From: Eubacteriales bacterium
GTDB lineage: Bacteria > Bacillota > Clostridia > Oscillospirales > JAAYOS01
Reading direction: 5' to 3'
NCBI GenBank assembly: GCA_050950785.1
Contig: JBMNIG010000007.1
Location: 166,971 to 198,970, forward strand
Length of the DNA: 32,000 bases
Shown: positions 1 through 32,000 of the stretch, in pieces
Position numbering within the stretch: the first letter of the stretch is position 1
Layout: every line of letters begins with the position of its first letter
The notes under the pieces: generated by a model
Told to the model about the DNA's origin: nothing
Database searches by the model: none
The model's input: the letters and a program-made list of their open reading frames with translations, nothing else
Made by a program: the position numbers and the translations under genes

Positions 1-116
1 AGCATTTTACAGTTGAAAAGAGTAAATTGAAAAATCGGGAAGAGAGCTAATTTGGATTGGGATGCGGTTAAATTATTGTGGAAAATATCTATGCGACTGG
101 CTCTCAGTGGCTATAT

Positions 117-719
117 TCAAGAAAGACAGGTGGCTTCTGCGGGGATGTAGATTGTCCGACCTTCCGCTCTCTTTATGATTGCGGGGTAATCTCCGTCAAT
201 GTAACCAAGGCATACAAAGACCAGAGGCATGTAGTTTTCATCTAGTCCCCATTTCGAAAGTAACTCAGCCATCTCGGGGTTTGAAAAAGTGGCCTCAGCT
301 CTGCCAACAATGCAGCTTGAAACCCCTAAATCATAAGCCATAAGAATCATATTCTGTGCACATGCAAAAGCAGAACCAATACAATTTACGTGTGTTTTTA
401 AAGCTTTTGGCACACAAACAATTCCAAGTGCCTGACAACCATAAAAACCACTCTTGATTGTTTTGTCATCAAGTATTGACGGCTGATCCGCCGAAACGGT
501 TACGTTCCTACTCCTGTTTTCGCAATTTGCATTGATCACTCCAATCTTCTCGATCAGATCCGCATCATCCAGCATAATGATTTTTGTTCCCTGTCCGCCT
601 CCTGGACTTGGTGCATAGATTCCTGCCTCCAAAACCATGTCCAGCTTTTCCTTTTCAACCTTTCGGGGCAAGTACCTTCGGATAGACCTTCTTGTTTTCA
701 TCAAATCTAATAGGTTCAT
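117..719 (-). CDS. nitroreductase family protein
   Basis: The N-terminus MNLLDLMKTRRSIRRY matches the nitroreductase RRSxRx[FY] signature, and the size (200 aa) is typical. GGGAGG lies 6 nt upstream of the ATG at 719. The longer track ORF extending to 740 has no SD. Confidence 0.85.
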   Translation of the reverse strand: MNLLDLMKTRRSIRRYLPRKVEKEKLDMVLEAGIYAPSPGGGQGTKIIMLDDADLIEKIGVINANCENRSRNVTVSADQPSILDDKTIKSGFYGCQALGIVCVPKALKTHVNCIGSAFACAQNMILMAYDLGVSSCIVGRAEATFSNPEMAELLSKWGLDENYMPLVFVCLGYIDGDYPAIIKRAEGRTIYIPAEATCLS

Positions 720-830
720 GATTGTCCTCCCTTTTTTCATAAATTATCTTCACCATGTCTATATTAGTAGATTTTGACCCTACCAACAAGTACGCACCAT
801 TTTATTAGAAGGTTTCTTTTATGTAACCTA

Positions 831-859
831 TTGATTAAATTCGTATGCAATACTATAAT
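831..859 (+). promoter_or_regulatory. sigma-70-like promoter for the HxlR gene
   Basis: TTGATT (831-836), a 17-nt spacer and TATAAT (854-859), about 50 nt upstream of the start codon at 908. Confidence 0.45.
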
Positions 860-907
860 TTGAGTATAGGATTTATTGGTGAACCATTAGCAAATAGGTG
901 AGTAAAT

Positions 908-1237
908 ATGCAGGGAAAAAACGAATTACCCGATTGTCCGGTTGCCACAACTGTATCTCTTATAGGCGGTAAATGGAAGCTGCTTATTTTACGCAATCTT
1001 TTATATCGTCCATGGAGATTTAATGAGCTGCGGAAAGATTTAGGTGGGATCAGTCAGAAAGTTTTAACTGACAGCTTGCGAGCTATGGAAAAGGACGGAA
1101 TTATAACTCGCACTGTTTATCCAGAAGTACCACCCCGTGTGGAGTATGCACTAAGTGACGTAGGTGAGTCTATGCGCCCAATTCTAAAGGCAATGGAAGA
1201 CTGGGGAAACAGCTATAAAAAATCCTTAATCCTCTGA
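908..1237 (+). CDS. HxlR family winged-helix transcriptional regulator
   Basis: CPVATTVSLIGGKWKLLILRNLL...RFNELRKDLGGISQKVLTDSLRAMEKDGIITR...PPRVEYALSDVG is the canonical HxlR/DUF24 pattern. AGGTGA SD is present. It is divergent from the nitroreductase gene, a common pairing. Confidence 0.9.
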   Translation: MQGKNELPDCPVATTVSLIGGKWKLLILRNLLYRPWRFNELRKDLGGISQKVLTDSLRAMEKDGIITRTVYPEVPPRVEYALSDVGESMRPILKAMEDWGNSYKKSLIL

Positions 1238-1383
1238 TATAGGTGAACATGTTGCTTTGCCAACTTCTCTAAAGAGTAACTTCTTTATGTCGCTTCCTCG
1301 TTTGAGTGTTTGCAGGAGTCCCGCCTTGTTTTTGAATTTTATAAGCTTATTAAAGCCAAAAAATAACACATAGGAGATATATT

Positions 1384-2865
1384 ATGAAGAACAATCAAAT
1401 TGTCCGAACCTCGCCCGAAAGTGTGGGCATACCATCAGCCTCGATAGAGTCTTTTCTTGATGGCGCAGCAAACCGTGGCATTGACCTTCACAGCCTCGTT
1501 ATACTGCGGGACGGAAAAATCTGCGCCGAGGGCTGGTGGGCACCATATGCGCCCGAGCTGCTTCATCCGATGTACTCAGCAACCAAGAGCTTTACCTCAA
1601 CCGCAATTGGCTTTGCAATACAGGAAGGGCTTTTGTCACTCGACACCAAACTTGTAGATATCTTTTCAGATTGTCTGCCTGAAAACCCATCAGAAAATCT
1701 GAAAAAAGCGACCATTCATGATTTGCTGTGCATGGGCTGCGGGCACGAAACCGAACCGGCATTAATGAATTTAGAGGGTAATTGGATAAAGAATTTCCTT
1801 GCCCATGAATTCAAGTATGAGCCGGGAACCACTTTCCAGTACAACACCGCCGGCACAAATATGCTTTGTGCGGCACTTTATCGCGTAAGCGGTCAACAGC
1901 TCTCAGAATACCTCCGTCCAAGGTTCTTTGATAAAGTTGGTATTGGTGAGTTTAAAACTACATATATGCCTGACGGAACAGAAATGGGGGGAGCAGGCTA
2001 TCGCTTGCGTACCGAAGACCTGGCGCGGCTCTGTCAGTTTATCTTAAACCGCGGAATATGGAATGGCGAGCGGCTACTGAACGAAGAGTGGTTTGATAAA
2101 ATTGGCACAAAACAAATCGAAACGAAGAACGATGTTTATAAGAACCAGAGTCCTGAATGGCTATTGGGCTATAGCTATCAGTATTGGATGTGCAAGGAGC
2201 CGGGTACCTTCCGAGCCGACGGATTATTTGGGCAATTTGGTGTTATCATTCCATCAAAGAACGCAGCGGTGGTCATAACCGAGACCACAGGCAACACACA
2301 GGGGACGCTTGATCTTATTTGGGAGCATTTGTACCCCGCAATGGGAGAACCCCTGCCGGAAGACAGCTGTGCTGAAGCCGCACTGAAAGCTCGCTTGAGC
2401 AGGCTCACACTTGCACGTTTCCCCGCGGGTACCATCAAAGGTGATTCCAAGTACAATAAGACGTACAAATCCGCCGGTGGTGGTTCGCTAGGTCTAAGAG
2501 ACCTTGCAGGATTTATGAGATTTGGCACCAAACCATCCGATTTGAAGTCGATAGGATTTAAGTTCGGCGGTGATATTGCGGAGATAACGATAGATGAGGG
2601 TGAAGGCGAAGCTGTTTTGTCCGTGCAACTTGGTATGGACTACTCGGAAAATACTTACTTCGGAGAAAAGTATTTCTGCAGAGGGCACTGGCGCTCACCG
2701 ATCCACTTTGAGATGGAGGTCCACGCTCCTGAGGCTGGTCAGGGTATGATGATAAACTTCGTATTTGATGATGAGGGCGTCTCTGTTCGTCCTGAACGCA
2801 TACTCACTATGATGCGCTTCCCTGGGATGCCGCCAATAACCGACCCGACATTCAGGATGGAATAA
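1384..2865 (+). CDS. serine hydrolase, beta-lactamase/transpeptidase-fold family (class C-like) with an extra C-terminal domain
   Basis: An S-x-x-K nucleophile motif (YSATKSF) lies about 65 aa from the N-terminus, as in AmpC-like esterases/PBPs. AGGAGA SD lies 7 nt upstream of the ATG. Confidence 0.8.
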   Translation: MKNNQIVRTSPESVGIPSASIESFLDGAANRGIDLHSLVILRDGKICAEGWWAPYAPELLHPMYSATKSFTSTAIGFAIQEGLLSLDTKLVDIFSDCLPENPSENLKKATIHDLLCMGCGHETEPALMNLEGNWIKNFLAHEFKYEPGTTFQYNTAGTNMLCAALYRVSGQQLSEYLRPRFFDKVGIGEFKTTYMPDGTEMGGAGYRLRTEDLARLCQFILNRGIWNGERLLNEEWFDKIGTKQIETKNDVYKNQSPEWLLGYSYQYWMCKEPGTFRADGLFGQFGVIIPSKNAAVVITETTGNTQGTLDLIWEHLYPAMGEPLPEDSCAEAALKARLSRLTLARFPAGTIKGDSKYNKTYKSAGGGSLGLRDLAGFMRFGTKPSDLKSIGFKFGGDIAEITIDEGEGEAVLSVQLGMDYSENTYFGEKYFCRGHWRSPIHFEMEVHAPEAGQGMMINFVFDDEGVSVRPERILTMMRFPGMPPITDPTFRME

Positions 2866-3023
2866 CAAGATTATGCACTAACCTCTATTATCCTGAACGC
2901 GTATCCCACAGGCGAATTTTGCTTATGGGGACAACATCCAAAAGGTTTGACTGCTAGGTCTCACTGTTGCATTTATAATAACGAATGTTCAGATATAACC
3001 AGCATGTTTTAAACTATAAATGA

Positions 3024-3060
3024 GAGCCCACTTCTTGTACGTAGACAAAGAAGTGGGCTC
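3024..3060 (-). terminator. hairpin terminator downstream of the ANT(6) gene
   Basis: A perfect 13-bp stem, GAGCCCACTTCTT (3024-3036) / AAGAAGTGGGCTC (3048-3060), begins 5 nt after the stop codon. A T-containing tract follows on the minus strand. Confidence 0.6.
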
Positions 3061-3064
3061 AAAA

Positions 3065-3913
3065 TCATTGCATGGACGAACGAACCATCCTTAAATATTC
3101 TCGAATACCGGCTTCTTCGTCGTGACGGTATGTGAAGCCAAAGTGATCTGCTACCGCTACTGCAAGAGTGTGGAACAAGTCACACATCACATCGACCGAT
3201 GCCCAGATGTCGGTATAGTCACTGCCCGAATAAGTGGCGGCGTATTGATCGTACAATTCAGGTGAGAGATATTTTTTGAAATACTTCCCGTTCTTGCCTG
3301 TAGATATGTCAAATCCGTATTGTGTGCCGAGATAATAATTGATCATATCATGAAGTTCAGACCGAACCACATCATTGAGCATATGCATTACATAAGGTAA
3401 CTCATCCCGCGCAATTCCTTTTGCGACATTGTTTAGACACCACCAGAAATTATTGCAGCATGAGTAATAGAAAAGTGGGGAGGGAGGCTTGATATGCCAG
3501 TGTTTATCGCTTGGGGCAGGCAAAGCTGGCAAAAACCCATGACCATTGTCTTTATCCAGCAGAACTACTGCAGGCTCCCCGTCATCAATGTACTTTGTAA
3601 ACTCAAAAGAGAGGTCAATGCGAACTCCATCAGGATAAATCATCATATAGTTAAAATGACCGTCTCCGTCCGGATAACGCATAGCTTCCGGCATCTGCAT
3701 AATCAGAGGCTTGCCGAAGCCTTCATCAACCCATGCAGGATTATTATAAAATGGTGCAATGTCTTCAACAAAATAGGTGATGTCGTAATCCTGGTAGATG
3801 TCCTTCGGTGCGGATGGGTTCGCCCGCGAACCGACCAGCAGTACAGCACGAATTCGTTCGTCGGCTCGAGCCACCCCTAAAATCAGGTTCATAATTTCCT
3901 GTTCATCTCGCAT
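3065..3913 (-). CDS. aadK: aminoglycoside 6-adenylyltransferase, ANT(6)/AadK family
   Basis: MRDEQEIMNLILGVARADERIRAVLLVGSRANPSAPKDIYQDYDITYFV parallels, from memory, the B. subtilis AadK / ANT(6)-Ia N-terminus (MRSEQEMM...DERIRLV.LEGSRTN....D.FQDYDISYFV). The 282-aa length matches the family. GGGAG SD is present. Confidence 0.85.
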   Translation of the reverse strand: MRDEQEIMNLILGVARADERIRAVLLVGSRANPSAPKDIYQDYDITYFVEDIAPFYNNPAWVDEGFGKPLIMQMPEAMRYPDGDGHFNYMMIYPDGVRIDLSFEFTKYIDDGEPAVVLLDKDNGHGFLPALPAPSDKHWHIKPPSPLFYYSCCNNFWWCLNNVAKGIARDELPYVMHMLNDVVRSELHDMINYYLGTQYGFDISTGKNGKYFKKYLSPELYDQYAATYSGSDYTDIWASVDVMCDLFHTLAVAVADHFGFTYRHDEEAGIREYLRMVRSSMQ

Positions 3914-4051
3914 ACTTTCTACTCCCTTATACCGATATCTAAAATTTTTTAGACTCCATGTCCACTTAAGATGATTTTCACTTTTATTATATAGGAGACA
4001 TAATGGTATAACAATCCATGATTAATATGGAGAGGTAATCTCCCAAAACAA

Positions 4052-4085
4052 AAGACAAAGGAGTTAATGTCGTCTCCCTTGTCTT
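4052..4085 (-). terminator. hairpin terminator downstream of rsgA
   Basis: AAGACAAAGGAG (4052-4063) pairs with CTCCCTTGTCTT (4074-4085) with one mismatch. T-runs lie on both sides, so it may act in both directions. Confidence 0.5.
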
Positions 4086-4146
4086 TTTTCGTTTTATAGG
4101 TTTGAATTGCTCATGTTAAGACATTTAGGATTGCTTAAGTACCTGT

Positions 4147-5247
4147 TTACGATGAATATTCATCAAAAAAACTCCCTTTTTTCATTTGCTTACTCCATTT
4201 GGAGATCGACTTGTGCCGTGCTTTTTTCTCTTTAAGATAACCAGTTTTGTCGTCCACAAATCTATTTTCCTGCTTCTGAGCCAAGTAGTACTCCCAACGC
4301 TCTCGGGATAAAGCACCATCGTTGAGCGCCGCAAGGACCGCGCATCCCGGCTCGGTTTTATGACGGCAGTCGGTAAATCGGCATTCTGTGAATAACTCCT
4401 CTACATCTGAAAATTCCGTGCTGATTCCTTCGTCTGCGTGAAATAACCCCAGTTCACGCATCCCCGGTGTATCTATAACCATTGCACCGGATGGCAGCAT
4501 GAAAAGTTGACGATGGGTTGTGGTGTGGCGACCTCTGCTGTCACCCTCCCGGATGGAACTTACAGCCATTACTTCCTGTTTCATCAAAGCATTTAGCAAT
4601 GACGATTTGCCCACACCGGACATTCCAAGAAAAACTATTGTTTTTCTTGGCTGTAAATAGCTTTCCAACTCATCAAGTCCGAAACCCGTGTGACTGGAAA
4701 CTGCATGTACAGGTACATGTGGTGCAGCTTTTCGGATATCAGCCACGTATTGATTAGAATCTGATTGCAAATCAGCTTTAGTCAATATCACAACGGGCTG
4801 TGCACCGCTTTGCCTTGCCATCGTTAAATAACGCATGACGCGACTTACGTTGAAATCGCGATTCAAGGAAGTCAGAATAAATACGTAGTCAAAATTCGCC
4901 GCAATGGTCTGTTGCAGAACTGTCTTGACAAATCCTGCCGCATGCCCTGAAAAGTCACTACGTACAAACATAGACTTTCGAGGAAGCGTTCTAATAATTA
5001 TGCTATCTCCGCTCTGATTTAAGCTTATCAGCACAAAATCTCCTGTTGTAGGAAAACTCTCTCTGCCATCGGTGTAATAAACACTGGATTTCAATCTTCC
5101 AAAAATGGTTCCGTATTCGCATATTAGTTCATAGCGGTCCTTGTGAACGGCTGTAACTCTTGCAGGAATAACAGATGCATCGTATTGCGTCATGTCGAGA
5201 GAGTAAAGCATAGTCTCGAAAAACCCGTAGTCTTCTAATAATATCAA
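4147..5247 (-). CDS. rsgA: ribosome small subunit-dependent GTPase A
   Basis: The circularly permuted GTPase motifs are present: LTKADL (G4), GMSGVGKSSLLNAL (G1), DTPGMRE (G3), and a C-terminal zinc-finger region CRFTDCRHKTEPGCAV. I place the start at the TTG at 5247, which has GGAGGG 8 nt upstream. The track ORF extends to a GTG at 5289. Confidence 0.85.
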   Translation of the reverse strand: MILLEDYGFFETMLYSLDMTQYDASVIPARVTAVHKDRYELICEYGTIFGRLKSSVYYTDGRESFPTTGDFVLISLNQSGDSIIIRTLPRKSMFVRSDFSGHAAGFVKTVLQQTIAANFDYVFILTSLNRDFNVSRVMRYLTMARQSGAQPVVILTKADLQSDSNQYVADIRKAAPHVPVHAVSSHTGFGLDELESYLQPRKTIVFLGMSGVGKSSLLNALMKQEVMAVSSIREGDSRGRHTTTHRQLFMLPSGAMVIDTPGMRELGLFHADEGISTEFSDVEELFTECRFTDCRHKTEPGCAVLAALNDGALSRERWEYYLAQKQENRFVDDKTGYLKEKKARHKSISKWSKQMKKGSFFDEYSS

Positions 5248-5687
5248 TTTTTGTTCCCTCCAAAACAATATGGTGCTCTTGGTATACACAATAATGTGTT
5301 AAGAGTGGGTTTATATAATCGTTTCGCCTATTCAAATGTTTTTGGGCGCAAAAATGCCGCAGCCAGCAGCCATCGATAGCTGCAAACTGCGGTGCGTCTC
5401 AGGTAATGCAAGCGATGAAATAAAAACACGAGCATACCCGCTCGTATACCCGTACAAGTTTACAGTATTCACGAAAGGTTGCTTGAAACGGCATAGCGAT
5501 AAATGGTGGTTGCACCTTACCTATCACTTTGCCCAATATTCAGTTTTAGACGAAAGACACCTCATGGATCCTTGTCATTAGAAACAACTCCTTTCGTTTC
5601 TGTAAAGTAAAAAATGTATGTCGCGAAGACATCGCCTCGTTTAGTATACCATCTAGTTCCAGGAAAATCAATATTAGAGTATAATTT

Positions 5688-7370
5688 GTATGTGTCAAGT
5701 AATCGTTGGGAAATATTTCTGAGTTAGAAAATTAGCATCAAATCAAGATAAGACTTATTTTTAGGATTGCAAAGCATCACCGTATCATACCGGTGCGCTA
5801 GTACTTGTATGAGCATAGTTCTTAGGAGCCGAAACGTATGTTGCTTAAGGCTCTCATTCCTAGAAGAGATTTGCTCCACTTCATGTTAGGGATTTCTGCG
5901 CGCTTGAAGCCATTGTATCCTTTGCCAACGGCCTGCTGCGTCTTAGCGGAGCTAAATCCGGTTATTGCATGAAGAGATGTGGTTGGGATTACTTCGCCTA
6001 TCACAGAGAGTGTACGTTTTAGACGACCTGTTTGCTTCAGACAGATCAAGGCAGCCAGATGATTGGCTCCATCAATGCTCCAGGAGGCACGTCTGCCCTT
6101 CATTCTGTTACCAACCATAGTAAATATATTGCTCTCCATAGCACCTAAAGGTGCACGCTGTAGGCCAGGATTTACGTCAGGTATCTCAAGTCCTCTCTCG
6201 TGGTACGGAATAAGAGCATCCTTGTTGTTGCTAAAATAGCTTAGTAGAGCTTTTCTTCTTTTTTGCTCTGTTTCATCAACTGTGCTATTTATTGAGGCTT
6301 CAATTACATCCAATAGATCATCAATCCTCTTGTTAAGAAGGAGATCCATCATAAGGCTACAAAGATCAGGGTCATTTACGTACTCTCGAATCGCTTTGTT
6401 CCGGTGAAAGATATCTAACTGGTACACTGTGTCCGCCCCCTTTTGTCCCTTTATCCACTTAGCTCCATCTCCATTGAGTATGCGCATTTCAATTTCATCT
6501 ACGTTGTAAACAGAGGCTATATGCCCTTCCTTGCGTTCAACAAACTCCGAAGCGCTTTCAAAACTTGCACAGGCAACCTTATCAGATAGGTTTCGGCGGC
6601 CACCGGCCGTCTCGCTGATACCGGTGTAAGCAATTGCAACCTTCATTTCTTTGGATTTGCCGTGCTCTTTACGGGCTTTCCCCTGCAGCGATAGCCACAC
6701 ACCATCTTGTTCTTCGAATAACACCTTGCTTTCAAGTTGGCCTGTGCCTTTATTCTGCACAGCCTTTTCTGCAAGTTGCTCTTCATATCCCAGAACCCGA
6801 CTTCCAACTGCCTGTGTAACAGACCAAGCTGTTGTATGGGATATCTTTAGACCGCTTGTCTCACTTATCTTCTCTGCCACTTCACGATAATCACTTTCGC
6901 ACGCTGCAGTTGCTATAAGGCTTGACACAAGCTCACTCATTTTTCCCGGTGCATCAATTCCTAAAGCATTATCAAGAAGGTATGTGTACTCTTTTCCTCC
7001 GCTTTCATCACGTGTCCAGTACACTCTCCGGCTATATTCAACCTCTCCCATGATTGTCTTGAGGCTTGTCTTACGTTGCCCCTCACTCTTGTATTCCTTG
7101 ACATCTCTTTGGCTAAATATCTGCTCATCTAGCTCTGTCAGTATCTCAGCCATTTGTGCACGGCCTATCGCCATACACATATCGTAAATATTTCTTTCAA
7201 TTTTTTGTAAATCTACCTTGAATTCTTTCCCGTTCTCGGTTAGAATCATAGTTGCATACACCACCTGTCTGATTTTTTCTTCAAACTAATCTTAACAAGG
7301 TTTGTATGCAAAGGGAAGGGCTTTTTTAGCTTTTCCCTTTTCTTTTTCCCAATGATTATTTTACACTAAG
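5688..7370 (-). mobile_element. complete insertion sequence, ISLre2 (UPF0236) family
   Basis: A single transposase ORF is flanked by imperfect terminal inverted repeats, GTATGTGTCAAGTAATCGTTGGGAAA (5688-5713) against the reverse complement of 7345-7370, matching at 20 of 26 positions. Perfect 9-bp direct repeats GTATAATTT lie at 5679-5687 and 7371-7379. Confidence 0.8.
5822..7264 (-). CDS. ISLre2/UPF0236 family transposase
   Basis: The 480-aa size fits the family, and the block KTIMGEVEYSRRVYW...YTYLLDNALGI...KMSELVSSLIATAACESDYREVAEKISETSGLKISHTTAWSVTQAVG resembles the UPF0236/ISLre2 N-terminal region as I remember it. The start is either the GTG at 7264 or the ATG at 7249. Confidence 0.8.
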   Translation of the reverse strand: MVYATMILTENGKEFKVDLQKIERNIYDMCMAIGRAQMAEILTELDEQIFSQRDVKEYKSEGQRKTSLKTIMGEVEYSRRVYWTRDESGGKEYTYLLDNALGIDAPGKMSELVSSLIATAACESDYREVAEKISETSGLKISHTTAWSVTQAVGSRVLGYEEQLAEKAVQNKGTGQLESKVLFEEQDGVWLSLQGKARKEHGKSKEMKVAIAYTGISETAGGRRNLSDKVACASFESASEFVERKEGHIASVYNVDEIEMRILNGDGAKWIKGQKGADTVYQLDIFHRNKAIREYVNDPDLCSLMMDLLLNKRIDDLLDVIEASINSTVDETEQKRRKALLSYFSNNKDALIPYHERGLEIPDVNPGLQRAPLGAMESNIFTMVGNRMKGRRASWSIDGANHLAALICLKQTGRLKRTLSVIGEVIPTTSLHAITGFSSAKTQQAVGKGYNGFKRAEIPNMKWSKSLLGMRALSNIRFGS

Positions 7371-7718
7371 GTATAATTTATTGCCAAATCTTTTGTTTTA
7401 TACTTCCATTAAATATGTTATAATTTAGAAATATTGATGCGGATTGATGTGGAAGTCAAAATACATCTGAGTTTATCAGTTTTACACATGGTGATAGCAC
7501 TTCAACTCTAAAGAGAGCCGGCAGTATCATGCTGATAACAAAGGATATGCATATAGATACCATCAGCAGGTTTGATGGAACTATTGATGATTATATGAAA
7601 GAAATCAAAGATAAGCATTACTATATCGAGGTTCAACTCTGGAACAATGACTGCAACATTTAGCCAAGAACAAGAAACAAGATAATGGCACCAAATAAAA
7701 TAGGATGGAGATGATCGC

Positions 7719-8159
7719 TTGAAAACCGTAATTATTTATTACACCTTTGGAGGGTCCACAAAGAAAGAGGCGCAACGCCTCAGTGAAAATCTAGGTGCAC
7801 CTTTGTTTCGTGTAGAGGAAGCCCGACGTCGCAGTCTGTTGACTTCTTTTATACCCGGTATTTTACAGGCGATAAAGCGCAAAACTGTACCTATCAAACC
7901 GTTGAATGTCGATTTGAATGATTATGACCGAATCATTATAGGCTGCCCGGTCTGGGCGGGCCATCCGGCGCCTGCCTTCAACTCCATCATTGAACTGCTC
8001 CCCACAGAAAAAGAAGTGGAACTTTTCTTTTGCTCCGCCGGCGGCGAAGCCCCTGAGAGTGAACAAGAAACCAAGGAGCTTATAGCAAAGAAAGGCTGCA
8101 CCCTTGTTTCTTATCGTGACGTCAAAACCGACGCTGCACCGGCGAAAATGAAAGAATGA
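7719..8159 (+). CDS. flavodoxin family protein
   Basis: MKTVIIYYTFGGSTKKEAQRLSE is a typical flavodoxin-like N-terminal FMN/phosphate loop, and the 146-aa size fits. The start is TTG, with GGAG 8 nt upstream. Confidence 0.75.
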   Translation: MKTVIIYYTFGGSTKKEAQRLSENLGAPLFRVEEARRRSLLTSFIPGILQAIKRKTVPIKPLNVDLNDYDRIIIGCPVWAGHPAPAFNSIIELLPTEKEVELFFCSAGGEAPESEQETKELIAKKGCTLVSYRDVKTDAAPAKMKE

Positions 8160-8198
8160 AAGCTACTATTTTCAGCTGGCTGAAGGAGAATATTGAAA

Positions 8199-8534
8199 AT
8201 GACCGATAGGACAACCACCGTTGCACAACTCAAAAAACATATAGAGGATTTTTCCTACTCGCGGGGCTGGCGTAAAGACCAAAACGCCAAAAACCTTGTT
8301 ATGGCACTGACCGTTGAAACAGCCGAGCTTGCAGAAATCTTTATGTGGCTGCATTCAGACGACGCCGACAGCATAAAAGAAAACGCTGAGGAGTTTGAGC
8401 ATTTGCAGGATGAACTTGCCGATATTTTTTGGTATATATGCCGCTTGTGCGAACATTATGATATAGATTTAGCAAAGGCAGTCGAAAAGAAGACGGTTAA
8501 GAACGCAATGAAATACCCGGGTGTAAAAAAGTAA
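8199..8534 (+). CDS. MazG-like nucleotide pyrophosphohydrolase
   Basis: LTVETAELAEIF...LQDELADIFWYICRLCEHYDIDLAKAVEKKTVKNAMKYP carries the E-x-x-E ... E-x-x-D helices of small all-alpha MazG-type NTP pyrophosphatases. AGGAG lies 10 nt upstream of the ATG at 8199. Confidence 0.8.
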   Translation: MTDRTTTVAQLKKHIEDFSYSRGWRKDQNAKNLVMALTVETAELAEIFMWLHSDDADSIKENAEEFEHLQDELADIFWYICRLCEHYDIDLAKAVEKKTVKNAMKYPGVKK

Positions 8535-8575
8535 ATCGATCAAATGAATATTATATAGAAATGAAAGGTGATAGA

Positions 8576-9130
8576 ATGATACCAACTCCTACACAAGCAC
8601 GAGAAATCCTGGAAAAGTACAACAAGGAACCGTTCCACTTGCTTCATGGTGAAACGGTATCAGAAGTAATGGGATGGTTTGCTCAGAAATACGATCTAGA
8701 AAACATCGACTATTGGCGTACTGTCGGTATGCTTCATGATATTGACTTTGGGCTTTATCCTGAACAGCACTGTGTCAAAGGCATTGAGCTAATGAGAGAT
8801 GAAGGAATCGATGAGAGTATCATCCGCTCTGCCCTAAGTCACGGATGGGGCATGACTGAAACGCCATATGAACCGGAAAGTATTATGGAAAAACTGCTTT
8901 TTGCCGTTGATGAGTTGACCGGGTTGATTGGTGCCGCAGCTTTGATGCGTCCGAGCAAAAGTGTATCCGATATGAAACTTTCCAGCCTGAAAAAGAAATT
9001 TAAAGATAAGAAATTCGCTGCCGGCTGTTCTCGGGAGACTATTGCCAAGGGAGCAGAAATGCTTGGCTGGGAGCTTGATGAGCTTTTAGAGCAGACTTTG
9101 CAAGCAATGCAAGCGACAGAAAAGCGTTAA
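8576..9130 (+). CDS. HD domain-containing phosphohydrolase
   Basis: H...HD motif (HGETVSEV...GMLHDIDF) and a size of about 185 aa. The ATG at 8576 is preceded by AAAGGTGA. Confidence 0.75.
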   Translation: MIPTPTQAREILEKYNKEPFHLLHGETVSEVMGWFAQKYDLENIDYWRTVGMLHDIDFGLYPEQHCVKGIELMRDEGIDESIIRSALSHGWGMTETPYEPESIMEKLLFAVDELTGLIGAAALMRPSKSVSDMKLSSLKKKFKDKKFAAGCSRETIAKGAEMLGWELDELLEQTLQAMQATEKR

Positions 9131-9280
9131 TAATAGCGTTAATAATTGCGTCTACCACCATTAGCATCTACTATTTCATCGGGTCGAGGGGAATAATGCA
9201 TATCGAGTATTATCGCGAAGCGTGTTATACTACTAATAATAATGAACTTAGTAGTACATAACACACTAGAGGTGAACATT

Positions 9281-10444
9281 ATGAGAGATTTTACTTTTCA
9301 CACTCCCACTGAGGTGATTTTCGGGCGTGACGCGGAGCTCAAAACCGGTCAGGCGGCGAAAAAATATGGCGCGAGTCGCGTATTAGTCGTATACGGAAAG
9401 GGAAGTGTTGTCAGGAGCGGTCTACTGGACAGAGTATGCAAGACCTTCGAAGAAGAGGGGCTTTCATATCAGCAGTTCGGCGGTGTTGAGCCAAATCCTC
9501 GTGTTGGTTTGACTCGCGAGGCGATAAAGACGGCTATCGATATGAAAGCAGACATGATTGTCGGAGTGGGTGGCGGAAGCGTCATTGATACGGCCAAAGC
9601 AATAGCCCATGGCGCGGCAAATCCCGATATTGACATATGGGATTTATGGCTTAGGAAGCAACCTCTGGAGAAGAGCTTGCCTGTCGGAGCCGTTGTCACA
9701 ATTCCGGCTGCCGGGAGCGAGATGAGTGATTCCTCGGTTCTGACCAACGAAGAGACGCAAGAAAAACGAGGCCTAAACACGCAACTGAACCGTCCTGCTT
9801 TTGCCATAATGAACCCAGCTCTCGCTACTACGCTTCCGATCTATCAGGTTGCATGTGGTGTAACTGATATCTATATGCACACTCTGGAAAGGTATTTTTC
9901 GCCAGTAACGGGCAATGACTTCACCGATGAAGTAGCAGAGGCACTAATGCGAGTCGTCATACGAAATGGAAGACGTGTTGTAAAGGATCCTAACGATTAT
10001 GATGCCATGAGTGAGATCATGTGGTGTTCAAGCGTATCCCATAATGGACTTACAGGCTTGGGCGGGGAGAAAGATTTTTCTGCCCATCAGTTAGGACAAG
10101 CGATAGGCGGTATTTACGACAAAGCCCACGCAGCAACACTTTCTGCTGTTTGGGGAAGCTGGGCATGGTATGTGCTTAAAACTAACCCTTCCCGATTTGA
10201 AAAATACGCCATGAACGTATGGGGAGTTGAAACAGCGGAAGAAGGTATAGAGAAAACCGTTGAATTTTTCAGTGAAATCGGAATGCCTATTACCTTAAGT
10301 GAGCTTGGGATTGGCATTTTATCCGATACGGAACTCGATGCGCTTGCCGTCAAATGCACATACGGCAAATCCAGAACAATTGGCAGCTTTAAGGTTTTGG
10401 ATTATGATGACATTTTGAAAATTTATGAAGCGGCCAATAAATAA
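9281..10444 (+). CDS. iron-containing alcohol dehydrogenase (butanol dehydrogenase-like)
   Basis: GVGGGSVIDTAKAIA NAD(P)-binding glycine motif and metal-binding His residues (HTLERY, VSHNGLTG...HQLG), with length 387 aa. GAGGTGA SD precedes the ATG at 9281. Confidence 0.9.
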   Translation: MRDFTFHTPTEVIFGRDAELKTGQAAKKYGASRVLVVYGKGSVVRSGLLDRVCKTFEEEGLSYQQFGGVEPNPRVGLTREAIKTAIDMKADMIVGVGGGSVIDTAKAIAHGAANPDIDIWDLWLRKQPLEKSLPVGAVVTIPAAGSEMSDSSVLTNEETQEKRGLNTQLNRPAFAIMNPALATTLPIYQVACGVTDIYMHTLERYFSPVTGNDFTDEVAEALMRVVIRNGRRVVKDPNDYDAMSEIMWCSSVSHNGLTGLGGEKDFSAHQLGQAIGGIYDKAHAATLSAVWGSWAWYVLKTNPSRFEKYAMNVWGVETAEEGIEKTVEFFSEIGMPITLSELGIGILSDTELDALAVKCTYGKSRTIGSFKVLDYDDILKIYEAANK

Positions 10445-10490
10445 TCCTCTCACGTGAAGGATTGACACGCCTATAATGCAATCCACAATT

Positions 10491-10524
10491 AATCAAGCGC
10501 CGGTTAAACCGGCGCTATTCCATG
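10491..10524. repeat. GC-rich hairpin repeat, copy 1 (likely a bidirectional terminator after the ADH gene)
   Basis: AATCAAGCGCCGGTTAAACCGGCGCTATTCCATG. The stem is AGCGCCGG (10496-10503) / CCGGCGCT (10509-10516). The same sequence recurs at 12193-12227 with a single 1-nt indel. Confidence 0.85.
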
Positions 10525-10723
10525 CTTATACCACATATTATTAAAGGCATTCGTAATTATCGTTTGAGTCTAAATTTTTTTGACTTTGAGGTTCGCTGAT
10601 TGTCACATACAGCGTTATTATGATACTGAACATTATTAACCACCATGCTTTGATTAACCCAAATGCGATAATGGCCATTAGACAGTACCCATACATGGCA
10701 AGCTAAGTCAAATGTATAAAGCG

Positions 10724-10861
10724 AAATCCATTGGATTGAAAAGATAAAACTGAACGGATTGATTTTATTAAATATATCAGACCAAGTTTATGAAATCTAT
10801 CGGATCGGGAAACATAAATCTATCGGATTCGAGTTGTAAAATCTATCGGATTGGGATACAA
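10724..10861 (+). repeat. array of six phased 23-bp direct-repeat units (core AAATCTATCGGAT)
   Basis: Units start at 10724, 10747, 10770, 10793, 10816 and 10839. The three promoter-proximal units share a perfect 13-mer AAATCTATCGGAT. The three distal units are progressively degenerate: aaatccattggat, aaactgaacggat, aaatatatcagac. Confidence 0.85.
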
Positions 10862-10881
10862 TTCAAGTGGGGGTGAACTGT

Positions 10882-12159
10882 ATGGATATGCGAAAATATC
10901 GTCCTCGTATCATAGATAAGCGTATTAATAAATATTTATCCACATTTGGTGCTATATGTATTGAAGGGCCAAAATGGTGTGGAAAGACATGGACATCGTT
11001 TTTTCACAGTAAAAGTACTATATTTCTAGGTGACCCTGCAGGGAATTTCCAAAATAGGGAGCTGGCAAGGCTATCTCCGAGTTTGGTGCTGGAGGGCGAA
11101 ACACCTCGTTTAGTTGACGAATGGCAGGAGGTCCCGCAACTTTGGGATGCCGTTCGACACAAGGTTGATCAGACAACCGATAAAGGACTTTTCATCCTGA
11201 CAGGTTCCGCAACCCCAAATCATAAGGGTATCCTTCACAGCGGAGCGGGGCGGATTGCCAGGTTGCGTATGCGTACGATGTCCCTATACGAATCAGGCGA
11301 TTCCTCCGGTAAGGTTTCTTTGCAATCGCTGTGTAATGGCAAGATGGAACCTGCGCTGACCGGAGAGGTGGATTTAAAAAGACTCATTGAGCTTATCGTA
11401 CGCGGTGGATGGCCTGGCAGTCTTGATCTGCCGATTGATGAGGCTGCGCTTTTACCATCTGAATATTTGAATGCTGTTATTGAAGATGACGTGTACCGAA
11501 TAGATGGTATCAAGCGGGATACGCAAAAAATGTGGCTGCTATTGCGATCCCTTGCACGAAATGAAAGTACGACCGCTACTAATAAAACCTTGAAAAATGA
11601 TATAAAGGCTGTCGATGATGAGGACATCAATGTTGAAACAGTCGCTTCTTATCTCGATATTTTCAAACGACTATTTCTCATAGACAACCAGCCGCCATTT
11701 TCCGCTAATATCCGCTCATCTGTTAGAATAAAGCAAGCTGAAAAGCGCCATTTCTCCGACCCGTCTCTTGCCTGCGCATTGCTTAAGGTCACTCCTGAAA
11801 GTCTACTTAACGACCTTGAAACCCTTGGGTTATTATTTGAGGCCCTGTGCGAAAGAGACTTGAGAATTTACGCGGAATCTTTTGGTGGTCAGTTATATCA
11901 TTATCAAGATTACCGTAACCGCGAAATCGATGCTATTGTTAGTCTGCCGGATGGACGCTGGTGTGCTTTTGAGATAAAACTTGGGGCAAATCAGATTGAC
12001 GAGGCTGCTTATAACCTTATAAAGATTCGGGATGAACTGGCAAAGGAGAAAAATGCTGTTTCACCGTCAGTATTGTGCGTCATTTGTGGATTGTCAAACG
12101 CCGCATATCAACGTGATGATGGCGTTTATGTCGTACCACTGACAGCGCTCAAGGATTGA
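10882..12159 (+). CDS. AAA+ ATPase (AAA_14-type) with a DUF4143 / PD-(D/E)xK-like C-terminal domain
   Basis: Walker A GPKWCGKT, Walker B-like RLVDEWQEVP, and a C-terminal REIDAIV...CAFEIK (D...ExK) typical of the DUF4143 ATPase family. GGGGGTGA SD precedes the ATG at 10882. Confidence 0.85.
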   Translation: MDMRKYRPRIIDKRINKYLSTFGAICIEGPKWCGKTWTSFFHSKSTIFLGDPAGNFQNRELARLSPSLVLEGETPRLVDEWQEVPQLWDAVRHKVDQTTDKGLFILTGSATPNHKGILHSGAGRIARLRMRTMSLYESGDSSGKVSLQSLCNGKMEPALTGEVDLKRLIELIVRGGWPGSLDLPIDEAALLPSEYLNAVIEDDVYRIDGIKRDTQKMWLLLRSLARNESTTATNKTLKNDIKAVDDEDINVETVASYLDIFKRLFLIDNQPPFSANIRSSVRIKQAEKRHFSDPSLACALLKVTPESLLNDLETLGLLFEALCERDLRIYAESFGGQLYHYQDYRNREIDAIVSLPDGRWCAFEIKLGANQIDEAAYNLIKIRDELAKEKNAVSPSVLCVICGLSNAAYQRDDGVYVVPLTALKD

Positions 12160-12192
12160 GAGTTATATACGAATAATCCACGCAGTTTAATA

Positions 12193-12227
12193 AATCAAGC
12201 GCCGGTTAAACCGGCGCTTATTCCATG
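12193..12227. repeat. GC-rich hairpin repeat, copy 2 (between the ATPase and MetRS-family gene ends)
   Basis: AATCAAGCGCCGGTTAAACCGGCGCTTATTCCATG matches copy 1 apart from a single 1-nt indel (34 of 34 bases of copy 1 match). An upstream AATCCAC is also shared (10480-10486 / 12174-12180). Confidence 0.85.
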
Positions 12228-12233
12228 TTCAAC

Positions 12234-14225
12234 TTACATTAGCTGGCTTTCGTGTTTTGCGAAAAAGTCGACTCGCGGTTCCAAAAACTTAAGGTTATGC
12301 TCGGACGGGTTTTCAATAAAATCATATATCGAGTCAAAGATCCTATCCCAACTCCAAAAATCTTCACTCAGATTCAAATAGTCCAGTATCATTTCAGTCC
12401 CCTCCGGAGCAACCGGATGCATCAAAACAGCAGCCGTTCTTACCATATGGAAGGTATCTATTATCGTCTGAGCCCTTAAGTCATTATCATCTTCTTTGTC
12501 TGCATCTCGGATCATCTTTACCCAGTACTTATTCATGCCTCGGATATAAGTGTCCATCAGACTCATCATCAGGTGAAAATCACACTTATACATCAACTTC
12601 TCATATTCCAGGATCGTACTCTTCGCCTCGGTCAATACCTCTTCGCTAATTTTCCCCACAGGAAGCTTTCCGTCGAAGTATTTCTGCACAGTGTAAAAGC
12701 AGGATCTTACAACCCTATTGAATACGTTTGTTAAGAGGTTTCCCTCTTTGAGGACAGGATCACTGTCTTTTTCGCCAGCCTTTGGATTGAATGGTTTCGG
12801 CTGAAAGCTTACACTTCTTATTCCAAGGCCAAGACCAAGAAAGTGTGCCCTCAACTGTTCCGGCGTGTAGTGTTCAAGAAGCTCCCGAGCTGTAGGGGGC
12901 TTGATTTTGCCGCTGCTACTGGCTTTCTTGTTCAAAAATAGCAGATGATTGTTAACTATCAGATGCGGTAATTGCATTTCACCTTCGGGCGGATCAGCTG
13001 TTGGTTGCTTGCCCTGCAATCCCATGAACATAGCCATTTCGGCAGGTCCGTAGAAATAGACATTGTCTTCGCCTATAAACTGGAACACCCCGGCATCCTT
13101 CGAGCACCACCAATCCTTCCAATCGTCGTCATCCTTGCCATTCATCTCAAGGAAGCATTTTGTAAAAGAAATCGGTGCCCACAGCGATTCAGGCCATACC
13201 CACACGGTTAGACCGTCAAGATCTTCGAGAACCGGAGCAGGAACTCCCCACTCTATATTACCTGTCAGTCTGAATGGGACAAGCGTTTTACCTGTTCTGA
13301 ATCTTATGGAATTATCAGCGAGGATTTGACAGGCTTTTTCCCTGTCTTCCAATGTCTCAAACACCAAAACAGCGGAGGGCTTTCTGTCTTCGACCTTGCA
13401 TTCAAACCTAGGGAGCTGACTTCTTAAGTCATCAAGGGACTCGAGTAGATCCTTCTTGATATATATCACGGGAGGCTCAAGAAATTCCTTGATGCTACTT
13501 ATTGCAAAATCTCTAATAATCCCATTCCCCTCGGCTTTATCGATCCACTTTTTCAGAAGAGAGTAGAACTCATCAAGTTTGAAGTACCAGTTAGTTGCAT
13601 CCTTCATGATAGGCTTTTTGCCCGAAAGTAGACTTTTTGGGTTAATGAGATCGGATGGCATGTATTGGTGGCCAAGGGAGCATTCATCGGCATATGCTTT
13701 CTCGGATGAGCATCCGTCGATAGGGCACTGACCTACAACCTGACGGCCGTTGAGATATACGTCGAACTCGGTATCATAGAACTGGGATGTGGTCATCTTT
13801 CGTAGATGGCCGTTTTTATACAGTTCAGTAATGATCTCCAAAGTTAGCTCCTTGTGGATTTCAGATGCCCTTTCCAGAGCCGATGCAGCAAACAAGTTGA
13901 GACTGATGCCGTACTTATCAAGCACTTCTTTTTGCAGTTCATGATTCATTTGCACAAAATCGGTTATTGTACCATCAAACTCGCCTTTTTCAACGAGTTG
14001 TCTATAGTTTTCCAATATAGGTGAGCCATAACAGTCAGTTCCTGAAACAAATATCACGTTATCCTTTCCGATCCTGTCGCGGAGAAAACGCGCATAGGTA
14101 TCCGCATGTACAAAAACGCCCCCGACATGGCCCAGATGGAGCTCCTTGTTTCCGTACGGCATTCCTGCGGTAACGATTGCGCGCTTTGGGAATCTCGGTC
14201 GCTCTACGTTATTTACATTACTCAT
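12234..14225 (-). CDS. metG: methionine--tRNA ligase family protein (class I aaRS, E. coli-type MetRS fold, divergent KMSKS)
   Basis: PYGNKELHLGHVGG (HIGH), a zinc-knuckle region CPIDGCSSEKAYADECSLGH, FIGEDNVYFY and a helical anticodon-domain pattern ...LMHPVAPEGTEMILDYLNL align block by block with E. coli MetRS as I remember it. The KMSKS position reads KASSS. GGAGG SD is present, and the gene is preceded by a T-box leader. Confidence 0.75.
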   Translation of the reverse strand: MSNVNNVERPRFPKRAIVTAGMPYGNKELHLGHVGGVFVHADTYARFLRDRIGKDNVIFVSGTDCYGSPILENYRQLVEKGEFDGTITDFVQMNHELQKEVLDKYGISLNLFAASALERASEIHKELTLEIITELYKNGHLRKMTTSQFYDTEFDVYLNGRQVVGQCPIDGCSSEKAYADECSLGHQYMPSDLINPKSLLSGKKPIMKDATNWYFKLDEFYSLLKKWIDKAEGNGIIRDFAISSIKEFLEPPVIYIKKDLLESLDDLRSQLPRFECKVEDRKPSAVLVFETLEDREKACQILADNSIRFRTGKTLVPFRLTGNIEWGVPAPVLEDLDGLTVWVWPESLWAPISFTKCFLEMNGKDDDDWKDWWCSKDAGVFQFIGEDNVYFYGPAEMAMFMGLQGKQPTADPPEGEMQLPHLIVNNHLLFLNKKASSSGKIKPPTARELLEHYTPEQLRAHFLGLGLGIRSVSFQPKPFNPKAGEKDSDPVLKEGNLLTNVFNRVVRSCFYTVQKYFDGKLPVGKISEEVLTEAKSTILEYEKLMYKCDFHLMMSLMDTYIRGMNKYWVKMIRDADKEDDNDLRAQTIIDTFHMVRTAAVLMHPVAPEGTEMILDYLNLSEDFWSWDRIFDSIYDFIENPSEHNLKFLEPRVDFFAKHESQLM

Positions 14226-14269
14226 GGTTGTCCTCCATTCTACTAGCTTACTGAGATTTCACGAAAAAG

Positions 14270-14590
14270 TATAGAAAAACTCCCACCTCCAGGATCCTTT
14301 GTCCTGGGGACGAGAGTTCTCGCGGTGCCACCCCGGTTCACCATAGCTTTACAGCATAGGCCTCGGTAAGTACATGTAATCAAAGATTCGATTACCTATA
14401 CTTTTGCACTGTAACGGGTGCGCCCGTTGCAGCCTACCCGACCAGCCGTTATCCACTAACATGGCGGATCGTATCGGTGCACTGCTCAGGAGCCTGTTCG
14501 TAAGGTTTTCAGCATCCCTTTTCACCTTCCGGGACTCTCTGTATCTGAAAATAGCCAAACTACTATTCTCCGTCATCGCTTTCCAATATT
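14270..14590 (-). promoter_or_regulatory. T-box riboswitch leader (transcription attenuation type)
   Basis: On the minus strand I see: a K-turn/S-turn start GCGAUGACGGAGAAUAGUA, an AG bulge AGAGAG, a distal loop GGUGAAA, and the canonical T-box AACCGGGGUGGCACCGCGAG with an antiterminator (GGGG / bulge UGGCACC / GCGAG-CUCGU / CCCC). A terminator stem follows (CCCCAGGA...UCCUGG(A)GG) and then UUUUU (14275-14279). Confidence 0.85.
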
Positions 14591-14597
14591 AAGTTGA

Positions 14598-14626
14598 ATT
14601 ATAGCGGTAATATCCATATTTGTAAA
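14598..14626 (-). promoter_or_regulatory. sigma-70-like promoter of the T-box leader
   Basis: On the minus strand, TTTACA (14626-14621), a 17-nt spacer and TATAAT (14603-14598), about 10 nt upstream of the Stem I start. Confidence 0.5.
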
Positions 14627-14832
14627 GTGCTTTTGTTATTGCACTTGAATAGGCAAGGTATATTTACAGTATACGCAACTTATATTAGTAATATTTGACA
14701 CCGATATTGATATTAAATATAATCGTATTATTATATCAAAATCATTTGGAATATTCATGGACAAGAAACTGTTTTGGTTTTTTGGGAAAAATCAGATCGT
14801 GGGATGAAAATAGATAAATGGGTGGATCAAAG

Positions 14833-15654
14833 ATGAAAACGCTTTATGTCTCAGACCTTGACGGCACTTTACTTAATGCAGATGCTGAATTGTCGAGCTA
14901 CACCGTTGAAACACTAAATAGGCTGATCAGTAGCGGCGCTTACTTTTCCGTGGCAACAGCACGAACTGCTGCCACAACTTTATTTATTCTCGAGGATGTG
15001 AAAGTCAATGTGCCGATTATATTGATGAATGGTGTCCTTGTATATGATATTCAGTCCCGGCAATACATCAAGAAGGAAGTGCTGAGCAGAACACTCACAG
15101 CACAGATTACCGCTGCTATAAAGAAAACGGGACAAAACGGCTTGATGTATGCTGTACAAGGCAATGAACTCCACACCTATTATGAGAGACTCGAAAAAGA
15201 GCCGCTGAAAGCTTTTGTGGATGAGCGGATACAAAAATACAATAAGCGTTTTGAACAGATAAGCGATTTTGATAATGTTGATGCGGGTATAATCTATTTC
15301 TGTTTTTTAGATGGCTATGAGAATATCCGTCGGTTATATGATGAAATCAAGAACATCGGCGGACTGAGAGTTGAGATGTACAAAGACATCTATTCTGATG
15401 ATTTTTGGTACTTGGAGATTTTCAGCGAAACCGCATCCAAGTACAATGCGATACAGTTCCTTAGGCAAAAATACGGATTTGAAAAGCTCGTGTGTTTTGG
15501 AGATAACCTAAACGACCTTCCGATGTTTGATGGTTGTGATGAATGTTATGCTGTCGCAAACGCTAAACCGGAGTTAAAAGAAAGGGCAACTGCTGTTATT
15601 GGCAGTAATACTGAAGATGGTGTGGCTCGTTTTCTTGATAAAAATGTACTATGA
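14833..15654 (+). CDS. Cof-type HAD-IIB family hydrolase (sugar-phosphate phosphatase-like)
   Basis: LYVSDLDGTLL (HAD motif I), SVATAR (motif II) and FGDNLNDLPMF (motif IV), at about 273 aa. GGGTGGA SD precedes the ATG at 14833. Confidence 0.85.
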   Translation: MKTLYVSDLDGTLLNADAELSSYTVETLNRLISSGAYFSVATARTAATTLFILEDVKVNVPIILMNGVLVYDIQSRQYIKKEVLSRTLTAQITAAIKKTGQNGLMYAVQGNELHTYYERLEKEPLKAFVDERIQKYNKRFEQISDFDNVDAGIIYFCFLDGYENIRRLYDEIKNIGGLRVEMYKDIYSDDFWYLEIFSETASKYNAIQFLRQKYGFEKLVCFGDNLNDLPMFDGCDECYAVANAKPELKERATAVIGSNTEDGVARFLDKNVL

Positions 15655-15814
15655 GCTGAGAGGTAATGTGAGCTACTCTCATCTTATAGTTACGTAGTAT
15701 TCAAGGGATCGAAACCCCTTGCAGAACCGACAAGCCAGTCGTGTTATTCGCTACAGTTTTGGAACTTGAACAGTGGACCAAGGTAGAATTATTGGAATGG
15801 AGGGCTTAATAATC

Positions 15815-16372
15815 ATGGATGTTCGCATTGATACATCTCAGATTGTTATCGAGACCGAGCGACTGATACTGCGTTCATTTATTGAGTCGGACTTATCGGA
15901 CTTCTATAACTACGCATCTGTTCCCGGTGTCGGAGAGATGGCAGGATGGCCGCACCACGAATCGATTGAAACTTCAGAGCGCATATTGAAATCCTTTATT
16001 GACGGAAAAGAGGTCTTTGCAATATATCACAAGGCAGATAAAAAGGTTATCGGCTCACTGGGGCTTCATCCGTCATGGGCAAATGAAGATGAAAGATATA
16101 AAAGTCTGAAGGTCAAGGAAATCGGGTATGTACTCGCAAAGGACTATTGGGGCCATGGACTGATGCCGGAAGCAGTCAGAACGGTGATCGATCATGGATT
16201 TGAAACACTTGGGCTCGATGCTTTTACCTGCGGCCACTTTGTCGATAATAGCCAGTCGCGGAGAGTTATAGAGAAGTGTGGATTCACTTTTGTAAAGCAG
16301 AGTGAATTTTACTCGAATCAGCTTCAGCGTAGCTTTGAAGATATGAAATACATATTGCTCCGCACATACTAA
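15815..16372 (+). CDS. GNAT family N-acetyltransferase (RimJ/RimL-like)
   Basis: ETERLILR N-terminal motif, ...IGYVLAKDYWGHGLMPEAV...FVDNSQSRRVIEKCGF, size 185 aa. GGAGGG SD precedes the ATG at 15815. Confidence 0.85.
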   Translation: MDVRIDTSQIVIETERLILRSFIESDLSDFYNYASVPGVGEMAGWPHHESIETSERILKSFIDGKEVFAIYHKADKKVIGSLGLHPSWANEDERYKSLKVKEIGYVLAKDYWGHGLMPEAVRTVIDHGFETLGLDAFTCGHFVDNSQSRRVIEKCGFTFVKQSEFYSNQLQRSFEDMKYILLRTY

Positions 16373-16405
16373 AAACGGCGGTATCCGGCTGGAGGTATGC
16401 GTATT

Positions 16406-17386
16406 ATGATAAAACTCAACAAACTAGGCTACTGCGGCATCATCACCAATTACTACTGTTCATCCAAGTGCCGGCATTGCATGTATGCAAGTTCGCCGCA
16501 GTGGCCAAAGGATTATATGGAAGCCAAGCAGGCGGACGAAATATTCAAGACTTTAAGAAAGTTTGGATGCAGCAGTGTCCACATAGGTGGCGGAGAGCCC
16601 TTGCTTCAACCGGAGAAGCTTCTGCCTGTTTTGAATGCGGCCGCAAAAAACAATGTTTACATAGAGTACATCGAAACGAACGCATCCTGGTACAAAGATG
16701 ACAGGCGAGCAGGAGAAGTGATAAGAAACCTTAAGCAGCATCATATACATACACTGCTGATTTCCATTGATCCTTTTCATAATGAGTATGTTCCGTTCAG
16801 CAAGGTAAAGGGTCTGATTGCTGCCTGTAATCGGCATGGCATGGAAGTCTTTCCTTGGCGGATGGAGTTTTGGGGTGATCTTGAAGCCGCCGGTGATGAT
16901 TCGGTTGTTCATTCCCTTGAGGAATATGAAGAGATTTTCCATAAGGATTACAAGCTCATGTTGGCAAAAAGATATGGATTAAACCCGCGGGGAAGAGCGT
17001 TGCAGACATATAAGGAGTACCTTGAGGATCAGCCTATTGAAGATATCCTTGATCATTCGTCCCCTTGTAGAGAGTTATTGGGAGTCAATCATTTTCACGT
17101 TGATTTATATGGTAATTTTGTTCCCCCGGCTTGCTCGGGTTTATCTTTAGATTTGAGAGATGCAGTAAGGGGTGTGGATCCCGAAAAGTACAAGGTATTT
17201 TGCGCTCTTGCCACAAACGGGATCAAAGGCCTTTATGATTTTGCCGTAGAACATCATGGGTATACACCGAAGGATTTATATAAAGGGAAATGCGACCTTT
17301 GTTACGATATACGTGAATATCTAGTGTTGGAGAAAAACCTCGAGTTGCCTGACCTACAGCCCATAGGCCACTACAAATATATGTAG
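16406..17386 (+). CDS. radical SAM protein, function unknown
   Basis: CX3CX2C cluster motif CSSKCRHC near the N-terminus, a GGGEPLL SAM-binding motif, and extra C-terminal cysteines (PPACSG, KGKCDLC). It starts 34 nt after the GNAT stop codon. GGAGG lies 10 nt upstream of the ATG at 16406. Confidence 0.85.
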   Translation: MIKLNKLGYCGIITNYYCSSKCRHCMYASSPQWPKDYMEAKQADEIFKTLRKFGCSSVHIGGGEPLLQPEKLLPVLNAAAKNNVYIEYIETNASWYKDDRRAGEVIRNLKQHHIHTLLISIDPFHNEYVPFSKVKGLIAACNRHGMEVFPWRMEFWGDLEAAGDDSVVHSLEEYEEIFHKDYKLMLAKRYGLNPRGRALQTYKEYLEDQPIEDILDHSSPCRELLGVNHFHVDLYGNFVPPACSGLSLDLRDAVRGVDPEKYKVFCALATNGIKGLYDFAVEHHGYTPKDLYKGKCDLCYDIREYLVLEKNLELPDLQPIGHYKYM

Positions 17387-17426
17387 CTAGAATGATATGT
17401 TTAAGGGCTTATTTCCATAAAATAAA

Positions 17427-17446
17427 GCGCCGGTCAATCCCGGCGC
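17427..17446. terminator. GC-rich hairpin after the radical SAM gene (a related third copy of the GCGCCGG hairpin motif)
   Basis: GCGCCGG (17427-17433), loop TCAATC, CCGGCGC (17440-17446). The flanks AATAAA...ATTCTATAATGG resemble the 10491 and 12193 repeats. Confidence 0.5.
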
Positions 17447-17467
17447 CATTCTATAATGGTTAGCAGA

Positions 17468-18067
17468 TTAGGAGGATATCTGCGTTAAATAGATCCACCA
17501 TCCTAAGCAGGCTATCATCGCGCCAATAATGTTTGCAATGGTATCACTCATAGTGTCCACTAAGCCCGGCGGTTGGATCGCTTTCTCAGGTTGGTGGTTA
17601 ACGACGGGGCTGTTCTTTTGCCAATGCTGATGGTCGGTGTGAAAAATGCTGTCAACTAGAAACTCGCAGACTTCCCAAATTTGATGTAAGGCTAGCGACA
17701 AAGCAAAACCAAATACCAAAGTACCGGCAAGTCCGACATCGGGTTCTTTATCGGCAAGAGTTATTCCAAATCCGAAGAATAGTATACCTGAGAGAAAGTG
17801 TACGATCCTATCCAACCAGGGGTGGGAATCATAATATCAATAACCTGTCCCAAGAAAAACGGCCAAGAAAAGAACAGTTTGGAATAAAAAAACCGTTAGG
17901 GTATCTAGTTGGATATCAATCAGGCTGAGCAGCCAAGGGATAAAGGTTAGTGCTAGTGTAATGGTGGCGAGAAAGATTTTTTTGTAATTTCGCTTAAATA
18001 GTTGTACAGCCGTCATTATCACCACTATTACCCGTATTAGGTTAGTATAATAGAATAAAAAACCCAT
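17468..18067 (-). pseudogene. polytopic membrane protein interrupted by a single in-frame TGA (possibly DUF2238/YjdF-like)
   Basis: Track ORFs 17837-18067 and 17468-17815 are in the same frame and separated only by the TGA at 17837-17839. Read-through gives ...FLGTGY*YYDSHPWLDRIVHFLSG..., a continuous hydrophobic protein of about 199 aa. The downstream piece has only a TTG start and no SD. Confidence 0.6.
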
Positions 18068-18287
18068 ACAAACACGTCCATTTTTATATTATCGGAACTC
18101 ACCGTGCAACCGTGCATCTATTATGCCCGATTCCTCCTAAAGGATTATATCAATACTTGTTTATTATTTGTCTAGGTTCATGGTAGATAAAAAGTACCAG
18201 GGAAGAGGTTTCTTAATCCTAAGATTACTCTCCGGTCGGTGTGAAATCATGGAATACGCGCAGTTTTTGAAAAGAGCGCAGGCAAAG

Positions 18288-19148
18288 CTAGACGCTGTTT
18301 TCAATTTCCTCTCCCGAAAGGAGTTTTTTTCTGTCGCTTCCGCGTTTAAGTATCTGGATGAGTTCAGTTTTATTATTAGTTTTGATGAGCTTGTTGAAAC
18401 AATGCAGGCGCTCTATCAAGCCTTCGATCTCAACAGAAAGATATTCGGAATTTTCAATAAAAAGTTCGGTCCACATATTTTCATTAAGTCGTGCGACCCT
18501 TGTCATATCCATAAAACTGCCGGCAGAAAAACCTTTATGCTCTAAAGCAGAATCACTCAGGATGTAAGCACTCGAAACAACATGCGCAAGCTGTGAAGTA
18601 AAGGCTATCATCTTATCATGTTGTTCCGGAGTTGCGTACTGGACGTGTCCAAAGCCAAGCTTCAGAAAGAACTTTCTGATTCTGTCTACAACATCAATTG
18701 CTGTACCAGTTACCGGTGTAAGAACCATGGATGCGCCTTGGAAAAGGTCGAGTTTTGAATACTCGAATCCGGAATACTCTATACCCGCCATAGGATGTCC
18801 ACCTATAAAGCAAAAGCCTGACTGCGATGCTATTGGCGCGATAGCTGATACAACCCCCGATTTTACTCCACAACAGTCTATAACTACAGAATCTCTTTTA
18901 AAGCGAGTAGCATTTTTTGTCACATATTCAATCGTGTCTCCGGGGTACAGTGCGATGATTACTATGTCGCAATAGCCTAAGCGCTCGTAAGTTAAACGCT
19001 CGTCAATGGCGTTTAGCATTAGCGCCTTCAGGGTTACTGGTTCAGATAAATCGTACCCCCACACAGTGTAGTCCGTGTTCTTCTTGATTGCTTTGGCGAG
19101 TGAACCGCCAATAAGCCCTAGACCAACGATTCCAATGTTCATTGACAT
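18288..19148 (-). CDS. tyrA: prephenate dehydrogenase
   Basis: MNIGIVGLGLIGGSLAKAIK Rossmann GxGxxG motif, GGHPMAG catalytic His motif, length 286 aa. GGAGGT SD lies 7 nt upstream of the ATG at 19148. Confidence 0.9.
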   Translation of the reverse strand: MSMNIGIVGLGLIGGSLAKAIKKNTDYTVWGYDLSEPVTLKALMLNAIDERLTYERLGYCDIVIIALYPGDTIEYVTKNATRFKRDSVVIDCCGVKSGVVSAIAPIASQSGFCFIGGHPMAGIEYSGFEYSKLDLFQGASMVLTPVTGTAIDVVDRIRKFFLKLGFGHVQYATPEQHDKMIAFTSQLAHVVSSAYILSDSALEHKGFSAGSFMDMTRVARLNENMWTELFIENSEYLSVEIEGLIERLHCFNKLIKTNNKTELIQILKRGSDRKKLLSGEEIENSV

Positions 19149-19180
19149 TTTTCATACCTCCACTTGTTGAATATAAATTG

Positions 19181-19216
19181 AATTAAAAAGACCCCACAGC
19201 GTTAGCTGTGGAGTCT
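19181..19216 (-). terminator. intrinsic terminator of the tyrA leader (attenuator)
   Basis: The minus strand reads AGACUCCACAGC-UAAC-GCUGUGGGGUCU, a 12-bp stem including one G-U pair (19216-19189), followed by UUUUAAUU (19188-19181). It lies 33 nt upstream of the tyrA start codon, between the leader ORF and tyrA. Confidence 0.7.
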
Positions 19217-19263
19217 GCTTTGGCTGAGTTACAATCAACCTATTGCGACCTGATACAAAGACT

Positions 19264-19368
19264 CTATCCTCTTCCAACAGCATAACGCAAATAAGCCTTA
19301 TCATAGTAATAGTAATAATAGACAAGGCTGAGATAATAATATGCTGCTGTTGCAAGACGGGTTATCAT
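19264..19368 (-). CDS. candidate Tyr-rich leader peptide (34 aa: MITRLATAAYYYLSLVYYYYYYDKAYLRYAVGRG)
   Basis: The ATG at 19368 has GGAGA 5 nt upstream. 11 of 34 codons are TAT/TAC, including runs of 3 and 6. This is the only one of the three frames with an ATG plus SD. The stop codon TAG (19264-19266) lies inside the proposed antiterminator arm. Confidence 0.6.
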   Translation of the reverse strand: MITRLATAAYYYLSLVYYYYYYDKAYLRYAVGRG

Positions 19369-19451
19369 ATTGTTCTCCATTTTATTTTGATGTAGTGGTA
19401 TTTATAGAGTAAGGTAATTTAATTTGAAGAGCTTAAGATATTTTAAGACAT

Positions 19452-19480
19452 AATATAGCACAGATGACTGAACTTGTAAA
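19452..19480 (-). promoter_or_regulatory. sigma-70-like promoter of the tyrA leader
   Basis: On the minus strand, TTTACA (19480-19475), a 17-nt spacer and TATATT (19457-19452) preceded by TGC (extended -10). Confidence 0.5.
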
Positions 19481-19518
19481 CCAGAAATTCAATTATTTAA
19501 CATATAAAAGCAAGAAGT

Positions 19519-19539
19519 CCCCCACCTCTAAGGTGGAGG
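19519..19539 (-). terminator. hairpin terminator downstream of the pseudouridine synthase gene
   Basis: The minus strand reads CCUCCACC-UUAGA-GGUGGGGG, an 8-bp stem with one G-U pair, followed by ACUUCUUGCUUUU. On the plus strand the same stem would carry a C-A mismatch, which favours minus-strand function. Confidence 0.45.
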
Positions 19540-19668
19540 ATGAATTGCATAGCGTTAAGCGGCGGGAGTACGTCACCTGATTAACTACAAGAATCATTAA
19601 AAGCGAAGAGAGGCCGTGAAGTGTAGATAGTTTGAACCTATTGACACGTGAGGCTAAAAAAGCGGTGT

Positions 19669-20586
19669 TCACATTTTACGAAGATCAAGAAAAGACTTCA
19701 TTGGTTCTCTGATTATTGGACAGTGAATGTCAATATTTTTATTATCGATTGAATGAAAGAACTGAAGTCTTTCTGCATGGAGCAGCTGTCCATGGATATT
19801 TAGCCGGTCTGAGATATCTTTTGACTCCTCATTGTTGTATATTTGGTCGCCGACAATTGGGTGGCCCAAAGCTGAACAATGTACCCGAAGCTGGTGTGTC
19901 CTGCCGGTTTCGGGTTCGAGTTTCAATATTGAAAAATTGCAGCCACTATACTGAACTAGATCTAGCAACTGATAATGCGTTATAGATTTTGCGCCGTCAC
20001 TTGAAACACCGCGCTTTATATTTCCGCTTTGCAAACGCAGAATGGGTAGGTTGATAGTACCGCTATTACCTATAACTCTTCCATGGGTAACGGCTAAATA
20101 TGTTTTTTTAGCAGATGCCAGTGGCTGTGAAAAAAGTGACTTTGTATACGCGTTTTTTGCAAAAAGGACAATTCCTGAAGTGTACCTATCAAGTCTATTC
20201 AAAGCGTGGCAAGTTGTTCCCCCTGAATCAGACAGGTAGCCAAGTACATAGCCCATCAATGTGTCAGTTAATTGTGAACGGGATGGATGTGTAAGCATAC
20301 CTTCGGGTTTATACACAGCAAGCAAAAAATCATCTTCATACAGAACTGTTAGTTCTCCGTACTCAACAGGAATTTCTTGAGGTGATTCGACCAAATCGAT
20401 GTTTGCAGTTACTAAGTCGCCTTCCCGGCAAATATAGTTTGTAAAGACAGGCGTGCCGTTAACACAAATGCCATCCACCAACTTCAACCGAGTAATCATC
20501 CTTTTTGATAATCCCATTTTATGTTTTAAGACGGTTTTGATTTCTTTGCCACCATCTTCTGAACCAATCAACTTATTAAGTATCAT
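19669..20586 (-). CDS. RluA family 23S rRNA pseudouridine synthase with an N-terminal S4-like domain
   Basis: Catalytic motif LNRLDRYTSGIVLFAKN (HRLDxxTSG-type) and C-terminal RTHQLRVH, at 305 aa. GGGAG SD is present. Confidence 0.9.
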   Translation of the reverse strand: MILNKLIGSEDGGKEIKTVLKHKMGLSKRMITRLKLVDGICVNGTPVFTNYICREGDLVTANIDLVESPQEIPVEYGELTVLYEDDFLLAVYKPEGMLTHPSRSQLTDTLMGYVLGYLSDSGGTTCHALNRLDRYTSGIVLFAKNAYTKSLFSQPLASAKKTYLAVTHGRVIGNSGTINLPILRLQSGNIKRGVSSDGAKSITHYQLLDLVQYSGCNFSILKLEPETGRTHQLRVHCSALGHPIVGDQIYNNEESKDISDRLNIHGQLLHAERLQFFHSIDNKNIDIHCPIIREPMKSFLDLRKM

Positions 20587-20771
20587 TAAAAAGTGCTCCC
20601 GCTTAATGTCGTTCGATGTTTTATTATTCTTTAACTTAGTCTATAACATATTGTATCATAGTCCGCAACAGAAGGGGCAGGGACATTGATATGAGCAGTC
20701 CGTTCAATTGGACACCAAGCATATTATAATTTACTTATGAAGGAAATTTTGTAACATATTTACGACAAACA

Positions 20772-20800
20772 TTGCAAATTCTGGTGCAGAACTGTATACT
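20772..20800 (+). promoter_or_regulatory. sigma-70-like promoter upstream of the GH2 gene
   Basis: TTGCAA (20772-20777), a 17-nt spacer and TATACT (20795-20800). Confidence 0.4.
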
Positions 20801-20870
20801 GATTCTAGTTGAAGGTGCGGGCATGGAGTAGGTGAAATGTTTCGGTATCAAGCGAGGGGGAGAAACGAAC

Positions 20871-23222
20871 ATGATTAGCATATGTGATAACTGGGAGTTT
20901 ACGCCCGAATGGACTGCAGAGTTTCTTGAGGGTAAAGGCGTAGCAGAAAAGGTGCGCATACCTCATACAGTGAAGGAGATCCCGATTCATTACGCGGGTC
21001 CTGAAGATTACGAGCTTTCTTGCGGTTACCGCCGGAGCCTTGATATTCCTGAGGATTACATGGGCAAGCGGCTGTTTTTACAATTTGACGGTGCTGCGCA
21101 TATTGCAACAGTTTACATAAACGGCGTTGAAGCAGCTACTCATCGATGCGGTTACACGGCCTTTAGAGTTGAAATAACCGAGTTGGTAAACTATGGCGGT
21201 GAAAATACCCTTGTTGTGAGGCTCGACTCAACAGAGAACAGCGCAATTCCTCCTTTTGGATTTGTCATAGATTATTTGACTTATGGAGGGTTGTATCGGG
21301 AGACTTGGCTGGATGTAAGGGATCAGATCTATATCGAGGATATTTATGTTACAACACCTACCCTCGACAGGGCAAATGTGAAGTTAACAATCAACGGAGA
21401 AGGGGAGTCAAGGCAGGCACTGGTTTGCATAATGGATGGTAACGAATGCCTTGCTGAAAAAAGCGGAATTGCCAAGTCAAACGGACTTACTGAGTTTGAT
21501 ATATCCGTGCCCGGTGTAGAGCCTTGGAATGTTGATAACCCTAAGATATATACTTGCTATATCTCACTAATGAACAGCGAAATTGTGACAGACAGTAAAT
21601 GCGTTACATTTGGTTTTAGGACCGCGGTATTCAAATCGGACGGTTTTTATTTGAACGGCAAGCGCACTTTTTTACGCGGTTTGAATCGTCACCAGAATTA
21701 TCCATACGTTGGCTATGCAGCGACGGAGCATCTGCAGCGGGAGGATGCTCGAATTCTAAAAGAAGAACTCCAATGCAATGCGGTTCGTACTTCCCACTAT
21801 CCACAAAGCAAACACTTTATAGACGAGTGTGACAGGCGAGGCATTCTTGTATTTACTGAACTTCCGGGTTGGCAGCACATTGGAGATGAGGCCTGGAAAG
21901 ATCAGGCATGTGAAAATGTACGGGAAATGGTACTACAGTACCGCAACCACCCAAGTATCATTACTTGGGGAGTCAGAATAAACGAAAGTCAAGATGACGA
22001 CGAGTTTTACAAACGCACAAACGCAATTGCCCGCGAGCTTGACCCAAGCCGGGCCACTTCAGGAGTGCGTTATATAGAGAAGAGCAGTCTCCTTGAGGAC
22101 GTATATTCATATAACGACTTTTCTCATACAGGTGACAACCCCGGCGTCAAACCGAAAAACACGGTAACACCGGACATGTCTAGAGCGCTAATAGTTACAG
22201 AGCATAATGGGCACATGTTTCCCACAAAGTCCTTTGATCCGTGGCAGAAGCGCCAGGAGCATGCTTTGCGACATGGTAGAGTTCTTGACGCGGCAATGGC
22301 CAGTGGGGAGCACGCCGGATGTTTTGGTTGGTGCATGTTTGACTATCCTACTCACAAGGATTTCGGTTCCGGTGATAGGGTGTGTTACCATGGGGTAATG
22401 GACGCGTTTCGCAACCCAAAGTTGGCCGCGGCTTTGTACGCAAGCCAGGGTGACGGCAGGCCCGTCCTTGAGGTTGGTTCAGCCATGGATATTGGAGATT
22501 ACCCTGGAGGGAAAATTGGCACAACATATATATTTACAAATGCGGACGAAGTTGAACTGTATAAAAACGAAAACTATGTCAAGACCTTTAAGCCTCACGG
22601 TTGGGCGGGATTAAAGCATGGACCAATACCGATCGATGATATGATAGGATGCTTATTGGAAACACAGGAAGGTTATCCTCCAAAGCAAGCCAAATTACTA
22701 AAGCAGTGCTTGGTCGCTGTTGCTGAGTATGGGATAGCGAATCTGCCGTCGGTATATAAGCTCAAAATGTTCTGGTGTATGAAAAGATATAAAATTGACT
22801 TTGACAAAGCTCTCGAGCTGTACAGTAAGTATGTCGGCAACTGGGGCGATGAAGCAATCGTGTGGCGTTTTGATGCAAAGCAGGAAGACAAAGTTGTGGC
22901 TACGTGTGTTCGCGGACCGGGCAAAGTTTTACATATAGAAGCAATACCAAGCCAGACAAAACTTTGTGAAGGGAACACCTATGATATGGCGGCTGTGCGA
23001 ATTAGAATCCTTGATGAGCATAATAACCTTGCCTGCTATGCGCAGCTTCCGGTAGAACTATCCCTTGAAGGTGCGGCAGAACTAGTAGGCCCCGCTGTTG
23101 TAACAGCAGAAGGCGGCATGTGTGGCACCTATTTGCGTACAATAGGAAAGCCCGGCAAGGCAACCCTTTGCATATCTACAAGTCAGACTGAATCGGTATC
23201 AATCGAATTTGAAATTGAGTAA
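20871..23222 (+). CDS. glycoside hydrolase family 2 protein (beta-galactosidase/beta-glucuronidase-like)
   Basis: N-terminal sugar-binding-domain pattern (DNWEF...), TIM-barrel motifs NAVRTSHYPQS and WGVRINES (acid/base Glu), length 783 aa. GGGGGAG SD precedes the ATG at 20871. Confidence 0.9.
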   Translation: MISICDNWEFTPEWTAEFLEGKGVAEKVRIPHTVKEIPIHYAGPEDYELSCGYRRSLDIPEDYMGKRLFLQFDGAAHIATVYINGVEAATHRCGYTAFRVEITELVNYGGENTLVVRLDSTENSAIPPFGFVIDYLTYGGLYRETWLDVRDQIYIEDIYVTTPTLDRANVKLTINGEGESRQALVCIMDGNECLAEKSGIAKSNGLTEFDISVPGVEPWNVDNPKIYTCYISLMNSEIVTDSKCVTFGFRTAVFKSDGFYLNGKRTFLRGLNRHQNYPYVGYAATEHLQREDARILKEELQCNAVRTSHYPQSKHFIDECDRRGILVFTELPGWQHIGDEAWKDQACENVREMVLQYRNHPSIITWGVRINESQDDDEFYKRTNAIARELDPSRATSGVRYIEKSSLLEDVYSYNDFSHTGDNPGVKPKNTVTPDMSRALIVTEHNGHMFPTKSFDPWQKRQEHALRHGRVLDAAMASGEHAGCFGWCMFDYPTHKDFGSGDRVCYHGVMDAFRNPKLAAALYASQGDGRPVLEVGSAMDIGDYPGGKIGTTYIFTNADEVELYKNENYVKTFKPHGWAGLKHGPIPIDDMIGCLLETQEGYPPKQAKLLKQCLVAVAEYGIANLPSVYKLKMFWCMKRYKIDFDKALELYSKYVGNWGDEAIVWRFDAKQEDKVVATCVRGPGKVLHIEAIPSQTKLCEGNTYDMAAVRIRILDEHNNLACYAQLPVELSLEGAAELVGPAVVTAEGGMCGTYLRTIGKPGKATLCISTSQTESVSIEFEIE

Positions 23223-23438
23223 TATTGAACTCCCCTTGCCTTTTGTAGTGTTTTTAAATGTCAAATAAGCCCAACCCTTATTGAGACACTACCATCTATT
23301 GGAATAATATTATGAAATCAAATTATACGATAAGGAAGGGCTAGTCTATGATTTATGAAATCATCCTTATTCCCATGGCCGGTGCAGTGTTTTGGAAAGG
23401 AGTTGATGTGCAGAACAAAATATAAGGAGAAATTCAAT

Positions 23439-24707
23439 ATGAAGATTGATCATCCTTTATGGCAAACTCTACGTTCTCTGAAAGGGAATCAGAGAGCTTG
23501 CGTTGTAGCGGAGCCATTATGGGCGATACCGGTTTATTTATACATTCCATTTGCCTCTATGTACATGGCGGCCATTGGATTGCTGGATCTACATATTGGC
23601 GTTGTTACTAGCGTGGGTTTAGCAGTACAGTTTCTTGCTTCATTGTTTTCGGGCGCAATTGTTGACAAATATGGAAGATGCAAATCAATGTTGATCTTCG
23701 GATTACTTAGCTGGGCCTTGCCTTGTTTGCTTTGGGCGGGCGCACAAAGTTATTGGTACTTTATTGTTGCTGCGGCCTTTAATGGTATATGGAGGGTATC
23801 CAGCAACAGTCACAGCTGTCTAATTATTGAAGACGGTGAAACTGGACACCTTATCAATATCTATACAATTTTTAGCCTTATCAGCTTAATTGCGGGATTC
23901 ATGTCGCCTGTGATGGGGATATTCATTGAACGGTTCACTCTTGTGCCAACCATGCGAGTCATGTATCTTGTGGCGCTAATAATGATGACAATTAAGTTTG
24001 TATTACAGTACCGTTTGATGGATGAGAGCAAAATAGGACTACAAAAAAGGGAAGAGTCTAAGGGACTTTCTCTCTTTTCGATAACCTTTGGTGGTTTCGG
24101 TAATTTTTTAGACACACTTAAGAAAACCAAGCTAATACTCTATGTAATATTAATGGCACTTATAACATGTTTCAATACAGTACAGTCAACATTCTGGCCA
24201 TTGTTTGTTAAAGCTTTTTATGGGGTGAACGATTCACTATTCTCGTTATTTCCTATGGTTAAAGCCGTTATAACGATTTTTGCTCATTTGTTTATTACCT
24301 CAAAAATAAGTCTCAACAAGACCAGACATCCTCTTTTGCTCGGGCTTGGTGCACAATTCTTAGGGTTGACCGTGTTATTGATTTGCTTGCCTTATGCTGA
24401 AACAGGGATATTGGCTGTATTCTTTTCGGCAATCTGTGAAGCGTTTGCCCTTGCCATAATTTTACCCACGAGCGAATCCATGATTTCTGTTGCGATTCCG
24501 GACAACGAGCGTGCTCGAATAATCAGCTTTATCACATCAATGATAGTGCTAATAAGCATCCCTGTAGGTTGGATAGCAGGTCGACTGTCACAGCTTAATA
24601 GAATGTTTCCACTGATTTTGAATTTGTGTTTTTTGATTGCTGAGGCTTTGATGGTGCTGATTATCACTAAAGTTCAAAGCAACAAAAAAGATGTTAGATT
24701 CCGTTGA
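23439..24707 (+). CDS. MFS transporter
   Basis: About 12 predicted hydrophobic helices and the loop motif GAIVDKYGRCK (a D-R/K-x-G-R-R/K-like MFS signature). AAGGAG SD precedes the ATG at 23439. It lies directly downstream of the GH2 gene. Confidence 0.85.
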   Translation: MKIDHPLWQTLRSLKGNQRACVVAEPLWAIPVYLYIPFASMYMAAIGLLDLHIGVVTSVGLAVQFLASLFSGAIVDKYGRCKSMLIFGLLSWALPCLLWAGAQSYWYFIVAAAFNGIWRVSSNSHSCLIIEDGETGHLINIYTIFSLISLIAGFMSPVMGIFIERFTLVPTMRVMYLVALIMMTIKFVLQYRLMDESKIGLQKREESKGLSLFSITFGGFGNFLDTLKKTKLILYVILMALITCFNTVQSTFWPLFVKAFYGVNDSLFSLFPMVKAVITIFAHLFITSKISLNKTRHPLLLGLGAQFLGLTVLLICLPYAETGILAVFFSAICEAFALAIILPTSESMISVAIPDNERARIISFITSMIVLISIPVGWIAGRLSQLNRMFPLILNLCFLIAEALMVLIITKVQSNKKDVRFR

Positions 24708-24719
24708 TTATCTAACATC
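24690..24719 (+). terminator. hairpin terminator overlapping the MFS stop codon
   Basis: GATGTTAGAT (24690-24699) pairs with ATCTAACATC (24710-24719) in a perfect 10-bp stem, followed by TTTAGTTT. Confidence 0.55.
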
Positions 24720-24894
24720 TTTAGTTTGGCTGATGAGCGTTCTGAAACTATTTGCCACTCCCCATTGACTAAAGCCAAGGGCGTTCGGCTAAAGTTCTTT
24801 GTAATTGTTTATTGCGAAGTAGTGCTACCACCGTCGATTAGCTATGTTAAATGAATGGAAGCATATTAGTGCGGGATCGTAGTATGGGTGGCAA

Positions 24895-25704
24895 TTATAT
24901 CGTTTTTCTTTTGCTTTCTTCGATTGCCTGATGCATATCGGTAAAGAAATCGCTATATCTCAAGGGTTTATCAGCGATCTTTGTGTATCCGGCTCTGAGT
25001 GAAAGCTCAATTTTCTTGTCCTTATACTCGATTGTTTCACCATTCCGACAAAGTACTTTATCGGCAATCCCTTCTGCAGCTCGCGAGTCTTCTAAGCCGG
25101 TAACAAGCGCAAATTCGTCTGCTCCGATCCTGAACATCAGCATATCATCTTCTCTTGCTTCATCTATTCTTTTTGCAGATTCGACTATGGCCAAGTCGCC
25201 AGCTTCCCTGGATATGCTGTTTATGTATGTGAGATTTACAATATCAAAACAAATTACATACGTTCCTGTCATGCTCTTAAACACGTCATATGCATCTGCG
25301 ATATCTACTTTTTTTCTAGCCATTTCCTGATCCTCTCCTTCAACATATTGATAATTGATCCTGGGGAAAATGCCGGAAAACTTCCACTGTCTTCTGTAAG
25401 CCGAGGGTGAAACATTCCAAACCTTTCGAAATGCTCTACAAAATGTCTCCGGTGAACTGAATTGATACTTATACGCAATTTCTGTAACAGTCAATTCGGT
25501 TCTTAATAGATCATCAGCTGCAAGTGAAATGCGCCTTTTGTTTATATACTCTTTGATGCTTCTGTGAAGAGCAAATCGAAATAATTTCTGCAAACTAGAG
25601 AGTGATACATAACAAAAATCCGCAATCATCTGAGAATTTATCTGATTGCATATATTCTCCTCTATGAAATTGATAGCGTCTGCCAGTACGAAGAAGTTTC
25701 TCAC
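24895..25704 (-). CDS. AraC-family HTH regulator fused to a C-terminal GGDEF-like domain (motif reads GADEF)
   Basis: The N-terminal AraC double HTH (FIEENICNQINSQMIADFCYVSLSSLQKLF...TVTEIAYKYQFSSPETFCRAFRKVWNVSPSAYRR) is followed by ICFDIVNLTYINSISREAGDLAI...REDDMLMFRIGADEFALV. I place the start at the GTG at 25704, which has AGGGGG 7 nt upstream. The track ORF start at 25848 would read through the upstream gene's terminator. Confidence 0.75.
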   Translation of the reverse strand: MRNFFVLADAINFIEENICNQINSQMIADFCYVSLSSLQKLFRFALHRSIKEYINKRRISLAADDLLRTELTVTEIAYKYQFSSPETFCRAFRKVWNVSPSAYRRQWKFSGIFPRINYQYVEGEDQEMARKKVDIADAYDVFKSMTGTYVICFDIVNLTYINSISREAGDLAIVESAKRIDEAREDDMLMFRIGADEFALVTGLEDSRAAEGIADKVLCRNGETIEYKDKKIELSLRAGYTKIADKPLRYSDFFTDMHQAIEESKRKTI

Positions 25705-25810
25705 ACATTCACCCCCTGCTATATTCAGTATACCAAAATCATGCAGCTTTTTCTTGACTTTTTGGGCATAAATATTGCTTGTTCGACACCCGAAAAGCGC
25801 TGAAAAAAGA

Positions 25811-25834
25811 AAATACCGTAGAAATACGGTATTT
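25811..25834 (-). terminator. intrinsic terminator after the lipoprotein gene
   Basis: AAATACCGTA (25811-25820) pairs with TACGGTATTT (25825-25834) in a 10-bp stem. On the minus strand it is followed by UCUUUUUUCA (25810-25801). Confidence 0.65.
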
Positions 25835-25841
25835 ATAATGC

Positions 25842-26915
25842 TTACCAACCAGATGGATATTTATGAAATTCGCCTCGCATAAGCTTCAATAATGCACACG
25901 GAAAATATTCATTAGGGGTCTCTGATGCGGCAATATTGTATCTGGTAACATCTTCTGCAATTTTAAGTGTGACAACTGTGTCGGTTCCATCGCATTCAGC
26001 GGAAAGAAAGCTTCTCATAGAATCGCCTTCACCGACATCCGGCATGACGAAATCCTCCGCCAATATTGTTTTGTGCATTGTAATAATGCAATTTCCATCC
26101 TCGAAGGCAATATTCATCTCGGGTATTGTTGAGGAGCCTGCCATGAATTCGCCTTCGTAGCCGGGCTGCCAGGAGAAAGTAAAAGCGATTTCATCAACTC
26201 CGAAGTTGATGCCGGTCAAGGCTTCCCGCCTGGAAACACCTATGGTAATACTTCTATCGATTGGCATGAAGTACTCCTCATTTGTGTTTCGGAAAAAATC
26301 CAGACCGTCGTGTTTCTCATAAAGCGAGTGAAAAACGTTCGGGAAGTATTGCGTTCCGTTAACAATTCCCTGCGTGAGGATCCAGACTTCTCTATTGATT
26401 CTGACGTCAAAGTCTACTGCATCTATGGCGGGGCAGATCATTTTTCTTTCACCTGTCAGACGATCAAACCACACAAAGCGTGACCATCGATACCGGCCTT
26501 CGTTGCTATCATACGTTCCGGGAGGGGTATATTGAACGACCGTTGTGTTTGAAAAATTGCGTATTTCAAGGACGTGGAAGCCTTCGCTTTCAAATATTGA
26601 GAGTATCTCCTCATCTTTATACCGCCTTCCGTTTTCCGGAGGGGGCAAATTTGAAAAGGGTTCCTGTTCTTCAGGCGATGGATTTGATTCCGGCGGTGGA
26701 GACAGTAATTGTGGCGACTGTGATGATGTAGTTTCCGCATGCTCCCCAGTTCCAACGTTGCGATTCGTTGAGTCGGAATGCTCCGGTAGATGCTGATTGT
26801 CCAGGTTGGCTGCAGAATCACTAGGATCTAGGGTGCTGTTATAATTATTTAGAGAACAGCCTGCTATTGTGATAATAACTGCTACTAGAATCAATAGTGT
26901 ATAATAGCGTTTCAT
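25842..26915 (-). CDS. lipoprotein of unknown function
   Basis: Signal peptide with lipobox MKRYYTLLILVAVIITIAGCS, then a Ser/Pro/Glu-rich linker and a globular domain of about 250 aa that I do not recognise. GGAGGTG SD is present. Confidence 0.7.
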   Translation of the reverse strand: MKRYYTLLILVAVIITIAGCSLNNYNSTLDPSDSAANLDNQHLPEHSDSTNRNVGTGEHAETTSSQSPQLLSPPPESNPSPEEQEPFSNLPPPENGRRYKDEEILSIFESEGFHVLEIRNFSNTTVVQYTPPGTYDSNEGRYRWSRFVWFDRLTGERKMICPAIDAVDFDVRINREVWILTQGIVNGTQYFPNVFHSLYEKHDGLDFFRNTNEEYFMPIDRSITIGVSRREALTGINFGVDEIAFTFSWQPGYEGEFMAGSSTIPEMNIAFEDGNCIITMHKTILAEDFVMPDVGEGDSMRSFLSAECDGTDTVVTLKIAEDVTRYNIAASETPNEYFPCALLKLMRGEFHKYPSGW

Positions 26916-27156
26916 ATAAGCACCTCCTTTTTACAATTAAGACTATGAAAAATACCTGCTACTGCACTACAAAATAACAGCCCTTACAGGATCACTGTTG
27001 TGCATGAGATCAAATCAAACACCTAGTTGTTTGCGAGCTAAATAGTTGACCAAGATTATCTGGTTTGCAATACACTTCGTAAATGAATAGCTGATAGTAA
27101 AATAACCGCTTCGCAAATGAAACGGTTACTTTTTCAATGTCAAGACTATGCTTACG

Positions 27157-28386
27157 TCACTTCCACAGCGCTTCTGCTGCAAAATGCTCGAACATCTGGG
27201 GCCAGCAGAACCAGTCATGGCTTGCTGTTGTGAAGTAGGTTTGGAACGGTATATTATTTTCCTTGAGTGCACGGATCGTAGGCGGCACACCGATTTCTCT
27301 TTCGTTGTAAGCGATATCCTCTTCGGCGCAGCCTATCAGTAACTTGACATTTTTCAGATGAGGATCGTCCAGAGTGTAGCCTTCATGTCCCGGGGCCATT
27401 CCGCCGCTAAATGCACCATAATAATCAAATACGCTGGCATGGTGCATATAAATGAAGAGTGTAGTCATGCTTCCCATGGATAAGCCACAGAATGCTCTCT
27501 TGTCCGGGGTGGTATATACCGGGAAGAGCTTCTCGATAAATGGTATTACACATTTGATCATATTCTGGGAGATCATCTCAAAGTCCCATTTATAGACGGA
27601 GTTGTTCATGGTAACAAGTATGGCTTCTTCCGTCTTTCCTTCGGAAATCAGATTATCCATGATATTAGCTATACCGCCCTGGTGGAACCAGTCTGCCTCG
27701 TTGCCACCGCCACCATGGGATACATATATCGTGCGGTAAACCTTATCACGGCTGTAATTACTGGGGAGGTATACTCCCAATGAGCGTGTATCACCATTGA
27801 TGTCTTTGTAAGATATGTATGAAACAGTGCCCGCCTTCTGGCGATCATTAATGGGCAACCATGAGTATTCCGTACAGTCACCAACAATTAGCTGAGAGTA
27901 GTGCTGGCTTCCGGTAACGGTGGGGATATCCGGAAGATTCTTTGGGTCGGCAACGATACTGCCCTTTTGCCCAGATCTAATTTTCTCAAAATGCTCTTTG
28001 ATGTTCAGCAGGCCCTTAACCTGACCGTCTTTTGTATAGACATTGCAGAAAGCGCTTTCAAAACCTTCAAATTTCTCGCAATACTCGGGATTGATGACAA
28101 AACCGTAGGTATATAGACCGGCGGGAAGTTTGAGTGTAAGTTCATACTGTTTTGCATCTTCATTCCATGTCATATCTTCAACATAAGCGCCGCCGATGTT
28201 ATCCATTCCGTCTTCATATTCATAGTAGGTATATTTGCGGTCACAGTCAACCATGCCGGTCTCGTCGGTGTGGCCTGTCAGGTTGCTCTTGTAAAAAAGA
28301 AATTCTCCGCGTACGGCAACACCCTTTACTTCACCGTCATAATCCTTCGGATCGAAAGTAATTTTTACGTCATAAAGTTTCTTCAT
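27157..28386 (-). CDS. esterase family protein (alpha/beta hydrolase, CE1/esterase-D-like) with an N-terminal Ig/CBM48-like domain
   Basis: VSHGGGGNEADW oxyanion region, nucleophile elbow GLSMGS, and a C-terminal His (SHDW). The N-terminal region of about 110 aa is a beta-sandwich-like segment. GGGGAG SD is present. Confidence 0.8.
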   Translation of the reverse strand: MKKLYDVKITFDPKDYDGEVKGVAVRGEFLFYKSNLTGHTDETGMVDCDRKYTYYEYEDGMDNIGGAYVEDMTWNEDAKQYELTLKLPAGLYTYGFVINPEYCEKFEGFESAFCNVYTKDGQVKGLLNIKEHFEKIRSGQKGSIVADPKNLPDIPTVTGSQHYSQLIVGDCTEYSWLPINDRQKAGTVSYISYKDINGDTRSLGVYLPSNYSRDKVYRTIYVSHGGGGNEADWFHQGGIANIMDNLISEGKTEEAILVTMNNSVYKWDFEMISQNMIKCVIPFIEKLFPVYTTPDKRAFCGLSMGSMTTLFIYMHHASVFDYYGAFSGGMAPGHEGYTLDDPHLKNVKLLIGCAEEDIAYNEREIGVPPTIRALKENNIPFQTYFTTASHDWFCWPQMFEHFAAEALWK

Positions 28387-28634
28387 GATTTTGCTCCCCT
28401 CTTTTGCTTATATGAAGTTTGGAATTAAGTACAAGTTTATCATAGACGATGGGATTCTGCAAAGGCAGTTTCCCGTTTGCTCATTATAAATCTATACTTA
28501 GATATCAGCTAATCGTTGAACGTACTAACCTCAAATATTCTCTCAGGTCATTTACTGCATTTCTGTGCTCTGGGGTAATTTCCACGATTTTTACCATTGT
28601 TCAGCCCCCTCCCTATACGGGATGTCCTATACTA

Positions 28635-28964
28635 TCAGTGTTTTCCGTCTATCCTGCATGCTGGATAATAATCATCGTCATCCAGACCTTTCGACATAAT
28701 ATCCGGATACCGCTCTCTATGCTTCTTTAGCCATGCGTTTGCGTATGAACAACTGGCAGAAGCTTTAAGGCCATGCTCTAGCAGATATTTCGCAACGACC
28801 TCCATCATTGAACCGGCAACGCCCTGACCTCTAAGGGCCGGATTTACATATGTGTGATCGATGTCGACCTCTCCATTGCCTTTGTTGACAAAAGTAGTCT
28901 CAGCCAGCAATTCATTATTCTCATCGACGCTGTATATACGGCCGCTTTCATATTTCCATTCCAT
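28635..28964 (-). CDS. small GNAT-like N-acetyltransferase (YjdJ-type single-domain)
   Basis: IDHTYVNPALRGQGVAGSMMEVVAKYLLEHGLKASASCSYANAWLKKH matches the pattern of short GNAT (Acetyltransf_CG-like) proteins. Size is 109 aa, and GGAGG SD is present. Confidence 0.75.
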   Translation of the reverse strand: MEWKYESGRIYSVDENNELLAETTFVNKGNGEVDIDHTYVNPALRGQGVAGSMMEVVAKYLLEHGLKASASCSYANAWLKKHRERYPDIMSKGLDDDDYYPACRIDGKH

Positions 28965-29376
28965 AGTTGACCTCCTGGTTCTTAAATATTTAGCATTTAG
29001 ACTCAGCGAAATAAGTTAAGTTAGATACGAAAATCTAATAGTATGATAACATGGTAAGAACATTATATAATTTGCCATTATAATATAATCCCAGTTCTCA
29101 TTATATAGTGTTGAATGCTGAAATGGAATAATGCATCAGAAATAAACTTTATCACGTAATTAGACATTTACAAAAATTGCTAATAAGAGCATAATATATA
29201 TACAGTAATCAAGTAGATATTTATCAAACATGCCAATGTATTTTAGATGAATTATGTTAAATGCCACTACCACTCCAGTGAAACAGCAGTCAACATCCGG
29301 AACCTTTTCGAAGTGTTAGCGCTATTTAGGGATGACCTTGTAATCATTCTATTGAAAGGTCTTGAGGTGAATTTAT

Positions 29377-30537
29377 ATGAAACGTAGCACAGTAGGTTCT
29401 ATTGTAGGAGCAATAGTGTTTTTGGTTGTGTTAAGCGGTGTCATATTATTCAGTACTGCGTTGAGTCGTTCATTTACGAATGCCGGTGCATATAGCCAGT
29501 TCGAGGCCTTGGCTGAAGGTGCGGTTATACTGGATGCGGGTACACTTGATGAAGAATATGATACGCCTTATGAGGATGCTATTGGGATGCCGGACGATGG
29601 ATCTGATGAGGATCCAAAAACGGATTCGGAACAAGAAGAGGAGCAGGGTTGTGAGGAGCCCAAAACTGACCTCAATGAGTCGATATCCGACGAGGCAACT
29701 GACCAGCCGATAGACGAGCCGATGGATGAGTCCGCGGATGAGCAAACGGATGAACTCGCGGAAGAGCCCAAGAGGGAAGAGGCAGACGGGTCAAATGATT
29801 CGCCTGCACAGGATGATATACCCGGACCAAGGCAGTATCCCCCTGAAAATGACGGTGATTTTTACTTTGCATTTTTTGATATTCGAACCGAAAACGATGT
29901 AAAGGCACAGGTTGAAGGGTTGATCTTAAGATTTGCAGGATCTATTGACTCTATCGATCCTGCGCTGCTGACGGATGTCGTTCTGACAAATGACGGCGTT
30001 GCTGTTGAAACTAGTTTGTCCCTGACCGCCAGGAAAGATCAGTATCAATTCCAATATAGGGATATTACCGATTTCTATTTTGCTTTCAATGATGATGTCG
30101 TCGAGCCGGGTATTTATGGTTTGACAGGCAGGTATAACGGTGAATGGTTCAAGGTATACAATAAAATTATTGAAGAATCAATCAGCGATACGCCGGCAGA
30201 TCCGTCCGAACTTAAAAATGTAGGTTGGTGTTTCTATCCCGGAAGAGATGAAAAACCGATAAGAGTCTCCGAGTTAGTTTTCGCATTTGATGGAAAGCAA
30301 AATAAGTTTTATCAGGATGATCTGACCGAGTTGGTCATAACGAGGAATGGTGAAGAGGTCCCATTTTCATTCATGGATCATGTTTTCAGATATTTCGAGT
30401 ACAGCGAGTGGAGCAATTCGGGAGATACCAGCTTTAATCTTGTTTTGAATCAAGAGTTCACTGAGTCCGGTACGTATGTGGCCAAAGGAGTATATAGGGG
30501 TGTTCCATTTACCTCTATGGAAATTACGATACCGTAA
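29377..30537 (+). CDS. membrane-anchored acidic protein of unknown function with two related C-terminal beta-rich modules
   Basis: N-terminal TM anchor VGSIVGAIVFLVVLSGVILFSTAL and a D/E-rich linker of about 110 aa. Two modules follow, ending PGIYGLTGRYNGEWFKVY and SGTYVAKGVYRGVPFTSMEI. GAGGTGA SD is present. Confidence 0.65.
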   Translation: MKRSTVGSIVGAIVFLVVLSGVILFSTALSRSFTNAGAYSQFEALAEGAVILDAGTLDEEYDTPYEDAIGMPDDGSDEDPKTDSEQEEEQGCEEPKTDLNESISDEATDQPIDEPMDESADEQTDELAEEPKREEADGSNDSPAQDDIPGPRQYPPENDGDFYFAFFDIRTENDVKAQVEGLILRFAGSIDSIDPALLTDVVLTNDGVAVETSLSLTARKDQYQFQYRDITDFYFAFNDDVVEPGIYGLTGRYNGEWFKVYNKIIEESISDTPADPSELKNVGWCFYPGRDEKPIRVSELVFAFDGKQNKFYQDDLTELVITRNGEEVPFSFMDHVFRYFEYSEWSNSGDTSFNLVLNQEFTESGTYVAKGVYRGVPFTSMEITIP

Positions 30538-30590
30538 TCGTCGTAATTAAAGCATACTAGCATAAACCAACCCCATTATCGATAACAAAA

Positions 30591-30619
30591 GATAACCCGT
30601 ACTTTTTGGTACGGGTATC
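30591..30619 (+). terminator. hairpin terminator after 29377-30537
   Basis: ACCCGTAC / GTACGGGT stem, extendable to GATA(A)CCCGTAC / GTACGGGTATC, with loop TTTTTG. A weak T tract follows. Confidence 0.5.
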
Positions 30620-30861
30620 ATTTATCTATACTACATAAAGAGTGCATAAACATTTCCTGCAGTGAGATAAATGTAGGTCAGCAAACGCTAGTATAACGAA
30701 GGATTTGATATTAAACCATACGATCAATATTTGGGGTAAAAGGTATCATCAATTCTCTTACAATTTTAATTGACATCTCGCAATAATGCAGTACAATTAT
30801 AATTGTCAAACGTTTTCATTGCGAAAAACATTGCAAAAAACATGGAGAAGGGTAGGATTAT

Positions 30862-32000
30862 ATGAATCAATTTGTTTTTGATCCCATTAAGCCGGTTGTC
30901 GACACGAAATTCGGTAAGCTTCGCGGCGTGACCTATGGCGACGTGAATATTTTCATGGGTGTCAAGTATGCGGAGGCGAAACGCTTCCATATGCCGGTAG
31001 AGCAGCAGTCCTGGGAAGGAGTTAAGAACGCCTATACATATGGACCCATCTCGATGCAAATGATGCCTCCCAACCCGCCCCCTTATTACAGAGGTCTACA
31101 TATGCTGCAAAAGCAAAGTGAAGACTGCCAGAACCTGAACATCTGGGCGCCGAAAACCATGAATGGAGAAAAGAAACCGGTACTCGTATGGATGCACGGC
31201 GGCGGGTACTTTGCGGGCAGCGCTCTTGAAGAGTACTCGTTTGACGGCTTCAATTTGGCGCATTATGGCGATATTGTTTTCGTTTCCGTCAACCATCGCC
31301 TGAACATCTTGGGGCATCTGAATCTGGCAGACTACGGCGAGGAGTTCAAGAACTCCGTGAATGTCGGTATAGCGGACCTAGTTGCCGCTCTTAAATGGAT
31401 CCATGAGAATATTGCAGCATTCGGTGGTGATCCTGAGAATGTGACTATCATCGGCCATTCCGGCGGCGGAAAAGTACAATGTATGTACCAAATCGAGGAG
31501 GCTGCACCTTACTTCCAGCGCGGTATTGTTCTGAGCGGTGCCGGCGGAATGGGAGGCTCGGATGAGGACAGCCGGAAGGGCGCGAAAGCCATTCTCGACG
31601 AGCTCGGCATCACAAAGGATAACATTGACAAGCTGTATGAGGTATCTTACAACGAATTAGCCGGTGCATACAGAAAGGTTGCACGTCCACTGGCCGAGGC
31701 CGGTGTCCGTCTGGGCTGGAGTCCGATAGCTGATGATTATTTCCCAGGTTTTCCGGGTGATGTCGGCTTCATGCCCTGGTCCAAAGATAAGCCCATCATT
31801 TACGGTACGACGCTTGGCGAATTCTCGAATGTGAACCTCACTGCCGAGGAGAAGGAAGCAATGACAGAGGCTGACAAAATAGCATTCCTCAAGGATAGAT
31901 ACGGCGAAGGTGCGGACCGCATGATGGAGCTATTCAGAAAGGCTTATCCGAAGCACGATATTCTTGATCTCGCATATATGGATTCCATGTTCCGCATCCC
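30862..32000 (+). CDS. carboxylesterase type B (para-nitrobenzyl esterase-like), 3' end outside the window
   Basis: It is not in the ORF track because there is no stop codon before the window end. The frame is open from the ATG at 30862 to 32000. Motifs present are EDCQNLNIWAP (EDCLxLN[IV]W), WMHGGGYFAGS, and the nucleophile elbow GHSGGG. Confidence 0.85.
   Translation, partial: MNQFVFDPIKPVVDTKFGKLRGVTYGDVNIFMGVKYAEAKRFHMPVEQQSWEGVKNAYTYGPISMQMMPPNPPPYYRGLHMLQKQSEDCQNLNIWAPKTMNGEKKPVLVWMHGGGYFAGSALEEYSFDGFNLAHYGDIVFVSVNHRLNILGHLNLADYGEEFKNSVNVGIADLVAALKWIHENIAAFGGDPENVTIIGHSGGGKVQCMYQIEEAAPYFQRGIVLSGAGGMGGSDEDSRKGAKAILDELGITKDNIDKLYEVSYNELAGAYRKVARPLAEAGVRLGWSPIADDYFPGFPGDVGFMPWSKDKPIIYGTTLGEFSNVNLTAEEKEAMTEADKIAFLKDRYGEGADRMMELFRKAYPKHDILDLAYMDSMFRI

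Follow-up and report, generated by a model that had tools for sequence, protein, structure and literature searches.

Gene and repeat array at the locus

The DNA analysed here (32,000 nt; hereafter the window) has an ordinary chromosomal, Clostridia-type gene content, with genes for an ISLre2-family transposase, flavodoxin-like, MazG-like and HD proteins, an iron alcohol dehydrogenase (ADH) and a convergently transcribed methionyl-tRNA synthetase (MetRS). Among these lies a gene for a putative ATPase-nuclease, with the following features:

10882–12159, + strand: AAA_14 + DUF4143 ATPase-nuclease gene (425 aa, PADLOC PDC-S01), assigned from Pfam and PADLOC matches, residue conservation and a structural model
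within 10882–12159, + strand: Walker A residues G34/K35, Walker B residues D79/E80, and R124
within 10882–12159, + strand: PD-(D/E)xK residues E320, D350, E364 and K366
11581–11670, + strand: predicted helix-turn-helix, codons 234–263 (helix 234–244, turn, helix 251–263), from the model and covariation

The preliminary description placed this gene in the DUF4143 family of ATPases, and the call was right: the product matches both AAA_14 and DUF4143, and it matches PADLOC model PDLC04790 over its full length (E 5e-61), making it a member of PDC-S01. The DUF4143/COG1373 ATPases (PDC-S01) are reported to rank fourth in frequency among candidate prokaryotic defence systems, with a mechanism that is unexplained (PMC12988326, PMC13356809); PDC-S01 is an abundant, unvalidated single-gene candidate in which an ATPase is fused to a PD-(D/E)xK domain (PMC12988326). 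In the literature on DUF4143, PF13635, COG1373, PDC-S01 and AAA_14, we found no report of upstream repeats, a DNA-binding module or autoregulation for the family.

Immediately upstream of the gene, six head-to-tail units could be read directly from the sequence, with starts at 10724, 10747, 10770, 10793, 10816 and 10839 and a pitch of exactly 23 bp. The array ends at 10861, leaving a gap of 20 nt to the ATG at 10882. Its units are as follows:

10724–10746, + strand: unit 1, the most distal; AAATCCATTGGAT plus a 10-nt linker, two mismatches to the core
10747–10769, + strand: unit 2; AAACTGAACGGAT plus linker, degenerate, four mismatches
10770–10792, + strand: unit 3; AAATATATCAGAC plus linker, degenerate, three mismatches
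10793–10815, + strand: unit 4; exact AAATCTATCGGAT plus linker CGGGAAACAT
10816–10838, + strand: unit 5; exact core, with a linker (TCGAGTTGTA) that provides most of the predicted -35 hexamer
10839–10861, + strand: unit 6, promoter-proximal; exact core, with the 15-bp site occupying the predicted -35/-10 spacer

The phased array, the identical 13-mer in the three units nearest the gene, the decay of the three distal units and the distance to the start codon all agree with the preliminary description. The exact 13-mer AAATCTATCGGAT occurs at only three places in the 32-kb window, all of them within the array. As the odds of three exact 13-mers at a fixed offset are approximately 32000 x 4^-26, their occurrence by chance is not plausible. 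The array was detectable as a 46-nt repeat pair in a repeat search of the window; Tandem Repeats Finder (score 30) did not report it, on account of the variation in the 8–10-nt linkers.

The palindrome AATCCA-T-TGGATT described earlier in unit 1 is real. It arises from two substitutions and was not found in the distal units of related arrays, and we have therefore treated it as incidental. To define the anatomy of the unit, we calculated information content over 85 units from 17 arrays that carry the window's core (same-core arrays). Unit positions 1–15 (AAATCTATCGGATTG) held 1.0–2.0 bits each and positions 16–23 less than 0.8 bits; because the information is concentrated in positions 1–15, the unit is best described as a 15-bp site followed by an 8-bp linker. 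A CRISPR array was considered and rejected, given a 15-bp site with a linker of only 8 bp, the lack of nearby cas genes and the position of the array upstream of a promoter. A search of positions 10300–11000 against Rfam returned no credible RNA family, the sole match being a sub-threshold sroD hit on a terminator hairpin.

Overlap of the array with a predicted promoter

A consensus scan of the region placed a promoter across the gene-proximal end of the array, followed by a ribosome-binding site:

10834–10839, + strand: predicted -35 hexamer TTGTAA, in the same register in 16 of 17 same-core arrays
10857–10862, + strand: predicted -10 hexamer TACAAT, after a 17-bp spacer
10868–10875, + strand: ribosome-binding site GGGGGTGA, read from the sequence, preceding the ATG at 10882

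The promoter hexamers are consensus matches. In 16 of the 17 same-core arrays the register is invariant, with the proximal unit falling exactly within the 17-bp spacer of TTGnnA-N17-TAnnnT and the -35 hexamer beginning 5 nt ahead of this unit. The sites therefore overlap the core promoter of the adjoining gene, as expected of an operator, at the consensus level of the promoter call. Public RNA data from two biogas metatranscriptomes yielded a few short contigs over the ATPase ORF with weak coverage, and a transcript start was not obtained from these contigs.

Linkage of the array to the ATPase gene

The preliminary description proposed that the co-occurrence of 13-mer arrays with DUF4143 ATPase genes be checked across genomes. 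We searched a set of genomes, one per species, for pairs of the 13-mer spaced 23 bp apart and retrieved 14 loci, including representatives of Lachnospiraceae, Oscillospiraceae, Faecalibacterium, Dysosmobacter, Senimuribacter and other Clostridia. These 14 loci were chosen via the repeat itself (the metagenome and plasmid loci described below were not), and all 14 matches lie directly upstream of an orthologue with 69–76 % protein identity. Each locus has three to seven units, and every unit-to-unit distance is 23 bp.

The DNA beyond the arrays is unrelated from one of the 14 loci to the next. When the window was compared with same-core loci, nucleotide similarity began at the array (at most -175) and ended at the stop codon (at most +8). 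Within these limits the ORF is only 65–70 % identical at the DNA level while the core 13-mers are identical, indicating that the core is more constrained than the coding sequence. No family of flanking genes was present in more than 6 of 95 loci, and the module therefore consists of a single gene and its own array.

We also assembled a gene-first sample of 80 metagenome loci, picked by protein similarity alone (43–78 % identity), and searched the 250 bp upstream of each gene for 8-mers (at most one mismatch) recurring at lags of 10–40. The best lag was exactly 23, with a clear score, in 59 of the 77 usable loci; the in-gene control returned one locus, at lag 27. Pooling all the loci gave 112 distinct upstream regions, and the best lag was 23 in 77 regions, 22 in six and another value in six, and 23 regions were below threshold (controls: in-gene, 2/112; shuffled sequences, 28/560 over all lags, one of them at 23). 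Several of the sub-threshold loci have one to three units by eye, including a lone unit inside the promoter spacer. The preliminary description had held that a 13-mer dispersed independently of these genes, or a periodicity that was not conserved at orthologous loci, would speak against its reading; we found neither.

A long array is not obligatory, as the closest relatives of the window protein (76–78 % identity, L026–L030) have only one to three weak units, and single examples from Thermus, Aliarcobacter, Runella and Emticicia, part of a small sample of deep clades, have no array. Two loci have unusual arrangements. A Eubacteriales MAG (L009, -270 to the ATG) carries five perfect units followed by approximately 230 bp of extra sequence before the start codon, an apparent insertion. 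Faecalibacterium sp. UBA7177 (L010) carries two same-core arrays (-436 to -344 and -90 to -22) ahead of one ATPase gene, with a run of Ns between them; the duplication may be real or may stem from assembly or scaffolding. Only five loci came from viral contigs, which we scanned with the window protein plus three distant homologues.

A constant period with a variable core

Stacking the arrays by unit revealed three to eight units per locus and highly divergent cores, with the 23-bp period held throughout: the 13–15-bp core varies by subfamily and the period is constant. Examples of cores from relatives are AAATCTCACTGAATG, AAACTGCTGAATGA and GAAAATGGGTGGATGA; others (GCCAAACTCGGAAGTAAAAC, GCCAAGTTCCCAAACGAAAAC and GCCAAAGTTCATAGTGAAAA) are accompanied by Bacteroidota-type promoter motifs.

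The same pitch was observed in distant plasmid-borne relatives from Collinsella (44 % identity; three units of AAATCTGGTTAA), Bacteroides uniformis (39 %; six units) and Mycobacterium riyadhense (28 %; four units of GTGGAATCAG). An alphaproteobacterial clade (23–27 % identity) has three to five units of (A)CTTTCAATTGGTCG with a 22-bp period; both this clade and the Mycobacterium case belong to the small deep-clade sample. In the alphaproteobacterial arrays a TTGAC -35 element lies in a linker, and the last unit falls between the -10 element and the start codon. On the Collinsella aerofaciens plasmid (L015), a gene for a small helix-turn-helix regulator (2138–2359) ends just before the array of the homologue; this neighbour is not conserved elsewhere.

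One contig (L080) encodes two tandem DUF4143 ATPase paralogues, each with its own 23-bp array, and the cores of the two differ (GGCTAACAA vs CGATTGTGYCCAGTGA). The array of the second paralogue occupies approximately 1560–1640 and its gene starts at about 1642.

A predicted DNA-binding module in the ATPase

The catalytic residues of both the nuclease and the ATPase are invariant. The AlphaFold2 model (pLDDT 90, pTM 0.91) comprises an AAA+ core (residues 1 to about 135), a helical lid, a module of three helices and a beta-hairpin, and a C-terminal alpha/beta domain bearing the invariant PD-(D/E)xK residues E320, D350, E364 and K366. The helices of the three-helix module span residues 214–226, 234–244 and 251–263, and strands follow at 267–272.

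The top Foldseek matches were the archaeal AAA+ ATPases SSO1545 and PABY2304, followed by Orc1/Cdc6 bound to origin DNA, clamp loaders, ORC and MalT. For 2fna, 2qen and 2qby the match probability was 0.99–1.0, with low whole-chain TM-scores (0.2–0.5). From the model and these low-scoring whole-chain matches, the module around residues 234–263 is predicted to be winged-helix-like. A Pfam scan of residues 205–298 alone returned DUF4143 and no named helix-turn-helix family. PDB sequence searches with the single sequence and with a profile found no solved relative, and among Pfam families the window protein matches AAA_14 and DUF4143, not Cdc6/Orc1.

The resemblance to Orc1/Cdc6 bears on the suggestion, also made in the preliminary description, that the repeats are plasmid or phage iterons or a vestigial origin. 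The unit length and phasing are iteron-like (six direct repeats at exactly 23 bp), the fold of the protein resembles that of Orc1/Cdc6 initiators, and archaeal orc1 genes commonly adjoin their own binding elements. Even so, we regard it as extremely unlikely that the array belongs to a plasmid or phage origin, live or vestigial, at which the AAA+ protein acts as initiator, since the array lies at a chromosomal site between the ADH and MetRS genes, in a housekeeping context, and consistently overlaps the promoter of the gene. No Rep family was detected among window ORFs of at least 110 aa. DnaA-box near-matches in the window are at chance level (12 vs 9.3 expected) and form no cluster, and the only AT-rich stretch is that of the degenerate distal units (27 % GC), with no separate unwinding element. 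The occurrence of relatives in many chromosomal contexts and as adjacent paralogues is likewise hard to square with origins. A single perfect DnaA-box consensus (TTATCCACA, 10936–10944) lies isolated inside the ATPase ORF.

Covariation of the repeat core with the helix-turn-helix

Column by column, we set 17 proteins encoded beside the same core, sharing 69–76 % identity with the window protein, against 30 that are just as close (61–78 %) and are encoded beside other cores. Only one of the 425 columns discriminated the two sets, namely E252, where the third helix makes its first turn. In a second comparison, identity outside the module was matched across 563 protein pairs (69.4 % vs 68.4 %), and the columns that best separated same-core from different-core pairs were 252, 247 and 251. 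The mean effect was 0.108 in residues 234–263 and 0.000–0.016 in every other region. As the pairs share ancestry and are not independent, they were matched for identity and the array labels permuted, and the observed value was reached in none of 300 permutations. With the covariation confined to residues 234–263 and a permutation result of 0/300, the repeat core therefore appears to co-evolve specifically with the helix-turn-helix of the protein encoded by the adjoining gene.

This pattern is difficult to reconcile with the units being sites for a host transcription factor that regulates the ATPase gene, a reading to which we give little credence. Phased direct repeats over promoters are typical of response regulators and SARP/OmpR-type factors, which lends this reading some appeal, as does the helix-turn-helix regulator gene just upstream of the array on the Collinsella plasmid. 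A host factor would not be expected to leave cores that differ among modules of related hosts, and even between adjacent paralogues on one contig, while an identical core recurs in different families of Clostridia, only beside the ATPase gene. Nor is there a conserved neighbouring gene to encode such a factor, and the core tracks the helix-turn-helix of the ATPase and no other part of the protein.

Flanking duplications and possible mobility of the module

The window module is bracketed by a direct repeat of roughly 100 bp:

10456–10554, + strand: left copy, including a terminator hairpin (AAGCGCCGGTTAAACCGGCGCTT, 10495–10516)
12150–12253, + strand: right copy, including the last 9 nt of the ATPase ORF (AAGGATTGA), a near-identical hairpin (12198–12219) and the 3′ end of the convergent MetRS gene

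This repeat has the appearance of a duplication that arose on insertion of the module. Comparable flanking direct repeats of 28–190 bp were present at 9 of 75 other loci (the metagenome loci L070, L043, L052, L076, L089, L082, L094, L078 and L033), where the downstream copy mostly starts 4–36 nt past the stop codon and the upstream copy usually ends within approximately 130–220 bp of the start codon. The longest, at L070 (190 bp), duplicates the 3′ end of a convergent neighbouring gene; some of the others are hairpins or dispersed intergenic repeats. We rejected the idea that the flanking repeats are relics of tandem ATPase genes, because no second ATPase fragment lies upstream in those loci. 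Together, these duplications hint that the module was inserted as a unit.

Whether the array itself is the moving part is another matter. The preliminary description suggested a recombination site of a small mobile module, and the portion of this that stands is that the array and gene behave as a self-contained module in unrelated contexts; as a role for the array, it fails for want of repeat copies at the other end of the gene. We consider a transposon-end-like or recombination site that moves the single-gene module to be very unlikely. The flanking duplications of host DNA at the window and the nine other loci would fit such a site, as would the frequent ending of the upstream copy near the distal end of the array, the start of the downstream copy just past the stop codon and the presence of a nuclease domain in the protein. 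On the other hand, no further match to the repeat, in either orientation, was present around the stop codon or past it. Several of the flanking repeats are terminator hairpins or repeats dispersed through intergenic DNA, and mobility of this kind gives no role to the fixed register between array and promoter. An empty site was not found either: in a search of the same species via the ADH protein, every contig that continued past the ADH gene, among the 10 places listed, had at least the start of the module.

The surroundings differ between conspecific strains. In one contig (L114, about 3170–5057), the order of ADH gene and array is that of the window; gene calling gave no intact ATPase gene there, and approximately 260 bp into the expected ATPase ORF is the start of an IS66-family transposase gene that runs on the opposite strand. 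This looks like the disruption of the module by an insertion sequence in one strain. A UPF0236 (ISLre2-family) transposase gene (5822–7264, - strand) lies approximately 3.5 kb upstream of the window module, and in contig L113 a Transposase_mut-family gene occupies about the corresponding place, indicating that the neighbourhood varies by strain.

Two further window ORFs were noted. A 51-aa ORF (10541–10696, - strand) lies between the left flanking repeat and the array, in a region called as a gene in conspecific contig L122; it has no similarity to the MetRS C-terminus. An ORF at 3065–3913 (- strand) resembles ANT(6) aminoglycoside 6-adenylyltransferases (E 1e-70) and scores 238 bits against a curated cut-off of 420, consistent with a distant member of the ANT(6) family rather than a called resistance gene.

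A proposed private operator for the ATPase gene

We propose that the array is probably a private operator of the gene directly 3′ of it, at which protomers of the ATPase would bind the units and cooperatively repress their own promoter. The preliminary description had raised a cooperative operator, or a binding site for the encoded protein, as one option, and this option is well supported by the linkage, the fixed period, the promoter overlap and the covariation with the helix-turn-helix. What we observe directly is the phased array, linked exclusively to the gene, conserved more strongly than the coding DNA and overlapping the consensus promoter, together with the single-gene nature of the module and the restriction of covariation to the helix-turn-helix; from these observations we infer that the protein binds, with one protomer on each unit and in an ATP-dependent manner, and that the outcome is repression and not activation.

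In the proposed mechanism, one AAA+/winged-helix/PD-(D/E)xK protomer would occupy each 23-bp unit through its own helix-turn-helix, with residues 247, 251 and 252 (the turn and the start of the recognition helix) reading the variable part of the site. Arranged head to tail at a fixed pitch, the sites would build a polar, cooperative oligomer, presumably joined by the AAA+ modules as in Orc1/Cdc6, DnaA and MalT. With the proximal protomer lodged between the -35 and -10 hexamers, in their 17-bp spacer, and the next one immediately 5′ of the -35 hexamer, RNA polymerase would be expected to be excluded. Occupied sites would consequently place a potentially toxic ATPase-nuclease under steep negative autoregulation. 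The array may instead serve to activate the ATPase gene.

A different function, in place of or besides that of an operator, is that the array is an assembly or tethering platform, on which an inactive DNA-bound oligomer is stored until phage infection, a shift in nucleotide state or some other trigger frees or activates it; here, the 23-bp pitch would reflect the geometry of the oligomer. We consider this unlikely. The evidence that the protein reads its own array applies equally to a platform, and some arrays extend to seven or eight perfect units and approximately 200 bp upstream (L105, L097 and L065), beyond what the occlusion of one promoter needs. The conservation of the period across phyla, the invariance of the nuclease and ATPase catalytic residues and the flagging of the family as a defence candidate, PDC-S01 (PMC12988326), are also compatible with storage. 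Against this, the defence role of PDC-S01 is only that of an unvalidated candidate (PMC12988326), the window locus lies outside any obvious defence island, and transcriptional control offers a simpler explanation of why the last unit always lies in the core promoter.

The two functions could be combined in a broader and distinctly speculative scheme. Every module of the family would have a private DNA address, an array of 23- or 22-bp period that co-evolves with approximately three residues of the recognition helix and so prevents cross-talk between paralogues. The same address would hold the AAA+ oligomer inactive, and its release would couple a signal (e.g. phage attack) to both derepression and nuclease activation. 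If this were true, the pairs of helix-turn-helix and core would amount to a natural, readable code of protein–DNA recognition with dozens of orthogonal specificities.

Returning to the private operator, the predicted helix-turn-helix and the self-encoded promoter array that it would read represent a first concrete molecular feature for the DUF4143/PDC-S01 family. Judged from sequence comparison and one predicted structure, the array appears to be a family-wide cis-element of AAA_14/DUF4143 ATPase-nucleases and would belong with the autoregulatory direct-repeat operators. Its pitch is conserved from Firmicutes to Bacteroidota and Actinomycetota and is 22 bp in Alphaproteobacteria, suggesting that these ATPase-nucleases are sequence-specific DNA binders under tight self-control. 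Residues 247, 251 and 252 are candidate specificity determinants, and the family may offer a large natural set of orthogonal repressor/operator pairs. For annotation, a 22–23-bp lag upstream of the gene could serve as a signature of functional modules.

Comparison with known systems

The array is reminiscent of several systems in which a protein acts on repeated sites. One of these is the iterons read by Rep proteins (RepA of pPS10, RepE of F and TrfA of RK2), which are direct repeats of approximately 17–22 bp phased at about two helical turns, with a winged-helix reader that is encoded beside them and also controls its own promoter, as predicted for the ATPase. Rep proteins autorepress via a separate inverted repeat, whereas here it is the array itself that overlaps the promoter. 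The locus also differs in being chromosomal, in having no Rep-family protein or origin features and in its putative binder, an AAA+ ATPase fused to a nuclease.

Archaeal Orc1/Cdc6 proteins share the order of an AAA+ domain followed by a winged helix (2qby was among the best fold matches; in the window protein this order is modelled) and the placement of the gene beside its own repeated binding elements, which are putative in our case. Origin recognition boxes are typically inverted around an unwinding element; the arrays described here have three to eight head-to-tail units at a fixed 23-bp pitch, with no origin signature. Orc1 also lacks a C-terminal PD-(D/E)xK domain.

ParR/parC and the omega-type repressors rely on arrays of short direct repeats around a promoter, which a protein from the same operon occupies cooperatively, leading to the autorepression that we also propose here. 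Their units are 7–11 bp and their binders are small ribbon-helix-helix dimers, in contrast to the 23-bp unit and the predicted 48-kDa AAA+ nuclease of this locus, which has no partition genes.

STAND/SARP-type regulators such as MalT and AfsR likewise combine an NTPase with a DNA-binding domain and oligomerize on direct repeats over the -35 element, and MalT (8bob) was among the fold matches. MalT/AfsR-type proteins activate other operons and use MalT boxes or heptamers phased at 11 or 22 bp, whereas the sites described here lie within the spacer of the ATPase gene's own promoter, which is apparently self-sufficient.

Finally, in its domain composition the window protein conforms to PDC-S01 (PADLOC; DUF4143, COG1373), being an ATPase with a PD-(D/E)xK domain as described for that candidate system (PMC12988326).

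Follow-up and report, generated by a model that had tools for sequence, protein, structure and literature searches.

A T-box leader with a glutamine specifier precedes a gene of a divergent MetRS-like synthetase family found mostly in Clostridia

Introduction

Which tRNA is read by a T-box leader that precedes a gene of methionyl-tRNA synthetase (MetRS) fold and does not appear to specify methionine, and what does the answer imply for the enzyme encoded downstream? The split between direct and indirect routes to Gln-tRNA-Gln is a classic example in accounts of how the genetic code evolved, and, to our knowledge, the lineages of aminoacyl-tRNA synthetases are regarded as essentially complete. 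The locus considered here lies in a Eubacteriales bacterium (Clostridia; Oscillospirales), within a stretch of 32,000 nucleotides that was analyzed as a whole and is referred to below as the window (GCA_050950785.1, contig JBMNIG010000007.1). All coordinates are positions within it.

Results

Leader anatomy

The leader was identified as a T-box by its match to the Rfam covariance model RF00230 (14585-14303, minus strand; 96.4 bits against a gathering score of 93; E = 3.2e-20; model positions 1-219), the sole match in an Rfam scan of the whole window. Its elements, in order of transcription, are the following:

14598-14626, minus strand: sigma-70-type promoter, TTTACA-17 nt-TATAAT, just 5' of Stem I, with 11 of 12 consensus positions
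14303-14585, minus strand: T-box leader, full length (RF00230 covariance model)
14484-14579, minus strand: Stem I (covariance-model alignment, sequence, and an alignment of 27 Stem I sequences)
14561-14567, minus strand: 5' strand of the specifier loop, AAUAGUA, including the AGUA half of the S-turn (covariance-model alignment; comparison of leaders)
14540-14536, minus strand: AG bulge of Stem I, AGAGA
14526-14520, minus strand: distal loop of Stem I, GGUGAAA
14493-14499, minus strand: 3' strand of the specifier loop, GAACAGG, comprising the S-turn GAA, the specifier CAG, and a conserved purine, G
14494-14496, minus strand: specifier codon CAG (Gln), whose predicted partner is the anticodon CUG of tRNA-Gln
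14489-14492, minus strand: CUCC, the 3' strand of the helix under the specifier loop, paired with GGAG at 14571-14568 (covariation)
14303-14336, minus strand: antiterminator, or T-box sequence (model positions 186-219; fold of 14345-14300)
14330-14324, minus strand: 7-nt antiterminator bulge, UGGCACC
14327-14330, minus strand: UGGC, the pairing partner of the tRNA 3' end N73-C-C-A, its C predicting G73
14275-14321, minus strand: intrinsic terminator hairpin followed by a U tract (minimum free energy −30.2 kcal/mol)

Stem I opens with a GA/K-turn base (GAUGAC...UGAGC), above which lie the specifier loop, AG bulge, and distal loop. The terminator overlaps the 3' half of the antiterminator: bases 14321-14303, those of antiterminator helix A2, are common to both, and the two structures are therefore mutually exclusive. 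The initial annotation had described the leader as canonical, and every part this requires (K-turn, S-turn, AG bulge, distal loop, UGGN bulge, and the terminator/antiterminator pair) was located.

Specifier codon

The codon assigned by the initial annotation, CAG at 14496-14494, holds at exactly those coordinates. The RF00230 alignment reads GAA-CAG-G-CUCC, with CAG on the three codon columns and the following G on the conserved purine column (model columns GAA-[a]-uuc-a). The nearest AUG was also correctly located, at 14462-14460, and lies outside Stem I.

Comparison was extended to 27 distinct T-box leaders upstream of members of the same MetRS-like family, which fall into three sequence groups. 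The specifier slot holds CAA in 16 of these leaders and CAG in 11, in an identical register throughout, and the next base is G in all but one (26/27). Within the specifier loop, no triplet is conserved other than CAA or CAG followed by G. The spacer that follows the S-turn GAA varies among the leaders (none, A, G, or C), and the helix under the loop covaries (GGAG/CUCC, AAGG/CCUU, AGAG/CUCU, GAGG/CCUC), which fixes the reading register. Because MAFFT misaligns the CAA leaders, displacing their 5' strand by one base, these pairs were counted with a script anchored on the K-turn. Orthologous leaders with a clear AUG specifier would have refuted the original reading; AUG occurs in the specifier loop of none of the 27.

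Other registers were considered and rejected. Specifiers ACA (Thr) or AAC (Asn) would require triplets that disappear in leaders L003, L011, L105, and L145 as the spacer base changes. A strict rule taking positions 2-4 from the end of the loop, with an A.C apposition left unpaired, would give AAG (Lys) in the CAA leaders; however, the L151 leader has a G-C pair at the disputed position, where the remaining CAA leaders have the A.C mismatch, and this again fixes the register. AAG would in addition demand a tRNA with A73, with which UGGC cannot pair.

A T-box is present at only 28 of 151 family loci. RF00230 matches at or above the gathering score were also recovered upstream of orthologues in 10 of 13 other loci, and upstream of the orthologue in Proteiniborus sp. 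MB09-C3 (102 bits, with CAA in the codon columns).

Discriminator pairing

The UGGC tetranucleotide reported at 14330-14327 lies exactly there, and the covariance-model alignment confirms it as the antiterminator bulge. Across the 27 leaders this bulge reads UGGC in 15, UGGU in 11, and GGGC in one, with C and U mixed within both codon groups. Bacterial tRNA-Gln carries G73, and tRNA-Met and tRNA-Lys carry A73 (review of tRNA identity); a U:G73 wobble is accepted for T-boxes (TBDB paper). A mixture of C, which pairs with G73, and U, which wobbles with it, fits a G73 tRNA and excludes the A73 of tRNA-Met and tRNA-Lys. The prediction that this C implies G73, in place of the A73 of a methionine-type tRNA, is thus upheld, as is the combined assignment to tRNA-Gln over tRNA-Met, with a Gln codon in 27 of 27 leaders. 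We hold with high confidence that the leader is Gln-specific, although G73 in the host tRNA-Gln is predicted and tRNA-dependent antitermination is inferred. No tRNA-Gln gene was found by ARAGORN in the window or in any of the 164 family and sister-clade loci.

The controlled gene

The gene downstream of the leader and the protein features discussed below are as follows:

14236-14232, minus strand: ribosome binding site GGAGG of the MetRS-like gene
12234-14225, minus strand: MetRS-like gene, monocistronic, encoding a 663-aa class I synthetase of MetRS fold (Pfam, NCBIfam, and structure matches)
14127-14138, minus strand: HIGH motif, H30-L-G-H33 (alignments)
13272-13472, minus strand: family-specific inserted domain of about 65 aa, residues 252-318 (gap against Pyrococcus abyssi and E. 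coli MetRS)
13164-13196, minus strand: W344-PES-LWAPISF354, equivalent to E. coli W253..Y260 with a 3-residue insertion and Y260 replaced by F (alignments)
13038-13079, minus strand: FIGEDNVYFYGPAE (residues 383-396), equivalent to E. coli FIGKDIVYFHSLFW, with H301 replaced by Y392 and W305 by E396 (alignments)
12912-12926, minus strand: K434-A-S-S-S438 in place of KMSKS, the second lysine being lost (alignments)

The next gene downstream is convergent, and the other neighboring genes in the window are unrelated. The predicted protein matches PF09334 (217 bits, cut-off 20) and is 24-28% identical to E. coli MetRS; its predicted structure (pTM 0.82) has MetRS as its top structural matches (Foldseek probability 1.0, TM 0.66-0.8). 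It misses all NCBIfam equivalog cut-offs for metG (NF001100, 240 vs. 587; TIGR00398, 189.5 vs. 336; NF008900, 78 vs. 598). Pfam and NCBIfam profiles detected no homology to tRNA-synt_1c or TIGR00440 (glnS), so that a functional GlnRS here would fall outside the known GlnRS family. Nor was homology to GatA/B/C or GatD/E found, only class I synthetase families matching, and domain profiles recovered no glutaminase, amidotransferase, cupin, or other fused domain.

The protein retains HIGH, the alpha-amino-binding Asp, the Zn knuckle, and a helical domain for anticodon binding, and the MetRS anticodon-contact residues N391 and R395 are apparently kept in the family. KASSS occurs across the whole family in place of an intact KMSKS. 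Ahead of HIGH the family carries G25-N-K27 where canonical MetRS has A-N-G; we infer that K27, beside HIGH, may compensate for the loss of KMSKS.

The residues that read the methionine sulfur in E. coli (Y260, H301, and W305) correspond to F354, Y392, and E396 in the window protein. Y392 is invariant in the family, and position 396 is E or Q; the Y...H...(F/W) pattern is kept in E. coli and in all eight canonical MetRS representatives of the alignment. The pocket segments contain no new basic residue, which, as an inference from sequence, argues against glutamate as the substrate. A further change, I297N, was discarded as a diagnostic character because most canonical MetRS also carry Asn there. 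The inserted domain is predicted to adopt a beta-alpha-beta-beta-alpha fold (pLDDT 78-88) and is 65-70 residues long in the family, as compared with 4-5 residues at the same place in canonical MetRS.

Family distribution and annotation

Members of this tight family (56-97% identity) occur in hundreds of species, mostly Clostridia, with a count of at least 594 in GTDB; cultured bearers include Ruminococcus albus 8 and Proteiniborus sp. MB09-C3. Searching 1.84 billion representatives separated full-length members (1122-512 bits) from a sister clade (373-245 bits) and from canonical MetRS (191 bits or less), and on these sequence comparisons the family is distinct from metG. PGAP names the relatives "class I tRNA ligase family protein." The sister clade, from Gram-negative metagenome-assembled genomes, has in common with the family the inserted domain, the PES insertion, and the changes H301Y and Y260F. 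Its KMSKS motif is intact, and its genes are surrounded by housekeeping genes, with no gltX. Were it a working MetRS, the argument from the methionine pocket would be weakened.

A search of the full-text literature found no MetRS-like enzyme for tRNA-Gln and no such pairing of T-box and enzyme, with the Vitreschak 2008 and MMBR 2009 surveys lying outside its scope.

Genomic neighborhood

The sole recurrent neighbor of the family gene is bacterial gltX, which shares its strand in about 42-46 of 151-162 loci (~30%), as called by TIGR00464 with scores above its cut-off. Two gene orders were observed, with gltX directly upstream in Oscillospiraceae and Ruminococcus and directly downstream in Erysipelotrichia. 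A divergent subtype of gltX scores 307-319 bits where the cut-off is 290. In Ruminococcus albus and at locus L034, gltX and the family gene are separated by a membrane protein and small unknown ORFs; the R. albus gap contains no Rfam element.

No biosynthetic gene cluster surrounds the family gene at the loci examined. An amidase beside the Proteiniborus gene was considered as a partner and set aside as a generic amidase that is not conserved. The Arg found in the canonical-type gltX neighbor at the position of Thermus thermophilus R358 was likewise set aside as weak evidence for a discriminating GluRS, the rule being unreliable: Borrelia GluRS carries an Arg at this position too. For the 545-aa gltX subtype, the C-terminal domain could not be aligned in this comparison.

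Searches of the family loci (not whole genomes) with tblastn revealed no second metG when E. coli MetRS was the query, and a canonical glnS at one locus only, L103, when E. coli GlnRS was used. There, 2 kb downstream of a family gene under T-box control, lies a gene whose product shares 61% identity with E. coli GlnRS, and the family would therefore not always be the sole GlnRS. A protein search seeded with this GlnRS recovered relatives in Hydrogenispora, Desulfallas, and Peptococcaceae, and none in the named family-bearing isolates; the GlnRS of Hydrogenispora ethanolica is 82% identical to it.

The sub-threshold metG scores, the replaced methionine-pocket residues, and the linkage to gltX bear out the suggestion of the initial annotation that the gene is a paralogue with a changed role, though the actual function of the enzyme is inferred.

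Discussion

A putative synthetase for tRNA-Gln

Canonical T-box anatomy, a Gln specifier with a G73-type bulge throughout the family's leaders, the separateness of the family from metG, and linkage to gltX are established by the comparisons above; the role of the enzyme is inferred. The occurrence of a Gln specifier across so widespread a family suggests that these enzymes probably serve tRNA-Gln. We consider it fairly likely that the enzyme works in the supply of Gln-tRNA-Gln, with aminoacylation of tRNA-Gln itself remaining an inference. The observations are best explained if a T-box specific for tRNA-Gln regulates a synthetase that derives from MetRS but has tRNA-Gln as its substrate, most likely a non-canonical GlnRS; in the absence of biochemical data we place this only slightly above even. 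The narrower claim, that the family is a direct, true GlnRS and hence a third, independent route to Gln-tRNA-Gln, is more tentative and falls somewhat short of even; glutamine is itself inferred as the amino acid. The family may represent an unrecognized kind of tRNA-charging enzyme.

Under the preferred explanation, transcription would begin at the promoter (14626-14598), and Stem I would offer CAG to the anticodon of tRNA-Gln(CUG). Uncharged tRNA-Gln would then pair through G73-C-C-A with UGGC, stabilizing the antiterminator and allowing the polymerase to enter the gene; with tRNA-Gln charged, the terminator (14321-14275) would form and transcription would end. The synthetase is envisaged as a descendant of MetRS that kept the adenylate-forming core, no longer has the sulfur-reading residues of the methionine pocket, and gained a domain. 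The amino acid that it attaches directly to tRNA-Gln would be glutamine, nearly equal to methionine in the size and shape of its side chain. The result would be a non-canonical GlnRS induced upon a shortage of charged tRNA-Gln. A precedent is PDB 9l8v, a MetRS-like domain (PyrN) with bound glutamyl-sulfamoyl-adenosine, which indicates that the MetRS fold can switch its amino acid. Weighing against this explanation are the canonical glnS at L103, the apparent conservation of N391 and R395, the small share of loci with a T-box (28 of 151), and the pocket changes shared with the sister clade.

Alternative explanations

An indirect route is unlikely on present evidence. Here the enzyme would load tRNA-Gln with glutamate, as an analogue of GluRS2 for GatCAB, or would convert the Glu-tRNA-Gln made by a neighboring GluRS into Gln-tRNA-Gln; the Gln T-box would then govern a pathway enzyme instead of a GlnRS. 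In Clostridium acetobutylicum, an Asn-specific T-box controls the indirect-pathway enzymes aspS/gatCAB. T-boxes for amide amino acids can thus govern such enzymes, and the tight operons formed with gltX in about 30% of loci also fit an indirect role. The divergence of one gltX subtype speaks for this route as well, and a MetRS-like domain has been captured with glutamyl-sulfamoyl-adenosine, an analogue of Glu-adenylate (PDB 9l8v). Yet the pocket of the window protein acquires Tyr and Glu/Gln, with no Arg or Lys to hold a gamma-carboxylate; the alpha-amino-binding Asp and HIGH are kept, as expected of a synthetase that activates a free amino acid in the usual way; and the protein lacks a glutaminase or amidotransferase domain. 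The Arg at the R358 position of the canonical-type gltX neighbor counts against this route only as a weak sign of a discriminating GluRS.

Somewhat less probable still is a function outside translation, in which the protein would be a MetRS-like amino-acid ligase (PyrN/Spb40-type) or a user of Gln or Gln-tRNA-Gln in making another product, with the T-box merely coupling its expression to glutamine status. Domain 9l8v is an example of a MetRS-like domain with a new substrate, the degenerate KASSS motif would be in keeping with such a role, and so would the coexistence of the family gene with canonical glnS at L103. Against this stand the strong conservation of the family over hundreds of species without a nearby biosynthetic gene cluster, its complete anticodon-binding domain, the housekeeping character of its only recurrent neighbor, and the absence of a cupin or other fused domain.

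That the protein is merely a divergent but genuine MetRS, the Gln reading being the product of a shifted fold whose true specifier is AUG at 14462-14460 or one of AAG, ACA, and AAC, is very improbable: its fold, its best PDB matches, and the conserved N391 and R395 are all those of MetRS, but the codon columns of the covariance model, the leader comparisons, the 15 UGGC leaders that cannot pair with A73, and the wide margin by which the metG cut-offs are missed all oppose it.

Comparison with known systems

Gln-specific T-boxes are a rare class, with 226 entries in TBDB (215 CAA and 11 CAG). The window leader shares their full canonical anatomy and uses the rare CAG specifier; it differs in controlling a gene of MetRS fold instead of one for a GlnRS/GluRS-fold enzyme, a transporter, or a biosynthetic function. 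As compared with canonical MetRS (E. coli MetG; P. abyssi, PDB 1rqg), the fold, HIGH, the alpha-amino Asp, the Zn knuckle, and the anticodon-binding domain are alike. The family departs from it in Y260F, H301Y, W305E/Q, KASSS, GNK, the PES insertion, and the 65-aa domain, in its unmet metG cut-offs, and in a T-box that reads Gln instead of Met.

A precedent for the arrangement is the class I LysRS of Bacillus cereus (lysK), a T-box-controlled enzyme of proven activity whose specifier codon fits its annotation (PMC2916919). Both are cases of a T-box over a synthetase of unexpected lineage, and a genome with lysK can also hold the usual enzyme. In the present case, by contrast, annotation (Met) and T-box (Gln) conflict, and the activity of the enzyme is inferred.

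With canonical GlnRS (glnS) and with ND-GluRS/GluRS2 plus GatCAB, the family would have in common a predicted role in supplying charged tRNA-Gln, and its gene is linked to gltX. It has no specific homology to GlnRS/GluRS or GatCAB, and would constitute a third independent lineage. PyrN-type MetRS-like domains are fused parts of biosynthetic proteins in natural-product pathways, and we know of no tRNA charging by them. The PyrN C-terminal domain, with its bound glutamyl-sulfamoyl-adenosine, is what the family is proposed to be, a MetRS fold adapted to an amino acid of the Glx type. The kinship is only distant (E = 2.3e-5), and the family proteins are free-standing, keep the anticodon-binding domain, and are under T-box control.

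Implications

If the preferred explanation is true, the family would add a new synthetase lineage for glutamine, which would then join lysine as an amino acid with two dissimilar synthetase lineages. Widespread among anaerobic Firmicutes and their neighbors, it would so far have been hidden under the names "methionine--tRNA ligase" and "class I tRNA ligase family protein." Its recognition would correct a systematic misannotation, as metG, that affects hundreds of Clostridia from gut, rumen, and bioreactors. Predictions of sensitivity to antibiotics that target MetRS and GlnRS would be affected as well. The family would also provide a natural case of a synthetase switching between the near-isosteric amino acids methionine and glutamine. 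Even if the enzyme has another role, the family-wide mismatch between T-box specifier and protein fold would still show a route by which functions may be assigned to orphan synthetase paralogues.

T-box leader and controlled gene

The only Rfam match across the 32-kb window is a T-box leader aligned over the whole of model RF00230, with a promoter upstream and an open reading frame for a MetRS-like protein following it:

14626–14598, minus strand: promoter, TTTACA-17-TATAAT
14585–14303, minus strand: T-box leader, RF00230, 96.4 bits (gathering score 93), E = 3.2e-20
12234–14225, minus strand: MetRS-like ORF, 663 aa, preceded by a ribosome-binding site and standing alone

The gene downstream of this ORF converges on it, and the remaining genes of the window are unrelated. 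The 7-nt antiterminator bulge, UGGCACC, has the canonical form, and a terminator hairpin (−30.2 kcal/mol, with a U tract) shares the 3′ half of the antiterminator. The initial annotation had read a non-Met specifier, CAG, at 14496–14494 and a UGGC bulge at 14330–14327, with the nearest AUG at 14462–14460; these coordinates are exact, and the AUG lies outside Stem I. Alignment to the RF00230 covariance model, suggested there as a check, gives GAA-CAG-G for the 3′ strand of the specifier loop, followed by CUCC; CAG, and no AUG, fills the three codon columns, and the conserved purine column holds the next G. No tRNA genes were found in the window.

Elsewhere in the window, a perfect 12/12 sigma-70 promoter (TTGACA-17-TATAAT; 14695–14723, plus strand) points toward a HAD-hydrolase gene (14818–15654), divergent from the T-box promoter. 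The region with genes at 1384–2865 (+), 3065–3913 (−), and 5822–7264 (−) encodes a member of the streptomycin/aminoglycoside adenylyltransferase family (PF04439, 334 bits) near a beta-lactamase-family gene and a UPF0236 gene, and may represent a small resistance or mobile-gene cluster.

Extent of the family

A protein search with the 663-aa product returned thousands of relatives, the best 120 being 67–97% identical; several carry the NCBI name "class I tRNA ligase family protein." Pattern scans confirmed at least 594 relatives in species-representative genomes and at least 570 in metagenomes. An exhaustive HMM search over 1.84 billion representatives gave three score bands, corresponding to the full-length family (1122–512 bits), a sister clade (373–245), and canonical MetRS (≤191). 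Hosts of the family are mostly Clostridia (Oscillospiraceae, Ruminococcus including R. albus 8, Lachnospiraceae/Herbinix, and Proteiniborus), with further members in Erysipelotrichia and in MAGs labelled Spirochaetales, Atribacteria, Halanaerobiales, and others. One Herbinix MAG is assigned two copies that are 83% identical (L052:1051–3012 and L057:4001–5959), each with a CAA/UGGU T-box; these may be recent paralogs, or two strains in one bin.

Comparative analysis of the leaders

Upstream sequence of 450 nt or more was available for 151 family loci, and 28 of these have a T-box. RF00230 scored 102 bits on the Proteiniborus sp. MB09-C3 leader (L081) and 87 bits on that of a Hydrogenispora-like Firmicute (L103), and 10 of 13 further loci checked reached the gathering score. 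Once duplicates were removed, 27 distinct Stem I sequences remained, falling into three groups by sequence; the K-turn and, below the specifier loop, the 4-bp helix served as anchors for the register. The codon slot contains CAA (16) or CAG (11) in every leader, AUG is absent from all 27 specifier loops, and the base after the codon is G in 26. The codon is separated from the S-turn GAA by a variable spacer (absent in 11, A in 12, G in 3, C in 1), so neither ACA nor AAC, the alternative triplets, is conserved. The helix flanking the loop covaries (GGAG/CUCC, AAGG/CCUU, AGAG/CUCU, GAGG/CCUC); in one CAA leader (L151) a G–C pair replaces the A·C mismatch of the others, confirming the base that follows CAA-G as a member of the helix. 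The covariance model independently aligned the L081 CAA and the window CAG to identical columns.

Of the antiterminator bulges, 15 are UGGC, 11 UGGU, and one GGGC, and these variants are mixed in the CAA and CAG groups alike. A tRNA with G73 pairs with C and wobbles with U at this position; A73 cannot pair with C. The U:G73 wobble has been reported for Trp T-boxes and is permitted in the TBDB model (TBDB paper), and bacterial tRNA-Gln has G73 and U1-A72, with A73 in Met and Lys (tRNA-identity review). The UGGC/UGGU mixture fits G73, as the initial annotation had predicted from the window's UGGC alone. Taken together, the specifier and bulge data identify the window leader as a tRNA-Gln T-box; judged from the leader sequences, this appears to be a property of the whole family, not of the single window copy. 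Gln T-boxes are known but rare (226 TBDB entries: 215 CAA, 11 CAG), and the window T-box is a new member of this class.

The GGGC bulge belongs to L103 (T-box at L103:4596–4876) and lacks the U expected to pair with A76. The leader is also unusually tolerant of insertions: three CAG-type leaders (L082:4361–4780, L086:1–255, L089:660–980) have 150–250 nt inserted downstream of Stem I, within Stem II or the linker that follows it; the L086 and L082 insertions include a directly repeated element (…AAAAGGGGACATACCTCAACG…).

Contrast with canonical MetRS

The 663-aa protein matches the MetRS catalytic domain (PF09334, 217 bits) and widely misses all curated metG cut-offs (240 vs. 587, 189.5 vs. 336, and 78 vs. 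598). Among PDB entries its closest relatives are MetRS, at only ~24–28% identity, and an insertion splits the alignment. MetRS structures also match its AlphaFold2 model (pTM 0.82), in which the insertion (residues ~253–305) forms a confident beta-alpha-beta-beta-alpha domain. The family was aligned first to E. coli MetRS and then to a set of eight canonical MetRS representatives plus the sister clade.

Table. Segments distinguishing the family from canonical MetRS.
Before HIGH: canonical, ALPYANG; family, GMPYGNK
Alpha-amino Asp region: canonical, D(D/E)HG; family, TDCYGS (Asp kept)
W253..Y260: canonical, VWFDAPIGY; family, VW-PES-LWAPISF (Y260 to F, 3-aa insertion)
I297..W305: canonical, FIGKDNIxFH..(F/W)P; family, FIGEDNxYFY..(E/Q) (H301 to Y, W305 to E/Q)
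KMSKS: canonical, K(M/F/I)S(K/T)S; family, KASSS
Inserted domain: canonical, 4–5 residues (16 in one representative); family, 65–70 in nearly all full-length members

Y260 and H301 are, according to established structural work on MetRS, the readers of the methionine sulfur. Glutamine and methionine side chains are similar in size and shape. The family pocket segments gain Tyr and Glu/Gln and no basic residues, and it may be inferred that an amide side chain would suit this pocket better than a carboxylate. Asn at the I297 position was rejected as a diagnostic change, being shared by most canonical MetRS. The missed metG cut-offs and replaced pocket residues support the earlier suggestion of a MetRS paralog with a changed role, and on sequence grounds the family protein is probably not a MetRS. 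As counter-evidence, N391 and R395, which contact the anticodon in MetRS, align with conserved N503 and R507 of the family.

The sister clade, found in Gram-negative MAGs (protein representatives P0150, P0166, P0176, and P0187; loci L163–L166), shares with the family the inserted domain and the pocket changes H301Y, Y260F, and Q, and retains KMSKS and ANG. Its genes sit amid housekeeping genes; at two of the three distinct places a neighbor is aat (Leu/Phe-tRNA-protein transferase). Should this clade prove to be a working MetRS, the argument from the pocket would weaken.

Genomic linkage to gltX and glnS

Bacterial gltX (GluRS), with examples exceeding the TIGR00464 cut-off, is the only recurrent neighbor of the family gene, occurring on the same strand in ~42–46 of 151–162 loci. 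It lies immediately upstream in Oscillospiraceae, Ruminococcus, and Ructibacterium (gaps of 14–38 nt) and immediately downstream in Erysipelotrichia (3-nt gap); in a few loci an ORF intervenes. The occurrence of two independent arrangements speaks for a functional link between the family and Glx-tRNA metabolism. The gltX neighbors (e.g., L015:2301–3938, L063:5986–7617, L072:1110–3095, and about 40 more loci) comprise two subtypes, of ~483 aa (499 bits to TIGR00464) and ~545 aa (307–319 bits, barely over the cut-off), the latter with a C-terminal domain too divergent for alignment with T. thermophilus GluRS. In R. albus 8, gltX and the family gene flank an ORF on the same strand (L072:3125–3940, +) for a 271-aa predicted membrane protein, which has a weak, sub-cut-off DUF6056 match.

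Further counter-evidence comes from the 691-kb L103 contig, where 2 kb separate the family gene, controlled by its Gln T-box, from a canonical glnS downstream, and the genes between them are unrelated:

L103:8971–10686, plus strand: glnS, 61% identical to E. coli GlnRS

A family member and an ordinary GlnRS can thus occur together, and the L103 copy may be a starvation-induced or alternative paralog; thrZ, tyrZ, and lysK are precedents for such extra synthetases.

Interpretation

These sequence data show that a canonical T-box tuned to tRNA-Gln controls a MetRS-fold paralog that is not a metG equivalog, and that this pairing is family-wide. That the enzyme works on tRNA-Gln is inferred; most likely it is a direct, MetRS-derived GlnRS, the charging activity itself being an inference. 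The linkage to gltX leaves as a rival an enzyme acting in an indirect route alongside GluRS. Another rival is a non-translational ligase resembling the MetRS-like C-terminal domain of PyrN (PDB 9l8v), which is a Foldseek match to the model of the 12234–14225 product. The PyrN domain was crystallized with the Glu-adenylate analog L-glutamyl-sulfamoyl-adenosine, and its structure documents a case elsewhere in which the MetRS fold was re-tuned to a Glx amino acid. A mis-registered T-box, truly specific for Met, Lys, or Thr, is essentially excluded by the comparative leader data.

Full-text literature searching, which did not extend to subscription-only literature, turned up neither such an enzyme nor such a T-box/enzyme mismatch. 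The novelty lies in a Gln T-box being paired with a synthetase family of the MetRS fold; GlnRS activity, if borne out, would make the enzyme a new synthetase lineage.

Follow-up and report, generated by a model that had tools for sequence, protein, structure and literature searches.

The stretch of DNA analysed here, referred to as the window, comprises 32,000 nucleotides, and its source is a MAG of a gut/digester Clostridia bacterium. The gene tyrA is located on the minus strand (19148-18288) and encodes a 286-aa protein of the prephenate/arogenate dehydrogenase family, as assigned by the Pfam domains PDH_N (9e-25) and PDH_C (9e-15). Among the NCBIfam models, those for prephenate dehydrogenase matched TyrA with E-values to 8e-49, yet scored under their equivalog cut-offs. 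The gene has its own Shine-Dalgarno (SD) sequence, GGAGG, at 19161-19157. Upstream, on the same strand, lies a sigma-70-type promoter at 19480-19452. It reads TTTACA-17-TATATT, carries a TG ahead of the -10 box and agrees with the consensus at 10 of 12 positions. Further downstream the sequence reads GGAGA (19378-19374), an SD sequence placed five nucleotides before the ATG of a short leader ORF (19368-19264). This ORF of 34 codons encodes MITRLATAAYYYLSLVYYYYYYDKAYLRYAVGRG and ends with UAG at 19266-19264. Tyr accounts for 11 of the 34 codons, with one run of three (UAU only, 19341-19333; run 1) and one of six (UAU/UAC, 19320-19303; run 2). The ORF is followed by a terminator, AGACUCCACAGC-UAAC-GCUGUGGGGUCU with a U5 tract (19216-19184), which has a 12-bp stem, a 4-nt loop and a predicted energy of -20.8 kcal/mol, and which ends about 33 nt before the tyrA start codon. 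The promoter, SD and ATG, 34-codon ORF with its two Tyr runs, terminator and tyrA were all found where a preliminary description of the locus had placed them.

That description had also held that only one frame of the Tyr-codon tract can be translated from an SD sequence and ATG, and our analysis agrees: TTG is the sole start available to one of the alternative frames (67-aa ORF, 19152-19355), and the other has no start codon. A chance origin of the Tyr-codon run is excluded. The expected number of runs of at least six TAY codons is 1.5e-4 per strand for a length of 32 kb, and 20000 shuffles of the intergenic region produced none.

We then considered the pairings available to the leader RNA. 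Region 1, left undefined in the preliminary description, consists of segments 1a (CAGCAGCAU, 19349-19341) and 1b (AGCCUUGUC, 19329-19321). Segment 1a pairs with AUGCUGUUG (19283-19275), the greater part of segment 2a (AUGCUGUUGGA, 19283-19273), and forms the outer helix of an anti-antiterminator. The inner helix is formed by segment 1b and segment 2b (GAUAAGGCU, 19302-19294), which encodes Asp-Lys-Ala. Both helices appear in the minimum free energy (MFE) folds and in the RNAalifold prediction, segment 2b being further supported by covariation and segment 2a by folds in which a ribosome footprint was masked. Together, helices 1a:2a and 1b:2b make up a 1:2 hairpin of -25.6 kcal/mol. Tyr run 1, situated between 1a and 1b, forms the internal loop of this hairpin in the MFE folds, and Tyr run 2 its apical loop. 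The leader stop codon begins 7 nt past the end of segment 2a, that is, inside the ribosome footprint.

Segment 2a can pair alternatively with segment 3, the 5′ arm of the terminator (19216-19205), which precedes segment 4, the 3′ arm with the U5 tract (19200-19184). This candidate antiterminator joins GCUGU.GGA (19281-19273) to UCC.ACAGC (19212-19205). The antiterminator had originally been described with two helices, and one of them held up: the GCUGU.GGA:UCC.ACAGC pairing is part of the MFE structure when run 1 is masked, and its core is 89.9% paired among relatives. The second proposed helix, GAGUCUUUG:CAAAG(CAG)ACUC, was rejected, being absent from the MFE antiterminator and poorly retained in relatives (70% of cells paired). 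From the comparison of sequences, GCUGU.GGA:UCC.ACAGC is the only conserved part of the antiterminator.

The pairing of segment 2a with the terminator 5′ arm gains -5.4 to -6.5 kcal/mol and thus provides a modest antiterminator, which the terminator exceeds by about 15 kcal/mol at equilibrium. The switch must therefore act kinetically. In the trp attenuator of E. coli, the antiterminator is likewise weaker than the terminator. When a ribosome footprint was placed on Tyr run 1 and the RNA ended before segment 4, the antiterminator was the MFE structure in the window and its relatives, and equally in L018, L021, L023, L036, L045 and L017, the latter in a set of masked folds that left out L072, L068 and L001. 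Mutually exclusive structures, as foreseen for an attenuator, were thus obtained. With the ribosome on Tyr run 2, plain thermodynamic folds still form the 1a:2a pairing, so that the part which the six-codon run would play is uncertain.

TyrA scans of genome and metagenome collections returned nothing above 57% identity, and closer relatives were obtained by protein search followed by contig look-ups. Same-species contigs (L161-L171) are identical except for a few SNPs and are therefore uninformative for comparison. In relatives whose TyrA is 71-81% identical, the frame of the Tyr-rich ORF is preserved and its runs hold 3+6, 3+5 or 3+3 Tyr codons; the leader peptides of these relatives include MVTRLSAAAYYYLSLVYYYYYYDKAF..., MITRISTAAYYYLSLVYYYYYDKAYLRYAAGRG and MISRLLAATYYYLGFVYYYDKAYLRFAADTV. 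The promoter and GGAGA(N5-6)ATG are both conserved in L172, L176, L178 and L181, and in L184 the leader is seen only in part, as it is cut off by the contig end. Run 1 is kept throughout the window-type family, and run 2 is a lineage-specific expansion of 6, 5 or 3 codons among the close relatives. In L172 a deletion of one nucleotide alters the peptide tail and leaves the RNA segments unharmed, which points to the RNA and the codons, and not the peptide tail, as what counts. The orthologous leader of L181 (121.9 bits, E 7e-27 with the covariance model R2 described below) precedes an aroF-tyrA-aroB-aroA operon and contains mixed Tyr/Phe codons (...VAYLYFSFIYYFDKAYLRY...), whereas the window leader, in front of tyrA alone, uses Tyr only. 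This strengthens the earlier proposal that the regulatory codons correspond to the pathway. Where tyrA lies within aro operons in P0005 and P0007-P0009, no leader was found directly upstream of tyrA.

We surveyed 146 Clostridia tyrA loci for such leaders. A Tyr/Phe leader before tyrA or before DAHP synthase-tyrA was present in 91 of them (about 60%). Near-pure Tyr leaders directly before tyrA were found at 16 loci (Y:F 93:20); at the other 75, the leaders are Tyr/Phe and stand ahead of DAHP synthase-tyrA operons (Y:F 288:326). The identity of the DAHP synthase in these operons was confirmed. The flanks of the 146 loci contained no further leader candidates. Related loci amounting to 650 kb contain 30 runs of at least four Tyr codons; 29 of these share the strand of tyrA, and all 29 fall into two distance classes upstream of that gene. 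An SD sequence and start codon accompany the aromatic frame in 73 of 73 distinct leaders (69 had been selected on that basis) and the other two frames in only 5 and 3. Both synonymous Tyr codons are in use across the leaders (TAC 188, TAT 159), and away from the aromatic run the peptides differ widely. Without exception the leader stands before genes of aromatic amino acid biosynthesis and ahead of a terminator, and its stop codon is always so placed that a ribosome terminating there would cover segment 2 or lie next to it.

Family relationships were examined with two covariance models. Model R2 (window-type), seeded with the window and three close relatives, matched L181 (7e-27), L021 (4e-11), L002 (9e-9) and L001 from Anaerovorax odorimutans (2.5e-4), and its further matches include L028, L037, L018, L036 and L012. 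All R2 matches lie upstream of DAHP synthase-tyrA. Model R1 (Acutalibacteraceae-type), run with filters off, gave no meaningful match on the window leader, its best hit of 8.4 bits being elsewhere in the region. The two models have at least nine target loci in common; as R1 misses the window leader, only intermediates connect the two types. The window element is a member of a large Clostridia family and not an isolated oddity.

Covariation was weak in the small alignments A1 (the 4 closest sequences) and A2 (17 very similar sequences), and covariance-model searches were therefore required to collect diverse members. In the resulting alignment A10 (24 sequences), the anti-antiterminator hairpin and terminator covary strongly, with compensatory changes in 25 of 29 pairs and pairing in 93% of cells, compared with 35-51% in slid controls; as A10 and the sister-family alignment were fitted to the modelled structure, the pair counts for these helices and for the sister family are inflated. 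Helix 1 (1a:2a) is 83.9% paired with 8 of 9 pairs compensatory, helix 2 (1b:2b) 95.7% with 6 of 9, and the terminator helix 98% with 11 of 11. The antiterminator core GCUGU:ACAGC, which is no part of the covariance model behind A10, reaches the 89.9% given above with 3 of 5 pairs compensatory, and 96.4% in A1. In a sister family, the replacement of a Tyr codon (UAU) by a Phe codon (UUU) goes with a change from U to A in segment 2; the pair concerned, 40-103, is UA in 16 and AU in 15 sequences.

The window was also scanned for known regulatory RNAs. No Rfam 15 family matched the leader at its gathering threshold, and at E up to 10 the leader region gave only sub-threshold matches to His_leader (RF00514, 17.9 bits against a gathering threshold of 49) and Thr_leader (RF00506, 17.6 against 55), which are owed mostly to the terminator hairpin. 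No Rfam leader family matched in 20 related loci. A search of 19050-19750 for the T-box family (RF00230) at E up to 10 gave no match, and a strict regular expression, which could miss divergent T-boxes, found no T-box motif upstream of tyrA in 160 loci.

Taken as a whole, the window leader has all six structural features of an attenuator: an ORF with a ribosome-binding site, tandem codons, a terminator, the 2:3 and 1:2 pairings and the placement of the stop codon. The comparative evidence supports the ribosome-mediated Tyr attenuator put forward in the preliminary description, and no computational check refuted it. We consider it very probable, judging from sequence comparison and folding, that the leader is a ribosome-mediated transcription attenuator which senses charged tRNA-Tyr and controls tyrA. 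From the observed elements, alternative pairings, conservation, covariation and match of codons to genes, we infer that the ribosome stalls and the polymerase reads through, as well as what a stall on run 2 would cause. Transcription would start from the promoter at 19480-19452, and a ribosome would load at GGAGA-N5-AUG and translate the 34 codons. When Tyr-tRNA is plentiful, the ribosome would reach the UAG and cover segment 2a, the 12-bp terminator (19216-19189 followed by U5) would form, and transcription would end 33 nt before tyrA. When Tyr-tRNA is scarce, the ribosome would stall on the Tyr codons; if it did so on run 1, it would cover both 1a and 1b. The freed segment 2a could then pair with the terminator 5′ arm through GCUGU.GGA and UCC.ACAGC before the 3′ arm exists, the terminator would be blocked and tyrA transcribed. 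If no ribosome is loaded, the 1:2 hairpin would be expected to sequester 2a, resulting in termination. Transcription reportedly outruns translation in Bacillus subtilis, and a similar uncoupling in this Clostridia lineage would disfavour the mechanism.

The same RNA switch could be set by a trans-acting factor, either a TRAP-like protein activated by Tyr or uncharged tRNA-Tyr acting as in a T-box, with the ORF being incidental. Such a factor is conceivable, as the Tyr runs are UAU/UAC triplet repeats in the loops of the 1:2 hairpin, within reach of a protein, and as TRAP and T-boxes are common in Firmicutes; a genuine T-box is present elsewhere in the window, at 14303-14585. We nevertheless regard it as unlikely. 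Beyond the sub-threshold matches named above, neither a T-box nor another Rfam family matches the leader region, and the SD sequence and start codon belong to the aromatic frame, with the selection noted above, in all 73 leaders against 5 and 3 for the others. The use of both TAC and TAT and the constant relation of the stop codon to segment 2 also speak against it. Furthermore, Tyr and Phe codons are exchanged according to operon content, a swap that a reader of codons accounts for and a sequence-specific binder does not.

Still less probable is that the ORF serves to produce a functional Tyr-rich peptide, its position before tyrA being secondary. A small regulatory peptide would have a precedent in peTrpL of Sinorhizobium, reported to be a trans-acting leader peptide (PMC7298713), and a RiPP precursor could be processed by the radical SAM protein encoded nearby (16397-17386), which is weakly similar to YydG (2e-12). 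The RiPP reading was dropped, as L176 and L178 do not have the radical SAM gene next to the leader. For either kind of peptide, the frame-shifted C-terminal tail in L172 with retained RNA elements, the high variability outside the aromatic run, and the invariable association with a terminator and aromatic biosynthesis genes argue against this role. The third possibility, an intergenic trinucleotide-repeat expansion of no regulatory function that chances to precede a hairpin, could draw on the growth of (TAY)n tracts by slippage and on the variable copy number of 6, 5 or 3 in close relatives. We give it hardly any weight, and it is already effectively excluded: such a run is expected only 1.5e-4 times per strand of 32 kb, 29 of the 30 runs in the 650 kb stand at two fixed positions upstream of tyrA, and the element is kept across many Clostridia lineages with covarying stems.

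A ribosome-mediated Tyr attenuator would resemble the classical leaders of Proteobacteria. Like trpL, hisL, pheL (of pheA), thrL, leuL and ilvL, the window leader is an SD-led ORF with tandem codons for the end product; it shares with them the 1:2, 2:3 and 3:4 pairings, a terminator just before the gene and a stop codon that would mask segment 2. It differs in its Tyr codons, its Clostridia host, the absence of a sequence or structure match to RF00514 or RF00506, and the arrangement of two Tyr runs in the internal and apical loops of the 1:2 hairpin. T-boxes, by which Firmicutes usually control Tyr-related genes, also sense the charging of a specific tRNA through a choice between terminator and antiterminator; they bind the uncharged tRNA directly, however, and do not need translation.

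The closest described cases are the aroR leader and the uORFC-13-1 motif. In Corynebacterium glutamicum, the aroR leader upstream of aroF contains Phe-Tyr-Phe codons and acts by ribosome-mediated attenuation (Neshat et al., 2014, as given in PMC11802643); according to that review, it responds to Phe limitation and Tyr availability is without effect. As far as described there, aroR resembles the Clostridia leaders in placing aromatic codons before a DAHP synthase operon, but it is actinobacterial, has a single Tyr codon and no runs, and regulates aroF, not tyrA. The uORFC-13-1 motif, upstream of aroF, has 24 representatives, in Acholeplasma and environmental sequences only (Brewer et al., 2021, PMC8632094). 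Compared by its description only, it has a promoter, ribosome-binding site and start codon, an intrinsic terminator directly after, a DAHP synthase gene and a Firmicutes-related lineage in common with the Clostridia leaders, whereas its codons come from a U run coding for Phe and no Tyr runs or link to tyrA are reported. Finally, His leaders with 3-5 tandem codons and a terminator/antiterminator have been predicted by comparative genomics in the Bacillus cereus group, Peptostreptococcaceae and Erysipelotrichales (PMC9413887), so that the leader-peptide mechanism exists in the phylum; these are unrelated RNAs with histidine codons before his operons. The preliminary description knew of no Tyr leader-peptide attenuator, and our literature searches likewise found none. 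The Tyr leader is thus a new variant of a textbook mechanism that, as far as checked in the literature and Rfam 15, is undescribed. We lean slightly towards the further view that the window leader is the first recognised Tyr-specific leader-peptide attenuator and belongs to a large undescribed superfamily of Tyr/Phe attenuators whose codons are re-tuned to the genes.

Recognition of the Tyr/Phe leader class would improve the annotation of operons and regulons in aromatic amino acid synthesis. The leader could also serve as a tyrosine-responsive genetic part, and its removal would be an obvious step when such organisms are engineered for tyrosine overproduction. Leader-peptide attenuation is the textbook case of gene control by translation speed, and T-boxes, TRAP and riboswitches are regarded as the means by which Firmicutes exert control of this kind. 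If true, a Clostridia Tyr attenuator would fill this gap and represent an unannotated class of regulatory RNA in many gut and rumen genomes. With one RNA scaffold carrying Tyr/Phe codons before aroF-tyrA and Tyr codons only before tyrA alone, the family amounts to a natural experiment: it shows how an attenuator can acquire another specificity when its codons change and the stems change along with them in compensation. For the element to function, ribosomes in these Clostridia must trail RNA polymerase at a distance short enough to set the attenuator. A functional leader would thus contrast with the uncoupling reported for Bacillus subtilis and offer a handle on transcription-translation coupling in Clostridia.

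The leader was read on the minus strand of the window, where a promoter, an SD-led open reading frame with Tyr runs, a terminator and tyrA are all present as in the preliminary description. An RluA-family pseudouridine synthase gene (20586-19669, minus strand, as are the following features) is the upstream neighbour and carries a terminator-like hairpin at its 3′ end (19540-19518). The promoter TTTACA-17-TATATT (19480-19452) matches the consensus at 10 of 12 positions and has a TG ahead of the -10 box. About 77 nt further, the SD GGAGA (19378-19374) is placed 5 bases ahead of the ATG (19368) of a 34-codon leader ORF, MITRLATAAYYYLSLVYYYYYYDKAYLRYAVGRG, which ends with UAG at 19266-19264. Eleven of the 34 codons specify Tyr, with run 1 at 19341-19333 and run 2 at 19320-19303. 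Another in-frame ATG, at 19380, lacks an SD and is missing from relatives. A 12-bp terminator hairpin with a UAAC loop and U5 (19216-19184; -20.8 kcal/mol when folded) precedes the tyrA SD GGAGG (19161-19157) and tyrA itself (19148-18288), which encodes PDH_N and PDH_C domains and matches prephenate dehydrogenase models to 8e-49.

Domain annotation found no further aromatic pathway genes within the 32-kb window. Downstream of tyrA lies a DUF2238 gene (17468-18067, minus strand), present as two ORFs of 76 and 115 aa. It is whole (199 aa) in metagenome contigs with an identical TyrA (L163, L164, L167, L168), and the split was most likely caused by a base substitution creating a premature stop. 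The source organism is an uncultured MAG, 'Eubacteriales bacterium', present in several metagenomes. Two plus-strand genes (15773-17386), for a GNAT acetyltransferase and for a radical SAM protein weakly similar to YydG, converge on the tyrA-DUF2238 unit; in relatives they are not kept next to the leader. Elsewhere, a streptomycin adenylyltransferase-family gene (Pfam Adenyl_transf, 7e-100; 3065-3913, minus strand) near a UPF0236 transposase-like gene (5822-7264, minus strand) may form a mobile resistance element with it.

When folded unmasked, the leader RNA was predicted to form a long 1:2 hairpin (-25.6 kcal/mol in total) with the terminator beside it. Segment 1a, CAGCAGCAU (19349-19341), would pair with 2a, AUGCUGUUG, as the outer helix, and 1b, AGCCUUGUC (19329-19321), with 2b, GAUAAGGCU (19302-19294), as the inner helix, placing Tyr run 1 in the internal loop that separates 1a from 1b and Tyr run 2 in an 18-nt apical loop. 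Stalling was simulated by blocking a 30-nt footprint centred on run 1 and folding the RNA to the start of the terminator 3′ arm. Under this footprint 2a is predicted to pair with the terminator 5′ arm (segment 3) as GCUGU.GGA:UCC.ACAGC, an antiterminator gaining 5.4-6.5 kcal/mol over the best fold with that arm free. A simulated ribosome at the stop codon masks 2a, and the terminator would form; the predicted structures are mutually exclusive, as proposed earlier. A footprint on run 2 would mask 1b and 2b and leave 1a:2a formally pairable, if that helix could close around a ribosome. Since the terminator is predicted to be favoured over the antiterminator by about 15 kcal/mol at equilibrium, the switch would have to be kinetic. 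In the trp attenuator of E. coli, the terminator likewise outweighs the antiterminator.

Could such Tyr runs have arisen by chance? The expected number of runs of at least six TAY codons is 1.5e-4 for each strand of 32 kb, and 0 of 20000 shuffles of the leader intergenic region contained one. Position is the stronger argument against chance. Among 30 Tyr runs of at least four codons in the 650 kb surrounding 160 tyrA homologues, 29 are on the tyrA strand, and all of these fall into two distance classes upstream of tyrA, 111-156 nt and about 1120-1190 nt.

TyrA homologues from the protein search are 81, 79, 71, 70 and 68% identical, and the contigs of the relatives keep the promoter, SD, reading frame and terminator of the window leader. 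Their peptides, given up to the stop codon, are MVTRLSAAAYYYLSLVYYYYYYDKAFRVMLQAGDRVVA (L172-175), MITRISTAAYYYLSLVYYYYYDKAYLRYAAGRG (L176/177) and MISRLLAATYYYLGFVYYYDKAYLRFAADTV (L178/179). Run 1 is invariant among these close relatives and run 2 comprises 6, 5 or 3 codons. L172 (709-825) and L173-L175 lack 1 nt downstream of the Tyr runs, so that the peptide ends in another frame and its stop codon comes 12 nt later. The RNA pairing segments are conserved despite this deletion, which points away from the peptide tail as the feature under constraint. A three-way covariation is seen at one position: GCUGU to GCUGC in 2a, ACAGC to GCAGC in segment 3 and GCUGU to GCUGC in segment 4, the terminator 3′ arm. 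The orthologues bear out the earlier expectation of a Tyr-rich ORF in the same frame. In L181, whose TyrA is 68% identical to that of the window, tyrA takes second place in an operon with the gene order aroF (DAHP synthase)-tyrA-aroB-aroA. The leader upstream of aroF (312-466) matches R2, our covariance model of the window-type leader, with 121.9 bits (E 7e-27); its terminator is nearly identical to that of the window, and its peptide, MKLHLSAPDQTVAYLYFSFIYYFDKAYLRYAADKG, has mixed Tyr/Phe codons. Comparison of the two leaders indicates one scaffold, with Tyr/Phe before the common aromatic pathway plus tyrA and Tyr only before tyrA alone.

To define the family in Clostridia, 146 loci with 300 nt or more of sequence ahead of tyrA were screened for an SD and start codon, at least five aromatic residues in eight, and then a hairpin with a T run. 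Direct leaders, 87-130 nt before tyrA, were found at 16 loci and have near-pure Tyr runs, e.g. MKRNFAATYYYYYYFG (Y:F:W of 93:20:0 over entire peptides). Operon-type leaders occur at 75 loci before a DAHP synthase gene preceding tyrA, with domains confirmed (Y:F:W 288:326:4), as in Anaerovorax odorimutans (L001, 1289-1463), MLNKFNTFAAEYFYFYFTFFFKSKVNFAAMG. The same screen gave no candidates outside both classes elsewhere in the flanks of the 146 loci. As Tyr-dominated operon-type leaders exist (L062, 1302-1447, with YYYYYYY; L130; L018, 1241-1403), the rule is that direct leaders are Tyr-only, with operon leaders spanning everything between Tyr-only and alternating Tyr/Phe. The family leaders represent 71 distinct RNAs. 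All 73 distinct leaders examined have an SD and start in the aromatic frame, which for 69 of them was required for selection, and the other two frames have them in 5 and 3 leaders; Tyr codons comprise 188 TAC and 159 TAT. The operon-type leader of L143 (275-370), MKAINAYYYYFWFTRQYAG, has a Trp codon adjoining Tyr and Phe codons, so it may respond to each of the three aromatic amino acids. In Acutalibacteraceae MAGs a tyrA leader lies directly 3′ of the 23S rRNA gene end (L045, 1-342). The same junction is seen at the 5′ ends of L017, L019, L038, L072, L073, L076 and L080, and many Acutalibacteraceae contigs break there.

A second covariance model, R1 (Acutalibacteraceae-type), was seeded with 17 direct leaders and collected 22 operon-type leaders at E <0.006; R2, seeded with the window and three close relatives, collected 20 more at E <0.001. 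Both alignments were fitted to the modelled structure and are biased toward it. With R1, the 1:2 hairpin and terminator are 91.2% paired, with 23 of 32 pairs compensatory and 0 of 500 shuffles matching the observed values; one pair tracks the Tyr-to-Phe codon switch, the second codon base A/U pairing with U/A in segment 2 (UA:16, AU:15). With R2, 93.0% of cells are paired (35-51% in slid controls), compensatory changes occur in 25 of 29 pairs, and once more none of 500 shuffles matches. The antiterminator core, outside the R2 model, is 89.9% paired; 3 of its 5 pairs are compensatory, and none of 500 shuffles reaches its covariation score. In L018, L021, L023 and L036, 2a (GCUGUUGCUGC) is predicted to pair with the terminator 5′ arm, loop and first 3′-arm bases, and a loop base covaries with 2a from U-A (L018) to C-G (L021). 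R1 did not detect the window leader. The targets of R1 and R2 overlap at at least nine loci, so the two types are joined via intermediates. Strong comparative evidence and consistent folding support the attenuator interpretation, and ribosome-mediated Tyr attenuation of tyrA is very probably how the leader works.

Rfam 15 gave no family at threshold on the window leader or 20 related loci. In line with the preliminary description, full-text searches of open-access literature turned up no Tyr leader-peptide attenuator; one may have been described elsewhere. Corynebacterium glutamicum aroR has a Phe-Tyr-Phe leader and, according to PMC11802643, responds to Phe, not Tyr, and the Acholeplasma uORFC-13-1 motif has a Phe uORF before aroF (PMC8632094). 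His leaders are predicted in some Firmicutes (PMC9413887). In a 2005 survey (PMC1262725), T-box control was listed for tyrosine genes, and no conserved RNA structure was found ahead of the tyrosine operons of Actinobacteria. For E. coli aroF-tyrA, an early proposal of an attenuator that senses Tyr-tRNA is given in a table of PMC2659441, which cites Camakaris 1980. Elsewhere in the window, a T-box leader (RF00230, 96.4 bits; 14303-14585, minus strand) precedes the gene for a class I, MetRS-like tRNA ligase (12234-14225), so that one genome would combine T-box control with the predicted leader-peptide control. The proposed mechanism itself is familiar from textbooks. The novelty lies in its amino acid specificity, in the group of bacteria that carries it and in the wide spread of a family whose codons have been re-tuned.
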